DNA of 62,545 nt from Spirochaetia bacterium (GTDB lineage: Bacteria; Spirochaetota; Spirochaetia; CADAEX01). The DNA is taken from assembly GCA_963662265.2 (NCBI GenBank), contig CAXXHA010000041.1:1-62545 (forward strand), read 5' to 3'. The notes below the pieces were generated by a model that was not told the DNA's origin, made no database searches, and was given only the letters and a program-made list of their open reading frames with translations. The position numbers and the translations under genes were made by a program. Positions 1 to 62,545 of this stretch are shown here, in pieces. Position 1 is the stretch's first letter. Every line of letters starts with the position of its first letter.

Positions 1-875
1 GATCACACTTCCCGGTTTTACAGATCTTGTAATCCATGTGTTACCGCCTATAATCGCGCCTTTGCCAATAACTGTTCTTCCGCCCAGAATTGTTGAATTG
101 GCATATATTATAACTTCATCCTCAATATCCGGATGTCTCTTTTCTCCTATTCTGGGGTTGCTCCTTCCTTGTCAAAGGGGGAAAGCGCACCAAGAGTTAC
201 TCCCTGGTACAGTTTAACATTATTTCCTATAGTTGTTGTTTCACCTATTACTACACCTGTTCCATGGTCAATGAAAAAGCTTTCTCCAATTGAGGCTCCA
301 GGGTGGATATCAATACCTGTTCGCGAATGGGCTCTTTCAGACATGATTCTGGGAATTATTGGAACTCCGTGATTGTAGAGGCTGTGAGCAATTCTGTGAG
401 TTGCAATAGCTTCAAGAAAGGGGTAGCTGAAAACAATCTCATCAAGAGAAGATGCAGCAGGATCGCCTTCTTTTGCAGCTTTTATATCAGTTATCAGTAT
501 TCTCCGTATTTCCGGAAGTTCTTTAATAATATCGTAAAGTGCCTGGTAAGCTTTCTCGTTACAGTCGCAGTTGCTGCATTCATTCTCTCTGCACATATAC
601 CTGAAGCTGTCTTTCAGGTATTTTATAAATCTGTAGCTTATATACCTGAGTCTTTCATTTATATAAAAGCTGATTTCATCAGGTGATATCTTGTCTCTGC
701 TGAAACAGCCCGGAAAAAGAATAGTCAGAAAACCGTCAAGAACTTCATATACACCTTCACGGCCTGATTTTCCAAGTTCTTCACCTGTAGTGACATGGTA
801 GTCGGTTTTTATGCTTTTTTCCAGCTGGTCAGTTACATCAGGAATGATGTCGTTCATAAAATTTTTGATTTCCAT
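1..875 (-). CDS. cysE: Serine O-acetyltransferase (EpsC-type); frameshift near 160, 3' end runs off the window
   Basis: [26 protein letters not shown] and LYQGVTLGA motifs. After the stop at 147 another frame continues [30 protein letters not shown] at 875. Confidence 0.9.
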
Positions 876-964
876 AGATCTCAGAATATTCAATATATAT
901 CTAAAAATCAAGGAAAAAGTTTTTTAATAAATTCAGACAAGCTGATGAAGGATTAAAAAAAACA

Positions 965-993
965 TTGACATCCGGGTAAAAAGAGATGAAAAT
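965..993 (+). promoter_or_regulatory. Putative sigma70 promoter of the first hppA
   Basis: TTGACA-17 nt-GAAAAT. Confidence 0.45.
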
Positions 994-1056
994 TTTACTT
1001 AGGTTCATAACAGAGCAAACTGCGTTAATTACAATTATTTTTAAGGGGTATTTATT

Positions 1057-3447
1057 GTGAGAAAAATTAAACACATCTCATTAACTGCCGCTTTATTATT
1101 TCTTCCTTTAGTACAGGCATTCAGCGAAAACAGTATGGATAAAGCTGCAGCAGGATCAAATATACCGATGTATTGTGTTATTGCATCGGTTATAGCGCTG
1201 CTGTTTGCAGTATTCTTTTACAGGAAAATGATGGGGGCTCCTGAAGGAACTGACACAATGAAGGAAATTGCCCAGAGTGTCAGGGAAGGAGCTTATGCCT
1301 ATCTTGCAAGGCAGTACAAAGTTGTAACAATTGTTTTTATAATCCTTGTAGTAATATTTTACATACTTGCAGTAATGGGTGTGCAGAATCCTTTTGTTCC
1401 AGTAGCTTTTCTGACCGGAGGTTTTTTCAGCGGTCTTTGCGGTTTCCTGGGAATGAAAACTGCTACAAATGCATCTTCAAGAACTGCCCAGGGAGCAAGT
1501 ATAAGTCTAAACAGCGGTCTACAGGTGGCTTTCAGAAGCGGTGCTGTAATGGGGCTTGTTGTTGTCGGATTCGGTCTTCTCTATATTTCCATCTGGTATA
1601 TTATTCTTGATAAACTTGTTTATACTGCTGCCCATATGGCGGAAGGTCTGAAATTTGCAGGCTTGATCCTTGTCCATGAAGGAATGGATCCTGGTGACAG
1701 GCTTGTCGAAATAACAACCACAATGATTACCTTTGGTATGGGTGCTTCTACACAGGCTCTTTTTGCACGTGTAGGGGGCGGAATTTATACGAAAGCAGCT
1801 GATGTCGGGGCTGACCTTGTCGGTAAGGTTGAGGCTGGTATACCTGAAGATGATCCGAGAAATCCTGCAACAATTGCAGACAGTGTAGGGGATAATGTAG
1901 GTGATGTAGCAGGTATGGGAGCTGACCTTTACGAAAGCTACTGCGGTTCAATACTTGCAACAGCTGCTCTTGGCGCTGCTCTTCCCTCTGTCAGCGGAAT
2001 GTCTCCTCTTCAGGCTGTAACTGCACCTATGCTTGTTGCAGCAGCAGGAATTGTCCTTTCAATCGCAGGAATATTTATGGTCAGGTGCAAGGAGAACGCA
2101 TCCCAGAAAACCCTTTTAAAGAGCCTTCTTGTCGGCACACTCGGCAGTTCTATTCTAATTCTTGCTGCTGTTGCTGTTATGGCAGCCGGCGGCATGATTA
2201 CATGGGGAGTGTTCGGAGCTGTAGTGTCAGGGCTTGTCGCTGGTGTTATTATAGGCCAGATAACTGAATATTACACTTCTGATGAATTTGCACCGACTAA
2301 AGGGATTGCAGAACAGACCCAAATGGGGCCTGCTACAACAATAATTGACGGCTTTGCAACAGGAATGTTTTCGACAGGCTGGTCTGTAATTATAATTGTT
2401 ATATGTATTATTTGTGCATTTACATTTGCAGGCGGGTATACAAATATGGCGCTTGGGCTTTACGGAATCGGTTTTGCTGCTGTGGGTATGCTTGCAACTC
2501 TCGGAATAACACTTGCTACTGATGCTTACGGACCGATAGCAGACAACGCTGGGGGTAATGCGGAAATGAGCGGTCTCGGGGAAGAAGTCCGGGAACGTAC
2601 TGATGCTCTTGATTCGCTGGGTAATACTACTGCTGCTACCGGTAAGGGATTTGCCATAGGATCTGCCGCATTGACTGCAATGGCTCTTCTTGCAGCTTAT
2701 ATAGAAGAGGTGAGGATCTGGATTGGAAGGCTTGCTTCATCTGCATCAGATGGTATTTACAGGGTCGGTGATGTCCTTTTCAGTGCAGATGGTTCTGTTC
2801 CCGGTACTGTTGCGGTAAAAAGTGCTGCTATATCTGATTTTATTCAGGCTTATAATCTTACTATAATGAACCCGAAACTGTTGAGTGGATTATTCATAGG
2901 TTCAATGATGGCATTTGTTTTCTGTGCCTTTACTATGAAAGCTGTTGGACGGGCGGCAGGAGATATGGTTAATGAAGTGAGACGGCAGTTCAGGGAGATT
3001 CCCGGAATCCTTGAAGGAAAATCAAAACCTGATTATGCAAGCTGTGTTTCTATTTCCACAAAAGGAGCGCAGAAAGCAATGGTTCTGCCTTCTTTTCTTG
3101 CAATATGTGTCCCTGTTTTTACAGGCCTTTTACTTGGTGTCGCAGGTGTGATGGGGCTGCTTGCTGGAGTCCTTACAGCAGGTTTTGTGCTTGCTATTAC
3201 GCTTAATAATGCAGGCGGAGCATGGGATAATGCCAAGAAGTATATTGAAAAAGGGCATTACGGCGGAAAAGGCTCTGATGCGCATAAGGCCGGTGTAGTG
3301 GGGGATACTGTAGGAGATCCTTTTAAAGACACATCAGGACCGTCACTTAATATTCTTATCAAACTTATGGCTATGGTTTCTGTTGTTTTCAGCGGTGTTA
3401 TAGTAAGATTTGGCCCGATGATTGCTGAACTTCTTAACATGAAATAA
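1057..3447 (+). CDS. hppA: K+-dependent membrane-integral pyrophosphatase, Na+,H+-PPase-like lineage
   Basis: [29 protein letters not shown] (Ala K+-dependence determinant), [10 protein letters not shown]; many TM helices. Confidence 0.95.
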   Translation: MRKIKHISLTAALLFLPLVQAFSENSMDKAAAGSNIPMYCVIASVIALLFAVFFYRKMMGAPEGTDTMKEIAQSVREGAYAYLARQYKVVTIVFIILVVIFYILAVMGVQNPFVPVAFLTGGFFSGLCGFLGMKTATNASSRTAQGASISLNSGLQVAFRSGAVMGLVVVGFGLLYISIWYIILDKLVYTAAHMAEGLKFAGLILVHEGMDPGDRLVEITTTMITFGMGASTQALFARVGGGIYTKAADVGADLVGKVEAGIPEDDPRNPATIADSVGDNVGDVAGMGADLYESYCGSILATAALGAALPSVSGMSPLQAVTAPMLVAAAGIVLSIAGIFMVRCKENASQKTLLKSLLVGTLGSSILILAAVAVMAAGGMITWGVFGAVVSGLVAGVIIGQITEYYTSDEFAPTKGIAEQTQMGPATTIIDGFATGMFSTGWSVIIIVICIICAFTFAGGYTNMALGLYGIGFAAVGMLATLGITLATDAYGPIADNAGGNAEMSGLGEEVRERTDALDSLGNTTAATGKGFAIGSAALTAMALLAAYIEEVRIWIGRLASSASDGIYRVGDVLFSADGSVPGTVAVKSAAISDFIQAYNLTIMNPKLLSGLFIGSMMAFVFCAFTMKAVGRAAGDMVNEVRRQFREIPGILEGKSKPDYASCVSISTKGAQKAMVLPSFLAICVPVFTGLLLGVAGVMGLLAGVLTAGFVLAITLNNAGGAWDNAKKYIEKGHYGGKGSDAHKAGVVGDTVGDPFKDTSGPSLNILIKLMAMVSVVFSGVIVRFGPMIAELLNMK

Positions 3448-3454
3448 CTGTATA

Positions 3455-3483
3455 AATCCCGGTTATTCAATATAGCCGGGATT
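3455..3483 (+). terminator. Hairpin after hppA, probable terminator
   Basis: AATCCCGGTTA/TAGCCGGGATT inverted repeat followed by a T-rich tail. Confidence 0.55.
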
Positions 3484-3501
3484 AGTTGTTTACTTTTACC
3501 T

Positions 3502-3546
3502 GATTTATTCGCAGGACGGGTCTAATATCCCGCTGCCTGCAATAAA
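3502..3546. repeat. REP-like palindromic repeat, copy 1
   Basis: GATTTATTnnCAGGnCGGGTCTAATATCCCGC also occurs at 49304-49335. Confidence 0.55.
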
Positions 3547-3968
3547 CCAGTACACGCCGGAACTGCTGACAAAGGGAGTGGGATAATTCATCAGTGCTTC
3601 ATTTAATGTCTAATTGTTTCGTTATGGATAATATGAATCAGTCTTTAATTATTGTTTTTCAATACCATAAAATTATTTTTTGAATTTGATTTTTTAATGA
3701 ATTATAGTTAAAATGGTTTCTTGTGAAATATTGTATTGCGGAATACACAATGTGAAATTATTATTAATTCCTGCATTTAAGATGGATGGAATACCTGATA
3801 AAATTACATGATGCAGTAGACGTTGCAAAATAAATTGCACAGCAAATAAATGAAATAATAATTGTGTAGAATAAAAATGGTTTTAATCAGATTCTTTATC
3901 TAATTTTGCTTTGAGATAATATTAAAGCTTATGATAAAAATCTGAAATTAATAAAAAAGGAGTTAACC

Positions 3969-5471
3969 ATGGGAGAACGTGGTGAGTGGGGTACCCGTGC
4001 AGGCTTTATTCTTGCTGCTGTAGGTTCAGCTATCGGACTGGGAAATATATGGCGATTTCCGTATATGACAGCAAGTAACGGAGGAGGAGCATTCTTAATT
4101 GCTTATATTGTTGCTCTTATAACTGCAGGTATACCTATCATGATTCTGGAATTCGGTCTTGGTCATAAAATGAAAAGATCAGCGCCCGGAGCTTTCAGAA
4201 AACTCGGAGCAAAATGGGAATGGATAGGATGGTGGCAGGCTGCTGTTTCATTCAGTATTGCTGTATATTATGTGGCAATTATCGGATGGGCAATCAGCTA
4301 TATAGTACATTCATTCGGACTTAACTGGGGAGAAGATACAAAGGGCTTCTTCTTCGGAAAATACCTTGGTCTTTCTGATGGACCGTTTAATCTTGGTGGA
4401 ATACAGCTCAAGGTTTTTATTCCTCTCATTATTGTATGGGGGCTTAACTATACAATTCTTATGGGCGGAGTTAAAAAGGGAATAGAAAAGGCAAGTAAAA
4501 TAATAATGCCTGTTCTTATTGTGCTGATTATTGTTATTGCTATCAGAGGTATAACACTTCCTGGAGCAGCTGCTGGTCTTGATTACATGTTTAAACCTGA
4601 TTTCAGCAAGATTCTAGACGGAAGAGTATGGGTTGCAGCTTACGGGCAGATATTTTTCAGCCTATCAGTTGCTTTTGCAATCATGATAACTTACTCAAGT
4701 TACCTTCCTGAAAAAACAGATATTGTAAACAATGCTTTTATAACATCTTTTGCAAACTGCGGTTTCAGCCTTCTTGCAGGTATCGGCGTATTCAGTATTC
4801 TCGGATACATGGCACAGGCTCAGGGCGTTGCTGTAGAGGAAGTTGCAGGAGCTGGTGTTGGTCTTGCGTTTATAGTATTCCCTCAGGCAATTAACACACT
4901 TCCGGGACTTAACAGTATATTCGGTGTTCTTTTCTTCGGTTCACTCGTATTTGCAGGTCTTTCTTCAAGTATGTCTATAATTGAAGTATTTAATGCAGGA
5001 ATCATGGATAAATTCAACATGTCAAGAAAGAAAGCTCTTTCATGGTCATGCGGTGTAGGTTTTGTTGTTTCTGCTGTCTTTGCAACAGGAGCAGGTCTTT
5101 ATATTCTTGATATAGCAGATCACTTTATCATGAACTACGGTGTTGCTCTCGGCGGTCTTGTCGAAGCAATTGTTATTGCGTGGATTCTCAAGAAAGTACA
5201 GTTTATTAAAGATCATGTTAATCCTATATCAGATTTTGCTATAGGCGCATGGTGGGATATCTGTCTTAAGTATATTACTCCTATACTTCTTGGTATTATG
5301 TTAATCAATAACCTCTATCAGGATATTGTTAATCCTTACGAAGGTTATCCGATTGCTGCTCTCATGGTTATGGGTGTTGCAGTTGCAACAATAGGAATTA
5401 TAGCCGGAGTTGTTGTAGCTAAAATGAAAGGTTCTGAGGAATTCACAGCTCTTTCACCGGAGGGGGAATAA
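3969..5471 (+). CDS. Sodium-dependent transporter, NSS/SNF family
   Basis: GSAIGLGNIWRFPY, GGGAFL and QIFFSLS motifs; hydrophobic throughout. Confidence 0.95.
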   Translation: MGERGEWGTRAGFILAAVGSAIGLGNIWRFPYMTASNGGGAFLIAYIVALITAGIPIMILEFGLGHKMKRSAPGAFRKLGAKWEWIGWWQAAVSFSIAVYYVAIIGWAISYIVHSFGLNWGEDTKGFFFGKYLGLSDGPFNLGGIQLKVFIPLIIVWGLNYTILMGGVKKGIEKASKIIMPVLIVLIIVIAIRGITLPGAAAGLDYMFKPDFSKILDGRVWVAAYGQIFFSLSVAFAIMITYSSYLPEKTDIVNNAFITSFANCGFSLLAGIGVFSILGYMAQAQGVAVEEVAGAGVGLAFIVFPQAINTLPGLNSIFGVLFFGSLVFAGLSSSMSIIEVFNAGIMDKFNMSRKKALSWSCGVGFVVSAVFATGAGLYILDIADHFIMNYGVALGGLVEAIVIAWILKKVQFIKDHVNPISDFAIGAWWDICLKYITPILLGIMLINNLYQDIVNPYEGYPIAALMVMGVAVATIGIIAGVVVAKMKGSEEFTALSPEGE

Positions 5472-5472
5472 G

Positions 5473-5574
5473 ATGAGTACTGGTGCAGTAGTATTTATGG
5501 TTTTTGCAATTGCTGTCCTGTGGGGCGGTCTTGCAGTTTGCCTGAGAATTGCAATTAAAAACAAAGATAAATAA
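5473..5574 (+). CDS. MetS-like small subunit of the NSS transporter (33 aa, absent from the ORF track)
   Basis: MSTGAVVFMVFAIAVLWGGLAVCLRIAIKNKDK; single TM with a WGG motif, 1 nt after the NSS stop, SD GAGGGGG. Confidence 0.85.
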   Translation: MSTGAVVFMVFAIAVLWGGLAVCLRIAIKNKDK

Positions 5575-5628
5575 GGGCTGTCATTAGTGATGTGAATTAT
5601 TAAATTCTGACAGCATAATAAATTTTAT

Positions 5629-5669
5629 AAGGACTGAATTCTGTAATATACAGGAATCAGTCCTTTTTT
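5629..5669 (+). terminator. Intrinsic terminator
   Basis: AAGGACTGA...TCAGTCCTT stem plus T-run, between convergent genes. Confidence 0.7.
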
Positions 5670-5682
5670 AAATTTCAGTATT

Positions 5683-6474
5683 TTAAAATGTTTCGAGTTC
5701 TCTGAATAGCGAAGGTAGTATCACGGAAAGGTTTGTAAAATCAGTAATATAATGAAGCGCGGTTTCTTTTAAATAATTTTCCATTTCATCAGGATGATGA
5801 AAACTTTCAGGCAGTAAATGTTCTTTTTCCGCTTCAGTTGTATCGACCCCTGTCCATATCCTGCTTCTGAGTTCGCTTCCCCCTTTTGTTTCCCTTACAA
5901 AATGACAGATTGATCCTTCATTAGCACATACCGCTGTCCAGTTGTTTCCTGTTTTTGAACAGCAGTCTATACCACATTCAGCTGGTGAGTGATAGGACAT
6001 TAGCGAGTCATGAATTATTTCTTCGGAAGTTTTTTCCCTGTATATGACATTAACTCCCCATAATCGCCTGTTGTACGGTAGATTGCTGTTAAGAAGCTGT
6101 TTTCTGTCATCATTATCAACATACACGGAAATATGTTCTTCAGGGTTCCATATTTTATACCGGTCTGAATCAACAGGATGCCATGAAAAAAACCAGTCAA
6201 ACATTTCAGGAGTAATATCCGGCAGACTGAGGTGAAATGCGATATAGCCTGTCCCGTCAGGCAGCAGGCTGTATCCTGATTCATACTGATGATATCCGTT
6301 TTCAGTTAGTAAATGGAAATTTTCAACAGGCAGTGTATATTTATTCGGTATAACAGAATTTAAAACACTGTTGATTGTTTTTTTGTCAGGATATTTAACA
6401 TTCCGTAAGGAATATTTATTATATGTTTTTGAAACATGAGATTTTTTTTTATTCGGGGACTTTTTAGAATCCAC
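5683..6474 (-). CDS. DAPG hydrolase (PhlG) family protein
   Basis: ESGYSLLPDGTGY, ITPEMFDWFFSWH, RYKIWNPEEH and ELRSRIW motifs; GTG start with SD AGGAG. Confidence 0.8.
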   Translation of the reverse strand: MDSKKSPNKKKSHVSKTYNKYSLRNVKYPDKKTINSVLNSVIPNKYTLPVENFHLLTENGYHQYESGYSLLPDGTGYIAFHLSLPDITPEMFDWFFSWHPVDSDRYKIWNPEEHISVYVDNDDRKQLLNSNLPYNRRLWGVNVIYREKTSEEIIHDSLMSYHSPAECGIDCCSKTGNNWTAVCANEGSICHFVRETKGGSELRSRIWTGVDTTEAEKEHLLPESFHHPDEMENYLKETALHYITDFTNLSVILPSLFRELETF

Positions 6475-6503
6475 AGAAAACTCCTGTATTGAAAATAAAA
6501 AAA

Positions 6504-6519
6504 GTAAACAGGTGTTTAC
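6504..6519. promoter_or_regulatory. Candidate TetR operator
   Basis: Perfect inverted repeat GTAAACA-GG-TGTTTAC in the divergent phlG-like/tetR spacer. Confidence 0.5.
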
Positions 6520-6668
6520 AAAATAATTTTAACCTGAAAAAAGATTTTTTGGAAGTTTAAAAATGGAAAAATAATTCCAAAAATTGTTTTCTTTACAGTA
6601 CTAAAATTCATTTATATAATATCAGAAACATATTTTCTGGTAACAGTTTCAATACTGATATCATCAAA

Positions 6669-7280
6669 ATGATACACCAAGAGGTTCTAGTGGATAGTTC
6701 TGTAAAGAATAAAAGGGACAGGTCATTAACCGAGAGGAAAATAAAAACAGCTGCCTATCAGCTGTTTGCAGAAAAAGGTTTTAAATCAACAACAATCAGA
6801 ATGATTTCTGAAAAATCCGGATGCAATGTAACACTGATATCCCGTTATTTCGGAAGCAAAAAAAACCTTTTCAAGACAATCATTGAAGAGGAGTTTAAGA
6901 CTTTCAGCCGGCAGAGGATTGACTCCCGGGAAACTGAGTCCCTTTCTGAGGAACTAAAGTATTTCTTCCGTGAATCAATGGATATGCTTTATAATAATGA
7001 ACGTTTTTACAGACTTATTATAAGGGAAACTATTACTGAGGCCTGGTATGGTAAAATAGTGGAAACTGTCCATAAAGATGGAGAAGATCTGCTCAAAAAA
7101 AGGCTTTGTAGACTTATAGAAAATAATTATATAGAAAGCAGTATTGATCCTGAAAAAATGTCCCATATGATATTTCATTTTCTCAGTGGACTGATTTTAC
7201 GCTATCTTATGTTTTATTACAGAAGAATAGATGATCTTGAAGAGGAGATTTGTTTTTTCATTGAGACTGTATGCAGATAA
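6669..7280 (+). CDS. TetR/AcrR family regulator (start may be GTG at 6690)
   Basis: LFAEKGFKSTTIRMISEKSGCNVTLISRYFGSKKNL HTH. Confidence 0.9.
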   Translation: MIHQEVLVDSSVKNKRDRSLTERKIKTAAYQLFAEKGFKSTTIRMISEKSGCNVTLISRYFGSKKNLFKTIIEEEFKTFSRQRIDSRETESLSEELKYFFRESMDMLYNNERFYRLIIRETITEAWYGKIVETVHKDGEDLLKKRLCRLIENNYIESSIDPEKMSHMIFHFLSGLILRYLMFYYRRIDDLEEEICFFIETVCR

Positions 7281-7303
7281 AAAAACCGGACCAATGGTCC
7301 GGT
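7279..7303 (-). terminator. Terminator between tetR and the second hppA
   Basis: ACCGGACC-AAT-GGTCCGGT with an A-run on the left. Confidence 0.65.
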
Positions 7304-7337
7304 CTAATATGAATAAATATCTATTCTAAAATAAGCT

Positions 7338-9407
7338 CTAGCTCCAGAATGTCTTGAGCATTGGTGCTATAACAAGTGAAACAACAGCCATCAGCTTGAT
7401 AAGAATATTGAGTGACGGTCCTGAAGTATCTTTGAACGGGTCACCTACTGTATCACCTACAACAGCTGCTTTGTGCGCATCAGAACCTTTTCCTCCGCCG
7501 GCACCAGCTTCAATCATTTTTTTCGCATTGTCCCATGCACCGCCAGTGTTTGACATGAAGATTGCAAGAACAACACCTGATGCAGTAACACCTGTAAGAA
7601 CACCTGCAAGCATTTCAATACCGCCGATAAAACCTACAGCAACCGGAGTAACAGCTGCAATGATCCCTGGAAGAAGCATTTTCTTGAGAGCAGATGCAGT
7701 ACTGATATCAACACATCTTTTGTAATCCGGTGTATCTTTATCTTCAAGAATTCCCGGTTTTTCTCTGAACTGTCTTCTTACTTCTTCAATCATTGCAAAT
7801 GCAGCCTGTCCTACAGCGCTCATTGACATGGATGAGAAAAGGTAAGGTATTACAGCGCCTAAAAGAACACCTGCAATAACTTTTGTATCAGTAAGATTTA
7901 TATTTTCAACACCTGCTGTTGCCTGGAATGCTGTAAAAAGGATAATTGCTGTGAGAGCAGCAGAACCAATTGCAAAACCCTTACCGATAGCGGCAGTTGT
8001 ATTTCCAACTGAGTCGAGGCTGTCTGTGATATCTCTTACACTTTCATCGAACCCGGCCATTTCCGCCATACCGCCGGCATTATCTGCAATAGGACCGTAA
8101 GCATCAACTGCAAGCTGGATACCAAGTGTTGCAAGCATTCCAAGAGCAGCAATAGCAACACCGTAAAGACCAGCAACGAAAAAACTGCAGAGAATTGCAG
8201 CTGCAATTACTATAATTGAAGGAAAGCAAGAAAGCATTCCTACGCCCATTCCTGTGATAAGTGTAGTTGCCGGTCCTGTTTCACATGCATCTACGATAGA
8301 CTGAACAGGTTTCTTGTCAGTACCTGTGTAGTATTCTGTGAGCATTCCGATAACAACACCTGCAGCGAGGCCGAATACAGAAGCAAGAAATACATCAACA
8401 GGTCCTGTACCTGCATTGAATGTTTCCCCTTCAAAAAGCCATATACAGAGAGGATATGTGAGTGCTGCAGCAATAATAGCAGCTCCGAAAGATCCTGTGT
8501 TAAGCGCTTTCTGTGGATTTGATCCTGGTTTTGCTTTTACCATGAATATACCGATTACTGAAGCAAAAATACCAACAACGCAGAGAAGAAGCGGAAGTGA
8601 TACGAGTTTGAATTTCATGGAAGAAGTTGCTTCAACTGCAACTCCGAGAATCATACATCCTACAATTGATCCCACATATGATTCAAAAAGGTCTGCTCCC
8701 ATTCCTGCAACATCACCAACATTGTCACCAACATTGTCAGCAATTACAGCAGGGTTTCTCGGGTCATCTTCCGGAATACCAGCTTCAACTTTACCTACAA
8801 GGTCAGCCCCTACATCTGCAGCTTTTGTAAATATACCGCCGCCTACTCTTGCAAAAAGAGCTATAGATGATGCGCCGAGTGAAAAACCTGAAAGAATAGG
8901 AAGAATATTATTCCCCAGCATTTCAACAGAATTACCGATTATTTTTGTTGCGAAAAAGAGAACAAGGAATACTCCAAGAAGAGCAAGGCCTACAACACTC
9001 ATACCCATTACCGATCCCCCAGCAAATGAGATGTTAAGTGCTTCTGTAAGTCCTTTATCTGCAGCTGCAGTAGTTGTTCTTGCATTTGAAGCAGTAGCTA
9101 CTTTCATTCCGATGTACCCTGCAAGAGCTGAACATACAGCGCCAAGCACAAATGAAGCAGCCTGAAGTTTGATAAAGCCCTGGTTTGCAATCATCAGAAA
9201 AACAGCAACAATCAGTACAAACGGAATAAGCATTTTATATTCTCTGGAAAGAAAAGCCATAGCTCCGTCAGCCACATAACCATTGATTTTTTTCAGATCA
9301 CCTTTTTCAATCGGCTTCTTGTAGATCCATTTGGTCCTTATAAATGCATAGGCCAATGCAAGTATACTGCCGATTACAGTTGCATACAATGCAAATTCGA
9401 TTTTCAT
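7338..9407 (-). CDS. hppA: K+-dependent, probably Na+-translocating, membrane pyrophosphatase (second paralog)
   Basis: [38 protein letters not shown]; ATG at 9407 with SD-like AAGGGTGGG. Confidence 0.95.
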
Positions 9408-9729
9408 AAAACCCACCCTTTTAAAAAAATATTTTAAATGCCATAAAATAAATACAGATTTTATACCCAAATTCAGTCAGGATCAATAGTAAAACTGTTT
9501 TTTTATGAGAAAAAGTAATTGAATAAAAAAAAAGGATGCCAATGTTTTATAGAGAGATTTTCAGACAAAGTAAATTTTACTTGACCATGTACTTAAATTA
9601 AGTTTTAATTTATTAAAACATTTTAATTGATTCCGACTACGCGGTCGGAATACTGCAGTGGTTTTTTACAGCAGGTTAGTTACTGCGGCAGTTTAAAAAA
9701 GTGTTTCTAATACTACAGGAGGATTTATA

Positions 9730-11031
9730 ATGATCTGGAATCCGGATGCAGAAACAGCTGATAAAAAAGATATGAGGCAGCACCAGGTGGAAAGCCTTAG
9801 AAATCTGGTTGAAATGGTTTACAATAATGTTCCTTTTTATAAGAGAAAATTTGATGAGGCCGGGGTAAAACCTGAGGATATTGTAACACTTGATGACATT
9901 CAGAAACTTCCGTTTACAACAAAATATGAACTCAGAGAGACCTATCCGTATGGACTTGTAGCATCTCCCCAGAAAGATATTGTGGAAGTGCATGCTTCAT
10001 CAGGAACAACCGGTACTCCTGTTGTTGATGCATATACAGAAAAAGATATTGATATCTGGTCAGACGCCATGGCAAGAACTCTTGCAATGGCAGGAGCTAC
10101 ACCCAAAGATATAATTCAGAATGCATACGGCTATGGACTTTTTACAGGCGGGCTGGGTGTGCATTACGGTACACGAAGGCTGGGGGCGCAGATTGTGCCT
10201 ATATCAGCAGGGAATACAGCAAAACAGCTTGCAGTTATGAAAGATTTCGGTGCAACAATTCTTACATGTACACCTTCCTATTCTCTCTATCTTGCAGAAG
10301 CTGCCAGGGACATGGGAGTTGACTTCAGGGACCTTCCTCTCAAGGCGGGATGTTTCGGTGCAGAACCCTGGAGTAACAACATGAGGGATGAGATTGAAAA
10401 CAAACTTAATTTAAGCGCTCATGATATTTACGGACTTACAGAAATTATAGGTCCGGGTGTTGCTTCTGAATGCAGCGAGAAAAACGGTCTCCATATTAAT
10501 GAAGATTATTTTTATCCTGAAATTATTGATCCTGAAACAGGAGAAGTTCTTCCGGAAGGAGAGAAGGGGGAACTTGTTTTCACAACTCTTACAAGAACCG
10601 GTACTCCCATTATCCGTTACAGGACACGTGATATCACATATTTGTTCAGGGACAAATGTTCCTGCGGAAGAACTACAATAAAAATGCACAGGCTTTTCGG
10701 CAGAAATGATGATATGATGATAATAAGGGGTGTAAATGTATTCCCTTCACAGATTGAAGATATTCTTGTACAGATTGAGGGAACTGAACCCCATTACCAG
10801 ATTATTCTCAACAGGGGTGAAAAACATCTCGATGAAATAGAAATCCAGGTAGAGGTTGAGGAAAGTTTCTTTTCTGATGAAACAAAAGTTATGGAGAATC
10901 TCAGAAGGAAAATTTCAGAAACTATAAAGTCAAAGCTTGGAATTAATGGTATAATCAAGTTGGTTGAACCCAGAACAATTGCAAGAAGTGAAGGAAAAGC
11001 AAAAAGGGTTATTGATAATAGAATTATATAA
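9730..11031 (+). CDS. paaK: Phenylacetate--CoA ligase
   Basis: HASSGTTG, YGYGLFTGGLG, FGAEPWS, DIYGLTE, IRGVNVFPSQIE. Confidence 0.92.
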   Translation: MIWNPDAETADKKDMRQHQVESLRNLVEMVYNNVPFYKRKFDEAGVKPEDIVTLDDIQKLPFTTKYELRETYPYGLVASPQKDIVEVHASSGTTGTPVVDAYTEKDIDIWSDAMARTLAMAGATPKDIIQNAYGYGLFTGGLGVHYGTRRLGAQIVPISAGNTAKQLAVMKDFGATILTCTPSYSLYLAEAARDMGVDFRDLPLKAGCFGAEPWSNNMRDEIENKLNLSAHDIYGLTEIIGPGVASECSEKNGLHINEDYFYPEIIDPETGEVLPEGEKGELVFTTLTRTGTPIIRYRTRDITYLFRDKCSCGRTTIKMHRLFGRNDDMMIIRGVNVFPSQIEDILVQIEGTEPHYQIILNRGEKHLDEIEIQVEVEESFFSDETKVMENLRRKISETIKSKLGINGIIKLVEPRTIARSEGKAKRVIDNRII

Positions 11032-11067
11032 AGGAAAATTGTTAAAAATAAAGTTTTTGACAAAGAT

Positions 11068-11136
11068 CAGAGACTTCCGGAAAGGAAGTGCTCGCAACGA
11101 CAGAGACTTTCTTGAAAAGAAAGTACTCGATAGCGA
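11068..11136 (+). repeat. Tandem pair of similar bulged hairpins before the ACT gene
   Basis: CAGAG-ACTTCC-GGAAA-GGAAGT-G-CTCG and CAGAG-ACTTTCT-TGAAA-AGAAAGT-A-CTCG. Confidence 0.6.
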
Positions 11137-11150
11137 TACAGGAGGATAAT

Positions 11151-11573
11151 ATGACTATCAACCAGATATCAGTATTTCTTGAAAATAAATCAGGAAGACT
11201 TGCAGATGTAACAAGAGTTCTTGCTGAAGGCGATATAAATTTAAGGGCAATGACAATAGCAGATACTGCTGATTTCGGAATTTTAAGAGTTGTTGTTAAT
11301 AATCCGGATAAAGCTGCCCGGATTCTTGAAGAGAACGGCTTTACAATAAGAATTACAAAAGTATTGGGAATTGAAATTGATGATAAACCGGGCGGGCTTC
11401 ACAAGATTATGGAGCTTTTCAAGGAAAACGGCCTTAATATTGAATATCTCTATGCATCGCTTGAGAACAAGAATAAGAAAGCGGTTGTGATTTTTAAAGT
11501 GGAAGATGTAAATCTTGGACTGAGAATAATAGAGAGTAATTCACTTGTTGCAATTTCTGGAAACGATCTTTAG
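11151..11573 (+). CDS. ACT domain protein (paaK-associated)
   Basis: QISVFLENKSGRL, IADTADFGILR, DKPGGL, NIEYLYA; SD AGGAGG. Confidence 0.9.
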   Translation: MTINQISVFLENKSGRLADVTRVLAEGDINLRAMTIADTADFGILRVVVNNPDKAARILEENGFTIRITKVLGIEIDDKPGGLHKIMELFKENGLNIEYLYASLENKNKKAVVIFKVEDVNLGLRIIESNSLVAISGNDL

Positions 11574-12696
11574 AAAAACAGCGGGCAGGATTTTAATACT
11601 CCTGCCTTTATTCTTAATACTGCTCTCCTGCGGGAAAAGCGGGGACAGCTATGCCGGATACAGTTATCCGGCAGGTAAAGCTGCGAATGAAGCCCTTGAG
11701 ATGGATGTATCATTTGCAGAGCCTGCAATGCTGCATAAGAGTGCCCCTGCTCCTGAAAACAGGAATTCTTCGGCAGAACCTGAGCAGATGAGAAAAAAAA
11801 GTTTCCGTGCGGGGTGTTCTGTAAGAGTTCCGGATCCCGATACCTCTATATTAAATCTTGGTAAAATAGCTGAAAAACATGATGGTAATATTGATTCGGT
11901 TAACGGAAGAACTGCTGTTCTTAAAGTTCCTGTAAAAAATCTGGATTCAGCTCTGGATGAGATAAAGAAAACAGGCGAAGTATTATCTGAATACAAAGAA
12001 GCAGAAGATGTAACTGAATATTATTTCGATCTTGACGGGAGGATTAAACTTCTTGAAAAGTCCCGTTCAAGACTGACTGCTTTGCTTAATTATGAAAAAG
12101 ATGTTAAGGAAAAAGTAAAAATCCTCAGAGAAATCAAGAGAATTGATGATGAACTTGAAAGGCTTAAATCATCTCTATCCTCACTTGAAGAACGTATCAG
12201 GTATTCTGAAATAACTGTCACTTATATTCCTTTTAATGATTATGAACCTGACAGGAAAATCCCTTTCAGGTGGATTGAGAACCTGGACCCGTACAGCTGT
12301 TCCGTTAAGGAGATCTACCGGCGGGTAAAGCTTCCTCTTCCTGATGATTTTGCTGTTTTAAAGAAGAAAAGGTATTTTCATGCTGAAACTTCAGACGGAA
12401 CCCGGGCGAGAATCGGGTCTGTAAGGAACCAGCCTGAGGGAGATACGGAATTCTGGCAGAAAGCGCTTGTCTTTTATATGGAAAGATATTACAGCCGGAG
12501 TGAAATATCAGATTCCGGAAATGTCAGGGGTGTTGTCTTTTCTCCCAAAGCCGGAGACAGCTACAGGTATTTTACCGGTACATATATAAGAGGCCCTCTC
12601 CTTTACATTATTGAAGTTTTTTATCCTGATGAAGAGAGTTTTACGAAGCATAAAGATGGTGTTGATGAAGCTCTTGAAAAGATGAGGATCAGATGA
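11545..12696 (+). CDS. DUF4349-like lipoprotein with an extra C-terminal domain
   Basis: Lipobox LLSC; LKVP..EDVTEYYFDLDGRI..coiled coil..YSEITV pattern. Confidence 0.7.
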   Translation: MLQFLETIFRKTAGRILILLPLFLILLSCGKSGDSYAGYSYPAGKAANEALEMDVSFAEPAMLHKSAPAPENRNSSAEPEQMRKKSFRAGCSVRVPDPDTSILNLGKIAEKHDGNIDSVNGRTAVLKVPVKNLDSALDEIKKTGEVLSEYKEAEDVTEYYFDLDGRIKLLEKSRSRLTALLNYEKDVKEKVKILREIKRIDDELERLKSSLSSLEERIRYSEITVTYIPFNDYEPDRKIPFRWIENLDPYSCSVKEIYRRVKLPLPDDFAVLKKKRYFHAETSDGTRARIGSVRNQPEGDTEFWQKALVFYMERYYSRSEISDSGNVRGVVFSPKAGDSYRYFTGTYIRGPLLYIIEVFYPDEESFTKHKDGVDEALEKMRIR

Positions 12697-13295
12697 GACC
12701 TTTTTATATAATTTTATCAGCAATATTAATATTTTCCCCTGTATTTCTGCACGCAGATTCAGACAGGGATTTCAGGCATCTGAATGCTGATCTTATTGTC
12801 AGTGACAGAACTGCAGCCGGGCTGTTTTTTACAGCATGGGGAGAGGATAATGGGGGATATTATCTGAGGTCTTCCGATACAGGTGTTGTGCTGAGGATTC
12901 CTGAATTTAATAATGAAGATTTTAATGACTTACTGACAAATCATGGAGAGATTGCAGGTTACTCCTACAGGTCGGAAAACCTTGACAGGGAAATAAAGAT
13001 TGCAGAAGGTCAGCTTGCCTCAAGGGAAAAACTACTCTCGGATTACTATTCCCTGATGAGCAGTTCAGATTTCAGAAGCACTTTAAGCCTTGAGAAGGAA
13101 ATATCTGCAGTTCTCAGGGAGATTGAACAGCTGAAAGGGCGTATAAAAAAACTGAAGCATGACAGGAATTATGCCCTTGTCGAAATAAAATTTTACTCGG
13201 AAGAATTATATTCATCATCTGATATTTCCTCTTTCGACTGGATCAACAATATCGATTTTCATTACCTGATGGAAGAGGAGGTATATGATGAGTAG
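12693..13295 (+). CDS. Secreted DUF4349-like protein
   Basis: Signal peptide; LRIP, coiled coil EIEQLKGRIKKL, YALVEI; paralogous to the N-terminal half of the upstream gene. Confidence 0.65.
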   Translation: MRPFYIILSAILIFSPVFLHADSDRDFRHLNADLIVSDRTAAGLFFTAWGEDNGGYYLRSSDTGVVLRIPEFNNEDFNDLLTNHGEIAGYSYRSENLDREIKIAEGQLASREKLLSDYYSLMSSSDFRSTLSLEKEISAVLREIEQLKGRIKKLKHDRNYALVEIKFYSEELYSSSDISSFDWINNIDFHYLMEEEVYDE

Positions 13296-13731
13296 AAAAA
13301 TTATATTATTGCTTCTGTTCTCATTTTTACTGCAGGGCTGCAGTAAATATTCGATAGAACCTCCTGCCGGCTTTGCTGCCATGAAAAAAAACAGTAATAC
13401 ATATTATTACAGCCCGGACGGTATAAAGATAAAGGTAAGTGTATTTTCCAATAAACCTCAGAGAGACAGGGAATTCTGGAATAATGCTCTTAAAAATCAT
13501 CTTTCGAAAAAAGGGTATGTTTATCTGGAGGACTCCTCATCTGGAAATGAGAATAACGTAAATACTGATTACTGGCTGCTGTCCTACGGCAGGGATTATT
13601 ATATTTACATGACATCGGTATTTACAAGCAGCCGGTATATTGTCACTGCAGAAGCAGCAGGTGAAAAAAAGCTTTTTGAAAAATACCGGGATGTTATTGA
13701 AGATTCTTTATCTACTCTGAAATTACGTTAG
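13288..13731 (+). CDS. Hypothetical lipoprotein
   Basis: Lipobox LQGC; resembles the C-terminal domain of 11545-12696; SD GAGGAGG. Confidence 0.7.
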   Translation: MSRKIILLLLFSFLLQGCSKYSIEPPAGFAAMKKNSNTYYYSPDGIKIKVSVFSNKPQRDREFWNNALKNHLSKKGYVYLEDSSSGNENNVNTDYWLLSYGRDYYIYMTSVFTSSRYIVTAEAAGEKKLFEKYRDVIEDSLSTLKLR

Positions 13732-13886
13732 CTAAACTGATTTATAAAAATATCTGGAATACAGGCACTAAATCCGCTAGACTATAAGTGAAGAGCTTAA
13801 TTTTTATTAGCTTTGTTTCAATGTGATGCGGCAGATAATCTGATACTGGCAGTATTACAAAATTACCGGCTGGAGGGGGCTTTAGA

Positions 13887-15200
13887 ATGAGCAGAGAAAA
13901 AAGCAGAAAAGTTTTTGTTATTGATACAAATGTTCTGATACATAAAAGTGATGCAATTCTGTCTTTTAAACAGTCAGATGTTGTCATCCCTGTCTGGGTA
14001 CTGGAGGAACTTGACAAGCTGAAATCATTCAGCGATGAGCGTGGGCGAAGTGCCAGACATGCAGTCAGGTTTCTTGATGAAATCTGCAGTCATGGGGATA
14101 TCAGCAAAGGTGTTAAGATTGAGAACGGGATAAAAGTCCGGGTTGATGTCAAGGAACACAGGCACCCTGATCATTCTCTTATGATGGACAAGCCTGATAA
14201 TAAAATTATATTTTCCGCACTTAATCTTCAGGAAAAAGGTGAAACAGTCTTTTTTGTATCAAAAGATATCAATGCAAGAGTCAAAGCCAGTGCACTGGGT
14301 ATTAAAGCTGTTGATTACAAAAAGCAGACTGTAAATATAAAGGATTTCTATCCCGGTTCAAAAGAATACACAGGTGAAAATTCAAATCCTTCATCTGTCG
14401 ACCAGTTTATCAGCAGTGGAGAGGCCGGCTGGGAAGAAAAGCTTTTTGAAAATCAGTATGCGATTATAAAAAAGGATGAAAGAGTTTTCCTCGGCCGCTA
14501 CAGTGCTGAAACAGCTAAAATTGGTAAAATATCCTATAACGGTGAAACAGTGTCTGGAATAAATCCGCTTAACGAAAGACAGAAAATAGCATTTGATATG
14601 CTTCTTGATGATTCTCTCAAGATTATTTCCCTTGTAGGTAAGGCAGGAACCGGAAAGACCCTTCTTGCAATTGCATCGGGAATCAGAAAAGTTCTTGTTG
14701 ATAAGATTTATACAAGAGTACTTGTGAGCAGGCCGGTTATCCCTATGGGGAAGGATATCGGATTCCTGCCCGGGGATAAAGAGGAAAAGATGTCCCACTG
14801 GATGCAGCCTATTTTTGATAACCTGAGCCAGATAATAGAGGCTGTTCCTGATAAGCAGGAACAGAAGAATATGGAGAACCTTGTTAAGAACAAGCAGATT
14901 GAAATTGAAGCACTCACATATATAAGGGGAAGATCTCTTCCGAACCAGTACATAATTATTGATGAGGCTCAGAACCTGACCCCTCATGAAATAAAAACTG
15001 TTGTAAGCCGGGCTGGTGAAAATACGAAGCTTATTCTTACAGGTGATCCCGACCAGATAGATAATCCCTATCTTGATGCAAGTTCAAACGGCCTGACATA
15101 TCTTGTCGAGGCATTCAAGGGACAGAAACTGTTCGGCCATATACTGCTTGAAAAGACAGAAAGAAGTGCTCTTTCAGATCTTGCTGCAAAACTGCTGTAG
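13887..15200 (+). CDS. PIN-PhoH (PhoH2) ATPase/RNase
   Basis: VIDTNVL PIN domain, GKAGTGKT Walker A, IRGRSL, DEAQN. Confidence 0.93.
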   Translation: MSREKSRKVFVIDTNVLIHKSDAILSFKQSDVVIPVWVLEELDKLKSFSDERGRSARHAVRFLDEICSHGDISKGVKIENGIKVRVDVKEHRHPDHSLMMDKPDNKIIFSALNLQEKGETVFFVSKDINARVKASALGIKAVDYKKQTVNIKDFYPGSKEYTGENSNPSSVDQFISSGEAGWEEKLFENQYAIIKKDERVFLGRYSAETAKIGKISYNGETVSGINPLNERQKIAFDMLLDDSLKIISLVGKAGTGKTLLAIASGIRKVLVDKIYTRVLVSRPVIPMGKDIGFLPGDKEEKMSHWMQPIFDNLSQIIEAVPDKQEQKNMENLVKNKQIEIEALTYIRGRSLPNQYIIIDEAQNLTPHEIKTVVSRAGENTKLILTGDPDQIDNPYLDASSNGLTYLVEAFKGQKLFGHILLEKTERSALSDLAAKLL

Positions 15201-15203
15201 GTT

Positions 15204-16232
15204 ATGAAGTTGTTTTTACGGAAAATAATACCTCTTTTTCTGCTGGTTTTAATCAGTTCAGGGTGTACAGGAAAAAATACAGAGCCTGTATCAGAAACTG
15301 CCTTCTACCTTGGAACAATTGTAAAAATCTCAATTTACAGCAAAGCTCCTGAAGGTATATTTGAAAAAGCATTCAGCCTGATTAACAGGTATGAAAACAA
15401 ACTGAGCCGTAATATAGCTGAAAGCGAAATATCTGAAATAAATTCAAATGCGGGGACTGGAAAGGTCCAGGTTTCTGAAGATACATTTGATCTTATAGAA
15501 AAAGGTATAAAATATTCCGGGCTTTCCGGCGGCAGGTTTGATATTTCAATCGGCCCCCTTGTCTCTCTCTGGGGTATAGGCACAGAAAACGCCAGGGTCC
15601 CGGGCGAAGATGAAATCATAAAGAGCCGCGGTAAAACTGATTATACTAAAATTTTGCTTAACAGGGAGCACCGCACAGTCATGCTTACTGAAGAAGGTAT
15701 GGCTATTGACTGCGGCGCAATTGCAAAAGGTTTTATCGCGGACCGCGTGCTTGAGCTTCTTGAGAGTGAAGGGGTGGAAAGCGCAATTATCAATCTCGGC
15801 GGCAATATTCTTACTCTCGGATCAAAACCCGGAGGCATTCTTTTTAGAATAGGTGTTCAGGATCCGTCAGATACCAGGGGGGAATATATAGGAATAGCTG
15901 AACTGGATGGGAAATCGCTTGTTACTTCAGGAATATATGAAAGATATTTTGAACAGGATGGGGTGAGGTATCATCATATACTGGATCCTGATACAGGCTA
16001 TCCTGTGGATAATCATGTAACCGGTATTTCTGTGCTGACAGATAAATCGGTAGACGGCGATGCACTGTCAACAACCTTTTTTGCGATGGGGATTGAACAA
16101 GGTCTTGAATATGCTTCTTCCGATGACAATATTGAAGTGCTTTTTGTTTCAGATGACAACAGACTGTACATGACAGATGGTTTCAAGAATATTTTCACAC
16201 TGAAAAATCATGAATATTCAATTGCTGAATAA
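15204..16232 (+). CDS. apbE: FAD:protein FMN transferase lipoprotein
   Basis: Lipobox SSGC; FDISIGPL, GAIAKGF, TSGIYERY, HHILDP, DALST. Confidence 0.93.
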   Translation: MKLFLRKIIPLFLLVLISSGCTGKNTEPVSETAFYLGTIVKISIYSKAPEGIFEKAFSLINRYENKLSRNIAESEISEINSNAGTGKVQVSEDTFDLIEKGIKYSGLSGGRFDISIGPLVSLWGIGTENARVPGEDEIIKSRGKTDYTKILLNREHRTVMLTEEGMAIDCGAIAKGFIADRVLELLESEGVESAIINLGGNILTLGSKPGGILFRIGVQDPSDTRGEYIGIAELDGKSLVTSGIYERYFEQDGVRYHHILDPDTGYPVDNHVTGISVLTDKSVDGDALSTTFFAMGIEQGLEYASSDDNIEVLFVSDDNRLYMTDGFKNIFTLKNHEYSIAE

Positions 16233-16366
16233 TGAATTATTACAAATAATCAGTTTCCGGTTGGCCCGAAAATAGTTATATTTCATACAGATGATCAGAA
16301 TGTTGACAAAGCGGTTATTTTATAATAATTTCATATTAACAATGTAGGAAAAGTGGGAAAAATATT

Positions 16367-16798
16367 ATGTTCCAGATTTCAACCAGGTTCAGATATGGAT
16401 TGAGGGCACTGGCATTTCTTGCCGGCTATGACCGCTCTGATACTGTCAATTTACACTTTATCGCGGAAAAAGAAAATATCTCCAGAAAGTATCTCGAGAA
16501 TATTTTCAAACTTCTTAAAAAAGGGAAGATTGTCCGGAGTGTAAGAGGCCGTGAAGGGGGGTATGCCCTTGTGAAAAGCGCTGATGAAGTTACACTCTAT
16601 GAGATAATGACTGCAATAGAGGGGCATGTCACTCTTGTTGATTGTGTTGAAAATTCTTCAGTCTGCAGGAAGAATAATGAATGCGGCGTAAGGCTTTTCT
16701 GGAAAGATTACCAGGATTATATTGCCAGTTATCTGGCTGATATGACACTTCAGGATTTTATTGATAAATACCTGATCAGTGAGACAGAAAACAACTGA
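16367..16798 (+). CDS. Rrf2 family regulator (IscR-like, three Cys)
   Basis: ISRKYLENIF, SVRGREGGY, C-x5-C-x5-C; leads the nifS-iscU operon. Confidence 0.9.
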   Translation: MFQISTRFRYGLRALAFLAGYDRSDTVNLHFIAEKENISRKYLENIFKLLKKGKIVRSVRGREGGYALVKSADEVTLYEIMTAIEGHVTLVDCVENSSVCRKNNECGVRLFWKDYQDYIASYLADMTLQDFIDKYLISETENN

Positions 16799-16834
16799 AA
16801 TAAACAGAATAAATAAATATAAGGATGATATGAA

Positions 16835-18031
16835 ATGAAAAATATTTACCTTGATTATAATGCTACTACGCCTATTCACCCTGAAGTTAAGAAGGCGCTT
16901 GTTGAGAGTTTTGATCTTTTCGGAAATCCTTCAAGCCTTCATACTCCAGGCAGGTCTGCCAACAGCAGGATAACAGAGGCAAGGGAAAACATTGCAAAAC
17001 TTATCAATGCGGATCCGGAGGAAATTATTTTTACAGCCGGAGGTTCTGAATCCAACAATACTGTGCTTAAATATATTGTCTGCAATCCTGCAACAGGATG
17101 TGAGAAGAGCTGTTGCTCTCTTGGGGGCAGAAATCAGATTATTACATCTGTAATCGAGCATCCTAGTATTACTTCAGTACGTGATTTTATCAAGTCGCAG
17201 GGGGGGACAATGGAACTCCTTGATGTTGATAAATATGGTAAAGTTGATATAGAACAGCTTAAGGAAAAAATAAGCGGAAAAACTGCACTTGTCTCAATAA
17301 TGATGGCAAACAACGAGATAGGAACTATTCAGAATATCAGGGAAATTGCCGAGATAGCTAAAGCAAACGGTGTTCTGATGCATACTGATGCTGTTCAGGC
17401 ACTCGGGAAACTGCATATAGATGTTAAGAGTCTCGGTGTTGATTACATGAGTCTTTCCGGTCATAAAATTTATGCTCCGAAAGGGATAGGCGTTCTTTAT
17501 GTAAGAAAAGGAGCTCCATACTGTCCTTTTATTCACGGCGGACATCAGGAGGATGGAAGAAGAGCCGGTACACTCAATAATATGGGTATTATCGGATTCG
17601 GAAAAGCAGCAGAAGTAGCTCTCCGTGACATTGACAGTGAGTATAAGAAGCTTAAATTTTTGAGGGATAAACTTAAAAACGGAATTATTGAAAACATTCC
17701 TGATGTAAAAATCAATGGACATCCTGATGACTGCCTTCCGAATACACTTAATGTATCTTTTCAAGGTGCTGAAGGGGAATCCATACTTCTTTATCTTGAC
17801 CTTGACGGAATTGCAGTTTCAACAGGATCTGCATGTTCATCAGATTCACTTGAACCGAGTACAGTTCTTCTTGCTACAGGTCTCGGCCCTGAACTTGCTC
17901 ACGGTTCAATACGATTCAGTCTCGGAAGGGAAAATACTGAGGAGGAGATTGATTATGTTCTTGAAAAACTTCCTCAGGTTATCGAACGTATAAGAAAAAT
18001 GTCAACAATATACAGCGGAGGAAAGAAATGA
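16835..18031 (+). CDS. nifS: Cysteine desulfurase, NifS/IscS type
   Basis: YLDYNATT, HTDAVQ, SGHKIY (PLP Lys), STGSACSS. Confidence 0.95.
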   Translation: MKNIYLDYNATTPIHPEVKKALVESFDLFGNPSSLHTPGRSANSRITEARENIAKLINADPEEIIFTAGGSESNNTVLKYIVCNPATGCEKSCCSLGGRNQIITSVIEHPSITSVRDFIKSQGGTMELLDVDKYGKVDIEQLKEKISGKTALVSIMMANNEIGTIQNIREIAEIAKANGVLMHTDAVQALGKLHIDVKSLGVDYMSLSGHKIYAPKGIGVLYVRKGAPYCPFIHGGHQEDGRRAGTLNNMGIIGFGKAAEVALRDIDSEYKKLKFLRDKLKNGIIENIPDVKINGHPDDCLPNTLNVSFQGAEGESILLYLDLDGIAVSTGSACSSDSLEPSTVLLATGLGPELAHGSIRFSLGRENTEEEIDYVLEKLPQVIERIRKMSTIYSGGKK

Positions 18032-18624
18032 CAGGAAATTCCTGGTTATACAGCGATGAAGTAAAGGAACATTTTCAGAATCCTAAAAATGTTCTTGATG
18101 ACGAAGATAAATATGAAAGCGACGGCAGGGGTGAAGTGGGAAATATTTCCTGCGGTGACCAGATGCTTGTTGTTATCAAGGTTTCTGACGGAAAAATCAG
18201 TGACTGTAAATGGAAAACTTACGGCTGCGCAAGCGCGATTGCAAGTACTTCCATGATGTCTGAAATGGTTAAGGGTATGACAATAAAGGACGCATATCAT
18301 ATAAAGCCTGAAGAGATAGTCGGCAGCCTTGGCGGACTTCCGGATCACAAGATTCACTGTTCTGTCCTCGGCGACAGGGCTTTAAGAGCCGCAATCGAGG
18401 ATTATTACAGACGAAATAATCTTGAGTCTGAAATTGAAGAGATAGAGGCAAAGGTAATCTGTCACTGTCAGAATGTTACAGACAAGGATATTGAGAAATT
18501 TGTCATGGAGGGGGGCAAGACTTTTGAAGAGCTCCAGGAAAAAACAAAACTTGGAACAGTCTGCGGCGGATGTGTCGATACAGCCAAAGAACTCCTGCAT
18601 GAATACCACCATTTATACGGATAG
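18028..18624 (+). CDS. IscU/NifU-N scaffold fused to a BFD-like [2Fe-2S] domain
   Basis: SCGD, YGCASAIAS, KIHCSVL, then CHC...GTVCGGC. Confidence 0.9.
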   Translation: MTGNSWLYSDEVKEHFQNPKNVLDDEDKYESDGRGEVGNISCGDQMLVVIKVSDGKISDCKWKTYGCASAIASTSMMSEMVKGMTIKDAYHIKPEEIVGSLGGLPDHKIHCSVLGDRALRAAIEDYYRRNNLESEIEEIEAKVICHCQNVTDKDIEKFVMEGGKTFEELQEKTKLGTVCGGCVDTAKELLHEYHHLYG

Positions 18625-18680
18625 ACAAAAATCTTGTTAAAATTTATTTGACAGTTTATAATTTCCCTGACACCTTGTGT

Positions 18681-18824
18681 CAGGGATTTTCTACATGGAC
18701 GTAGTTATCCCGGCCCGACAGGACGTCGGAAAAGCCGGGATTCTACATGGATGTAGTTATCCCTGCCCGGCATTGACTATTGTCCCGTTTCAAACGGGGT
18801 GCCGATGAGGCCGGGTTTTTTTTT
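18681..18824 (+). ncRNA. Candidate structured sRNA with three A(N)GGA-loop hairpins (CsrA-binding or TwoAYGGAY-like) and a terminator
   Basis: Closing stem CAGGGAT/ATCCCTG; hairpins CTAC-ATGGAC-GTAG, CCGAC-AGGAC-GTCGG, CTAC-ATGGAT-GTAG; then CCCGGC...GCCGGG + T9; TTGACA at 18648. Confidence 0.6.
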
Positions 18825-18927
18825 GCACAGAGCAGTACAGTACTGCGCAGTGATTATTATACTGCATTGTAAATGACTTTGAGAAATGGATGTCTAACAA
18901 GAAAATAAACTTTAAAGGCGGGTTTTT

Positions 18928-20211
18928 ATGGATGTTTTGAAACAGATACTTAAATATGAAGTATTTCCAGCCCTGGGCTGTACAGAGCCAATTGCTGTCG
19001 CGTTTGCATCTTCAACAGCCGGTAAAGAACTCACTGGTGAAATAACCGATGTTGAAATAATTACAGACGCAGGTGTCTATAAAAACGGATTTGCTGTAAC
19101 TGTTCCCAATACAGGTGGTGAAAAGGGTAATCTCATTGCAGGGATAATCGGTGCAATGATAGGAAAACCGCAGCTCAAGATGGAAATTCTTGAAGAGACA
19201 ACTGAAGATTATATCAAAAAAGCAAAAGATATGATCAGAAACAGGCAGGCAAGGATCAATTATGACAAGTCAAAATCAGATCTCTATATTGATGTGACAG
19301 TCAAGGCTGAAAGCGGAACTGCCAGGGCAGTTATTGAAAAATCCCATACAAATATAGTCCTGATTGAAAAAGACGGAAAGACTGTTTTTGAAGCTGAGAA
19401 AAGTGAAGAAAAGTGCGAAACATCATATAAAGATGAACTCAGGAAAATGAAAATTGCAGATTTTATCGGAATAGCCGAGAATATTGACTCAGAACAGTAT
19501 GAATATATCAAGTCAGGCATAGATATGAACCTGAGGATTGCAGAGGCAGGCCTTGAAATTAAGAAAGTCGGATATTATATTTCTACACTCAAGGAAAAAG
19601 GGCTTGTTGCGGAAGATGTATTTACAATAAGCAAGATAACATCTGCTGCTGCATCAGATGCGAGAATGGCTGGGCTTAACTATCCTGTTATGGCAAGCGG
19701 AGGAAGCGGGAACCAGGGGATTGTTGCTATCCTTGTACCCTATATTTTCGGATCAGAATATAAAATAGCAGAAGAGACAATTGTAAAGAGCATAACACTT
19801 TCCCACCTGGTCAACAGTTATATCAAGTGCTATACAGGACAGCTTTCACCCCTCTGCGGATGCGCTATTGCAGCAGGAGTAGGGGCAGCTGTAGCTATGG
19901 TATATCAGACATGCGGTGCAGATATGGACAAGATAACACTTGCGGTAAACAACCTCATAAGCGATCTTGGGGGGATGCTTTGTGACGGTGCAAAGGGTGG
20001 ATGTGCCCTTAAAGTTGCTAGTTCAGCCGATTCTGCTGTCAGAAGCGCATACATGGCTATGAACAATCACGGAATTACTTTTTCAGACGGTTTTGTCGGT
20101 AAGACAGCGGAGGAGACAATTCTTCACCTCAGCGAAATCAGCAAGCTCGGTATGTCGGGAGTAGACAATACCATGCTTGATATCATGGTTGAGAAGAGTC
20201 ACAGGGCGTGA
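18928..20211 (+). CDS. L-cysteine desulfidase family protein (CyuA/YhaM, serine dehydratase alpha-like)
   Basis: PALGCTEP, DARMAG, GSGNQG, LSPLCGC, GMLCDGAKGGCALK. Confidence 0.88.
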   Translation: MDVLKQILKYEVFPALGCTEPIAVAFASSTAGKELTGEITDVEIITDAGVYKNGFAVTVPNTGGEKGNLIAGIIGAMIGKPQLKMEILEETTEDYIKKAKDMIRNRQARINYDKSKSDLYIDVTVKAESGTARAVIEKSHTNIVLIEKDGKTVFEAEKSEEKCETSYKDELRKMKIADFIGIAENIDSEQYEYIKSGIDMNLRIAEAGLEIKKVGYYISTLKEKGLVAEDVFTISKITSAAASDARMAGLNYPVMASGGSGNQGIVAILVPYIFGSEYKIAEETIVKSITLSHLVNSYIKCYTGQLSPLCGCAIAAGVGAAVAMVYQTCGADMDKITLAVNNLISDLGGMLCDGAKGGCALKVASSADSAVRSAYMAMNNHGITFSDGFVGKTAEETILHLSEISKLGMSGVDNTMLDIMVEKSHRA

Positions 20212-20480
20212 TATCAATAAATATTTAAAATACTGTAACTGAATTAATATTGAACTCAAAAAAGTGGTTTTTAATTAATATTACAATGTTGATCTATAAA
20301 CCTTGTTTATTTGTATTTATTTAGATATTATACTAAATAAATAAATTTATTTAGTATAATCTTTCATGTATTTTAATCATTTCTAATTTTTCAAATTAAT
20401 AATTATCATCATATATGATCATGAGCTACTTGGGTTTTTTTGCAAATTTATCACCGGGATAGAACCGGAAAGGAGTAGTT

Positions 20481-20753
20481 GTGACTACGCAAATATATGT
20501 TGGTAATATGAATTACACAGTAGAAGAGGTTGATTTAGGGGAACTCTTTGAACAATATGGCACAGTTAATAGTGTGCGAATAATATCAAACCGAAAAAAT
20601 ACAAAATCCAAAGGTTTTGGATTTGTTGAAATGGAAGACAATGAAGAAGCAAAACAAGCTATTCGAGCCCTTAATGAAGCATTATGGAAGGATCGGGAAA
20701 TTGTTGTTAATGTAGCCCGGGCAAGAATTGAGAGATTTTATTACAGTTATTAA
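20481..20753 (+). CDS. RRM RNA-binding protein
   Basis: RNP2 IYVGNM, RNP1 KGFGFVEM; GTG start with SD AGGAG. Confidence 0.92.
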   Translation: MTTQIYVGNMNYTVEEVDLGELFEQYGTVNSVRIISNRKNTKSKGFGFVEMEDNEEAKQAIRALNEALWKDREIVVNVARARIERFYYSY

Positions 20754-20773
20754 TTTATTGTATGGATATTCAC

Positions 20774-20795
20774 AGCCGACGTAGTCGGCTTTTTT
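20774..20795 (+). terminator. Intrinsic terminator
   Basis: AGCCGAC-GTA-GTCGGCT plus T-run. Confidence 0.65.
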
Positions 20796-20817
20796 ACTAA
20801 TCAGGAGACAATCAAAA

Positions 20818-20967
20818 ATGGGTAAAGACAATTATTCTTATGCGAAACGACAACAGGAACTTAAGAAAATAAAAAAGAGACAGGAAAAGATGCTGAAAAA
20901 ACAGGAAAAAAGATTACAGAAGAAGAATGATGCAGATCTTCTACCTGAAGAAAATGTTGAAAAATAA
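20818..20967 (+). CDS. Small Lys-rich protein (49 aa, absent from the ORF track)
   Basis: MGKDNYSYAKRQQELKKIKKRQEKMLKKQEKRLQKKNDADLLPEENVEK; SD AGGAG. Confidence 0.65.
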   Translation: MGKDNYSYAKRQQELKKIKKRQEKMLKKQEKRLQKKNDADLLPEENVEK

Positions 20968-21224
20968 TCAATATATATTAAATATTGATAAAGGGGATCT
21001 CCACCTATTGAATAAGTCTGTTAAATGATATATGGTCTTTTGAACGCTTAAGTACAGTTTTTTTTTAATTATATGTTGAATTAGTTGCTATTTGTAATAA
21101 TGATCTAATCCATTCGGTTTTGTCCTTTTTTCATCTTCAATTTATCAGCCTTAATAATCAAGAATAATCTTACTTACTTGTTACAGAATATTAAATCGGA
21201 AAAAATCCGGGACAAGGAGTAATT

Positions 21225-21506
21225 ATGTCAAAAAATATTTATGTGGGAAATATCAGTTTCAATGCTCAGGAGCATGATCTTGAAAAGATCTTTGCGCAGT
21301 ATGGGGAAGTTGTTAGTGTAAAAATTATCGAAGATAAATACACAAATCAGTCAAAAGGGTTTGGATTCGTTGAGATGACGGAAGAAGATGCTGCAACAGC
21401 TGCAATATCAGCTCTAAACGGATCAGAATTAATGAACCGTGAATTGAGAGTCAATGAAGCAAAAGAACGAAATGACAATTCTCGTAATAATAGCTACAGA
21501 TATTAA
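21225..21506 (+). CDS. RRM RNA-binding protein
   Basis: IYVGNI, KGFGFVEM, RELRVNEA; SD AAGGAG. Confidence 0.94.
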   Translation: MSKNIYVGNISFNAQEHDLEKIFAQYGEVVSVKIIEDKYTNQSKGFGFVEMTEEDAATAAISALNGSELMNRELRVNEAKERNDNSRNNSYRY

Positions 21507-21518
21507 AAAAGAACATTT

Positions 21519-21549
21519 AAAAGCTGTTCATATCATGTGAACAGCTTTT
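21519..21549 (+). terminator. Intrinsic terminator, possibly bidirectional
   Basis: AAAAGCTGTTCA...TGAACAGCTTTT. Confidence 0.7.
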
Positions 21550-21752
21550 ATACGATCTTTGTTCCCAAGCCTTTTATATCCCGTAATAAAAGACTATGGA
21601 GATTATTTATTAAAACAGTAAATAATCCCATGTTCTTATCAATCACCAGCTGGTTTCCAATACAGATTTCTTAAAGTATCACTAACGTGAAATAAATAAT
21701 AAAATAGTAAAAAAAAGTCTTTAAAGTTGATTTTTAATATTATTTGTTAAAA

Positions 21753-22097
21753 TTAACTCCTGCTTATAAAAAACACTCCTAAGCAAATTAGTGATATGCC
21801 AATGATTTTAAAAAATGTAACCGGTTCAGATAAAAAAAATGCTGAGGCAATTATAACTCCGACATAAGCTATACTTGAAGAGGGATAAGCTATGCTTAGG
21901 GGCAGAATACTAAGCACACCTAACCAGAAAATAAAACCTGCCACATAGCATAAACCACCGATTAATAAAAAATAATTACTGATAATACTTTTAAAAGTCA
22001 TTGCCTCATTATGAAGCATCCCTTTTTTCATCAATATCTGGCCACAGATTGTAAAGGAGACTGTAATCAGTATCAAAAAAAAGCCTTTCCAATTCAA
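21753..22097 (-). CDS. Small 4-TM EamA/SMR (ArnE/F-like) membrane protein
   Basis: GQILMKKG, LPLSIAYP, FLSEPV, KIIGI; likely TTG start after GAGG. Confidence 0.8.
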   Translation of the reverse strand: MNWKGFFLILITVSFTICGQILMKKGMLHNEAMTFKSIISNYFLLIGGLCYVAGFIFWLGVLSILPLSIAYPSSSIAYVGVIIASAFFLSEPVTFFKIIGISLICLGVFFISRS

Positions 22098-22456
22098 TAT
22101 TAATACCTCTTGTGTTAGATGAGTTGAAAAGAGAAAAATTCCTGTTTTCTTCATCTATCTATAATATTATATGTTTTATTTTTGCTTATGTCTGCTGAAA
22201 ATATTGTTACCAGTACTTTTCACAGTAGAAATCATTATTTAAATTATTTCGTCTACTACGAAAAATAATAAATATTGACCAGGATAATGTGTTTTTATAA
22301 TAAGAGGGGATAGTATTTATACTATACCGTTTTTACATATGTTTTACATTGCTTGTTTGCATAACGTTTAGACCTGCCTTATAATTTATTAAAAAATAGA
22401 GTTTTATGGCTTTTCAGAAATTTATACTTCTTTTCCCACTATAAAAAGGATTTAAA

Positions 22457-25400
22457 ATGATACAGACAACAGATAGCTTTTATCTTGGTCTTGATATTGG
22501 TTCAGAAACTGTCCACTGCGTTCTGATTGATGAAAACAAAAAGGTTGTTTATTCTCCTGATTCCCTTATGCACTTCGGAAATCCCCTGGAAGCAGTTATC
22601 GAGGTTTATGATGATGTTCTGAGTATCGTCTCTTCTGATGCAATAAAAGCTGTTTCTTATACAGGATCGCTCGCCAGGATAGCCGCAGAAAAAACATCAT
22701 GTCCTTTTTACTTTGATACACTCTCTGTTTCTGCAGGAGCAGAGATAATAGCGCCTGAGTGTGAATACCTTATACATGTGGGGGCAAAAGATCCATACTT
22801 TTTCGAAAGAGAAAAAACCGGCAGTAATAGGGGCAGTTTTTTTATTTCTGACCACGGAACAGGAACAAAATGCGGCGGCGGAAGCGGAATTCTTATCAAT
22901 AAACAGGTCCGAAGGTTTTTTTCAGATGAAATAAAAGAAAAACTCCTCCCTTCTGATATTTCATCATCAGATCAGAGAAAACAATTAAGAATAAACAGAA
23001 ATATAATGCAGCACCAGGTTGAAGAGATGCACCTTAAAGCTGCAGAAACAATATTGCTGTCAGATAAAGTTCTTAATGTGGGGGGGGCGGTGCGGTGTCA
23101 TTATTCAGTCTGATATGATACATATGCAGAACAGCGGCGAGCAGATTAGAAACATTCTTAAAGGGATGTATGAGAGAATTGCGGCAAATTACAGAAGCGA
23201 TGTTATTAGGATGCGGACACTTGACGGAATGAAAAAAACCGCAGCTACCGGAGGTGTTTTTCTTAACAGATATCTTGCAGATATTTTTTCAAGGGAACTT
23301 GGTCTTGATATTACTCTTCCTCCAAACTGCGAAAAAATCGGAGCTGCGGGAGCAGCCCTTCTAGCGCTCAAAGAAAAGAAAGAATCATCTCTTGATGTTG
23401 AAAAGCTGGAACTTGTAAAAGAGGCTGAGATTGAAAAAATCAAGTTTGCACCTCCGCTTTCAAGTGCACTTCCCCTTGTACATGTTTATGAGGATGAAAA
23501 AGCCTTATATTCTACAGACGGAGGCCTTACTGTTTTTAAAAAACCGGATGGACTCTGCAGTGTAGTAATAGGGATTGACGGCGGTTCAACTACAACAAAG
23601 GCTCTTATCGCGGATTCCTCGACCATGGAGATATTTGCTGAAATATGTATTGATACAGACGGGAAACCGCTTGAAACAGCACAGAAAATATTCAGGGAAA
23701 TACAAAATACCTATAATGACAAATTTGATATCAGGGGGGTCTGCTATACCGGTTCTTCAGGCCAGTTCTACCACCGGCTTTTTACAGATTTTTCAAAACC
23801 AGCCGGCACCAGATCTACAGATATCGTTAAAGATGAAATTACCTGTCACGCAGAGGGAGTGCGTTTTTTTAATAATGATGTTGATACTATTTTTGAATGC
23901 GGCGGGCAGGATGCGAAATTTACAGTTTTTAATCCGGACGGTACAGTCAAGAAAGCAAAGATGAATCTTTCTTGCATGGCAGGTACCGGCCAGTCAATGA
24001 AAAACATGATTGATATGCTGGGGCTTGATTTCAGGACATTTAAGAATTATGCTCTTGCAGCGGAAAGAACACCTGTTACAGATGAGATGTGCGCTATTTT
24101 TACTGAAGCTGATATTTTAAAGCTTGTTGCACTGGGCTTTCCTCTGGAAGAAGTTGCAGCCGCGACTGCATACGGCTTCATGGGCGGCTATGCAAACAAG
24201 TTTGTTGGAAATGAAAAATTCGGTAAACTGGCATCTGCCCAGGGCGGGCCGTTCAGGGGAAAAGAATGCCTTGCAGCTCTTGCTCTTCATACAGGAACAG
24301 AGGTTCATGCTTTTCCTCACAGGCAGCTGTTCGGAGCGATGGGGGCGGCCCTTATTGCCTATAATAATATTAAAAAAATTGAAGCAGAAGGGAAAAAGAG
24401 CTTATGCAGATTCAGGGGATTTAAAGTTGCAGATATTGAGTTTGAAAAAATAAATGAAGACTGCAGCAACATAATACCTGACTCCTGCGGGATCAGGGAC
24501 TGCCGACTTCAGGTTTATAAGATTGGTGATGAAATGGTTTTTTCTGGTGGGCTCTGCCCGAAAGGAAATACTCAAGGGTCTGCCAAAAAAGCTCCTGATT
24601 ATATAGGCCTGTATAAAAAAGAGCTGGATAAAGAACTTTCCAAATATTCATCCCCACCAGAGAAACTCCTTCCCGATGAGTTGCCTGCTGTTTATATACC
24701 TCGATCGCTTCATTTTATGAATGGAAGAGGGGTGTTCCTTGTATCGCTTTATAATTATCTGGGCTTCAGGGTTTTTCTTTCTCCTGAGTCTGATGATAAC
24801 ATCGCCTCCCTTGGTATCAAGCATTCACATTCAGAATCGTGTTATCCATCCAAGCTTCATTATGGACATACAGCTTATCTCAAACAATTCATAAGGCATG
24901 GAAAAGACAAAATTCTGCTTGTCAATTATCTCGGCTGCGGCGAGGAAGGTGCTCCACAGAACCAGTCCAAAACCTGCCCTTATGTGTCAGGTGCTGGATT
25001 TGCAGCAAAAGACGCGCTTAAAATTGATTCATCCGATTCCCTTCTTCCTGTGCTTTTCTTTAATGACAGGATCTATAAGCTGGAGGATGATATTCTCACT
25101 GACCTTGAGAGGGTATTCGGCAAAACTGATATAATGAAGTATCTGACCAAAAAAAATATAGCGGGGGCTGTCAATAAAGCTTTGAAAGCTCAAAGTGATT
25201 TTAATAATAAAATCCACAGCATGGGATCTGAGATTGTTGATAAACTCAAGAAAAAAGGTGAAAAGATTTTTCTCGGAATAGGACGAGGCTATACAATTTT
25301 TGATAATATGGCAAGTTCAAAAATCCATGAGCTTTTTATTGTAAACGGTCTTCACTTTATCCCCTGCTTCTTTTTAAAGCAGCCTGATTATAATTTTTCA

Positions 25401-27012
25401 AAAATTGTAAGGCATATGTACTGGTTCCAGGGGCGGGAAATGACCCGTTACAATATAATGGCAGCTGTTGATGAGTATATGTACGGAGTCAGGGAAACTA
25501 ATTTCAACTGCGGCCCTGATGCAATGCTTTCCTATCATGAAACAAGAATTTTTGATATTGCAGACAAGCCCTATCTAACGCTCCAGACAGACGGTCACAA
25601 CAGCAATGCCCAGTTCGGCACACGAGCAATGGCTAATTTTGAGGTTGTGAAAAACCATAAAGCCAGGCATGTAAAGCTTAAAGAGCTTGAGACTGTTTTT
25701 GAAAACACTGATGATTTGAAAGAAAGGCTTCTTGGAATACCTGATATGGGTACAGAATCGGCTGAAATGCTTGTCGCAGTTTTCAGTTCAGCCGGATACA
25801 GGGCTGAAGTCATGCCGACAAAAACCCCTGAATCAGAAGCGTATGCCAGAAAATATCTGATAACAAACAACTGTCTGCCTATGCATATTCTTTTCGGTGA
25901 TGTTTTTTGCCTGGATCTACTCTAAGCAGGGAGAAGGGCTGGATCCAAATAAAGATCTTGCAGTATTTATTCCGATGGCGGGGGGACCCTGCCGGCTTGG
26001 ACAGTATCATATTATTGTAAAACAGTTTCTTGATGAATGTTATTTCAATAATGTGATGATAGTAAATCCTGCAGCTTACCTTGACTGGGAAAATCTGCCG
26101 GTTTCTGTACGTGAAAGAAGCATAATAAGGCGGAATCTTGCCAAGGCATCAATAGCTTCCGATGTTCTGATGAATGCACAGCTCAGCCTCAGGCCATATG
26201 AAATCGTTAAGGGTTCAACAGATGCGTTTTTTTCTGATATCAGGAAAGAATTTCTGAAAATAGTAGAAGAAGGCTGTGATTTTAAAAAACTGAAAGCATT
26301 TATGAAAAAATCTTCCAAAAGGTGCAGGGAAATTGATGTGAATATCAGCAGGCGGTTTCCTCTGGTAAGTATTTTCGGTGAAATTTATGTGAGAAGCCAT
26401 AAAGGGGCGAATGAAGACTCTATTGCCAAGCTTGAATCGTTTAATCTTGAAGTAGTGCCGCGACTTCTTGCTGATATGTTTGAATATGTAAACAAGATGC
26501 AGCGAGCTGCGTACTGGAAAGAGAAAAGATACATGCTCTGGGCAGGAGCACTTGTCAAGGGATTTTACATGATGAAGGTTGAAAAAGGGATTTCCATATA
26601 TTTCAGTGATATCCTTTCCCACCGCCGCTTTCGCCGTCCGATTGACCTATATAATGAATTAAGGGCGCAAAATATATTTGATGTCAGGATAAAAGGGGAA
26701 GCTGGAATTTCAATTGGTATTACCAATGACTTTATAAATAATAATTCTGAAGGAATAAGCGGTGTTTACCAGCTTGAGCCATTCGGCTGTATGCAGGAAT
26801 GTGTTGCAGCTTCAAAAATACAGTCGCTCATTGATATTAAAAAACAGAATGAAAAAAAGCCTTCAAAAAGGGTTATACCGTATTTGACAGGCGTTTTCGG
26901 AGATTCGGAGCTCTCAAATCTTGAGGCGGAAATGGCCATGTTCGCTGAAAAATGCCATGTCAGGCAGAAGCTTGAAGCGGCAGACAGGGGTAACCATCGA
27001 AGTAATTTTTAA
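22457..27012 (+). CDS. Large acyl-CoA dehydratase activase-like protein (two BadF/BcrAD ATPase domains plus a DUF2229-like region), split by two +1 homopolymer frameshifts
   Basis: GLDIGS, GIDGGSTTTK, DEITCH, ECGGQDAK, MNLSCMAGTG, FNCGPD, GGPCRLGQY, PFGCM; frames rejoin at G8 (23080-23087) and T6 (25903-25908). Confidence 0.85.
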
Positions 27013-27569
27013 TCATTATTGCTGCCGGTAGAAATAGCCTTATTATTTATCTCTGTTATAATTTGAGGAACAAATCTTTCTGAAAAACCGGACACAAAAC
27101 ACCAGAATAACAACTTCGCAAAATCCTGGCCGCTGTTTGGAACAGTCTCTTTTAAGAATGTTGGCAGATATTGCCACGGCAACTGGTTCTCTAATTTAGG
27201 CGGAATATAAAAGACAGGGAATAAACTGCCGCTCAGAAGATTTGAAAGAAATATCAAATAGAGAACAAATGCAAATACCCCACCATAAATCGGTATTAAT
27301 AGTATCTGGAACCATGAACCGGATAATAAAAGCAGTTCATTATCAGATATATTTTTTAATCTCTGCTGAATACTTACAAATCCTCCTACAATTCCACACA
27401 TCAGGCATAACCATGAGACCATTATCCGTGTGTTTTCAAGAAAAAACGGAACAGCAAAAATACCACCTATAATCAGGAGAGCGATACCAGTGGAAACTAT
27501 TAACCTGCGTGTAATCAGCATCACATATTTTCTGCGGTTTTCAATATCCAACTTTTTTAAAGAATCCAT
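27009..27569 (-). CDS. Hypothetical membrane protein
   Basis: Several TM segments, GGFVS and C-terminal SGFSERFVP; convergent, overlapping the activase stop. Confidence 0.7.
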   Translation of the reverse strand: MDSLKKLDIENRRKYVMLITRRLIVSTGIALLIIGGIFAVPFFLENTRIMVSWLCLMCGIVGGFVSIQQRLKNISDNELLLLSGSWFQILLIPIYGGVFAFVLYLIFLSNLLSGSLFPVFYIPPKLENQLPWQYLPTFLKETVPNSGQDFAKLLFWCFVSGFSERFVPQIITEINNKAISTGSNND

Positions 27570-27762
27570 ACAATACCTTCTTTATCAATATATTATAGTC
27601 CTAAAATTTGTAATTGCAAAAATAATAACAACCTCCTTTTTCCTGAATCTATTGTAGTTCATTATTTTTCGCATTATATTAATATTAGAAAGAATTCCCA
27701 TTGATTATCATGGTTTTGATTTGTAAATTCGTGTGAACAGGCTGAACAAGGGAGAAAGATGC

Positions 27763-28068
27763 ATGAGTGAAAAAACAGTTTATCGAAGTGAAAATGAAGT
27801 TGAAGACAAATTAGATGAACCGGGACACTACAGGGTCCTTCTCCATAACGATGATTATACTACTATGGATTTTGTTGTTGATATTCTGAAATCAATATTC
27901 AGGAAATCAATACCTGAGGCAAACAAGATAATGCTTGAAGTCCATAACAAGGGATATGGAGTGGTTGGAAGATATACTTATGATATTGCAGCTACAAAGA
28001 TAATCCAGGTTGAGAACAAAGCATCGCGGTCAGGCTATCCTCTCAGGTGCACAATGGAGAAAGAATAA
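27763..28068 (+). CDS. clpS: ATP-dependent Clp protease adaptor
   Basis: YRVLLHNDDYTTMDFVV, MLEVHNKG, YPLRCTME. Confidence 0.95.
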   Translation: MSEKTVYRSENEVEDKLDEPGHYRVLLHNDDYTTMDFVVDILKSIFRKSIPEANKIMLEVHNKGYGVVGRYTYDIAATKIIQVENKASRSGYPLRCTMEKE

Positions 28069-30338
28069 TGCAGATAAATGAAGAAGTGCAGATAATACTC
28101 AATGCTGCCTATGATGAAGCTATTGAAAGAAAACATGAATTTCTCACACCTGAACACATACTGTATACATCACTTTTTTTCAACAATGTCAGGGAAATCC
28201 TTGAAAAATGCGAAGTTAATCCTGATGATTTGAGGGATAAAATAAACTCATACCTTGACCGGGAAATCCCTCTTGTTGAAGAGGGAGAACCTGTCCAGAC
28301 TGTGGGGCTGCAGAATGTGATTGAAAGGGCTGTTTCCCATATCGAGCATTCATCCAAAAAGGAACTAACCTTTTCCGACCTCATCGTATCAATATATGAC
28401 CAGAAAAACAGCTACGGTTCTTATTTTATGAAAAAGCTCGGCCTTACAAGGCTTGAACTTCTTAAAGTTGTTTCCCAGTATAAATCCTCATCAGATACAG
28501 CAGATATTGAATCTGAAGATTTATCTGATGCGGAATCGACAACTGACTCTGACAGCAGCAAAGAGAAAAAAGGTTTTCTTGAAAAATATACTTCCGAGCT
28601 TACTGCCCTTGCAGGGGAGGGGGAGCTTGATCCTCTTATCGGAAGGACTGAAATCAGCGAAAGAATTATACAGGTCCTCTGCAGGAGATTAAAAAACAAT
28701 CCTGTTCTTGTCGGGGATCCGGGAGTAGGCAAGACTGCTATGGCTGAAGGGCTTGCGATGAGGATTGCGGACGGAGATGTTCCTGATTTTCTGAAAGATT
28801 ACTCTATTCATAAACTTGAAGTGGGCAGTCTTGTGGCAGGGACAAAATACAGGGGCGATTTTGAAGACAGGATAAAGAAGATTATCAGGGAACTTGAAAA
28901 GAAAAAGAAGGTTATTCTCTTTATCGATGAAATTCATACAATTGTCGGGGCTGGTTCTGTATCAGGCGGAAGTCTTGATGCTTCAAACCTCCTTAAACCT
29001 GCGTTATCATCAGGTAAAATCAGGTGTATGGGTTCCACTACTTATGATGAACATAAGAAAATATTTGAAAAAGACAGGGCACTTGCAAGAAGATTTCAGA
29101 AAATTGATATTCCGGAGCCCTCGCCAACTGAAACAGAGGAAATCCTTTTCGGGCTTAAAGACAAGTATGAATCATATCATGATGTTTCATATACAGATGA
29201 TGCCTTAAAAGCAGCTGTTAAGCTTTCAAACCAGTTTATAAACGAAAGATTCCTTCCGGACAAGGCGATAGATGTTATTGATGAGGCAGGTGCATATGTA
29301 AAGCTTCTGAATTTCAAGAAAAAGGATGAAGTGAAATCCGTAAGCACAGTTGACGAGGCAATCATAGAAAAAATAGTTGCTGGAATTGCAAAGATCCCTG
29401 AAAAGAGTGTTTCCTCTTCAGAAAAAGGAAAGCTTCAGGTACTTGAAGCTGAGCTTAAGAAAGTTATCTTCGGGCAGGATTCTGCAATAGGAAATATAGT
29501 CCATGCTGTGAAACGGTCGAGAGCGGGATTTGCAGATCCGTCCCGGCCGGTTGCATCCTTTTTGTTTCTAGGCCCTACAGGGGTTGGGAAAACCGAAGTT
29601 TCCAGGCAGCTTGCAGATCTTATGTCTGTTCCCCTTATCCGTTTCGATATGAGCGAGTATCAGGAAAAGCATACTGTTGCCCGTCTTGTAGGAGCTCCTC
29701 CCGGATATGTGGGTTATGAAGAGGGGGGCCTGCTGACAGATGCTGTTATCAAGAATCCCCATGCTGTTCTTCTCCTTGATGAAATTGAGAAAGCTCATCA
29801 GGATATCTACAACATGCTGCTTCAGGTAATGGATTATGCGACACTTACAGATACTACGGGAAGAAAGGCTGACTTCAGGAATATTGTTCTGATAATGACA
29901 TCGAATGCGGGAGCAAGGGATATCAGTAAGTCAATAATAGGGTTCGGATCCGGCAGCATGGGAGATGCAGCTCTTGATATTGCTGTCGAAAAAACTTTTG
30001 CCCCTGAATTCAGGAACAGGCTTGATAAGATTGTAATCTTCAACAAGCTTGACAGAAAAATTGCTGAAAACATTGTCATGAAAGAGGCAGACCTTTTCAG
30101 GAAGCAGCTTTCAGAAAGAGATATTACTCTTGATATATCTGAGGATGCTGCTGTACTGATTGCAGAAAAGGGATATTCAGATGAGTTCGGAGCAAGAAAT
30201 ATTGCACGTGTCTTCAGGGAAGAGATAAAGGACAGGCTTATTGATACAGTACTGTTCGGTGATCTTCAGAACGGGGGTACTGCTTCTGTTGAAACTGAAG
30301 GCGGGGAACTTGTTATCAAGAGTTCCGGAATTTCATAG
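28068..30338 (+). CDS. clpA: ATP-dependent Clp protease ATP-binding subunit
   Basis: Two AAA+ modules (GDPGVGKT, GPTGVGKT), no long M-domain, TAATG coupling with clpS. Confidence 0.95.
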   Translation: MQINEEVQIILNAAYDEAIERKHEFLTPEHILYTSLFFNNVREILEKCEVNPDDLRDKINSYLDREIPLVEEGEPVQTVGLQNVIERAVSHIEHSSKKELTFSDLIVSIYDQKNSYGSYFMKKLGLTRLELLKVVSQYKSSSDTADIESEDLSDAESTTDSDSSKEKKGFLEKYTSELTALAGEGELDPLIGRTEISERIIQVLCRRLKNNPVLVGDPGVGKTAMAEGLAMRIADGDVPDFLKDYSIHKLEVGSLVAGTKYRGDFEDRIKKIIRELEKKKKVILFIDEIHTIVGAGSVSGGSLDASNLLKPALSSGKIRCMGSTTYDEHKKIFEKDRALARRFQKIDIPEPSPTETEEILFGLKDKYESYHDVSYTDDALKAAVKLSNQFINERFLPDKAIDVIDEAGAYVKLLNFKKKDEVKSVSTVDEAIIEKIVAGIAKIPEKSVSSSEKGKLQVLEAELKKVIFGQDSAIGNIVHAVKRSRAGFADPSRPVASFLFLGPTGVGKTEVSRQLADLMSVPLIRFDMSEYQEKHTVARLVGAPPGYVGYEEGGLLTDAVIKNPHAVLLLDEIEKAHQDIYNMLLQVMDYATLTDTTGRKADFRNIVLIMTSNAGARDISKSIIGFGSGSMGDAALDIAVEKTFAPEFRNRLDKIVIFNKLDRKIAENIVMKEADLFRKQLSERDITLDISEDAAVLIAEKGYSDEFGARNIARVFREEIKDRLIDTVLFGDLQNGGTASVETEGGELVIKSSGIS

Positions 30339-30370
30339 ATCAGCAATAAGGAATATTATACACTGGTAAA

Positions 30371-31036
30371 ATGGACAGTATTTTCCCATATCTTGAACCT
30401 GAAGATTATTTTGAGTTTCCATCCCCTGATAATGCTACTGATGAAGGTATAGTTGCGGCCGGGGGAAACCTCTCTCCCGGAATGCTTGTTTCCGCTTACA
30501 GGCAGGGGCTTTTCCCCTGGTTCAGCGAAGATGAGCCGCTTCTGTGGTGGTCTCCCGATCCCCGTTTTGTAATGTTTCCTGAAAAGGTTCATGTCTCAAG
30601 GTCGATGAAAAAGCTTATCAGGAAAAACAGTTTTGATGTGACATTCAACACAGATTTTGATTCTGTCATAAAGGGATGCAGGCATACCTACAGGGAGGGA
30701 CAGGATGGTACCTGGATAACCGATGAAATGGAGGATGCCTACAAAAGGCTCTTCAGTCTCGGTTATATTCTCTCTGTTGAGGTGAGGGAAGCCGGCAGTA
30801 ATTCAGTTTCTGCAGGGCTCTACGGTGTACGGATTGGGAACTGTTTTTTCGGTGAATCAATGTTTTCAAATATTCCGAACGGTTCCAAATACGGGTTTAT
30901 AAAAGCTTCTGAAAAACTCCGAAGCGAAGGTGTAATACTTATTGATTGCCAGGTGTATACTTCCCACCTTGAATCACTGGGCGCTGAAATGATTGAAAGA
31001 GACAAATTTCTTGAGATTGTGAGAAATAATACATAG
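30371..31036 (+). CDS. aat: Leucyl/phenylalanyl-tRNA--protein transferase
   Basis: AYRQGLFPW, WWSPDPR, TWIT, FFGESMFS, IDCQ. Confidence 0.95.
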   Translation: MDSIFPYLEPEDYFEFPSPDNATDEGIVAAGGNLSPGMLVSAYRQGLFPWFSEDEPLLWWSPDPRFVMFPEKVHVSRSMKKLIRKNSFDVTFNTDFDSVIKGCRHTYREGQDGTWITDEMEDAYKRLFSLGYILSVEVREAGSNSVSAGLYGVRIGNCFFGESMFSNIPNGSKYGFIKASEKLRSEGVILIDCQVYTSHLESLGAEMIERDKFLEIVRNNT

Positions 31037-31127
31037 CGGTGTTATGTAAATATTTTGTTATTTGGGGATTTCATGCTTATTGAGCTCTGTTTTTTTTGGT
31101 ATATTATTATATGTGAATAATTTATAC

Positions 31128-31268
31128 TAAAGCAAAAGCCACCTCCTCTAGTGGTGGTTTCCGAATCGGGCACACTGTTTGTTTTCTTTTTGTGCGGCTT
31201 TTGCCGCATCGTAAGCCCCTATGGGGGCGCGGCTTTCAAACCACCTGCTTTGCTGGTGGTTGTTGATT
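31128..31268 (+). mobile_element. Non-autonomous IS200/IS605-like miniature element
   Basis: Two related subterminal hairpins AAGCCACC-n9-GGTGGTTT and AACCACC-n9-GGTGGTT, no ORF; related copy at 45696-45785. Confidence 0.6.
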
Positions 31269-31327
31269 GAAAAATCACTTTTTTCCGGATAATTACAGAT
31301 AATCAAATTTAAAAAGGAAGAGCAACA

Positions 31328-34177
31328 ATGAAAATTACCATAAGAAAATATTTATTACTTTCTCTTTACGCGTTTCTGTTTGTATTTTCATCCCAGGCGC
31401 TTGATTTTAAAACAGATCAGGGGCTGCCGACAGATCCCTCTGTTGAGAAAGGGGTATACAGCAACGGTCTTACCTACTATATACGTGAAAACAGGAAACC
31501 TGAAAACAGAATTTACCTCAGGCTTGTTGTGAAAACCGGTTCTCTTCAGGAAGATGAAGATCAGCAGGGGCTTGCCCATTTTCAGGAGCACATGGCTTTC
31601 AACGGGACTGAACACTTTAAGGGCAATTCATTGATTGATTTTCTCGAAAAGGCGGGAGTAAGGTTCGGGCCAGACCTCAATGCATATACAGGTTTTGATA
31701 AAACTGTCTACATGCTGGAGCTGCCTGCCGATAAACCTGAGACTGTTGATCTTGGTTTCCAGGTCCTTTCCGACTGGGCTTCAAATATCAGCAACACACC
31801 TGAAGAAATTGAAAAGGAACGGGGTGTTGTTATAGAGGAATGGCGGAAGGAAAAAGGGGCTGAAGAAAGGATCAGCGATGCATCCATACAGACAATTTTT
31901 AAAAATTCAAGGTATGCTGAAAGGCTTCCTATCGGCAAGATCGAAGTACTTGAAAATTTTGATAAGAAAACCATAGACCGGTATTATAAAGACTGGTACA
32001 GGCCTGATCTGATGGCAGTCATTGCTGTAGGTGATTTTGAATCAGGGGAAATGAAGAAGCTGATTGACAGGTATTTCGGCAAATTCCCTCTTAGGACCTT
32101 CAGGAAGAAGAGGATAGTCTATGATATTCCGGAGAGGAAGGGGACTGATTATCTTGTTATTAAGGATAAGGAGGCTGCCAGCGCCAATATCAGGGTTATT
32201 TTTCTACATGAAAAATTCAGTGAAAAAAGCGAAGAAGATTATACAGAGAATATAAAGAGGGGGCTCTTCAGTATGATGCTGAACAGCAGGTATGATGAAA
32301 TACGCCAGCAGAAAAATCCCCCCTATCTCAAGGCAGGGGCTGGGTTCGGCAATGTATCACTCACAAGATCCGCATTTTCTGTATCATGTACACCTGATGA
32401 AAAAAATATCCTGAGGGGAGTCGATGTCCTTTACGGTGAAATTGCAAGGGTATACCAGCACGGGTTTACAAAAAGTGAACTTGAAAGGGCTAAATCCCGG
32501 TATTCCCGTATAATGCAGCACAGTGTTCAGGAAAAAGATAATGCATATTCATTATCTTTTACAGAAGAGTATACGAGAAATTTTATTGAAGATGAATATA
32601 TCCCGGGTATTGATTATGAGTACATGCTTTTTGAAAAAGCAGTCAAAGAGATAACTGTGGAAGATATAAATGCTCTTGCAGATAAATATATAACTGAAGA
32701 CAACAGGATTGTGATATTGAGCGCTCCCGAGAAGGAGGGGGTATATGTCCCAGACCAGGATGAGCTGCAGCGGCATCTGGATGAGGTTTTAAACAGTGAT
32801 TTTGAGCCGTATAAGGATGATGAAAACAGCAGTCCTCTTGTAGATGAAAACTCACTTTCTGCAGCAGGAAGTGTAGTCTCAGAGGAATATGATGACGAGT
32901 TCGGATTATACCGTTATACACTGTCAAACGGCGCTGTAATTATTGTAAAGGAGACAGATTTCAAGGAGAATGAGGTCCTGATGACTGCTGTGAGCAGGGG
33001 AGGAAATTCAAAAGTCTCTGATGAAGACTGGTACTCTGCAAACCTTGCAGCCCCTATCATAACAAGGGCAGGGGTTGGGAATTTCAGCAGCATACAACTG
33101 GACAAGAAGCTTGAAGGCAAAATTGTATCTGTGACTCCGTTTATTGAGGAACTTTCTGAGGGTTTTTCAGGAAGCTCATCTCTGGAAGACCTTGAGACAA
33201 TGTTTACCCTTCTTTACCTCTACTTCAAAGAGCCGAGAAAAGATTCTGAATCCTATGATTCATATATTTCCAGGCTTAAAATATATCTTTCAAACCAGGA
33301 TGCGAAGCCGGATGTTGTTTTTGCAAAAGCTCTTAGAAAAATACTTACAGATAATCATGAAAGGGGAAAACCTTTTGATCTGGACTTTGTAAACAGGGTT
33401 GAACTTGACAGGGGATACAGTGTCTACATGGACAGGTTCAGCGATCCGGGGGATTTTACTTTTATCTTCACAGGATCTGCAAACAGAGAGGAAATAGTCA
33501 ATCTTGCTCTTAAATATATTGCGCCGCTTGAAAACAGTTCCGACTATAAAATCGGAAAAAGGGAAAACTGGACTGATACAGGAATGAAGATGCCTGCAGG
33601 TGTAATACGGGAAAAAGTCTTCAAGGGTGTGGATGAGAAGAGTGAAGTTGCTGTGATTTTTAAAGGAAGCTATGAATGGAGCAGGTCTGAAAATCTTGTT
33701 CTTTCATCTCTTGCAGAGGCTGCTGATATGAGGCTGCGTGAAGTTATCAGGGAAGGTGAAGGGGGAAGCTACAATATAAGTGTCTATCCTTCGATGAAGC
33801 ATTTTCCGTCACCTGAATACCAGCTGATTGTATTTTTCGGATGTGACCCGGAAAGGGCTGAAGAGCTTAAAACTACTGTTTTCGATGTAATTGAAAAACT
33901 GAAGGAGAATATTTCAGAAGATATACTAATCAAGATAAAAGAGGCTAATTATCAGCAGCATGATAAAAATGTCCTTGAAAACAGTTTCTGGGACAGCGCT
34001 GTTTCTGAAGCTGAACTGTCAGGCGCCTCCCTTGACTGGATTAAGAATTTCAGGGAAATGATCGGGAAAATAACAACTGATGAACTTGAGGCTGCTGCAA
34101 GAAAATATTTCAATACCGACAGTTTCATCGATGTTACGCTGTATCCTGAAAGCTATAGTGAAAAACTAAGTGACTAG
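31328..34177 (+). CDS. M16 family zinc metalloprotease (PqqL-like), exported
   Basis: Signal peptide, HFQEH (HxxEH), LNAYTGFD, RLPIG, WYRPD. Confidence 0.92.
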   Translation: MKITIRKYLLLSLYAFLFVFSSQALDFKTDQGLPTDPSVEKGVYSNGLTYYIRENRKPENRIYLRLVVKTGSLQEDEDQQGLAHFQEHMAFNGTEHFKGNSLIDFLEKAGVRFGPDLNAYTGFDKTVYMLELPADKPETVDLGFQVLSDWASNISNTPEEIEKERGVVIEEWRKEKGAEERISDASIQTIFKNSRYAERLPIGKIEVLENFDKKTIDRYYKDWYRPDLMAVIAVGDFESGEMKKLIDRYFGKFPLRTFRKKRIVYDIPERKGTDYLVIKDKEAASANIRVIFLHEKFSEKSEEDYTENIKRGLFSMMLNSRYDEIRQQKNPPYLKAGAGFGNVSLTRSAFSVSCTPDEKNILRGVDVLYGEIARVYQHGFTKSELERAKSRYSRIMQHSVQEKDNAYSLSFTEEYTRNFIEDEYIPGIDYEYMLFEKAVKEITVEDINALADKYITEDNRIVILSAPEKEGVYVPDQDELQRHLDEVLNSDFEPYKDDENSSPLVDENSLSAAGSVVSEEYDDEFGLYRYTLSNGAVIIVKETDFKENEVLMTAVSRGGNSKVSDEDWYSANLAAPIITRAGVGNFSSIQLDKKLEGKIVSVTPFIEELSEGFSGSSSLEDLETMFTLLYLYFKEPRKDSESYDSYISRLKIYLSNQDAKPDVVFAKALRKILTDNHERGKPFDLDFVNRVELDRGYSVYMDRFSDPGDFTFIFTGSANREEIVNLALKYIAPLENSSDYKIGKRENWTDTGMKMPAGVIREKVFKGVDEKSEVAVIFKGSYEWSRSENLVLSSLAEAADMRLREVIREGEGGSYNISVYPSMKHFPSPEYQLIVFFGCDPERAEELKTTVFDVIEKLKENISEDILIKIKEANYQQHDKNVLENSFWDSAVSEAELSGASLDWIKNFREMIGKITTDELEAAARKYFNTDSFIDVTLYPESYSEKLSD

Positions 34178-34428
34178 TCTGCATCTAACAGTTGTGGTTT
34201 TATAAAAGATATTGCAGTTTTAAGCTTTGCTGTATAAAAGCTGTGAAAACTTGATATCATGGAACAGAATTTGAAAATACGGAGTATTCCGGTAATTTGC
34301 TTTATTATCTGAAAGATGAGTATATTTATAAGCTGAAATACCGGAAATCTGATCATTTTGAGATGATTTATTACTGCGATATTTTCTGAAATATGAAAAC
34401 ATAATGTATAAGAATTAATTTGTTTGCG

Positions 34429-34470
34429 AAAAAAAAGCACTTCAGGAAAAACTTCCGGAAGTGCTTTTTT
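34429..34470. terminator. Bidirectional terminator
   Basis: A-run GCACTTC...GAAGTGC T-run. Confidence 0.7.
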
Positions 34471-34484
34471 ATTGGATTTTTATA

Positions 34485-36146
34485 TCAGTACTTGAATCCG
34501 CTGTCTCCGATAAATTCCCTCAGTATGGATGTCCCGGGTACATAACGTGCCGGGAGGTTGTTGAAATTGCTTAAAAACCGCTGAAGCCTCTTTGCCTCTG
34601 AATAAAGCTTGTCGCTTGGTTTTACTGATTTCAGTATAGGCTCTGCAAATGTCTTCAGCACAGACAGTTCGTAGTCAAGTGCGGAATTAAACACGCTGTC
34701 GGAATTATCCTGGTACGGGAATATGTTTTTATCCTCACCCCTTCTTACAGACGGCCACCTTGAAAGCGTATCAAGGGCTGAATATCCTCGGTACTGGAAA
34801 TCCCTTATCATTCTCCTTATAAGCCGGTTGTCAGTTGTCGGAATCCTGCTGTGGTCATCAAGGTTCAGCTGTGTAAGGGCTGAAATATAGATCCTGTGCT
34901 TCATACTCCTTTCTATTCTCCATGTAAGCCTGTCATTCAGCCCGTGAATCCCCTCAAGGACAAGAATACTTCTCTCATCCATTTTTATTCTGTGCCCTTT
35001 GTAGACCCTTTTCCCTGTTTTGAAATCAAATACAGGGAGTTCAATTTCTTCGCCGTTAAAAAGAGAGAGAAGGTCGTTGTTGAGAAGTTCTATATCTATT
35101 GCCTCGATACATTCAAAATCATATTCCCCGTTTTCATCTCTTGGTGTAAGCTCCCTTCCAACATAATAATCATCAAGCGATATGGAAAGAGGGTTGAACC
35201 CGACTACCTGGAGCTGGGTGGTAAGTTTTTTCGCAAATGTTGTCTTTCCTGATGATGATGGGCCTGCAATAAGAACAACTTTAACATTTCTCTTTTTTTC
35301 AGCTATCTGGTCAGCTATCTGCGCTATTTTCTTGTTGTGAAGTGCTTCTGCGACATTTATCAGCTTTTCCCCGTTTCCTGCCGCTATATGTTCATTAAGC
35401 TCCCCTACAGAGCTGAAATTCTGTATTTTACCCCATGAGTTATATTCCTTGTAGATAGCTGAAAGTTCAGGCATGTCTTTGAAAGGGGGAATAACATCAG
35501 GATTATCGTGTGTCGGAAAACGGAGAAGAAAACCGCTTGAATAAGGCATTATTTCAAACAGATTAAGCATTCCTGTCTCAGGGACAAGCGGGGAATGGGC
35601 AAGGTCGAAATAGTCTTCACATTCAAATATTGCTATCTTGCTGTCATTCCTGTATTTCAGAAGAAGAAATGCACCGTGGGTGTTTTTCCTGTCAAAGAGT
35701 TCGACAGCATCCTGGTATGATATTATCATTCTGGTTATTTTCAGGTTTTTTTCCACATAGGATTTGACCTCTTCCCTTATCAGATCAATATCGCCTTTTT
35801 CAGGATTGATAATGTTGTCAAAGTAAAAATAATAACTGCTTCCGAGTGAATTGCTGATTACAAGCCTTCTTTTCGGGAAAAGTTTTTTTGCAGCTTTTGT
35901 GACCAGGAAGGACAGTGAATCCCTGTATATTCTGATCCCTTCAAATGAATCAAGATAAACAGGGACAACTGTTGAATTTACCCTTATTTTATATGTAAGG
36001 CTTGTTATTTCGTTGTTTACAAAGGCTCCTGCCGCAGGAGCTTTTCTTTTCTCAAGAAGGTTGTTTTCAAAAAAATATTCAACTCTTGTTCCGTACGGGA
36101 CAGTTACGGAAGAGCTGTCCGGCAGTTTAACTTTTACTTCTCTCAT
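34485..36146 (-). CDS. Nucleoside/uridine kinase with an N-terminal ThrRS-like region
   Basis: AGPSSSGKTT, SLDDYY, LEGIHGLN, RWPSVRRGE. Confidence 0.88.
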   Translation of the reverse strand: MREVKVKLPDSSSVTVPYGTRVEYFFENNLLEKRKAPAAGAFVNNEITSLTYKIRVNSTVVPVYLDSFEGIRIYRDSLSFLVTKAAKKLFPKRRLVISNSLGSSYYFYFDNIINPEKGDIDLIREEVKSYVEKNLKITRMIISYQDAVELFDRKNTHGAFLLLKYRNDSKIAIFECEDYFDLAHSPLVPETGMLNLFEIMPYSSGFLLRFPTHDNPDVIPPFKDMPELSAIYKEYNSWGKIQNFSSVGELNEHIAAGNGEKLINVAEALHNKKIAQIADQIAEKKRNVKVVLIAGPSSSGKTTFAKKLTTQLQVVGFNPLSISLDDYYVGRELTPRDENGEYDFECIEAIDIELLNNDLLSLFNGEEIELPVFDFKTGKRVYKGHRIKMDERSILVLEGIHGLNDRLTWRIERSMKHRIYISALTQLNLDDHSRIPTTDNRLIRRMIRDFQYRGYSALDTLSRWPSVRRGEDKNIFPYQDNSDSVFNSALDYELSVLKTFAEPILKSVKPSDKLYSEAKRLQRFLSNFNNLPARYVPGTSILREFIGDSGFKY

Positions 36147-36446
36147 TTTAATCTCCTGTTGATAAAAAATATATGTATAAACAGTTTAATGCAAATATCT
36201 GTAAAAACGGTTCATAGCAATTTTACTGTATAAACAGCTTTATTTAAAAGCGGATATTAATAGTATCACAGCTTATACATCTTTTGTAAAAAAAAGACCT
36301 GTCTTCATATTTGAAGGACAGGCCCTGAAAGAATATATCAATAAATCAAGTATATTATGCGGTTAAATTGATGCTTGCGATATATCATTAAAACGGATGA
36401 AATAAAACCATAAACAGAACTCTGTCAGTTCATGGATGGTTTACAA

Positions 36447-36481
36447 AGAGGGGTTATTCTGACTTGCAGAATAACCCCTCT
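36447..36481 (-). terminator. Hairpin after the tolC-like gene
   Basis: AGAGGGGTTATTCTG/CAGAATAACCCCTCT 15-bp stem. Confidence 0.65.
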
Positions 36482-36505
36482 GTTTACATGTAAACTGTTG
36501 AAATA

Positions 36506-37852
36506 TCAGTTAACAGGAAGGTTCCTGTTAACTTTTCCAACTGCTTTTTCCCAGTCAAAGTATGCAGCAAGATATTCATAAACCGCTGAAACATGCGCTA
36601 TTTCCGCATTTTCACGGCTGAGCCTTGCATCTTTAAGTTCAAGCTGTGTTCCCATACCGCTGTTATAGGATGCCTGTGTTATTTCATATGCTTTATCTGC
36701 TGTAACCATGGTTGTCAGAGCACTCTGTATTCTTTCTTCCGCTTCTTTAAGTGAAAGATAAATACTCCTTATTTCACTCATAACATCCTCTTCAAGCTGC
36801 TCTATCTTGAGAACTGTCTGCTGGTATTCAGTCTCTGCCTTTTTGTCCTGTGAACTTAATGCACCCCCGGTATATACAGGGAGCGTCAGTGTAAAGCCTA
36901 TTGTTGCAGCAGTCACTTCATCTTCGATTTTAAAATCATCGGAACTTGACTGAACACCATATGTAATATTTGCAGCAAGGGTGGGGTAGTGGTCTGCCAT
37001 GGCTGCCTTGATATTAAGGTCCCTGAGGTTTCTTTCTCTCTGGAGAGTCTTGTAATCTGCCCTTTCAGGGAGAATTTTATTGAGAGGAAGAAGCTCCGGT
37101 ATATCTGGATAAACTGAAATATCACAGTCCAGATCCACTTCGCTGTCAAGAGGAATACCTGCAAGGTTTTTGAAATTGATTCTTGCAAGGTCAAGATTTT
37201 TCTTAGCCTGAGTTGTTTCTGGTATTGTCATTTTCCAGTCAACTTCAGCTCTAAGAAGGTCAACTTCCGATACAAGTCCGTTGTCAAACTTGTCCTTGAT
37301 TATATTGTAGTTTTCATAAGTGTTTTCTTCGGTTGATTTCTTTACCTCATAGAGTTTTTCCATGAGGTAATTCTGATAATACACCTTCTTTGCAATTGTA
37401 AGTATCTCCTGAAGCTGGACATCATATATTGCGCCTGTCATAAGCTTGTATTCCTTGCTTGCCCTTATTGCCTGGAACACTTTCATGTTGAAAACCTGCT
37501 GATCGAGAGAGAGACCGAATGAAAAGTCGTTGTCGCTGTTCATGTCTATATCCTGCATGATTAATGGACCTCCTCCTGCTACGGAAGCAACAGGATATGA
37601 CTGTTCAATATCTTTGAGGTTTCTTGTGTAACCTGCCTGTGCCCCTATTGTCGGGAGCGCCTGTGACTTTGCCGCTTTCTCATTGGTTTCCGCAATAATC
37701 ACATCTTTTGCAGCCTGCTTGAGCTGCCGGCTGTTTTTCTCGACACCTGTAATATAGTTTTCAAGCGTATAGCTTTCACTGAATAAAGGAGCTGTTACTG
37801 CTGTTGTCAGAAGCAAAACAGCAGCTGCTGTAGTAAATATCCTAAGCTTCAT
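36506..37852 (-). CDS. TolC family outer membrane efflux protein
   Basis: Signal peptide, two OEP repeats, last gene of the RND operon. Confidence 0.88.
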   Translation of the reverse strand: MKLRIFTTAAAVLLLTTAVTAPLFSESYTLENYITGVEKNSRQLKQAAKDVIIAETNEKAAKSQALPTIGAQAGYTRNLKDIEQSYPVASVAGGGPLIMQDIDMNSDNDFSFGLSLDQQVFNMKVFQAIRASKEYKLMTGAIYDVQLQEILTIAKKVYYQNYLMEKLYEVKKSTEENTYENYNIIKDKFDNGLVSEVDLLRAEVDWKMTIPETTQAKKNLDLARINFKNLAGIPLDSEVDLDCDISVYPDIPELLPLNKILPERADYKTLQRERNLRDLNIKAAMADHYPTLAANITYGVQSSSDDFKIEDEVTAATIGFTLTLPVYTGGALSSQDKKAETEYQQTVLKIEQLEEDVMSEIRSIYLSLKEAEERIQSALTTMVTADKAYEITQASYNSGMGTQLELKDARLSRENAEIAHVSAVYEYLAAYFDWEKAVGKVNRNLPVN

Positions 37853-40800
37853 AAACGGTTTCCTTGTTTTTATTTTTCTTTTTGTTTCTTGTCATTAGGT
37901 TTTCCACTGACGGAATTACAAACAATGTAAGTACTGTAGCAGTCGCAAGACCCCCGATACTTACAATACCCATAGGCTGTCTCATTTCGGCTCCTGCAGA
38001 TCCAATTCCCATAGCCATGGGAAGCATACCGAGGATTGCCGCAATATTTGACATAAGAATTGGCTTGAGTTTTACAGGACATGCTTCTATGAGAGCTTCC
38101 CTCATAGTCATCCCGGAAGCTTTAAGCTGGTTTGCATAGTCAAGGATAAGGATCGCGTTATTAACTACAAGCCCTATAAGCATGACTATCGCCATCATCG
38201 AGATGAAGTTCATGTTCTTCCCTGTAAGAAGGAATGCTGCTACTACACCGATCAGGGAAAGAGGTACTGTTGCCAGAATAAGAAGCGGCTGTGTAGTTTT
38301 TTCGAGTATTGCAGCAAGAAGCATGTATGTAAGGATAATAGCAATAATAAATGCCTTTCCCATAGCCTTGTTTGCAGATTCCATCTCTTCAGCTTCACCG
38401 GATATGATTTTCTTATATCCGAAAGGAAGGTCCAGTTTTTCAACTTCCTCGTCAACAATATTCAGAAGCTGTCCCTGGGCATATCCCGGAGCAATATCTG
38501 CGCTGAATTCAATTGCCTTGACTTTGTCATAGTGGAGGATTTTGTTGTATCCTGTTGTATATTCAACCTTTGCAAAGTGTGAAATAGGGTAAATACCGTT
38601 TCTTGTCGCGATTGAGATGTTTTTAACATCCTCATAGCTGTTTACAGCTTCATCCTTAATAACAACCCTTATGTCATATTCATTGCCATATTCCTTGTAC
38701 TGGGTCATTACCATCCCCTCGACAGCACTTCTCATTGTTATTGCCAGGTCATAAATTGTAAGCCCTGCATCGTTGAGTTTCTTTCTGTCCGGAGTTATGG
38801 TTATTTCCGGTTTCCCTTCACGTGAAGATGTATCAAGGTTCATAAACCCTTCTCTCCTGTTCAGTGCTTCGAAAAGTTCACTCTTATATGCTTCAAGTTT
38901 TTCAGTATCCTGTCCGGTCAGGTAGAAGTTTATCGGTTTTCCGCCGCCGCCTCCCATTCCGGAAATAGCTGCAACTTTAATATCTGCACCCGGGATATCT
39001 GCAAGTTCTCCTGTAAGTTCTGCAGCAAGAATAGTGTTGCTTATTTCCCTTTCCTCTTTCGGGTACATTGAAACAGTCATTGTTGAAAGGTTTGTTCCTG
39101 TATTTGTTGCTGATGTCTGGCCCAGCTTTGTTACAATATGCTTGATTTCCCCGTAATGAGCGAGTCTTGTTTCAATTTTCTTTGTAATGTTTTCTGTTTC
39201 CTCAATATCGTAGCCCTGGGGAAGTTCAACAGTAATCTCAATATCACCTTCATCTGAGAAAGGCATGAATTCAAACTGTATTTTTCCGAAAAGTCCCATT
39301 GCAAAAATAAACAGTGCAACTGCGGAAACAACAACCAAAGCACTTTTGGGCTTTGAGCTCAGAATCCAGGAAAGTGCTTTCTTGTAGCTGACTTCCCACC
39401 TTTTAAACATTGCTTCAAGTTTTTCACCTATTTTGTTTTTCTTACCCACATTTTCAGGCAGTATGAATGAAGCCATCATTGGTGTAAGAGTAAAAGCAAT
39501 AATGAGTGAGAATATAGTTGCAAATGTTACTGCAAGTGCAAATTCTCTCAGATACATACCTACAATACCATCCATGGTTGCAAGCGGCAGGAATACCGCA
39601 AGGTTTGTAAGGGTTGATGCAAGAACAGCTACTGTTACTTCTGCAGTCCCTGAAGCAGCAGCCTCCTTTCTTCCGTGACCCATTTCCTTGTGCCGGAAGA
39701 TGTTTTCAAGTACAACAACCGAGTTCATTACAAGAAGCCCTACAGATGTTGAAAGCCCCATCAGTGTCATTATGTTGAGAGAAAATCCCATTGCATTGAA
39801 AATCATGAATGTGGGGATAAGCGATGCAGGCATTGTAATTACAATAATCATTGTTGACCTGAAGTCGTGAAGGAAAAAGAGAAGAACAAAAGATGTGAAG
39901 ATTATACCCAGAACAATATTGGATATTGTATCGCTTACTGATGATTTTACATATTCCGCAGATTCATCAATTATTTCAAGAGTAACTCCAGCCGGGAGAT
40001 CTTCCTGTATTTTATCCATTACATCTTTTACATCTTTTACAATTTTTACAGCATTACCTTCTGAATTCTTGATAACGCTGAGAAGAATGGCATTTGAGTT
40101 TCTTGTTTTTGTTTTATTGTTAAAGTAGATTGCTTTTTCTCTTACTTCCTCACCCGAGTCTATAATATCCGCAATCTGTCTGAGTTTCTTGTTTCCTGAA
40201 GCTGTCGGTATCTCAATATTGGCTAGTTCATGAAGTGTACCGAATTCCCCGTCAAGTTTAACAGAATATTCCTGCCCTTTCTCCTGAAAGTACCCGCCAG
40301 GCATATTCATGTTTGATGATTTCAATATCTGGTTTACCTGGGCAAGAGATATATTGTTCTGGAAAACTGTCCTGTTGTCAAATTCAACTTTTATTTCCCT
40401 TTCCTGGCCCCCTGTAAGGTCAACGCTTCCCACATTTTCCACCTGGGAAAGAAGAACCTTGACTTTACCGTCTGCAAGGTCATAGAGTTCCTGCATAGGG
40501 ATATTTCCGGAAATCATTACATCAATTACTGATATAGCCATGATATCAAATTTTTCTATGAGAGGATCTTCCGCATCTTCCGGGAATTCATTCATAATAT
40601 TGTCAATCTTTGATTTTACTTCCTGATGTGCAACATCCTGGTCTTTATCAAGATCAAACCTCATTATAATTATTGAAGCACTGTCCAGTGAATACGAGTG
40701 AATATAGTCAATATTACTTATCGTCGATATTTCATCCTCGATTTTATCTGTAATCTGGCTTTCTATCTGGTCCGGGCTTGCTCCCGGATATACTGTCTGT

Positions 40801-40940
40801 ATTACAACAAACGGGAATTCCACGTTTGGTGTAAGGTTGAGGGGGAGGGCAAAGAATGCCATTATCCCGAATAATAGCAGAGCTGCAAGGAACATTGAGA
40901 TCATTACAGGTCTTTTTATTGATATATTGGATAGAAACAT
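37842..40940 (-). CDS. RND efflux permease (AcrB/MdtB-like)
   Basis: SIKRPV, YPGASP, VVVLENIFRH, GLVVNNAIL; 1032 aa. Confidence 0.95.
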   Translation of the reverse strand: MFLSNISIKRPVMISMFLAALLLFGIMAFFALPLNLTPNVEFPFVVIQTVYPGASPDQIESQITDKIEDEISTISNIDYIHSYSLDSASIIIMRFDLDKDQDVAHQEVKSKIDNIMNEFPEDAEDPLIEKFDIMAISVIDVMISGNIPMQELYDLADGKVKVLLSQVENVGSVDLTGGQEREIKVEFDNRTVFQNNISLAQVNQILKSSNMNMPGGYFQEKGQEYSVKLDGEFGTLHELANIEIPTASGNKKLRQIADIIDSGEEVREKAIYFNNKTKTRNSNAILLSVIKNSEGNAVKIVKDVKDVMDKIQEDLPAGVTLEIIDESAEYVKSSVSDTISNIVLGIIFTSFVLLFFLHDFRSTMIIVITMPASLIPTFMIFNAMGFSLNIMTLMGLSTSVGLLVMNSVVVLENIFRHKEMGHGRKEAAASGTAEVTVAVLASTLTNLAVFLPLATMDGIVGMYLREFALAVTFATIFSLIIAFTLTPMMASFILPENVGKKNKIGEKLEAMFKRWEVSYKKALSWILSSKPKSALVVVSAVALFIFAMGLFGKIQFEFMPFSDEGDIEITVELPQGYDIEETENITKKIETRLAHYGEIKHIVTKLGQTSATNTGTNLSTMTVSMYPKEEREISNTILAAELTGELADIPGADIKVAAISGMGGGGGKPINFYLTGQDTEKLEAYKSELFEALNRREGFMNLDTSSREGKPEITITPDRKKLNDAGLTIYDLAITMRSAVEGMVMTQYKEYGNEYDIRVVIKDEAVNSYEDVKNISIATRNGIYPISHFAKVEYTTGYNKILHYDKVKAIEFSADIAPGYAQGQLLNIVDEEVEKLDLPFGYKKIISGEAEEMESANKAMGKAFIIAIILTYMLLAAILEKTTQPLLILATVPLSLIGVVAAFLLTGKNMNFISMMAIVMLIGLVVNNAILILDYANQLKASGMTMREALIEACPVKLKPILMSNIAAILGMLPMAMGIGSAGAEMRQPMGIVSIGGLATATVLTLFVIPSVENLMTRNKKKNKNKETVYEA

Positions 40941-40946
40941 TTTTTA

Positions 40947-42032
40947 TTAGTTCTCCTGGTTTACAATTTTAATTTTACTGCCGTCAGAAACAAGCCTGTT
41001 CCCTTCTGTTATCAGTACATCGCCGACTTTAAGTCCTTCACTGACTTCAACATCAAGTCCCTGTCTGAAACCTGTTTTAATTTCTCTTCTTACAGCTTTG
41101 TTGCCTTCAGCGATAAATACACATTCCTTATTGTCTTTTGAAAGTATATTTTTCTTTTCAACAACAACAGCATCTTTGTTTTTATAGGTAACAATACTTA
41201 TTTCTGCTGTTACACCGCTTCTGATATTATGGTCATTGTTGTCAAATTCAAGAACAGCCCCGAAAGAGTTTGTTTTCGGATTGAGAGAAAGGTCTGTCTG
41301 TACTACAATCCCCTCTACTGTATATCCTTCCCAGGATGCAGTTGCGCTCATACCTGTTTTTATTCTGTTTATTTCCCTTTCCGGAATCTGAACTTTTGCC
41401 TTTAAAAGGTCATAGTTTGAAACAGTTAAAAGGTGGTCATCAGGATTAACATTTTCTGATGGTCTTACATCAATTCGTGTGATATATCCGTCTATAGGAG
41501 CCTTGACTTCAAGCATATCGTTTACAATGTCCCAGTTTGCCCTGGCCACATCAAGCTGTGTCTTTGCATTATCATAATCCTGTTTTGAAACACCCTTTGT
41601 CTTGTAGAGGCTTTCCATTCTCCTGAATGTATCAGAAGCATTTATATAGCTTGCCTTTGCCTGGTAGTAGTTTGCAGCAGGGTTGTTTTTGGGAAATGTG
41701 ATAACAACAGTATCCTTGGTTACAAAATCACCGACACTGTAAAGCACCTGGTCAACTGTATCTGAAACAGATGAGAATTTACTTGATTCTGTTATTCCGG
41801 TAACAGTAGATGTGTAATTAAGTACTGTATGAAATTCATCCAGTTTTACCGGTTTTACATTAACAGGAATACCTTCGTCCGCGTGGATCTGTGTCATGCT
41901 CCTGTTATCCTGTCCATCAGCTGAAGTTCCGCCAGCTTTGACAGAAGCTTCTTTTGATTGTGTTGTATATGCTACTGTAAATACTGCAACAATCACCAGC
42001 AGTAGTAATAGAATAGTTTTCTTGTATTTCAT
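40947..42032 (-). CDS. RND periplasmic adaptor (MFP)
   Basis: N-terminal anchor, VKAPIDG lipoyl motif, GLKVGD; ATG at 42032 with SD GGAG. Confidence 0.9.
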   Translation of the reverse strand: MKYKKTILLLLLVIVAVFTVAYTTQSKEASVKAGGTSADGQDNRSMTQIHADEGIPVNVKPVKLDEFHTVLNYTSTVTGITESSKFSSVSDTVDQVLYSVGDFVTKDTVVITFPKNNPAANYYQAKASYINASDTFRRMESLYKTKGVSKQDYDNAKTQLDVARANWDIVNDMLEVKAPIDGYITRIDVRPSENVNPDDHLLTVSNYDLLKAKVQIPEREINRIKTGMSATASWEGYTVEGIVVQTDLSLNPKTNSFGAVLEFDNNDHNIRSGVTAEISIVTYKNKDAVVVEKKNILSKDNKECVFIAEGNKAVRREIKTGFRQGLDVEVSEGLKVGDVLITEGNRLVSDGSKIKIVNQEN

Positions 42033-42104
42033 TTTTTCTCTCCAAAATTTTATTATATTCATGGTTTTACCCCATATTTATTACAAATTCCTGACTGAAA
42101 CTGC

Positions 42105-42797
42105 TCAGCTTTTTATCTCTTCAGTTTTTTTTACAGCTTCTTTTGTTTCTGAATTGTTTAAGTCAATATGAGCAGGGCAGAGACCTGTAAGAAAGATATT
42201 AATGATCTTTGCTATATCTGTTTCTGTAAGATCAAGCATGTCCAGTTCCTCTGCATATGTAATGAAATTCATCATTCCGTGAAGAAATGCTGCAGCGGCT
42301 ATGAATTCATGTCGCAGGTTTAAATCCTGTCCTTTGTTAATTTCTATATCTGTTCCTTCGGTAATTTTATTTATCAAGTCTATATAGAAATCCTGCTCAT
42401 CCTTGTGATAATTCTTGTGCCAGTCCTTGAACTCATCAAGTGCAAAAACACCCTGATTAAGGTTCATTAATTTACTGATCTTTCTCAGATTCGGGTCATT
42501 TTTAAACCGTAAAAGCATATCGTTGAATATTGAATAAGATCTTTCATATATTGTTTTCCCTTTTACAAAAGCTTCCCTGGCTATTGTCATGGTTTCTATT
42601 TCCACATATTTATGGATTTCCTTGAATAGTTCAGCTTTATTCTGGAAGTGCCAGTAAACAGCTCCCCTTGTGACGCCGGCTTTTTTTGCAATTTCACTTA
42701 TATTCACATCCGAGTAAAGTTTACTGCTGAATATATCTATTCCGGCTTCAATAAGGGCCTGTTTTGTTTTTTCTGCTTCTTCTTTGGTTTTTCTCAA
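42105..42797 (-). CDS. TetR/AcrR family regulator
   Basis: RKTKEEAEKTK, IAKKAGVTRGAVYWHFQNK; TTG start with SD AGGAGG. Confidence 0.92.
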   Translation of the reverse strand: MRKTKEEAEKTKQALIEAGIDIFSSKLYSDVNISEIAKKAGVTRGAVYWHFQNKAELFKEIHKYVEIETMTIAREAFVKGKTIYERSYSIFNDMLLRFKNDPNLRKISKLMNLNQGVFALDEFKDWHKNYHKDEQDFYIDLINKITEGTDIEINKGQDLNLRHEFIAAAAFLHGMMNFITYAEELDMLDLTETDIAKIINIFLTGLCPAHIDLNNSETKEAVKKTEEIKS

Positions 42798-42812
42798 AAA
42801 GCTTATCCTCCT

Positions 42813-42878
42813 AAACATACATGTATGTATGTTTGCTGATAAAAGATACTGATAACATACATGCACGTCAATATGTTT
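42813..42878 (-). promoter_or_regulatory. Promoter with AcrR-type operator, copy 1
   Basis: TTGACG-17-TATCTT on the minus strand; palindrome AAACATACA-TGTA-TGTATGTTT. Confidence 0.75.
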
Positions 42879-43017
42879 CTTTAACTTTTCTGTTAATTTT
42901 TATTATGTATTCAAACAGTTGAATTATTTTTTTTATAAACTTTAATACTGATTCAAACTGCAGATACTGCAGCATAATATCTGATTTGAATACCTTACTG
43001 TTTTATTATTCCTTTCT

Positions 43018-43071
43018 CTAAAGAGAAGCTACAACAAGCGCAACTGTCGCCAGAAATAAAAAAAACTGCAT
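43018..43071 (-). CDS. Putative 17-aa hydrophobic peptide
   Basis: MQFFLFLATVALVVASL with SD AAGGGGAG, downstream of the duplicated promoter. Confidence 0.45.
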   Translation of the reverse strand: MQFFLFLATVALVVASL

Positions 43072-43137
43072 GATTTCTCCCCTTTAATAAATGAATAAAA
43101 TAACTCATCTGCCTGTGGCTTACTGAGTTATTTTATT

Positions 43138-43208
43138 AAACATACATGTATGTATGTTTAATTGACAATTTAAAGATATAATATACATACATACATGTCA
43201 ATATGTTT
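43138..43208 (-). promoter_or_regulatory. Promoter with AcrR-type operator, copy 2
   Basis: TTGACA-17-TATCTT and an identical 22-bp operator. Confidence 0.75.
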
Positions 43209-43249
43209 AATAGATTTTTATGGTGATTCCGGGTAATTATCTGTTCTGA

Positions 43250-44329
43250 TCAGAATGCCTCCATCAGGCTCATGTAGAACTGGGTCTGATTATCATTGTT
43301 ATAAGCCAGATCAAACCTCAGGTTCAGGTGCTGTTTTTTATCAAGGTTGAACCTGAGTCCGGCGCCTGCTGCTGTTTTTATTTCGCTGAAATCAAACTCA
43401 TTAATGTCAGGTGCAATAGTTCCAGCTCCTGTAAATAAAACTCCTCCAAAACGTCCGGAAATAGGGAAGCGGTATTCAGCCTGTAATACTGCAAGGTGTT
43501 TATCCCTGTATTTACTGAGTAGAAATCCTCTCATTATTCCGAGCAGTGGAAGTTTCTGGAAAGGGACATCACCTGCTGTCATTTCATAGAGTGTATTTAT
43601 CCCTATGACATGATTTCCCGAAATCTGAAAGTAGTTTCTTAAATCCAGTTCCAATCTGTTATAGCTGTAGTCGCTTGCCGCATTTTCATTGAATATTTCC
43701 CATTTCAATGTGTATAGAAATCCCGAAAGAGGATATGAAAAGCTGTCTCTTGTATCGATTTTTATAACAGCTCCACCTCCTGTCTGTGTTATTCCTTCGC
43801 TGCCGGGAATTTCATCTGAAGCAAGTGTTTTTTCCTTTTCAGAGAGTTCATCTGTATAAAATATAAATACAGGGCCAAAGTAAATGCTGTCAGTTATCTC
43901 TGACATCAGGGATAAATTTGTTTCAAGTGAAGTCTCGCTGTATTCCTCTTCCATCTCATCTGTCACATTGATTCCTGTGCCATAGAAGCTGTTTTGTGAG
44001 TTTGTGAAGGCAATACCGGCAGAAATATTGTTAAGATTCCCGTTAAAGTATTTTTCACCTCCCAGTGCTATTGATGCCTGGTTTTTTAATGTATAGGAGA
44101 TTGCTGCTATTGCAGTGTCATGTTTCTGCTCCGGGTTTTCAGGATCGGGATTGTTGTATGCCGATATTGCCAGAGCCATCGCAAGGCTGGTTTCCGGTGA
44201 GTAGCCGATTAAAGGCAGGTAAACAATTCCCCTGTCTTTTTCTGAATTATCTGTATATTCTTCTCCAAACAGTGTGAACGAGGTAAATATGAGTAAAATA
44301 AGAATAAGTCGTTTCGATGCTGTAATCAT
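43250..44329 (-). CDS. Omp85/BamA-TamA family barrel protein without POTRA domains
   Basis: Signal peptide, DTRD, MRGF..YRD, AEYRFP, GAGLRF, C-terminal EAF. Confidence 0.8.
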   Translation of the reverse strand: MITASKRLILILLIFTSFTLFGEEYTDNSEKDRGIVYLPLIGYSPETSLAMALAISAYNNPDPENPEQKHDTAIAAISYTLKNQASIALGGEKYFNGNLNNISAGIAFTNSQNSFYGTGINVTDEMEEEYSETSLETNLSLMSEITDSIYFGPVFIFYTDELSEKEKTLASDEIPGSEGITQTGGGAVIKIDTRDSFSYPLSGFLYTLKWEIFNENAASDYSYNRLELDLRNYFQISGNHVIGINTLYEMTAGDVPFQKLPLLGIMRGFLLSKYRDKHLAVLQAEYRFPISGRFGGVLFTGAGTIAPDINEFDFSEIKTAAGAGLRFNLDKKQHLNLRFDLAYNNDNQTQFYMSLMEAF

Positions 44330-44520
44330 TATATATTTCTCCAAAATGAATATCTGGAAGAAATATAATTTTTTGAGAAAAAACAATCGTCCGGCTGAGA
44401 AAAAAGTGTGTATTTTTTTCAGCTGAACGTCCGGTTAAAAATATTATTTATTGAAACGTTTTAGAAATGCGCATTTTTACTTCGGCAAAGAAGAGGAAAA
44501 GCGCCTGATGAATTCTGACC

Positions 44521-45621
44521 TTACGGGAACTGCTTTTTTCTGTATTCTGATGGTGTCATGTTTACATTTTTTCTGAATATTTCATTGAAAGTTGTTTTTG
44601 AATTGAACCCGGCTTCGAACGCGAGCTCCAGCACAGTTTTATCTTTGTTTGAATTATCTGACAGAAGCTGTTTTGCCTCTGAAATACGATAGCTGTTTAT
44701 GAAAGAATAAAAATTATGTTCACTGCTTGCTATTGCCCTTGTTAGCTGATGGGGAGGTATGTTGATAGCATCTGATAACTGCGAAAGTGTCAGCGAGTTG
44801 TTTTTATAAAGCTTCTCCTTTTCCATGAATATTAATAACTTTCCCAGTAATTCCTGGTCTCTTGTTCCTGTTTTTAGCATCTGCTCTGATATTATGTTCT
44901 CAGATTGGCTTTTTTCATTATCAAGATCTTTAACTTTCATGAAAATTTCAGGCTGCCTCAGTGTGCAGTAGGCAACATAATATATATAGAGGATTGCCAG
45001 TGTTGGATCCAGCCATAATATTATCGGGGGCACAGAAATAATGTTAATTATCAGTAAAAATCTGATGACGGAAAGTGACCATGTCGAAAAAAGCAGAATA
45101 ACCATTATTTTAAGCCATGTAAGTTTCAGGTTTCTTATTTCAGAAAAATAATTTCTTATCTTTATTGAATACCTGTTAAGCCTGTACTGCATGCTGAAGA
45201 GATAAAGGTATGCCTGAATATAGAGTATGACAGAGATTGTTTTATTATCATAAGGTATGCTTTTTTTATAGACAGCATAATGCCAGATCCCATATATAAT
45301 AAAAAGAACTGCCGGGATCAGGTGTAAAAAAAGTTTTTTTTCCAGTTTCTTGATATACCCTGTAAGCAATATTGTATAAATATAGAAGATCGGGCTGTAA
45401 AGAAATGAAATAGACTGCAGAAACACAATCCATTTTTCAGAAACTGAATACTGCTTGAATACATCGAAATAAAAGTCTGCAAGTGCTGCTGATAAAAGGA
45501 AAATTCCTGTTCCCAGAATATGATTTGGCAGGTAGTTTTCTTTCTTGAAGAAAAGTCCTCCTGACAGGAAGAATCCCATCATGAAACTGATAAATAAAAA
45601 AAATGAGTATATTTCGTTCAC
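44521..45621 (-). CDS. Membrane-anchored AraC family regulator
   Basis: Multi-TM N-terminus; NFYSFINSYRI, AFEAGFNSKTTFN, TPSEYR. Confidence 0.9.
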   Translation of the reverse strand: MNEIYSFFLFISFMMGFFLSGGLFFKKENYLPNHILGTGIFLLSAALADFYFDVFKQYSVSEKWIVFLQSISFLYSPIFYIYTILLTGYIKKLEKKLFLHLIPAVLFIIYGIWHYAVYKKSIPYDNKTISVILYIQAYLYLFSMQYRLNRYSIKIRNYFSEIRNLKLTWLKIMVILLFSTWSLSVIRFLLIINIISVPPIILWLDPTLAILYIYYVAYCTLRQPEIFMKVKDLDNEKSQSENIISEQMLKTGTRDQELLGKLLIFMEKEKLYKNNSLTLSQLSDAINIPPHQLTRAIASSEHNFYSFINSYRISEAKQLLSDNSNKDKTVLELAFEAGFNSKTTFNEIFRKNVNMTPSEYRKKQFP

Positions 45622-45695
45622 ATCTTCTCCGGAAAAATATTCCCTGTATCAGCATTCTGAATTGCAGTAAATCAGACAGTTTCCCTGTTCCAGCT

Positions 45696-45785
45696 TAAGC
45701 AAAAGCTGTCTGACAGCTTTTGCAGCATGTAGATCCCTTATAGGGGCAGACTTTAAACCACCTGTTTCGCCGGTGGTTGATGACT
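45696..45785 (+). mobile_element. Internally deleted IS200-like miniature element
   Basis: TAAGCAAAAGC start, CCCTTATAGGGG, AACCACC-n9-GGTGGTTGATGACT; colinear with 31128-31268. Confidence 0.55.
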
Positions 45786-45935
45786 GTTTTTCTGATGATA
45801 AAGTTCTTTCATCAGCTTGAGCCAGCCGCCCGGACCGACATACCTGGGATTGAGTTTGATTTCATTTTTTATTTTTTCTATATCATGAAATTCAGAAGGG
45901 GATAATATTTTTTCTTTATAATCATTTTTCTGCAT
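45753..45935 (-). CDS. Small hypothetical protein whose C-terminus is encoded by the element end
   Basis: ATG 12 nt after the upstream stop, with SD AGGT. Confidence 0.4.
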   Translation of the reverse strand: MQKNDYKEKILSPSEFHDIEKIKNEIKLNPRYVGPGGWLKLMKELYHQKNSHQPPAKQVV

Positions 45936-45947
45936 AATTAATACCTG

Positions 45948-47105
45948 TTAAAAGAATAGTTCCAGCTGAACAGGAGAGCCTGATTTCTCACTCTTTTTTA
46001 TATGTGATGAAGCCGGATTTTTATTATCGGTATTTTTTGCTGACGGCTGAATACTGATTGTTTTTTCAACTTCTGTTTTTATGCAGTCAATTTCTTTATC
46101 ATCACTCCTGTCTGAAGCTTTTTCCCTTATTGTTCTGCCTGCAAGAATATCGGGGTAATGCAGTTGTATTTCTCTTTCAAGAACTGTAAGAATATTGCTG
46201 ATCTGATCTGTCATTTCATCATCAGCCTGAAGTTCAGCTTCGTCAGCTTTTTCTTTTTCAATCTCAATAATAAGATCTGCAAGTATATCAATAAAAGCTT
46301 CTGTATAATTGCTGTCAATTGAATTGTTTCTGAGCTGAATCAGCGCTGATTTCGAGAAAAAAATCAGGCTTAATTCAGGATCCTCTTCTCTGAAAGATAC
46401 TGCTGTAAGCCTGTATGTTTCAGATTCGCCGAAAATAAGTTTCAGGTTTTCAAGAAGCATAGACGGCGACATATCATTCAGGGAGATCTGTCTGAGTCCC
46501 CATGAAGCAAGTTTTTTTGATAAATTCTGGTCTTTGACATAAAGGTCAGAAAGCAGGAGTGTAATATTGTCTGTAAAACGGTCTTCATGACCTGTTTTAA
46601 GATTTGTTTCTATCTGATCAAGGCTTGATTTTACAGAGATACTGTCTTTGATTATATTGTTTATGAAGATCTTTTCTGAATCAGAAAGTCCTGAAATTGA
46701 TGATATTTTGTCCCTGCTGATTATTCTGTAGAAAACCGGGGCAGTCAGGTGAGGTATTGAATCTTCCTCAATTTTTCTGAAAGCTTCATCTGCCTTTGTG
46801 AAATTTTCAGCATACAGATAATAAAGCGATTCAGTAAGGTATTTCCAGTTGGAAAAAAAAGAACTGTCTGAAAGATTTTCAAGTTCATTGAGTATATCTT
46901 CATCATACATACCGTTTGTAACTGCTTCAAATGCATCAGATACAATCCTGGCATCAACTTTCATTATGTCGTTTTCCGGCAGTGATTTTGACCTGCTGAC
47001 ATAAAAAGGATCGATAAAGTGTTTCTTTAATTGAGATTCTATATCCCTGCGGACATCTTCTGTTGTTCCGCAGAGCTGGTTTAATAATGATTTTACTGTG
47101 TTCAT
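45948..47105 (-). CDS. Hypothetical helical protein ending in QLELFF
   Basis: 385-aa ORF; TTGACA upstream. Confidence 0.75.
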   Translation of the reverse strand: MNTVKSLLNQLCGTTEDVRRDIESQLKKHFIDPFYVSRSKSLPENDIMKVDARIVSDAFEAVTNGMYDEDILNELENLSDSSFFSNWKYLTESLYYLYAENFTKADEAFRKIEEDSIPHLTAPVFYRIISRDKISSISGLSDSEKIFINNIIKDSISVKSSLDQIETNLKTGHEDRFTDNITLLLSDLYVKDQNLSKKLASWGLRQISLNDMSPSMLLENLKLIFGESETYRLTAVSFREEDPELSLIFFSKSALIQLRNNSIDSNYTEAFIDILADLIIEIEKEKADEAELQADDEMTDQISNILTVLEREIQLHYPDILAGRTIREKASDRSDDKEIDCIKTEVEKTISIQPSAKNTDNKNPASSHIKKSEKSGSPVQLELFF

Positions 47106-47219
47106 AGGACGAATAAAGGTAAGTTATCGCAATACTTCTGCTCTGTCAACAAAAATCAGGAAAATATAATCTGTTCAGTATGCTGATTTTGCTGAATTGA
47201 ATACCCGACGACTATCCTG

Positions 47220-48365
47220 CTAGAGACTGTCAATTTCTCCCTTTGTCAGAGGTCTTGCTATCTGCATCTTGTTGTTCTGTGCCAGATCAACAACAATTTT
47301 TTCTGTAAGCTTTTCACCGTTTTCCGATGTAAGTACTTTAACAACAGGCTGTTTCGGATTATTCGGTGTTGTTTTAGTTACAACAGCGATTGATTTATTT
47401 GTCAGCTGTACAATTGTTCCGATAGGATAGACCGACAGAGTAAAGACAAGCGCTTTGACTATTTTATCATCATACTGTTTGCCCATATCCTGAAGTATAT
47501 CCATTATACCTGAATGGGGATTTTTACCTTCCTTGAACGGCCTCTTTTCAACTGCTGCGCAATATGATGAAACAACTCCGAGGATTTTTCCATAAAGGGA
47601 TATCTGGTCTCCTGAAATTCTCCTGGGATAACCTGTTCCGTTTATTCTTTCCTGGTGTTCAAGAACAGCCATGGAAGAAGTGTTGGGGAATTCCATTTCC
47701 TTCAGTATTTTAAAACCCAGGATCGGATATGCCTGAATTGCTTTCCATTCATGCTCCTTCAGTTCTTCTGTCTTGGTCAGTATGTTTTCATTTATTTTCA
47801 GCATTCCGATTTTATGCATCATAGCACCCATCCCAAGCTCTATTGTCCTGTGAGGGGGGAACTTAAGAAATTCCGCAAGAGCAATGCTTACAATAGTTGT
47901 TTTTACAGAGTGTGAAATCAGGAAATTATGCTCTGTAGATTTCAGGCTGGAAAAATCCAGGATAAATTCTCTCTTTTCCTTTAGAGTCTGTATAATCTTT
48001 TTTACCTGATCAAGAATCTGCTTGTGGCTTATAAGTTCCTTTAATTTATATGTTTCATATATATTTTCCAGGAATCCGCATATTTCCCTGAAAAACAATT
48101 GTGCTTCTTTTTTTGTCTCTTCCTGAGCAAGATCATCATTAAGGTTTGATGAAATCATGCCCTGGTCTGACATTGAATTAACTGAGGGTTTCTGGCCTTC
48201 CTCGCCGTCTGATTGTACCTGTTTATAATTCCATTTTTTCAGTCGTTCAATCATATCTTCAGCAACAGGGATATCGGAAGTAATTAATATATACTTATCA
48301 TCTAGAAATACAGGCTGTGAATAATATGTATCCGGTTTGAGATTAGTAATATTAATTGTTTTCAT
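47220..48365 (-). CDS. HD-GYP domain protein with degenerate metal ligands
   Basis: HQERINGTGYP; HD replaced by HK; C-terminal YPIGTIVQL domain. Confidence 0.85.
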   Translation of the reverse strand: MKTINITNLKPDTYYSQPVFLDDKYILITSDIPVAEDMIERLKKWNYKQVQSDGEEGQKPSVNSMSDQGMISSNLNDDLAQEETKKEAQLFFREICGFLENIYETYKLKELISHKQILDQVKKIIQTLKEKREFILDFSSLKSTEHNFLISHSVKTTIVSIALAEFLKFPPHRTIELGMGAMMHKIGMLKINENILTKTEELKEHEWKAIQAYPILGFKILKEMEFPNTSSMAVLEHQERINGTGYPRRISGDQISLYGKILGVVSSYCAAVEKRPFKEGKNPHSGIMDILQDMGKQYDDKIVKALVFTLSVYPIGTIVQLTNKSIAVVTKTTPNNPKQPVVKVLTSENGEKLTEKIVVDLAQNNKMQIARPLTKGEIDSL

Positions 48366-48445
48366 ATATTTTAATATCCATGTTCCTTTAAAGTGATATG
48401 TGTTATAGTATATTATATCCTATATATATTATTGGAGAAAATAGC

Positions 48446-49261
48446 TTGAAATATAAATTAATTATTATATTTTTCAATTTTTTTATGTTAATTTCTTTCG
48501 CAGCAGTATTTCTTCTTCCGCTTACAGTTCTTGGATATGATTATGCGAAAAATTTCTGGTTTTCAAACTGGTATCTCCCGGTAGTTTTCATTATCCTGAT
48601 TGCTGTTTTTAATATATTTTTTCTTTCAAACTGGTCAGTTCTCAAGCATGTTGAAGATGAAAACTGGGCTTCACTTAAACCGATTCTTGAAGACAGGATA
48701 TACAACAGGGGAAAAACCAATTATACAAATGTTAAGCTTCTGATAAATTCATATTATCTTACATCAGATATTGATGCTCTTTTCAGGCTTGAAGAACATG
48801 TTGCAGAAAAAAAGCCTTCTGTTTACAGCAAAACTGAACTCATGTTTGTTTCAGGCCGTCTTCTGAAAAATGATTCAGACGCAACTGAAAAATATCTTGA
48901 GGAAAAAATCAGCTCAAGCAGCCAGCCAAATATATGGGTTGAGTTTAATTACTGTTTTACACTTGTGCTTCAGCAGAAATTTGATAAGGCAGCTGAGTTC
49001 CTTCCTTCGCTGATTGAAAGAAGCAGGGACAGGATTGTAAAACTCTGCTCCATATATCTTCTTTTTCTTGCATCAGGCATAAAAGGAAAAGAAATAACTG
49101 ATCCCATGAGAACCGGATTTGTTTCTGAAACAAGCAGGGAAAAAATAGGCAATATAATCAGGAAAGGGAAGGGCGAACTTCATGTCCTCTTTTTTACCAG
49201 GATAATTGATCAGGCTGTCGAGTGGGCCTATGCGGTTGAAGAAAACATGGAGCAGAAATAA
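48446..49261 (+). CDS. Hypothetical membrane protein
   Basis: Two N-terminal TMs then a helical domain; TTG start with SD GGAG. Confidence 0.7.
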   Translation: MKYKLIIIFFNFFMLISFAAVFLLPLTVLGYDYAKNFWFSNWYLPVVFIILIAVFNIFFLSNWSVLKHVEDENWASLKPILEDRIYNRGKTNYTNVKLLINSYYLTSDIDALFRLEEHVAEKKPSVYSKTELMFVSGRLLKNDSDATEKYLEEKISSSSQPNIWVEFNYCFTLVLQQKFDKAAEFLPSLIERSRDRIVKLCSIYLLFLASGIKGKEITDPMRTGFVSETSREKIGNIIRKGKGELHVLFFTRIIDQAVEWAYAVEENMEQK

Positions 49262-49303
49262 TCAGATCATATTCCAGTTTCAATGATTCTGATGGAACTG
49301 GTA

Positions 49304-49335
49304 GATTTATTTACAGGTCGGGTCTAATATCCCGC
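49304..49335. repeat. REP-like palindromic repeat, copy 2
   Basis: 29 of 32 nt match 3502-3533. Confidence 0.55.
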
Positions 49336-49462
49336 AGTTTACTTTGTAATTTTGAAAATGAGTAAGATTCAGATTTTATATAGTTTTTGAGTCCTTGCCC
49401 CGACATACAATCCATTCCTTACAGATCCGCATACACTGCTGCCTGAGGCGGGGTTGTTGTTT

Positions 49463-49813
49463 TTACAGGTATTTTTTCAGCCAAAATGAAGCAACTGAAA
49501 GCAGATAGCTTATTTCCTCCTCTGTAAGTTCTTTCCCCTTTTTTATTCCATGCCATTTTTCCAGACACTTCCTGCAGCACATTCCGGTTGCATGCTGAGC
49601 AATAAAAAACGGGTGATTTCTCATGGGAGTCTGCTTCCCGTCATTATCAATTACTGCAGGTTTGAGACGGTCTGAAATAAAGTCCCTGCCGTGCGAAATA
49701 ATTGTTTCAAGGCCTTTAGACTTCAGATATTCGAGTTCCCTTCCTTTCAGGCGGAATCCCGACCTGAATTTCGATCCGGATAATTTTTCAAATAACTGGC
49801 TATGTTCCTGCAA
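49463..49813 (-). CDS. DUF4186 family protein
   Basis: SKFRSGF, NDGKQTPMRNHP, AQHATGMCCRKCLEKWH. Confidence 0.88.
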   Translation of the reverse strand: MQEHSQLFEKLSGSKFRSGFRLKGRELEYLKSKGLETIISHGRDFISDRLKPAVIDNDGKQTPMRNHPFFIAQHATGMCCRKCLEKWHGIKKGKELTEEEISYLLSVASFWLKKYL

Positions 49814-49928
49814 TTGTGTATTTCCTCTTTATAATTATGCAGGCCGGACATGAATCTACGGGAGAATCAAAACCCGGCCTGAAATCCTGTTATGGTAATT
49901 GGCTGTGTTTTTAAAACCGGATAATTTC

Positions 49929-50804
49929 CTAGACCTCAATACCCAGGGTGAGCCTTATAACATAACCGATTACAAATGAAAGAGCAGCAACCCCGAGGCT
50001 TATCAGTGTCATTTCCAGGAATCTTGCCCTGAAATTATAATCCTTTGCAACTGAGATATAGTAGTTAAAGACAAAAATAATTAAAACTGCAGCCGAAAGA
50101 GTCAGTACAAGAGCTGTCATGTAACTGCTTAAAAGCAGGTAAGGTGCTATCAGTATAAAAACTGTAACAATATATGCAAAGCCGGTATAGACAGATGATT
50201 TTAAAGCATTTTCTCCACCGTCAGTTTTTGTGGAAAGATATTCCGATGCTGCCATTGAAAAAGAAGCTGCAATACCTGTAATAAGCCCTGCAAGCGCAAT
50301 CAGTCTTGTGTTCTGAAGTGCAAATGTAAGACCAGCAAGAGTCCCTGTAAGTTCAACAAGTGCATCGTTCAGTCCCAGAACAACAGAACCGGCATATTCA
50401 AGCCTCTCCTCCCTGATCATGTTTATCAGTTCTTCCTCATGCCTGTCCTCATCTGTAATTATGCTTTCAATTTCAGGGATTTCATCTTTGAAGCTGGCAT
50501 AATTTATCTGAGCTGATTCTTCCCCTTTTTCCATCAGCTTGATGCCGAATGTAATGCCGAAAAGTCTTGATATCCAGTAAAAGAAAAATATTTTGAATTT
50601 TTTCGGAATTCCCTTTTTTCCTGTGTACTGGGTAAATATGTCATGATGCTTTTTCTCATCATTTGAAATTCTTCCAAGAATTTCGGAATTATCAGGGTCT
50701 TTTGTTTTTTTAGAAAGTTTCTTATATATATGGTATTCTGTTATTTCGTTGCACTGTGCTGTAAATATTTTTTCCAGTGTCTGTCTGCTGATTTTATCTT
50801 TCAT
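49929..50804 (-). CDS. Ferritin/rubrerythrin-like domain fused to a VIT1/CCC1 transporter
   Basis: DEKKH and DEDRH ExxH motifs; VLGLNDALVE, SFSMAASEYLS. Confidence 0.88.
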   Translation of the reverse strand: MKDKISRQTLEKIFTAQCNEITEYHIYKKLSKKTKDPDNSEILGRISNDEKKHHDIFTQYTGKKGIPKKFKIFFFYWISRLFGITFGIKLMEKGEESAQINYASFKDEIPEIESIITDEDRHEEELINMIREERLEYAGSVVLGLNDALVELTGTLAGLTFALQNTRLIALAGLITGIAASFSMAASEYLSTKTDGGENALKSSVYTGFAYIVTVFILIAPYLLLSSYMTALVLTLSAAVLIIFVFNYYISVAKDYNFRARFLEMTLISLGVAALSFVIGYVIRLTLGIEV

Positions 50805-51013
50805 ATATAGCTCCTCCAACAAGTCTGATATAAAAATTAATAAACAACTGTAATCAGTTTGTTAAACTGTCTTTTCCGTTTTTAAACTTTTTTTAAGGGA
50901 AAAATATTGAAAGCATATTACCTTTTCCTTCTTTTTGTTACAAGGATTTCATCCGAATCTTTACATATGCCTCTTCATGAGTGAATAATATTTTCTATAG
51001 ATGTATAGCATTA

Positions 51014-51042
51014 TTGACCGGCCATAATTTAATTTCTATAAT
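51014..51042 (+). promoter_or_regulatory. Near-consensus sigma70 promoter about 490 nt upstream of gltX
   Basis: TTGACC-17-TATAAT. Confidence 0.7.
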
Positions 51043-51363
51043 AGGTAAATCAGAAAAATGCAGAATACCGGGAAATTACTGGTTTTATTAACCGTTACTG
51101 AATATAATTTTCAATTTACTTCAGGGAATCAATGATTTCATAAACAGGCATTCGGTATAAATCAACATCCACAGCTGCACCCTGAAGTGCCACTTGCCAT
51201 CTTTTGATAGGCACATGCGTCTGTACCTTGAGTTTATTAAAAAAACTGACGGGTATAATATGCATTTTCAGGCGATTATCGGGAAGCATGAATGTTGTTC
51301 TGTAAGGTATGGATTGTATGGCGTGTTTTATTCGGTCTGATTCATATATAATATTTTAAAATA

Positions 51364-51512
51364 CGCAGCACGATGCGGGTCATAATAAAACCCTGGAGAG
51401 CATCACCTGTATTATGAAGGGCAATACCCGGAAGGCATACTGTGCCGCAGGTTCAGGTGGATAATCCTCTTTAAGGGGGTTCTGCTGTCAGGGCATATAA
51501 ACCCGCACTGCG
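51364..51512 (+). ncRNA. Putative structured leader RNA of the gltX-glyQS-tyrS operon, class unknown
   Basis: Nested stems CGCAG/CTGCG, TGCGGGT/ACCCGCA, CCCTG/CAGGG, CACCTG/CAGGTG, with three short inner hairpins. Confidence 0.45.
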
Positions 51513-51535
51513 AATAAATAAAGCGGAGAGTTAAT

Positions 51536-53020
51536 ATGAGTGTCAGAGTACGATATGCTCCCTCCCCGACAGGGATGCAGCATATTGGCGGTATAAGAAC
51601 TGCTTTGTTCAACTATTTTTTTGCAAGAGCCGAGGGCGGAAAATTTATACTGCGAGTGGAAGATACAGACAGGGAACGTTATCAGGAGGAGGCTCTTCAG
51701 GACCTCTATGATACGCTCAACTGGCTGGGGACAAAATGGGATGAAGGACCCGACGTGGGAGGGGATTACGGCCCCTATGTACAGTCCCAGCGAACAGAAC
51801 TTTACAGGGAATATGCAAGGAAACTGGTTGAAGACGGTCATGCGTATTACTGTTTCTGCTCATCTGAAAGACTTGATAAACTCAGAGAGGAACAGAAGAA
51901 GAACAAGAAAGACTCTTCCGGCTATGACAGAAAATGCAGAAACCTTACTCAGTCAGAGATTGATGAGTTTGAACGGGAAGGTATAAAACCAGTTATAAGG
52001 CTTAAAGTACCTCTTGACGGGGAGACTGTTTTCCATGATCACATACTCGGGAAGATTAAAAAGAAAAACAAGGATGTAAGTCCTGATCCTGTACTCCTGA
52101 AGTCGGACGGTTTTCCAACTTATCATCTTGCAAATGTGATTGATGATCATTTCATGGAAATTACACATATAATGAGAGCCCAGGAATGGCTTCCGTCAGG
52201 GCCTCTTCATGTGATTTTATACATGGCTTTCGGATGGGAGCCGCCTGTATACTGCCATCTCCCAATGGTTATGGGTAAGGATGGCCAGAAGCTGTCAAAG
52301 AGGCACGGGTCTACAGCTGTAAGGGATTTTATCGCGAAGGGATATCTTCCTGAAGCTGTCATGAACTATGTATCACTGATCGGGTGGTCATATGATGACT
52401 CAAGGGAGTTTTTTACACGTGAAGATCTTGAAGAGCTTTTTACTATAGACAAGCTTAACAAGGCTCCAGGTGTCTTTGACTATAAGAAGCTTGACTGGTT
52501 TAACGGACAGTATATCAGGAAAAAAACTGATGAAGAGCTTAAAGAACTTGTTCTTCCCTATCTGAAAAAGGCGGGTTTTGTATCACCGCAGATCACAGCT
52601 GAAGAGGATGATATTATTGATTCAATGATGCCTCTTGTCAAGGAGAGGCTGAAAGTCCTTTCAGATATAACAGAAGTTTCAGGGTTTCTTTTCAGGGATG
52701 TTGAAAACTATAATACTGCTGATATTATTCCGAAAAAGATTGATGCGGAAAAAACTGCTGAAGTTCTCACTCTTATGAAAGAGCGGATTGCAGATGTTAT
52801 CAACCTTCCAGAGGAAGAAGCAGATAATAAATTCAGGGAGTTTGCCGAAGAACTTGATGTTAAACTAGGCGATCTTCTCATGCCTTTCAGGGTTGCGGTA
52901 ACCGGAACAAGGATGTCTCCTCCGTTAATCGGTTCTGTTAAACTGCTTGGTCTTGAAAAAACTTATGCCCGTGTAGAGAGGGTAATAGATTTATTGAAAA
53001 ACGAGGTTAATTATGGCTAA
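51536..53020 (+). CDS. gltX: Glutamate--tRNA ligase
   Basis: RYAPSPTG, HIGG, KLSKRHG. Confidence 0.97.
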   Translation: MSVRVRYAPSPTGMQHIGGIRTALFNYFFARAEGGKFILRVEDTDRERYQEEALQDLYDTLNWLGTKWDEGPDVGGDYGPYVQSQRTELYREYARKLVEDGHAYYCFCSSERLDKLREEQKKNKKDSSGYDRKCRNLTQSEIDEFEREGIKPVIRLKVPLDGETVFHDHILGKIKKKNKDVSPDPVLLKSDGFPTYHLANVIDDHFMEITHIMRAQEWLPSGPLHVILYMAFGWEPPVYCHLPMVMGKDGQKLSKRHGSTAVRDFIAKGYLPEAVMNYVSLIGWSYDDSREFFTREDLEELFTIDKLNKAPGVFDYKKLDWFNGQYIRKKTDEELKELVLPYLKKAGFVSPQITAEEDDIIDSMMPLVKERLKVLSDITEVSGFLFRDVENYNTADIIPKKIDAEKTAEVLTLMKERIADVINLPEEEADNKFREFAEELDVKLGDLLMPFRVAVTGTRMSPPLIGSVKLLGLEKTYARVERVIDLLKNEVNYG

Positions 53021-54350
53021 TGAACTAACAATGGATACTCTGGTTTCCCTTTGTAAACGACGCGGTTTTGTTTTCCAGTCAAGTGAAATATACGGAGGAC
53101 TTTCTTCTGCATGGGATTACGGTCCTTTGGGAGTTGAGCTCAAGAAAAATATACAGGAATTCTGGTGGAAGGAAATGACCAGGCTTCATGACAATATAGT
53201 GGGGCTTGATGCGGCAATTCTTATGCACCCCAGGGTATGGGAAGCATCAGGGCATGTTGAAAATTTTACAGATCCTCTTGTTGACTGTAAAAACTGTAAA
53301 CAGAGATTCAGGGAAGATAAAATTCCTGAAGAAAACAAGAATTCCAAAAAATGCCCGGAATGCGGCGGTGAACTCACAGATCCCAGAAACTTCAACCTGA
53401 TGTTCAAGACACATATGGGTCCTGTAGATGAAGGGGGAAATGTTGTATTCCTCAGACCTGAAACTGCACAGGGTATTTATGTCAACTTCAAAAACATTGT
53501 CCAGACAAGCCGTGTAAAAGTGCCTTTCGGAATTGCGCAGGTAGGTAAGGCTTTCAGAAACGAGATTACAACAAAGAATTTTATTTTCAGAACATGTGAA
53601 TTCGAGCAGATGGAGATGCAGTTTTTCATCAACCCTTCTGAGGATGACAAATGGTTTGAATACTGGAAAAAAGAAAGATGGAACTACTATGAAAAACTCG
53701 GCATCAGAATGAACAAGCTCAGGTTCCACCAGCACGGTCCGGATGAACTTGCCCACTATGCAAAAGATGCCTACGATATTGAGTATGAATTCCCGATGGG
53801 ATGGCAGGAACTCGAAGGTGTTCACAACAGAACAGACTTTGACCTTAAACGGCATACAGAATTCTGCGGCAAGGAACAGTCATATCTTGATGAGGGAACA
53901 AAGGAAAGATTTATTCCTTATGTTATTGAAACTTCAGCAGGTCTTACAAGAACTGTTCTTACTGTTCTCTCTGATGCATATGAAGAGCAGCAGATTGATG
54001 AAAAGGATTCACGTGTAGTTATGCACTTCCATCCGAACATCGCACCTGTTAAAGTTGCAGTCTTCCCTCTTGTCAAGAAAGACGGACTTGCAGAACTTGC
54101 AAAAGATATTGAGAAGAACCTGAGAGATGATTTTTCAACATTCTACGACCAGAGTGGCGCTATTGGAAGAAGGTACAGAAGAATGGATGAAATAGGAACT
54201 CCTTACTGTATTACAGTTGACTATGATACAAAGGAAGACAATACAGTAACATTAAGATTCAGAGACTCAATGGAGCAGGTCAGAATTAAGATTGATGAAA
54301 TACCTGAGTTTATCAGAAAAGCAGACAGAGAATACAAAAGAGGTGAATAA
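53013..54350 (+). CDS. glyQS: Glycine--tRNA ligase (alpha2 type)
   Basis: [39 protein letters not shown]. Confidence 0.96.
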
Positions 54351-54352
54351 CA

Positions 54353-55583
54353 ATGAATGAAGCACTTAAAATTTTACAGGAAAGGGGATTTGTAAAGCAG
54401 TGTACAGACCTTGATCTACTAAGCAGAAAACTTGATGAGGGGGTTGTTACATTTTACTGCGGATTCGATCCCACAGGACCCTCTCTCCATGCAGGTCACC
54501 TTGTACCTCTTTTTGCGATGGCACATCTTAACAGGGCAGGGCACAAGGCTATTGCTCTTGTAGGGGGGGGGGACCGCAAGAATCGGCGACCCTTCAGGCA
54601 AGACAGAGATGAGAAAGATTCTCTCTATTGAAGATATAAAATCAAATGCCGAGAAACTTAAAGTTCAGATTGCAAGATTTATTGATTTTGAAAACAACAA
54701 TGCACTTCTTCTTGATAATGCTGAATGGCTTGCTGACCTTAACTATATTGATTTCCTCAGGGAGATTGGAAGCCAGTTTTCTGTAAACAGAATGCTTGGT
54801 TTTGAAGCTTACAAGCAGAGACTTGAAAAAGGCCTTTCTTTTATCGAGTTCAACTACCAGCTTCTTCAGTCATATGACTTCCTTACCCTGAATCAGAAAT
54901 ACGGCTGTGAACTCCAGATCGGCGGAGATGACCAGTGGGGCAATATTGTTGCAGGGGCAGACCTTACAAGAAGAAAAGCCGGCAATGAGGTAATCGGACT
55001 TACTTTCCCTCTCGTAACAAGATCTGACGGAAAGAAGATGGGTAAGACTGAAAAGGGCGCCCTCTTCATGAATCCTGAAATGACCCCAGTATTCGATTTC
55101 TTCCAGTATTGGAGAAATGTTGCAGATGCTGATGTTGGAAAATTCCTCGGCCTCTATACATTCCTCCCGATTGAGGAGATCCGGGAACTCGGAAAACTCC
55201 AGGACCAGGAAATCAACAGGGCTAAAGAGGTTCTTGCATATGAAATCACAAAGATTATTCACGGCAAGGAAGAGGCTGACAAGGCTCTTGCAGCAGCAAA
55301 GGCTGCTTTCGGCGGAGATTCACAGGACAAGTCTGCAATTCCTTCATCAGAAATTGCGGCAGCTGATCTTGAAAAGGGAATCAATGTTCTCGACCTCTAT
55401 GCAATGACTTCACTCTGTTCATCAAAGGGTGAGGCAAGACGTCTTGTTACCCAGGGCGGAGCTACAATCTCTGAAAAGAAGATTACAGATATCGATGCTG
55501 TTATCGATTCTTCATATGTTGAAGAGGGCGAAATCATGATGAAGGCCGGCAAGAAGAGACATTTCAGGCTGATAGTAAAATAA
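54353..55583 (+). CDS. tyrS: Tyrosine--tRNA ligase with a +1 frameshift in a G10 run
   Basis: YCGFDPT, HAGH; removing one G at 54563-54572 restores [14 protein letters not shown]; [15 protein letters not shown]4 domain. Confidence 0.95.
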
Positions 55584-55638
55584 ATTAAACAGCTTACTGG
55601 CAGCATGATAAAGCGGTCAATGAAATAATATAATAATT

Positions 55639-55673
55639 AAATCCTGTGTATCGCTGATATACAGGATTTTTTT
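55639..55673 (+). terminator. Intrinsic terminator
   Basis: AAATCCTGTGTATC/GATATACAGGATTT plus T-run. Confidence 0.75.
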
Positions 55674-55763
55674 AACTGCAAATTCTTTAAAACTGTTATT
55701 ATGAATCTGTTTTACATGGCTATGTAATAATATCAAAAAAAAGAATTAAAAAAGGAGTTTTAT

Positions 55764-56096
55764 ATGGAAATATTTCCTGAAGCTGTACAGAATCTGCCGC
55801 TTGCTGATATACCGGTTGAAGGCTTAAAAGCATATCTTTCTCAAGGGAATGATCACCAGATTCTTTTTATGGAGTTTGACAATGATACAGATCTTCCTGA
55901 ACATTTCCATGAAAGCCAGTACGGGATTGTTCTTGAAGGAAGGATTGATCTTGTGATTGACGGGGAAAAGAAGAGCTTTGGAAAAGGAGACAGGTATTAT
56001 ATTCCATCCGGAGTGAAGCATTCAGGTAAAATATATGCCGGTTATGCAGATATGACATTTTTTAACGAAAAAGACAGATATTCTGAGAAAAAATAA
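55764..56096 (+). CDS. Cupin domain protein
   Basis: PEHFHESQYGIVLEG, GDRYYIPSGVKH. Confidence 0.88.
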   Translation: MEIFPEAVQNLPLADIPVEGLKAYLSQGNDHQILFMEFDNDTDLPEHFHESQYGIVLEGRIDLVIDGEKKSFGKGDRYYIPSGVKHSGKIYAGYADMTFFNEKDRYSEKK

Positions 56097-56217
56097 TTTT
56101 AAAAATCTGATGACTTTTTCAGTATCTTATTCCTGCTGTTTTTCAGGGATAAGATTATTATCTTCTAATTTTTTTGAATAAAATATATCCTGTTTTCCTT
56201 TTACATACACTTTTTGC

Positions 56218-56283
56218 ATGACAAAAGTCATATAAAATATGTAACTCTCTTCACTGTTCTTCTCTCTTAATAAGAATCACAAT
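56218..56283 (+). promoter_or_regulatory. Candidate NarL-type response-regulator-activated promoter
   Basis: ATGAC-AAAA-GTCAT, 19 nt, TCACT, 22 nt, CACAAT. Confidence 0.55.
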
Positions 56284-56397
56284 AAACATAAAATACTATA
56301 TCTTTCAGTGTAACATGGTTGAGGAAAAAAATAATGGTGTTTTCGGACTCTTCAAAATCTTCAATTCTGAAAATAGAACAAATAAGGCGGTTATAAG

Positions 56398-56958
56398 ATG
56401 AATGTATGTGCTGATAAGTTAGATACTATTCTGCTATCGGAAAATGAAAAAAAACATATCTGTGTCCTTCTGAAAAAAGTTGTTGAGACTATCTATAATG
56501 CAGAATTTGACTTTTATCTGGGATCTGCCAGGTATAAACATAATGAGAGAAGAAAGTATAATTACAGAAACGGGTTCGGCCGGAAGAAACTGAAAACCTC
56601 ATTCGGTAATGTAGATGTTAAAACTCCCCGTGACAGGAGCGGCAGTTTCTGTCCTGTAATTGTCAGAAAAAGACAACGGAATATTTCAGGTTATGAGAAT
56701 ACATTTCTTTCAATGATCTCTATCAACAGGAAACATGAGGATATTATTGAATACCTTTTATCGGTTTCAAAAATTGCGGATATAGACAGGGATTATCTGC
56801 TTCTCTCTTATATTGCAGATTCTCTTTCCAGGCTTTCAGTGGAAATAAATACTCAGAACATTGAATTTGATGAAATCCTTCATATTCATGATTCCATCGA
56901 TATTTATTCGGCATTTGACATGAAATATTTATCAATTATAACACATAACGACATCTGA
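56398..56958 (+). CDS. IS256 (Mutator) transposase N-terminal-like protein, no DDE domain
   Basis: AEFDFYLG, NYRNG, KTSFG, TPRDRSGSF.P.IV.KRQR; divergent thereafter. Confidence 0.7.
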   Translation: MNVCADKLDTILLSENEKKHICVLLKKVVETIYNAEFDFYLGSARYKHNERRKYNYRNGFGRKKLKTSFGNVDVKTPRDRSGSFCPVIVRKRQRNISGYENTFLSMISINRKHEDIIEYLLSVSKIADIDRDYLLLSYIADSLSRLSVEINTQNIEFDEILHIHDSIDIYSAFDMKYLSIITHNDI

Positions 56959-57023
56959 GCAGCAGGTTGAGTAATTATTAAGCTGTCAACAATAAATTAA
57001 AAATCCCTGTCTTCAATAACTGA

Positions 57024-57710
57024 TTATTCTTTATCTGCAAAACCCAGTTTATATGCAAGCAGGGCAGCCTGTGTCCTGTCCCTGAGGTCAAGCGCTGTAA
57101 GTATGTTGGATACATAGTTTTTAACAGTTCCTTCGCTTAAAAATAATGTCTCTGCTATTTCCCTGTTTGTCAGGCCTCTTGAAATTTCCGACAGCACTTC
57201 TCTTTCCCTTTCAGGCATGGATCTTATTATTTTAAGCAGTTCATTATCCCCTTCGCTGAGGTTTTTCTCCTCTTTCAAAGCAGTGCTGTTTAGATTTCCC
57301 ACCAGTTTTCCTGCTGCTGAATCCGCAAGCTGGTATATCCCCTGGTAGGCCAGCCTTACAGCCTGTGCAAGTTCATAATCAGGTATATCTTTCAGAAGAT
57401 AACCGACAGCTCCTGCCTTGAGAGATTTTATTATATATTCATCATCATCAAATGTTGTAAGCATTATGATTCTGCTGCAGTATCCTTCTTTGATTATTTT
57501 TTCTGCAGCTGCAATACCGTCCATAACCGGCATTCTGATATCCATGAGAATTACATCCGGTTTAATCTCTCCGGCTTTTTTTACTGCCTCTTTTCCGTTA
57601 GATGCAGTTCCTGCTATTGTAATATTTTCCTGAAGCGAGAGAAGTGATGCTATCCCGTCACGTATAAGGCTCTGGTCATCAACTATCATAAGATTGATTA
57701 TATTGCTCAT
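57024..57710 (-). CDS. NarL/LuxR family response regulator
   Basis: VDDQ, LMDIRMP, LTTFDD, YLLKD, LSEGTVKNYVS. Confidence 0.95.
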   Translation of the reverse strand: MSNIINLMIVDDQSLIRDGIASLLSLQENITIAGTASNGKEAVKKAGEIKPDVILMDIRMPVMDGIAAAEKIIKEGYCSRIIMLTTFDDDEYIIKSLKAGAVGYLLKDIPDYELAQAVRLAYQGIYQLADSAAGKLVGNLNSTALKEEKNLSEGDNELLKIIRSMPEREREVLSEISRGLTNREIAETLFLSEGTVKNYVSNILTALDLRDRTQAALLAYKLGFADKE

Positions 57711-57861
57711 ATTATATTCTCCAATTCTGCAGATCTCCGGAATTATTATTCCTTTTAAACCTGATTTCCGCTGCAAGTTAAATTATTATTTAGCGCTTCA
57801 TTATTTATCAAAAAATAAAACTGTAATTAAAAGTATGACAACTAAAAAACAGCCAGGTATA

Positions 57862-59109
57862 TTATTCTGTTGCAACAGGATTAAACGGGGCTGAGACAGA
57901 TATTACTGTTCCCTTTCCGATAACAGAGGAGATTTCCACTTCTCCCCTTAACAGTTCAATTCTCTGTTTTATTCCTGAAATACCGGATGATGTTTCAGAA
58001 ACTGATCCGGTATCAAACCCCTTCCCGTTATCGCTGATCAGCGCAGTTGCCTTCCTGTCCTGAAAAAGAAGTGAAATGCTGATCTCGCTGCATCCGGAAT
58101 ATTTTACAGCATTTGTCAGGGCTTCCTGAATAATTCTGAAATATGCCAGCTTTACAGCGTAGCTGCATTCAGAGTCATCTCCTGTAATATTATAATGTAT
58201 TTCAATTCCGTTTCCTTCAATTCTTTTTATCACATCCCTGATGATATCGGTAAAACGGAAATTTTCCACATCTTTAAGGCTTCTTACAGAATCCCTCACA
58301 TCATCCATGGCTTCTTTTGCAGTTTTCTGTGCGTTTTCAATTGCCCTGAGTGCTTCATCAGGGTTGATTGTGAAAAATGCTTTTGCTTTTGCAAGCTGAA
58401 TATTTGTTGCTGTAAGGTAATGTCCTATGCTGTCATGTATATCCCGTGCAAGCCTGTTCCTCTCCTCTATTGCAACTGTATCAGCTATCCTGCTTGCGTA
58501 TTCTTTTATTTTCGCATTGGAAGTTTTAAGTTCCTCCATAAGCTGCATATTTTTCATTGTACTTTTTTTCTCTTCCAGGAGAAGAAAGCCCATAACATAG
58601 AAAAACACAACTTTAAAGAACCTCAGTATATCCATGAAAATCTTGAAAATATCTGAAGGCTTTTCCCTCAGGTTGGATGGTTCAAGTGCGAAATAGGGGA
58701 TTATTATGGAAATAATAATTAATAAAAGAAGAATGATTTCTCTTGTCCCTTTTTTAAAAACAAAAACAGCATAGAAAATAACAAGCGGACCGAATATATA
58801 TGCATACAGGTCTGTGCTTCTCAATACCAGCAGCAGGAGAAACGGAAAAGATCTTAAAGCAAATAATATATATTTCTTTTTTTGGGGTGTTTCATATTTC
58901 CAAATAGAGTATTCAGCATACTCCAGAATCAATATAAATATTGCAGATATCAATGTTATATAAGGAAAAATGTTGAAATCTGTTCCCTTTATATTTCTTT
59001 GCAGAAAAAATCTTAAAAAGAGAGGTGAGTGTATTCCCATATATGCAGTTATCAGAAATACCCTGATAAGATTCTGATTTGAAACTGTAAGTCCTTTCAT
59101 TCTGTTCAT
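57862..59109 (-). CDS. Membrane sensor histidine kinase (HisKA_3)
   Basis: EERNRLARDIHDSIGH, QEALTNAVKY, DNGKGF. Confidence 0.93.
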   Translation of the reverse strand: MNRMKGLTVSNQNLIRVFLITAYMGIHSPLFLRFFLQRNIKGTDFNIFPYITLISAIFILILEYAEYSIWKYETPQKKKYILFALRSFPFLLLLVLRSTDLYAYIFGPLVIFYAVFVFKKGTREIILLLLIIISIIIPYFALEPSNLREKPSDIFKIFMDILRFFKVVFFYVMGFLLLEEKKSTMKNMQLMEELKTSNAKIKEYASRIADTVAIEERNRLARDIHDSIGHYLTATNIQLAKAKAFFTINPDEALRAIENAQKTAKEAMDDVRDSVRSLKDVENFRFTDIIRDVIKRIEGNGIEIHYNITGDDSECSYAVKLAYFRIIQEALTNAVKYSGCSEISISLLFQDRKATALISDNGKGFDTGSVSETSSGISGIKQRIELLRGEVEISSVIGKGTVISVSAPFNPVATE

Positions 59110-59178
59110 CGCAGACACATTATAACATAGTTGAAAATAGATAAAACGGCGAAAAGTAATAAAATTGCATTCAAAACT

Positions 59179-59244
59179 TGTGACGAAAGTCACAGGATTA
59201 AGTATCTCTATTCACTCCCTTTCCCGGTTTTACGGATGCATAAT
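59179..59244 (+). promoter_or_regulatory. Candidate response-regulator-activated promoter of the efflux operon
   Basis: TGTGAC-GAAA-GTCACA, then TCACT, 22 nt, extended -10 TG-CATAAT. Confidence 0.6.
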
Positions 59245-59355
59245 AGCAGCATAAAGATCGGTACAATGCTGTGCGGCGGAAAGAAATGCCTCAAGCCTGG
59301 CTTGTTTCTGATCAGTATTGTTTTTATCAGATATGAAAATAACGGAAGGGGATAA

Positions 59356-60750
59356 ATGGGAATTAATATCAGGCGGATAATATCCGCAGTTTTTTTTATT
59401 TTATTATCAGCCGGCTTATTTGCCGAACCGGAGAGCCTTGAAAAAAACAGCAAAGAGGATGAAAAGAATCATGCAGAATATATTGTTATAACAAGGGAAA
59501 AAGCTGTTGAAATGGCGCTCAGTTACAGCAGGGAGATTAAAAGCAGCAGGATAGATTATGAGCAGGCGGAAAGAAGTTCAAGATATTCCTGGAATGAAAT
59601 TATACCTAAGCTGAGCTTCTCAGGCGGAGTAAATTCAACAGGTGATACAGATTCTTTTTCTGCAGGGGAGAATCCCTTCAATGCTGAGTATTCTGCCTCC
59701 CTTTCATTTTCACTCAGTCCAGATCTGAGGGAAAACATTAAGCAGAAATCACTTGCACAGGATATTCAGAAGATAAGTCTTGAAATGTCGACAGATGCTG
59801 TAAAGAACAGCGCCGAGAAAATGTTTTACTATCTTCTGGCATCGGAGAAAAACATTGAAATAAAGGAGAAGGCACTATCACTTGCTTTAAAACAGTACAG
59901 CCAGACAGAGATTAATTTCAGAAACGGGCTGGCTTCAGAGCTTCAGCTGCTTCAGGCAAGAATTAATGCGGAAAACAGGAAACCTGATATTGCAAGCGCC
60001 AGGCTTGATTATGAAAATACGCTTATCAGTTTCAAGGATCTCCTGGGAATTGACAGAAACAGCAGTATAAAACTCTCTGGTGACCTTGAGACAGAAACAC
60101 TTGAGCTTGAATCTGAAAAACTGATCGATATATATCTGAAATCGCTTCCTGAAATAAAAAGCAGCGAGAAAATACTTTCCTATAATGAATCTGTTGCAGA
60201 TGGAGTAAGAAAGGCAAACAATATTCCGGTATTCTCTGTTTCAGGAAGCTATAAAAATACGCTTAATGATTTTACAGAAAATATCCCCACTTCATCCGCC
60301 GCATCTGTAAACAGCGGGGAGTGGACAGATTCAGCTTCTGTTACTCTTGCCCTTTCCTGGTCTCCCAATTCCCTGCTGGGTTTTTCATCTGAAAAACAGC
60401 AGCAGAAGTCTGCAGAAGATTCTCTTGAAAAATCAATTCTGTCACATGCAGATCTGCTGGAATCAAAGGAAAAGGAAATTATAACTTCGGTCCTTGAAAT
60501 AGATACATATGAAGAAAACCTGAATGTCTCAAGACTCAACAGGGAGCTTGCAGTCCGTTCTTATGAGATGACTGAAGAATCATTTAAAAAAGGAACAGCT
60601 GAAAGCCTTGAAGTGGACGAGGCCAGGCAGGAGTGGGAAACAGCGGAGCAGAATTACCTTTCCAGCCTTTACAGTTACAGGTCTGCGGTTCTTGATCTTG
60701 CATACCTTTTAAATACTGATATCGAAACCCTCAGAAGGAGCGGAAAATAA
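59356..60750 (+). CDS. TolC family outer membrane protein
   Basis: Signal peptide, OEP repeats, precedes MFP and RND genes. Confidence 0.85.
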   Translation: MGINIRRIISAVFFILLSAGLFAEPESLEKNSKEDEKNHAEYIVITREKAVEMALSYSREIKSSRIDYEQAERSSRYSWNEIIPKLSFSGGVNSTGDTDSFSAGENPFNAEYSASLSFSLSPDLRENIKQKSLAQDIQKISLEMSTDAVKNSAEKMFYYLLASEKNIEIKEKALSLALKQYSQTEINFRNGLASELQLLQARINAENRKPDIASARLDYENTLISFKDLLGIDRNSSIKLSGDLETETLELESEKLIDIYLKSLPEIKSSEKILSYNESVADGVRKANNIPVFSVSGSYKNTLNDFTENIPTSSAASVNSGEWTDSASVTLALSWSPNSLLGFSSEKQQQKSAEDSLEKSILSHADLLESKEKEIITSVLEIDTYEENLNVSRLNRELAVRSYEMTEESFKKGTAESLEVDEARQEWETAEQNYLSSLYSYRSAVLDLAYLLNTDIETLRRSGK

Positions 60751-61784
60751 TGGGAAAAAATATAAAAAAGACAGGAACAGTCACAAGGATTGTTCTTATT
60801 ATTTCAATTGCAGTCTTAACAGGTTCTGTTGCTGTGAAAAATATAGGTGCGTCCTCAACAGGGGGAAGAGCAGGAAGCGGAATAGCTGCAGGTGGAAGAC
60901 CCGGGCCTGCTGAAACCGGAAGCAGGCCTTCAGGGGATGATGCCGGAAAGAAGGGGATGAACAGTCAGGATTCATCAGGTCTGAATGAGACTGTGTTTTC
61001 TGTAATTACCGGGAATCCTGAAACAGGAGTTGTCAGGGAATTTATCAAGGTAAACGGTGATATCACATCTGAGAACAGCGTGGAAATATATCCAGATACA
61101 TCGGGAAAGCTAGTTAAAAGATATGTATCAATTGGTGATTATATCAGGAAAGGCGATGTTATTGCCGAAGTTGATCCTTCAAAACCGGGAACTGTATATG
61201 AGGCAAGCCCTGTTGAATCAACAATAACAGGCACTGTCACAAGACTTCCCGGAAGTATCGGCGATACTGTTGGTACATCAAGTTCGATTGCTGTTATAGG
61301 AGATCTCTCCAGGCTTCAGATCCAGGTCTTTATACCGGAGAAAGAGATAACATGGATAAAAACAGGTCTTGAAGGGGAAGCTGCACTTGCACCCTACAGC
61401 GGAGAATATATTCCTGTCAGGATTACAGAGGTCAGCCCTGTTATTGATCCTGATTCCAGGACTCTCGAGGTCAAGCTTGAAGCAGCAGATGAAGGGGAAC
61501 ACAGGATGAAAGCAGGTATGTTTGCCTCTGTCCTGATTTATACAAGGACAGCGGAAAATGTTCTTACAGTCCCTCTTGAGGCTGTGCTAAGCGACGGGAA
61601 AGGTGAGTTTGTTTATACAGCTGTAAACGGGAAAGCAGCTGTGAAATATATTGTAACAGGGCTGAAGTCATCAAGCAGGGCTGAGGTCAGAAGCGGGCTT
61701 ACAGGAGAGGATTCAGTAATTGTCAGGGGTCAGAACCTTGTAAGCGGAGGATCTTCTGTCAGGGTAATTGAAGGGGGAATGTAA
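60750..61784 (+). CDS. RND periplasmic adaptor (MFP)
   Basis: VESTITGTV, VSPVIDPDSRT, MKAGMFA. Confidence 0.9.
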   Translation: MGKNIKKTGTVTRIVLIISIAVLTGSVAVKNIGASSTGGRAGSGIAAGGRPGPAETGSRPSGDDAGKKGMNSQDSSGLNETVFSVITGNPETGVVREFIKVNGDITSENSVEIYPDTSGKLVKRYVSIGDYIRKGDVIAEVDPSKPGTVYEASPVESTITGTVTRLPGSIGDTVGTSSSIAVIGDLSRLQIQVFIPEKEITWIKTGLEGEAALAPYSGEYIPVRITEVSPVIDPDSRTLEVKLEAADEGEHRMKAGMFASVLIYTRTAENVLTVPLEAVLSDGKGEFVYTAVNGKAAVKYIVTGLKSSSRAEVRSGLTGEDSVIVRGQNLVSGGSSVRVIEGGM

Positions 61785-62545
61785 TGACTTTTACTCAGAG
61801 AGTTATTGAGCGTCCTGTAACAATTGTAATTGTTTTTGCGCTTCTGATAAGCCTTGCACTGTTCATGGTGCCCAGGATAGCACTGGATCTTTTCCCTTCT
61901 ATCAATCCCCCGATAGTGCTTGTTAAAACTTCCTACGACGGGGCAGGTGCTGAAGAGGTTGAGAAAAACCTTACAATGGTGCTTGAAGGGCAGCTTGCCA
62001 ATGTAAGCGATCTTGAGGAGATGACATCCACTTCAAGTGAAGGGTCCAGCAGTATTGTCATGGAATTTGATTATTCTAAAGATCTCAATGAAGCACTGGA
62101 TGATATAAGGGACCAGCTGGAAATTGTAAGCGGCAGGCTTCCTGATGATGCAGATTCCCCGATTACATTTAAGATTGATCCCTCCCAGCAGGCTATTATG
62201 AACCTTGTTGTTACAGGTAAAAAAACACCTGAAGAACTCAGGGAAATTGCTGACAACGATATACAGTCCAGGATAGAAAGGATTAATGGTGTTTCAACTA
62301 CATCTGTAATGGGCGGACGTGAAGCAGTTATAAGGGTTGAAGTTTCCCAGAACAGGCTTGAAGCTTACGGTTTGACTCTGACTTCTGTTTCTTCCGCTAT
62401 TTCAGGACAGAATGTACAGGTAGGCGGAGGTTCAATAGAAAGGGGAAATATTGATTACTATATCAGGACAGACGGCGAGTTCAGTTCTGTTGAAGAGATA
62501 AAAGATACTGTTATTGCGCTCAAGTCAGGTATTACTGCAGACGGG
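61784..62545 (+). CDS. RND efflux permease, 5' part (runs off the window)
   Basis: ATG overlaps the MFP stop; MTFTQRVIERPVTIVIVF..LDLFPSI..YDGAGAEEVE. Confidence 0.9.
   Translation, partial: MTFTQRVIERPVTIVIVFALLISLALFMVPRIALDLFPSINPPIVLVKTSYDGAGAEEVEKNLTMVLEGQLANVSDLEEMTSTSSEGSSSIVMEFDYSKDLNEALDDIRDQLEIVSGRLPDDADSPITFKIDPSQQAIMNLVVTGKKTPEELREIADNDIQSRIERINGVSTTSVMGGREAVIRVEVSQNRLEAYGLTLTSVSSAISGQNVQVGGGSIERGNIDYYIRTDGEFSSVEEIKDTVIALKSGITADG

Follow-up and report, generated by a model that had tools for sequence, protein, structure and literature searches.

Layout of the nifU-proximal element

The window analysed here, a stretch of 62,545 nucleotides of spirochaete DNA, carries genes for ApbE, an Rrf2 regulator, a class-V aminotransferase of the NifS type and NifU, followed by an intergenic element on the plus strand and by a gene (18928-20211) for a cysteine-desulfidase-like protein of the serine-dehydratase-alpha family. 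Two small RRM-domain RNA-binding proteins are encoded 0.3-1.3 kb downstream of the latter gene, at 20481-20753 (90 aa) and 21225-21506 (93 aa). A degraded paralogue of the SDH_alpha-family gene lies elsewhere in the genome (C1:157706-158662); it is 31% identical and has 13 stop codons inside the match.

A promoter scan places a predicted sigma-70-type promoter, TTGTTA-17 nt-TATAAT (10/12 matches), at 18634-18662 on the plus strand. The original prediction had instead taken TTGACA (18648-18653) as the -35 box and paired it with a weak -10. This fails: a perfect TATAAT (18657-18662) begins after a gap of 3 nt, too close for TTGACA to serve as its -35 box, whereas TTGTTA stands at a fitting 17 nt and is, from the hexamers and their spacing, the likely promoter of the element. 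Transcription is predicted to start at about 18669, within the 5' arm of a terminator-like hairpin (TCCCTGACAC/GTGTCAGGGA, 18664-18686) of 10 bp followed by TTTT (dG -16.4, T-run 4). This hairpin is likely the weak terminator of the nifS-nifU operon, and the repeat described below begins right after it.

The hairpins, the arms, the long GC hairpin, the T9 run and the alternative 5' hairpin that the original prediction listed are all found where it had located them, on the plus strand. A 23-nt direct repeat with one mismatch (18689-18711 and 18741-18763) divides the element, which therefore consists of two tandem units and is not a purpose-built junction. Unit 1 (18689-18741) comprises a first hairpin, CTAC-ATGGAC-GTAG (hairpin 1, 18691-18704, with the loop ATGGAC at 18695-18700), and a clamp hairpin, ATCCCGGC/GCCGGGAT (18707-18741), the apical part of which is CCGAC-AGGAC-GTCGG (18715-18729). 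In unit 2 (18741-18824) the first hairpin is CTAC-ATGGAT-GTAG (hairpin 3, 18743-18756, with the loop ATGGAT at 18747-18752), and the place of the clamp is taken by the long GC hairpin CCCGGC...GCCGGG (18766-18815), which is followed by T9 (18816-18824) and is predicted to serve with it as an intrinsic terminator. The 97-nt core holds six GGA triplets against 1.08 expected (Poisson P about 9e-4), three of which sit in hairpin loops.

An identical element is present in one sequence set (X4), in which the contigs are broken at the internal repeat; nine of the ten listed sequencing runs contain some part of the stretch, and no RNA run of this organism is among the ten. The sole RNA contig (X9) covers 18388-18609 only, in the nifU gene of a relative.

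Predicted fold and the orthologous locus

The element is strongly folded, with a z-score of -5.0 and none of 200 shuffles equally stable. The four-way junction that the original prediction had drawn around a closing stem of CAGGGAT (18681-18687) and ATCCCTG (18759-18765) is a different matter: both arms exist, but the junction is not the minimum-free-energy structure. Calculated from the predicted start at 18669, it reaches -58.4 kcal/mol, compared with -69.3 kcal/mol for the minimum, in which the arms of hairpin 1 pair with those of hairpin 3. The arms of these two hairpins are the same palindrome. A fold that keeps the local hairpins lies at -61.4 kcal/mol, 8 above the minimum. The first-hairpin stems of this copy measure only 4 bp, and the minimum-energy structure leaves two of the three GGA loops hidden within an internal loop.

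In the sister species G001, the downstream protein is 88% identical and the orthologous intergenic region holds a shorter version of the element, with a promoter, a 5' hairpin, one GGA hairpin and a GC hairpin with T7. Both promoter hexamers and their 17-nt spacing are kept while the spacer sequence differs, and the counterpart of the 18664-18686 hairpin is kept as well, albeit without its T-run. The GGA hairpin of G001, ACTTTC-ATGGAC-GAAAGT, combines the loop ATGGAC of the window copy with a wholly different stem (CTAC/GTAG in the window). Its clamp and T7 form the terminator, and this single unit scores 30.5 bits, and 55.3 bits with the covariance model R2 introduced below. The closing stem CAGGGAT/ATCCCTG finds no partner sequence in the G001 orthologue and cannot form there; it is possible in the window copy only and is absent from the family consensus. 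In G002, a plain terminator comes after nifU; its stem is similar to the repeat clamp, the GGA hairpin is absent and the downstream gene is another one. In G003, of genus g2, only a short spacer without the element parts nifU from the downstream gene.

A multi-copy family of structured repeats

A blastn search with the element found it once in the genome and gave no significant match in 40 relatives, since the family to which it belongs is too diverged to be found in this way. We therefore scanned the genome for hairpins with the loop C-A-(T/A)-GGA-Y-G, using the reversed genome as a control. The scan gave 121 matches against 61 in the reversed genome, and the surplus falls in intergenic clusters and arrays. 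With its two units, the window element belongs to a multi-copy, lineage-specific family of repeats that are structured and intergenic; in this genome the family occupies at least 17 loci. The original prediction had named many dispersed copies as the mark of a repeat element and as counting against its own proposal, and such copies are what the genome contains.

The unit common to the 17 loci consists of a first hairpin with a C-A-(N)-GGA-Y-G loop, five bases, and a clamp hairpin that starts with AUGCCGRG or a variant of it, carries a second C-A-N-GGA-Y-G loop at its tip and has a 3' bulge. Arrays contain one to six units; those at C17 and C7 are called by Tandem Repeats Finder as 54 nt x 6.2 and 53 nt x 2.6, respectively. 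The covariance model R1, built from five units, finds 24 units in the genome and gives the window unit only 19.1 bits; with R2, built from 43 units, window unit 1 scores 45.1 bits (E 1.6e-7 genome-wide). Units at different loci have a median identity of 50% and a maximum of 84-89%, and no identical copies at different loci were found in the family.

Between copies the stems vary and covary, while the loops stay fixed as C-A-(N)-GGA-Y-G. MAFFT put the stems out of register when 7-nt and 8-nt loops were mixed, and the alignment was accordingly seeded from one loop type and the remaining units were aligned by Infernal. Across the 43 aligned units, 93.0% of the cells pair, compared with 71.2% in shuffled alignments and 32-38% with partners slid, and 109 cells show a double change against 27.4 in shuffles; these counts lean towards the model, because the alignment was fitted to it. 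The first-hairpin loops of these units are nearly invariant (CAGGAUG 16, CAGGACG 6, CAUGGACG 5 and CAUGGAUG 4), and 33 of 35 retain the C-G pair that closes the first hairpin. At two positions of the clamp, 12 of 42 units have G-A/A-G where the window copy has G-C, and 24 of 42 have U-G as the outer pair of the clamp. Wobble pairs number 27 G-U against 6 A-C overall and 3 against 5 once a single column is dropped, so that they do not settle the strand.

The largest array of this genome, and the most CsrB-like, lies at C17:50387-50726 (L046). Its six tandem 54-nt units with about 12 GGA-loop hairpins directly follow a hairpin with T9; the nearest upstream ORF of at least 100 aa is divergent, a gene starts downstream near 50886, and the G001 orthologue has fewer and different units.

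Other repeats were met along the way. At C15:7065-7490, a segment with a GCAAAG-CAGGACG-CTTTGC hairpin occurs in three copies about 204 nt apart and gives no match to the family model. Tandem repeats of 43 nt are found at C10:325122-325246 and C23:22579-22757; the C10 array shares the TATGCCGAG clamp start and sits where G002 has a canonical unit (L066). A further tandem family of 76-77 nt, with two to four copies and 92-99% matches in Tandem Repeats Finder, occurs at C1:288663-288819, C32:115708-116008 and C39:67905-68129.

Arrays start behind terminators and turn over between orthologous sites

Arrays start 0-3 nt after the hairpin and T-run of an intrinsic terminator and are oriented like the upstream gene. 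In a strict test, which asked for a stable hairpin and a T-run of at least 4 within a few bases of the first hairpin, 13 of the 17 loci qualified, as against 158 of 20000 random positions (0.8%); two more loci were recognized by eye. The array is co-oriented with the upstream ORF at 14 of the 17 loci, and at least five of the 17 are then followed by a convergent gene. The flanking genes of the 17 loci are unrelated, and no constant association with a class of downstream gene was seen among them. Placement behind terminator T-runs is a new feature, which bears on how such modules spread and are transcribed. Integron attC sites and group IIC introns, considered as terminator-targeting analogues, were dropped because their core motifs are lacking.

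Comparison with the sister species reveals turnover. Of 13 loci in G001, ten could be assigned: six are at places where this genome also has an element, one faces a decayed remnant (C13, about 16.6 kb) and three face empty sites. At the empty orthologous sites the two genomes still share the terminator, and their sequences diverge from the T-run on. Unit number also differs between orthologues, being two here and one in G001 at the window locus and six and about two, respectively, at C17. Gain and loss at orthologous sites, together with the change in tandem copy number, show mobile-like turnover.

Nine Y1 transposase hits were found in this genome, G001 and G002, and no family hairpin stands beside the gene in the six loci examined; two lone motif hits occur elsewhere within these roughly 3-kb loci. 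G013 and G005 carry the repeat with no Y1 transposase hit.

Two arrays of G001 have unusual surroundings. In L080, two repeat units at about 1501-1611 lie between the terminator of a T-box leader (1132-1451; 70.5 bits, cut-off 93, E 1.8e-13) and the gene that it regulates, hence inside the 5' leader. In L074, an array of two to three units (1501-1660) precedes a 16S rRNA gene (2263-3057) by about 600 nt. The Rfam family Bacillaceae-1, discussed below, has likewise been described as sometimes adjoining rRNA operons.

Distribution of the family

Searched with R2 at E<=1e-4, the family is present in 8 of 20 genomes of the taxonomic family: 3/3 in clade g1, 2/3 in g2, 3/5 in g4 and 0/9 in g3. A class-level sample of 151 genomes, run with stricter filters, yielded it in three (G000, the genome of this window, G005 and G040).

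A pattern scan over one genome per species, which is a sample by pattern and not a taxonomic census, returned at least 117 stretches. Of 18 that were read among the matches listed, seven have the two-hairpin unit, eight are coding repeats and three are ambiguous; the seven come from Thalassotalea, Colwellia, Steroidobacteraceae, a Spirochaetaceae genome and Lentibacillus. R2 scores 18 units in 16 of 100 loci searched, all pre-selected by the pattern from the matches listed.

Gammaproteobacterial tandem arrays with the same two-hairpin GGA unit were seen in Thalassotalea (L112, L126), Colwellia (L118, L167), Steroidobacteraceae (L172) and Woeseiaceae (L127). No Rfam family matches L112, L126, L118, L167 or L172 at E<=0.01, and these gammaproteobacterial arrays may be unannotated Csr-type RNAs or relatives of TwoAYGGAY.

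The loops resemble CsrA sites

The original prediction had read the GGA loops as sites of the CsrA type, and this part holds. The SELEX ligand of CsrA, RUACARGGAUGU, mostly forms a hexaloop with the flanking C and G paired (PMC7652899). Hairpin 3 of the window matches this ligand at 10 of 12 positions. Judged by their sequence, the loops are textbook CsrA-type sites, namely hexaloops A-N-G-G-A-Y closed by C-G, as in the ligand.

The same hairpin recurs in the flagellin leaders. In all nine flaB leaders examined, comprising both of this genome and seven in three g4 genomes (G005, G013 and G015), a hairpin GGC-A(A/G)GG(G)AU-GCC lies upstream of a ribosome-binding site that itself contains GGA. 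In the two leaders of this genome (C8:135150-135260 and C8:136490-136600, L059), the loop is an A(A/G)GGAU hexaloop closed by C-G, and the hairpin stands about 12 nt upstream of the ribosome-binding site. A layout of hairpin plus ribosome-binding site is that by which CsrA represses flagellin in Bacillus subtilis and Borrelia burgdorferi, and is also reported for Treponema denticola (PMC7652899, PMC9481697), and spirochaete CsrA is reported to repress FlaB (PMC9481697).

Both csrA and fliW, whose presence the original prediction had wanted checked, occur in this genome, next to each other. Among the 20 genomes of the taxonomic family, the repeat is found in six of eight with csrA and in two of 12 with no csrA hit. 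This correlation is weak evidence, because it stems mostly from clade g3 and because G008 and G011 have csrA and fliW and no unit at E<=1e-4. The g3 genomes are small and reduced, and the one checked (G004) has no flagellin. The two exceptions on the other side, G013 and G015, carry 12 units each and gave no csrA or fliW hit; they are 90% and 58% complete, respectively, and have flagellin genes on short contigs, so that the csrA-fliW locus may be unassembled.

Proposed role and alternative explanations

With confidence that we would call evenly divided, we favor the explanation that the element is a predicted CsrA-binding RNA module belonging to a mobile-like, terminator-adjacent repeat family. 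The arrays would act as RNA, and their fixed loops would be bound by the CsrA dimer, one dimer bridging two GGA loops, which in the window element lie 24 and 28 nt apart. Array RNA would arise when transcription reads through the upstream terminator or, in the case of the window element, from a promoter of its own. That predicted promoter overlaps the terminator hairpin of nifU, and its RNA would be about 150 nt long, with the 3' end at T9. With a start inside the 5' arm, promoter-driven transcripts could escape the nifU terminator. The product would be a 3'-end-derived sRNA with three loop GGA sites; these hairpins would also be part of the 3' end of transcripts reading through from nifSU. 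Taken together, the roughly 17 loci could form a distributed CsrA-titrating pool beside the protein antagonist FliW. The RNA level of most arrays may be low, because they lie behind terminators and have no recognizable promoter.

This differs in scale from the compact, independently terminated sponge of the original prediction. A conserved predicted promoter and a strong terminator do flank the element, in keeping with that proposal, but a family with at least 17 loci here and members in 8 of 20 genomes is not one compact sponge gene.

The same behavior could be that of a selfish repeat of the REP, BIME or BOX type, whose copies insert behind the T-runs of terminators and multiply by duplicating locally, with hairpins and loops that serve a mobilizing enzyme acting on DNA or RNA. 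The likeness to CsrA sites would then be incidental and the nifU-side copy would have no role. Several observations fit: presence and absence at orthologous sites switch exactly at the T-run, a decayed remnant persists at C13, copy number varies between orthologues, the distribution is lineage-restricted, and units at non-orthologous loci are up to 84-89% identical. TwoAYGGAY elements, too, are described as mobile-like in Pseudomonas (preprint 10.64898/2026.09.22.753630). Covariation of stems around fixed loops would also be expected if an enzyme recognized hairpin shape and loop at the DNA level. Against this stand the six Y1 transposase loci, none of which has flanking family hairpins, the genomes G013 and G005 with the repeat and no Y1 hit, the lack of identical copies between loci at a median identity of 50%, and the fixed loop, which is the motif of flaB leaders that are not repeats. 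We consider a purely selfish repeat rather unlikely. Mobile-like behavior and the predicted CsrA binding are not mutually exclusive, however, and both may be true.

A role in cis, as leader or attenuator of the cysteine-desulfidase-like gene, had been offered by the original prediction as its second reading. A factor on the GGA hairpins, CsrA or another, would choose between the T9 terminator and a pairing of GCCGGG (18734-18739) with CCCGGC (18766-18771). The sequence offers the GCCGGG segment pairings that exclude one another, the promoter is conserved with G001, where about 52 nt with no evident promoter separate the terminator from the start codon, and in G003 the downstream gene directly follows nifU as one operon lacking the element. 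Yet the G001 orthologue, with its one unit, allows no antiterminator to be drawn, a weak promoter-like site follows the terminator in this genome (18879-18906), and the start region of the downstream gene, including its ribosome-binding site, has no GGA. Because at least five of the 17 loci precede a convergent gene, the family as such is not a leader, and the reading, which fits this locus poorly, appears improbable. ANTAR-type antitermination, which involves two hexaloops with A1 and G4, was considered and dropped, the G001 orthologue having one such hairpin only.

It is more doubtful still, indeed very improbable, that the functional RNA lies on the minus strand, in the orientation of Rfam Bacillaceae-1, with UCC loops pairing to ribosome-binding sites of target mRNAs. 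The RF01690 match (30.7 bits, E 6e-4) and a promoter-like site at 18885-18856 speak for this strand. The predicted promoter and T9 terminator, by contrast, are both on the plus strand, the co-oriented arrays follow the terminators of their upstream genes, and the U-G outer clamp pair of 24 of 42 units would read A-C on the minus strand. The authors of the Bacillaceae-1 motif, moreover, are reported to have been unsure of its strand (PMC4333381).

If a predicted CsrA-binding module is the right explanation, the level of CsrA-titrating RNA would be a measure of terminator read-through across the genome, with added input from a few copies driven by promoters, such as the window element and the six-unit array at C17; dozens of perfect CsrA hairpins at about 17 loci would contribute. 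CsrA of FliW-bearing bacteria is thought to be governed by a protein partner switch and not by sponge RNAs. A spirochaete of the FliW type would thus possess a second, RNA-based layer of CsrA control, and the two-hairpin unit might be a pan-bacterial, mobile-like CsrA-binding module, which we propose only tentatively and regard as possible, not probable. Among the matches listed, Bacillaceae-1 shows this unit, as do arrays without annotation in Alteromonadales, Woeseiaceae and Steroidobacteraceae. The genome offers a clean test case, with one csrA-fliW locus, flaB leaders with a native site, arrays with the same loop, and one array copy, the window element, that has its own conserved promoter and terminator, both predicted.

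Relation to known repeats and Csr RNAs

BOX elements of pneumococci and BIME/REP elements of enterobacteria are dispersed, modular repeats with variable tandem subunits near gene ends, and can fold as RNA. The present family differs in conserving loops rather than stems and in starting after terminator T-runs, and no associated transposase was found; repeats flanking a Y1 transposase gene, the hallmark of REP/RAYT systems, were not seen in the six loci examined in this genome, G001 and G002.

With the CsrA sites of flagellin leaders (B. subtilis hag, B. burgdorferi flaB, T. denticola flaB1/2) the units share a GGA hexaloop closed by C-G. In those leaders a second site is located at the ribosome-binding site and translation is repressed, whereas the repeat units are not beside a start codon. 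The sRNAs CsrB, CsrC and RsmX/Y/Z are closer in form, being arrays of GGA-loop hairpins; by their sequence the present arrays could likewise titrate CsrA, and the copy in the window adds a predicted promoter and terminator of its own. They differ from these sRNAs in having no sequence or model match to them and in occupying many small loci rather than one to few genes. Their host has FliW, and the presence of FliW is reported to be anti-correlated with BarA-UvrY, the driver of Csr sRNAs (PMC7652899).

At gathering score, Rfam gives no match over the window, and no Rfam family matches the family units in 20 loci at E<=0.05. The search suggested by the original prediction, with the models of TwoAYGGAY (RF01731), CsrB and Rsm, returned no match at E<=10 within 18600-18940; the best TwoAYGGAY score genome-wide, 22.9 bits for a site at C17, stays under the cut-off of 43. 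There are nonetheless resemblances to TwoAYGGAY. The window element has two hairpins with AYGGAY loops (ATGGAC and ATGGAT), and tandem G-A pairs, present in the TwoAYGGAY stem (PMC4333381), occur in the family clamp in 12 of 42 units, the window copy having G-C instead. The basal stem of TwoAYGGAY, from which both its hairpins arise according to the 2026 preprint (10.64898/2026.09.22.753630), might correspond to CAGGGAT/ATCCCTG, a stem that can form in the window copy but as noted is not the minimum-energy choice (-58.4 versus -69.3 kcal/mol) and lacks a G001 counterpart. Unlike TwoAYGGAY, the window element has a third hairpin between the AYGGAY hairpins, and its basal stem is not conserved. 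In the same preprint, the TwoAYGGAY elements of Pseudomonas are characterized as multi-copy, associated with repeats and mobile-like, and a role as a Csr/Rsm sponge is raised.

The nearest Rfam family is Bacillaceae-1 (RF01690), which aligns at full length (model positions 1-67) to the minus strand at 18690-18750 with 30.7 bits against a cut-off of 35 (E 6e-4 locally, 1.6e-3 genome-wide). Bacillaceae-1 has a two-hairpin architecture with RUCCU loops, GGA being on the other strand, and the window unit shows the same. Read as its reverse complement, Bacillaceae-1 resembles the family part by part, with a first hairpin of the CAGGAYG type, a short linker, and a longer hairpin that is bulged on its 3' side and bears a loop of the CAGGACG type at its apex. 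A true Bacillaceae-1 member in Lentibacillus (55.3 bits, on the strand opposite GGA) was caught by our family pattern, and R2 gives it 27.4 bits. The differences are that the window unit scores below the Rfam cut-off and that the family belongs to a spirochaete, forms multi-copy tandem arrays and is tied to terminators.

Both TwoAYGGAY and the reverse complement of Bacillaceae-1, the latter in Firmicutes of the FliW type, have been proposed by Gardner and Eldai as CsrA-binding sRNAs (PMC4333381). The notion of a Csr sponge outside Gammaproteobacteria, which the original prediction put forward, was therefore already in print; it named the right kind of site and erred in seeing a unique compact sponge or a junction. 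We conclude that the family is a variant, absent from Rfam, of a kind of RNA that had already been hypothesized in the literature.
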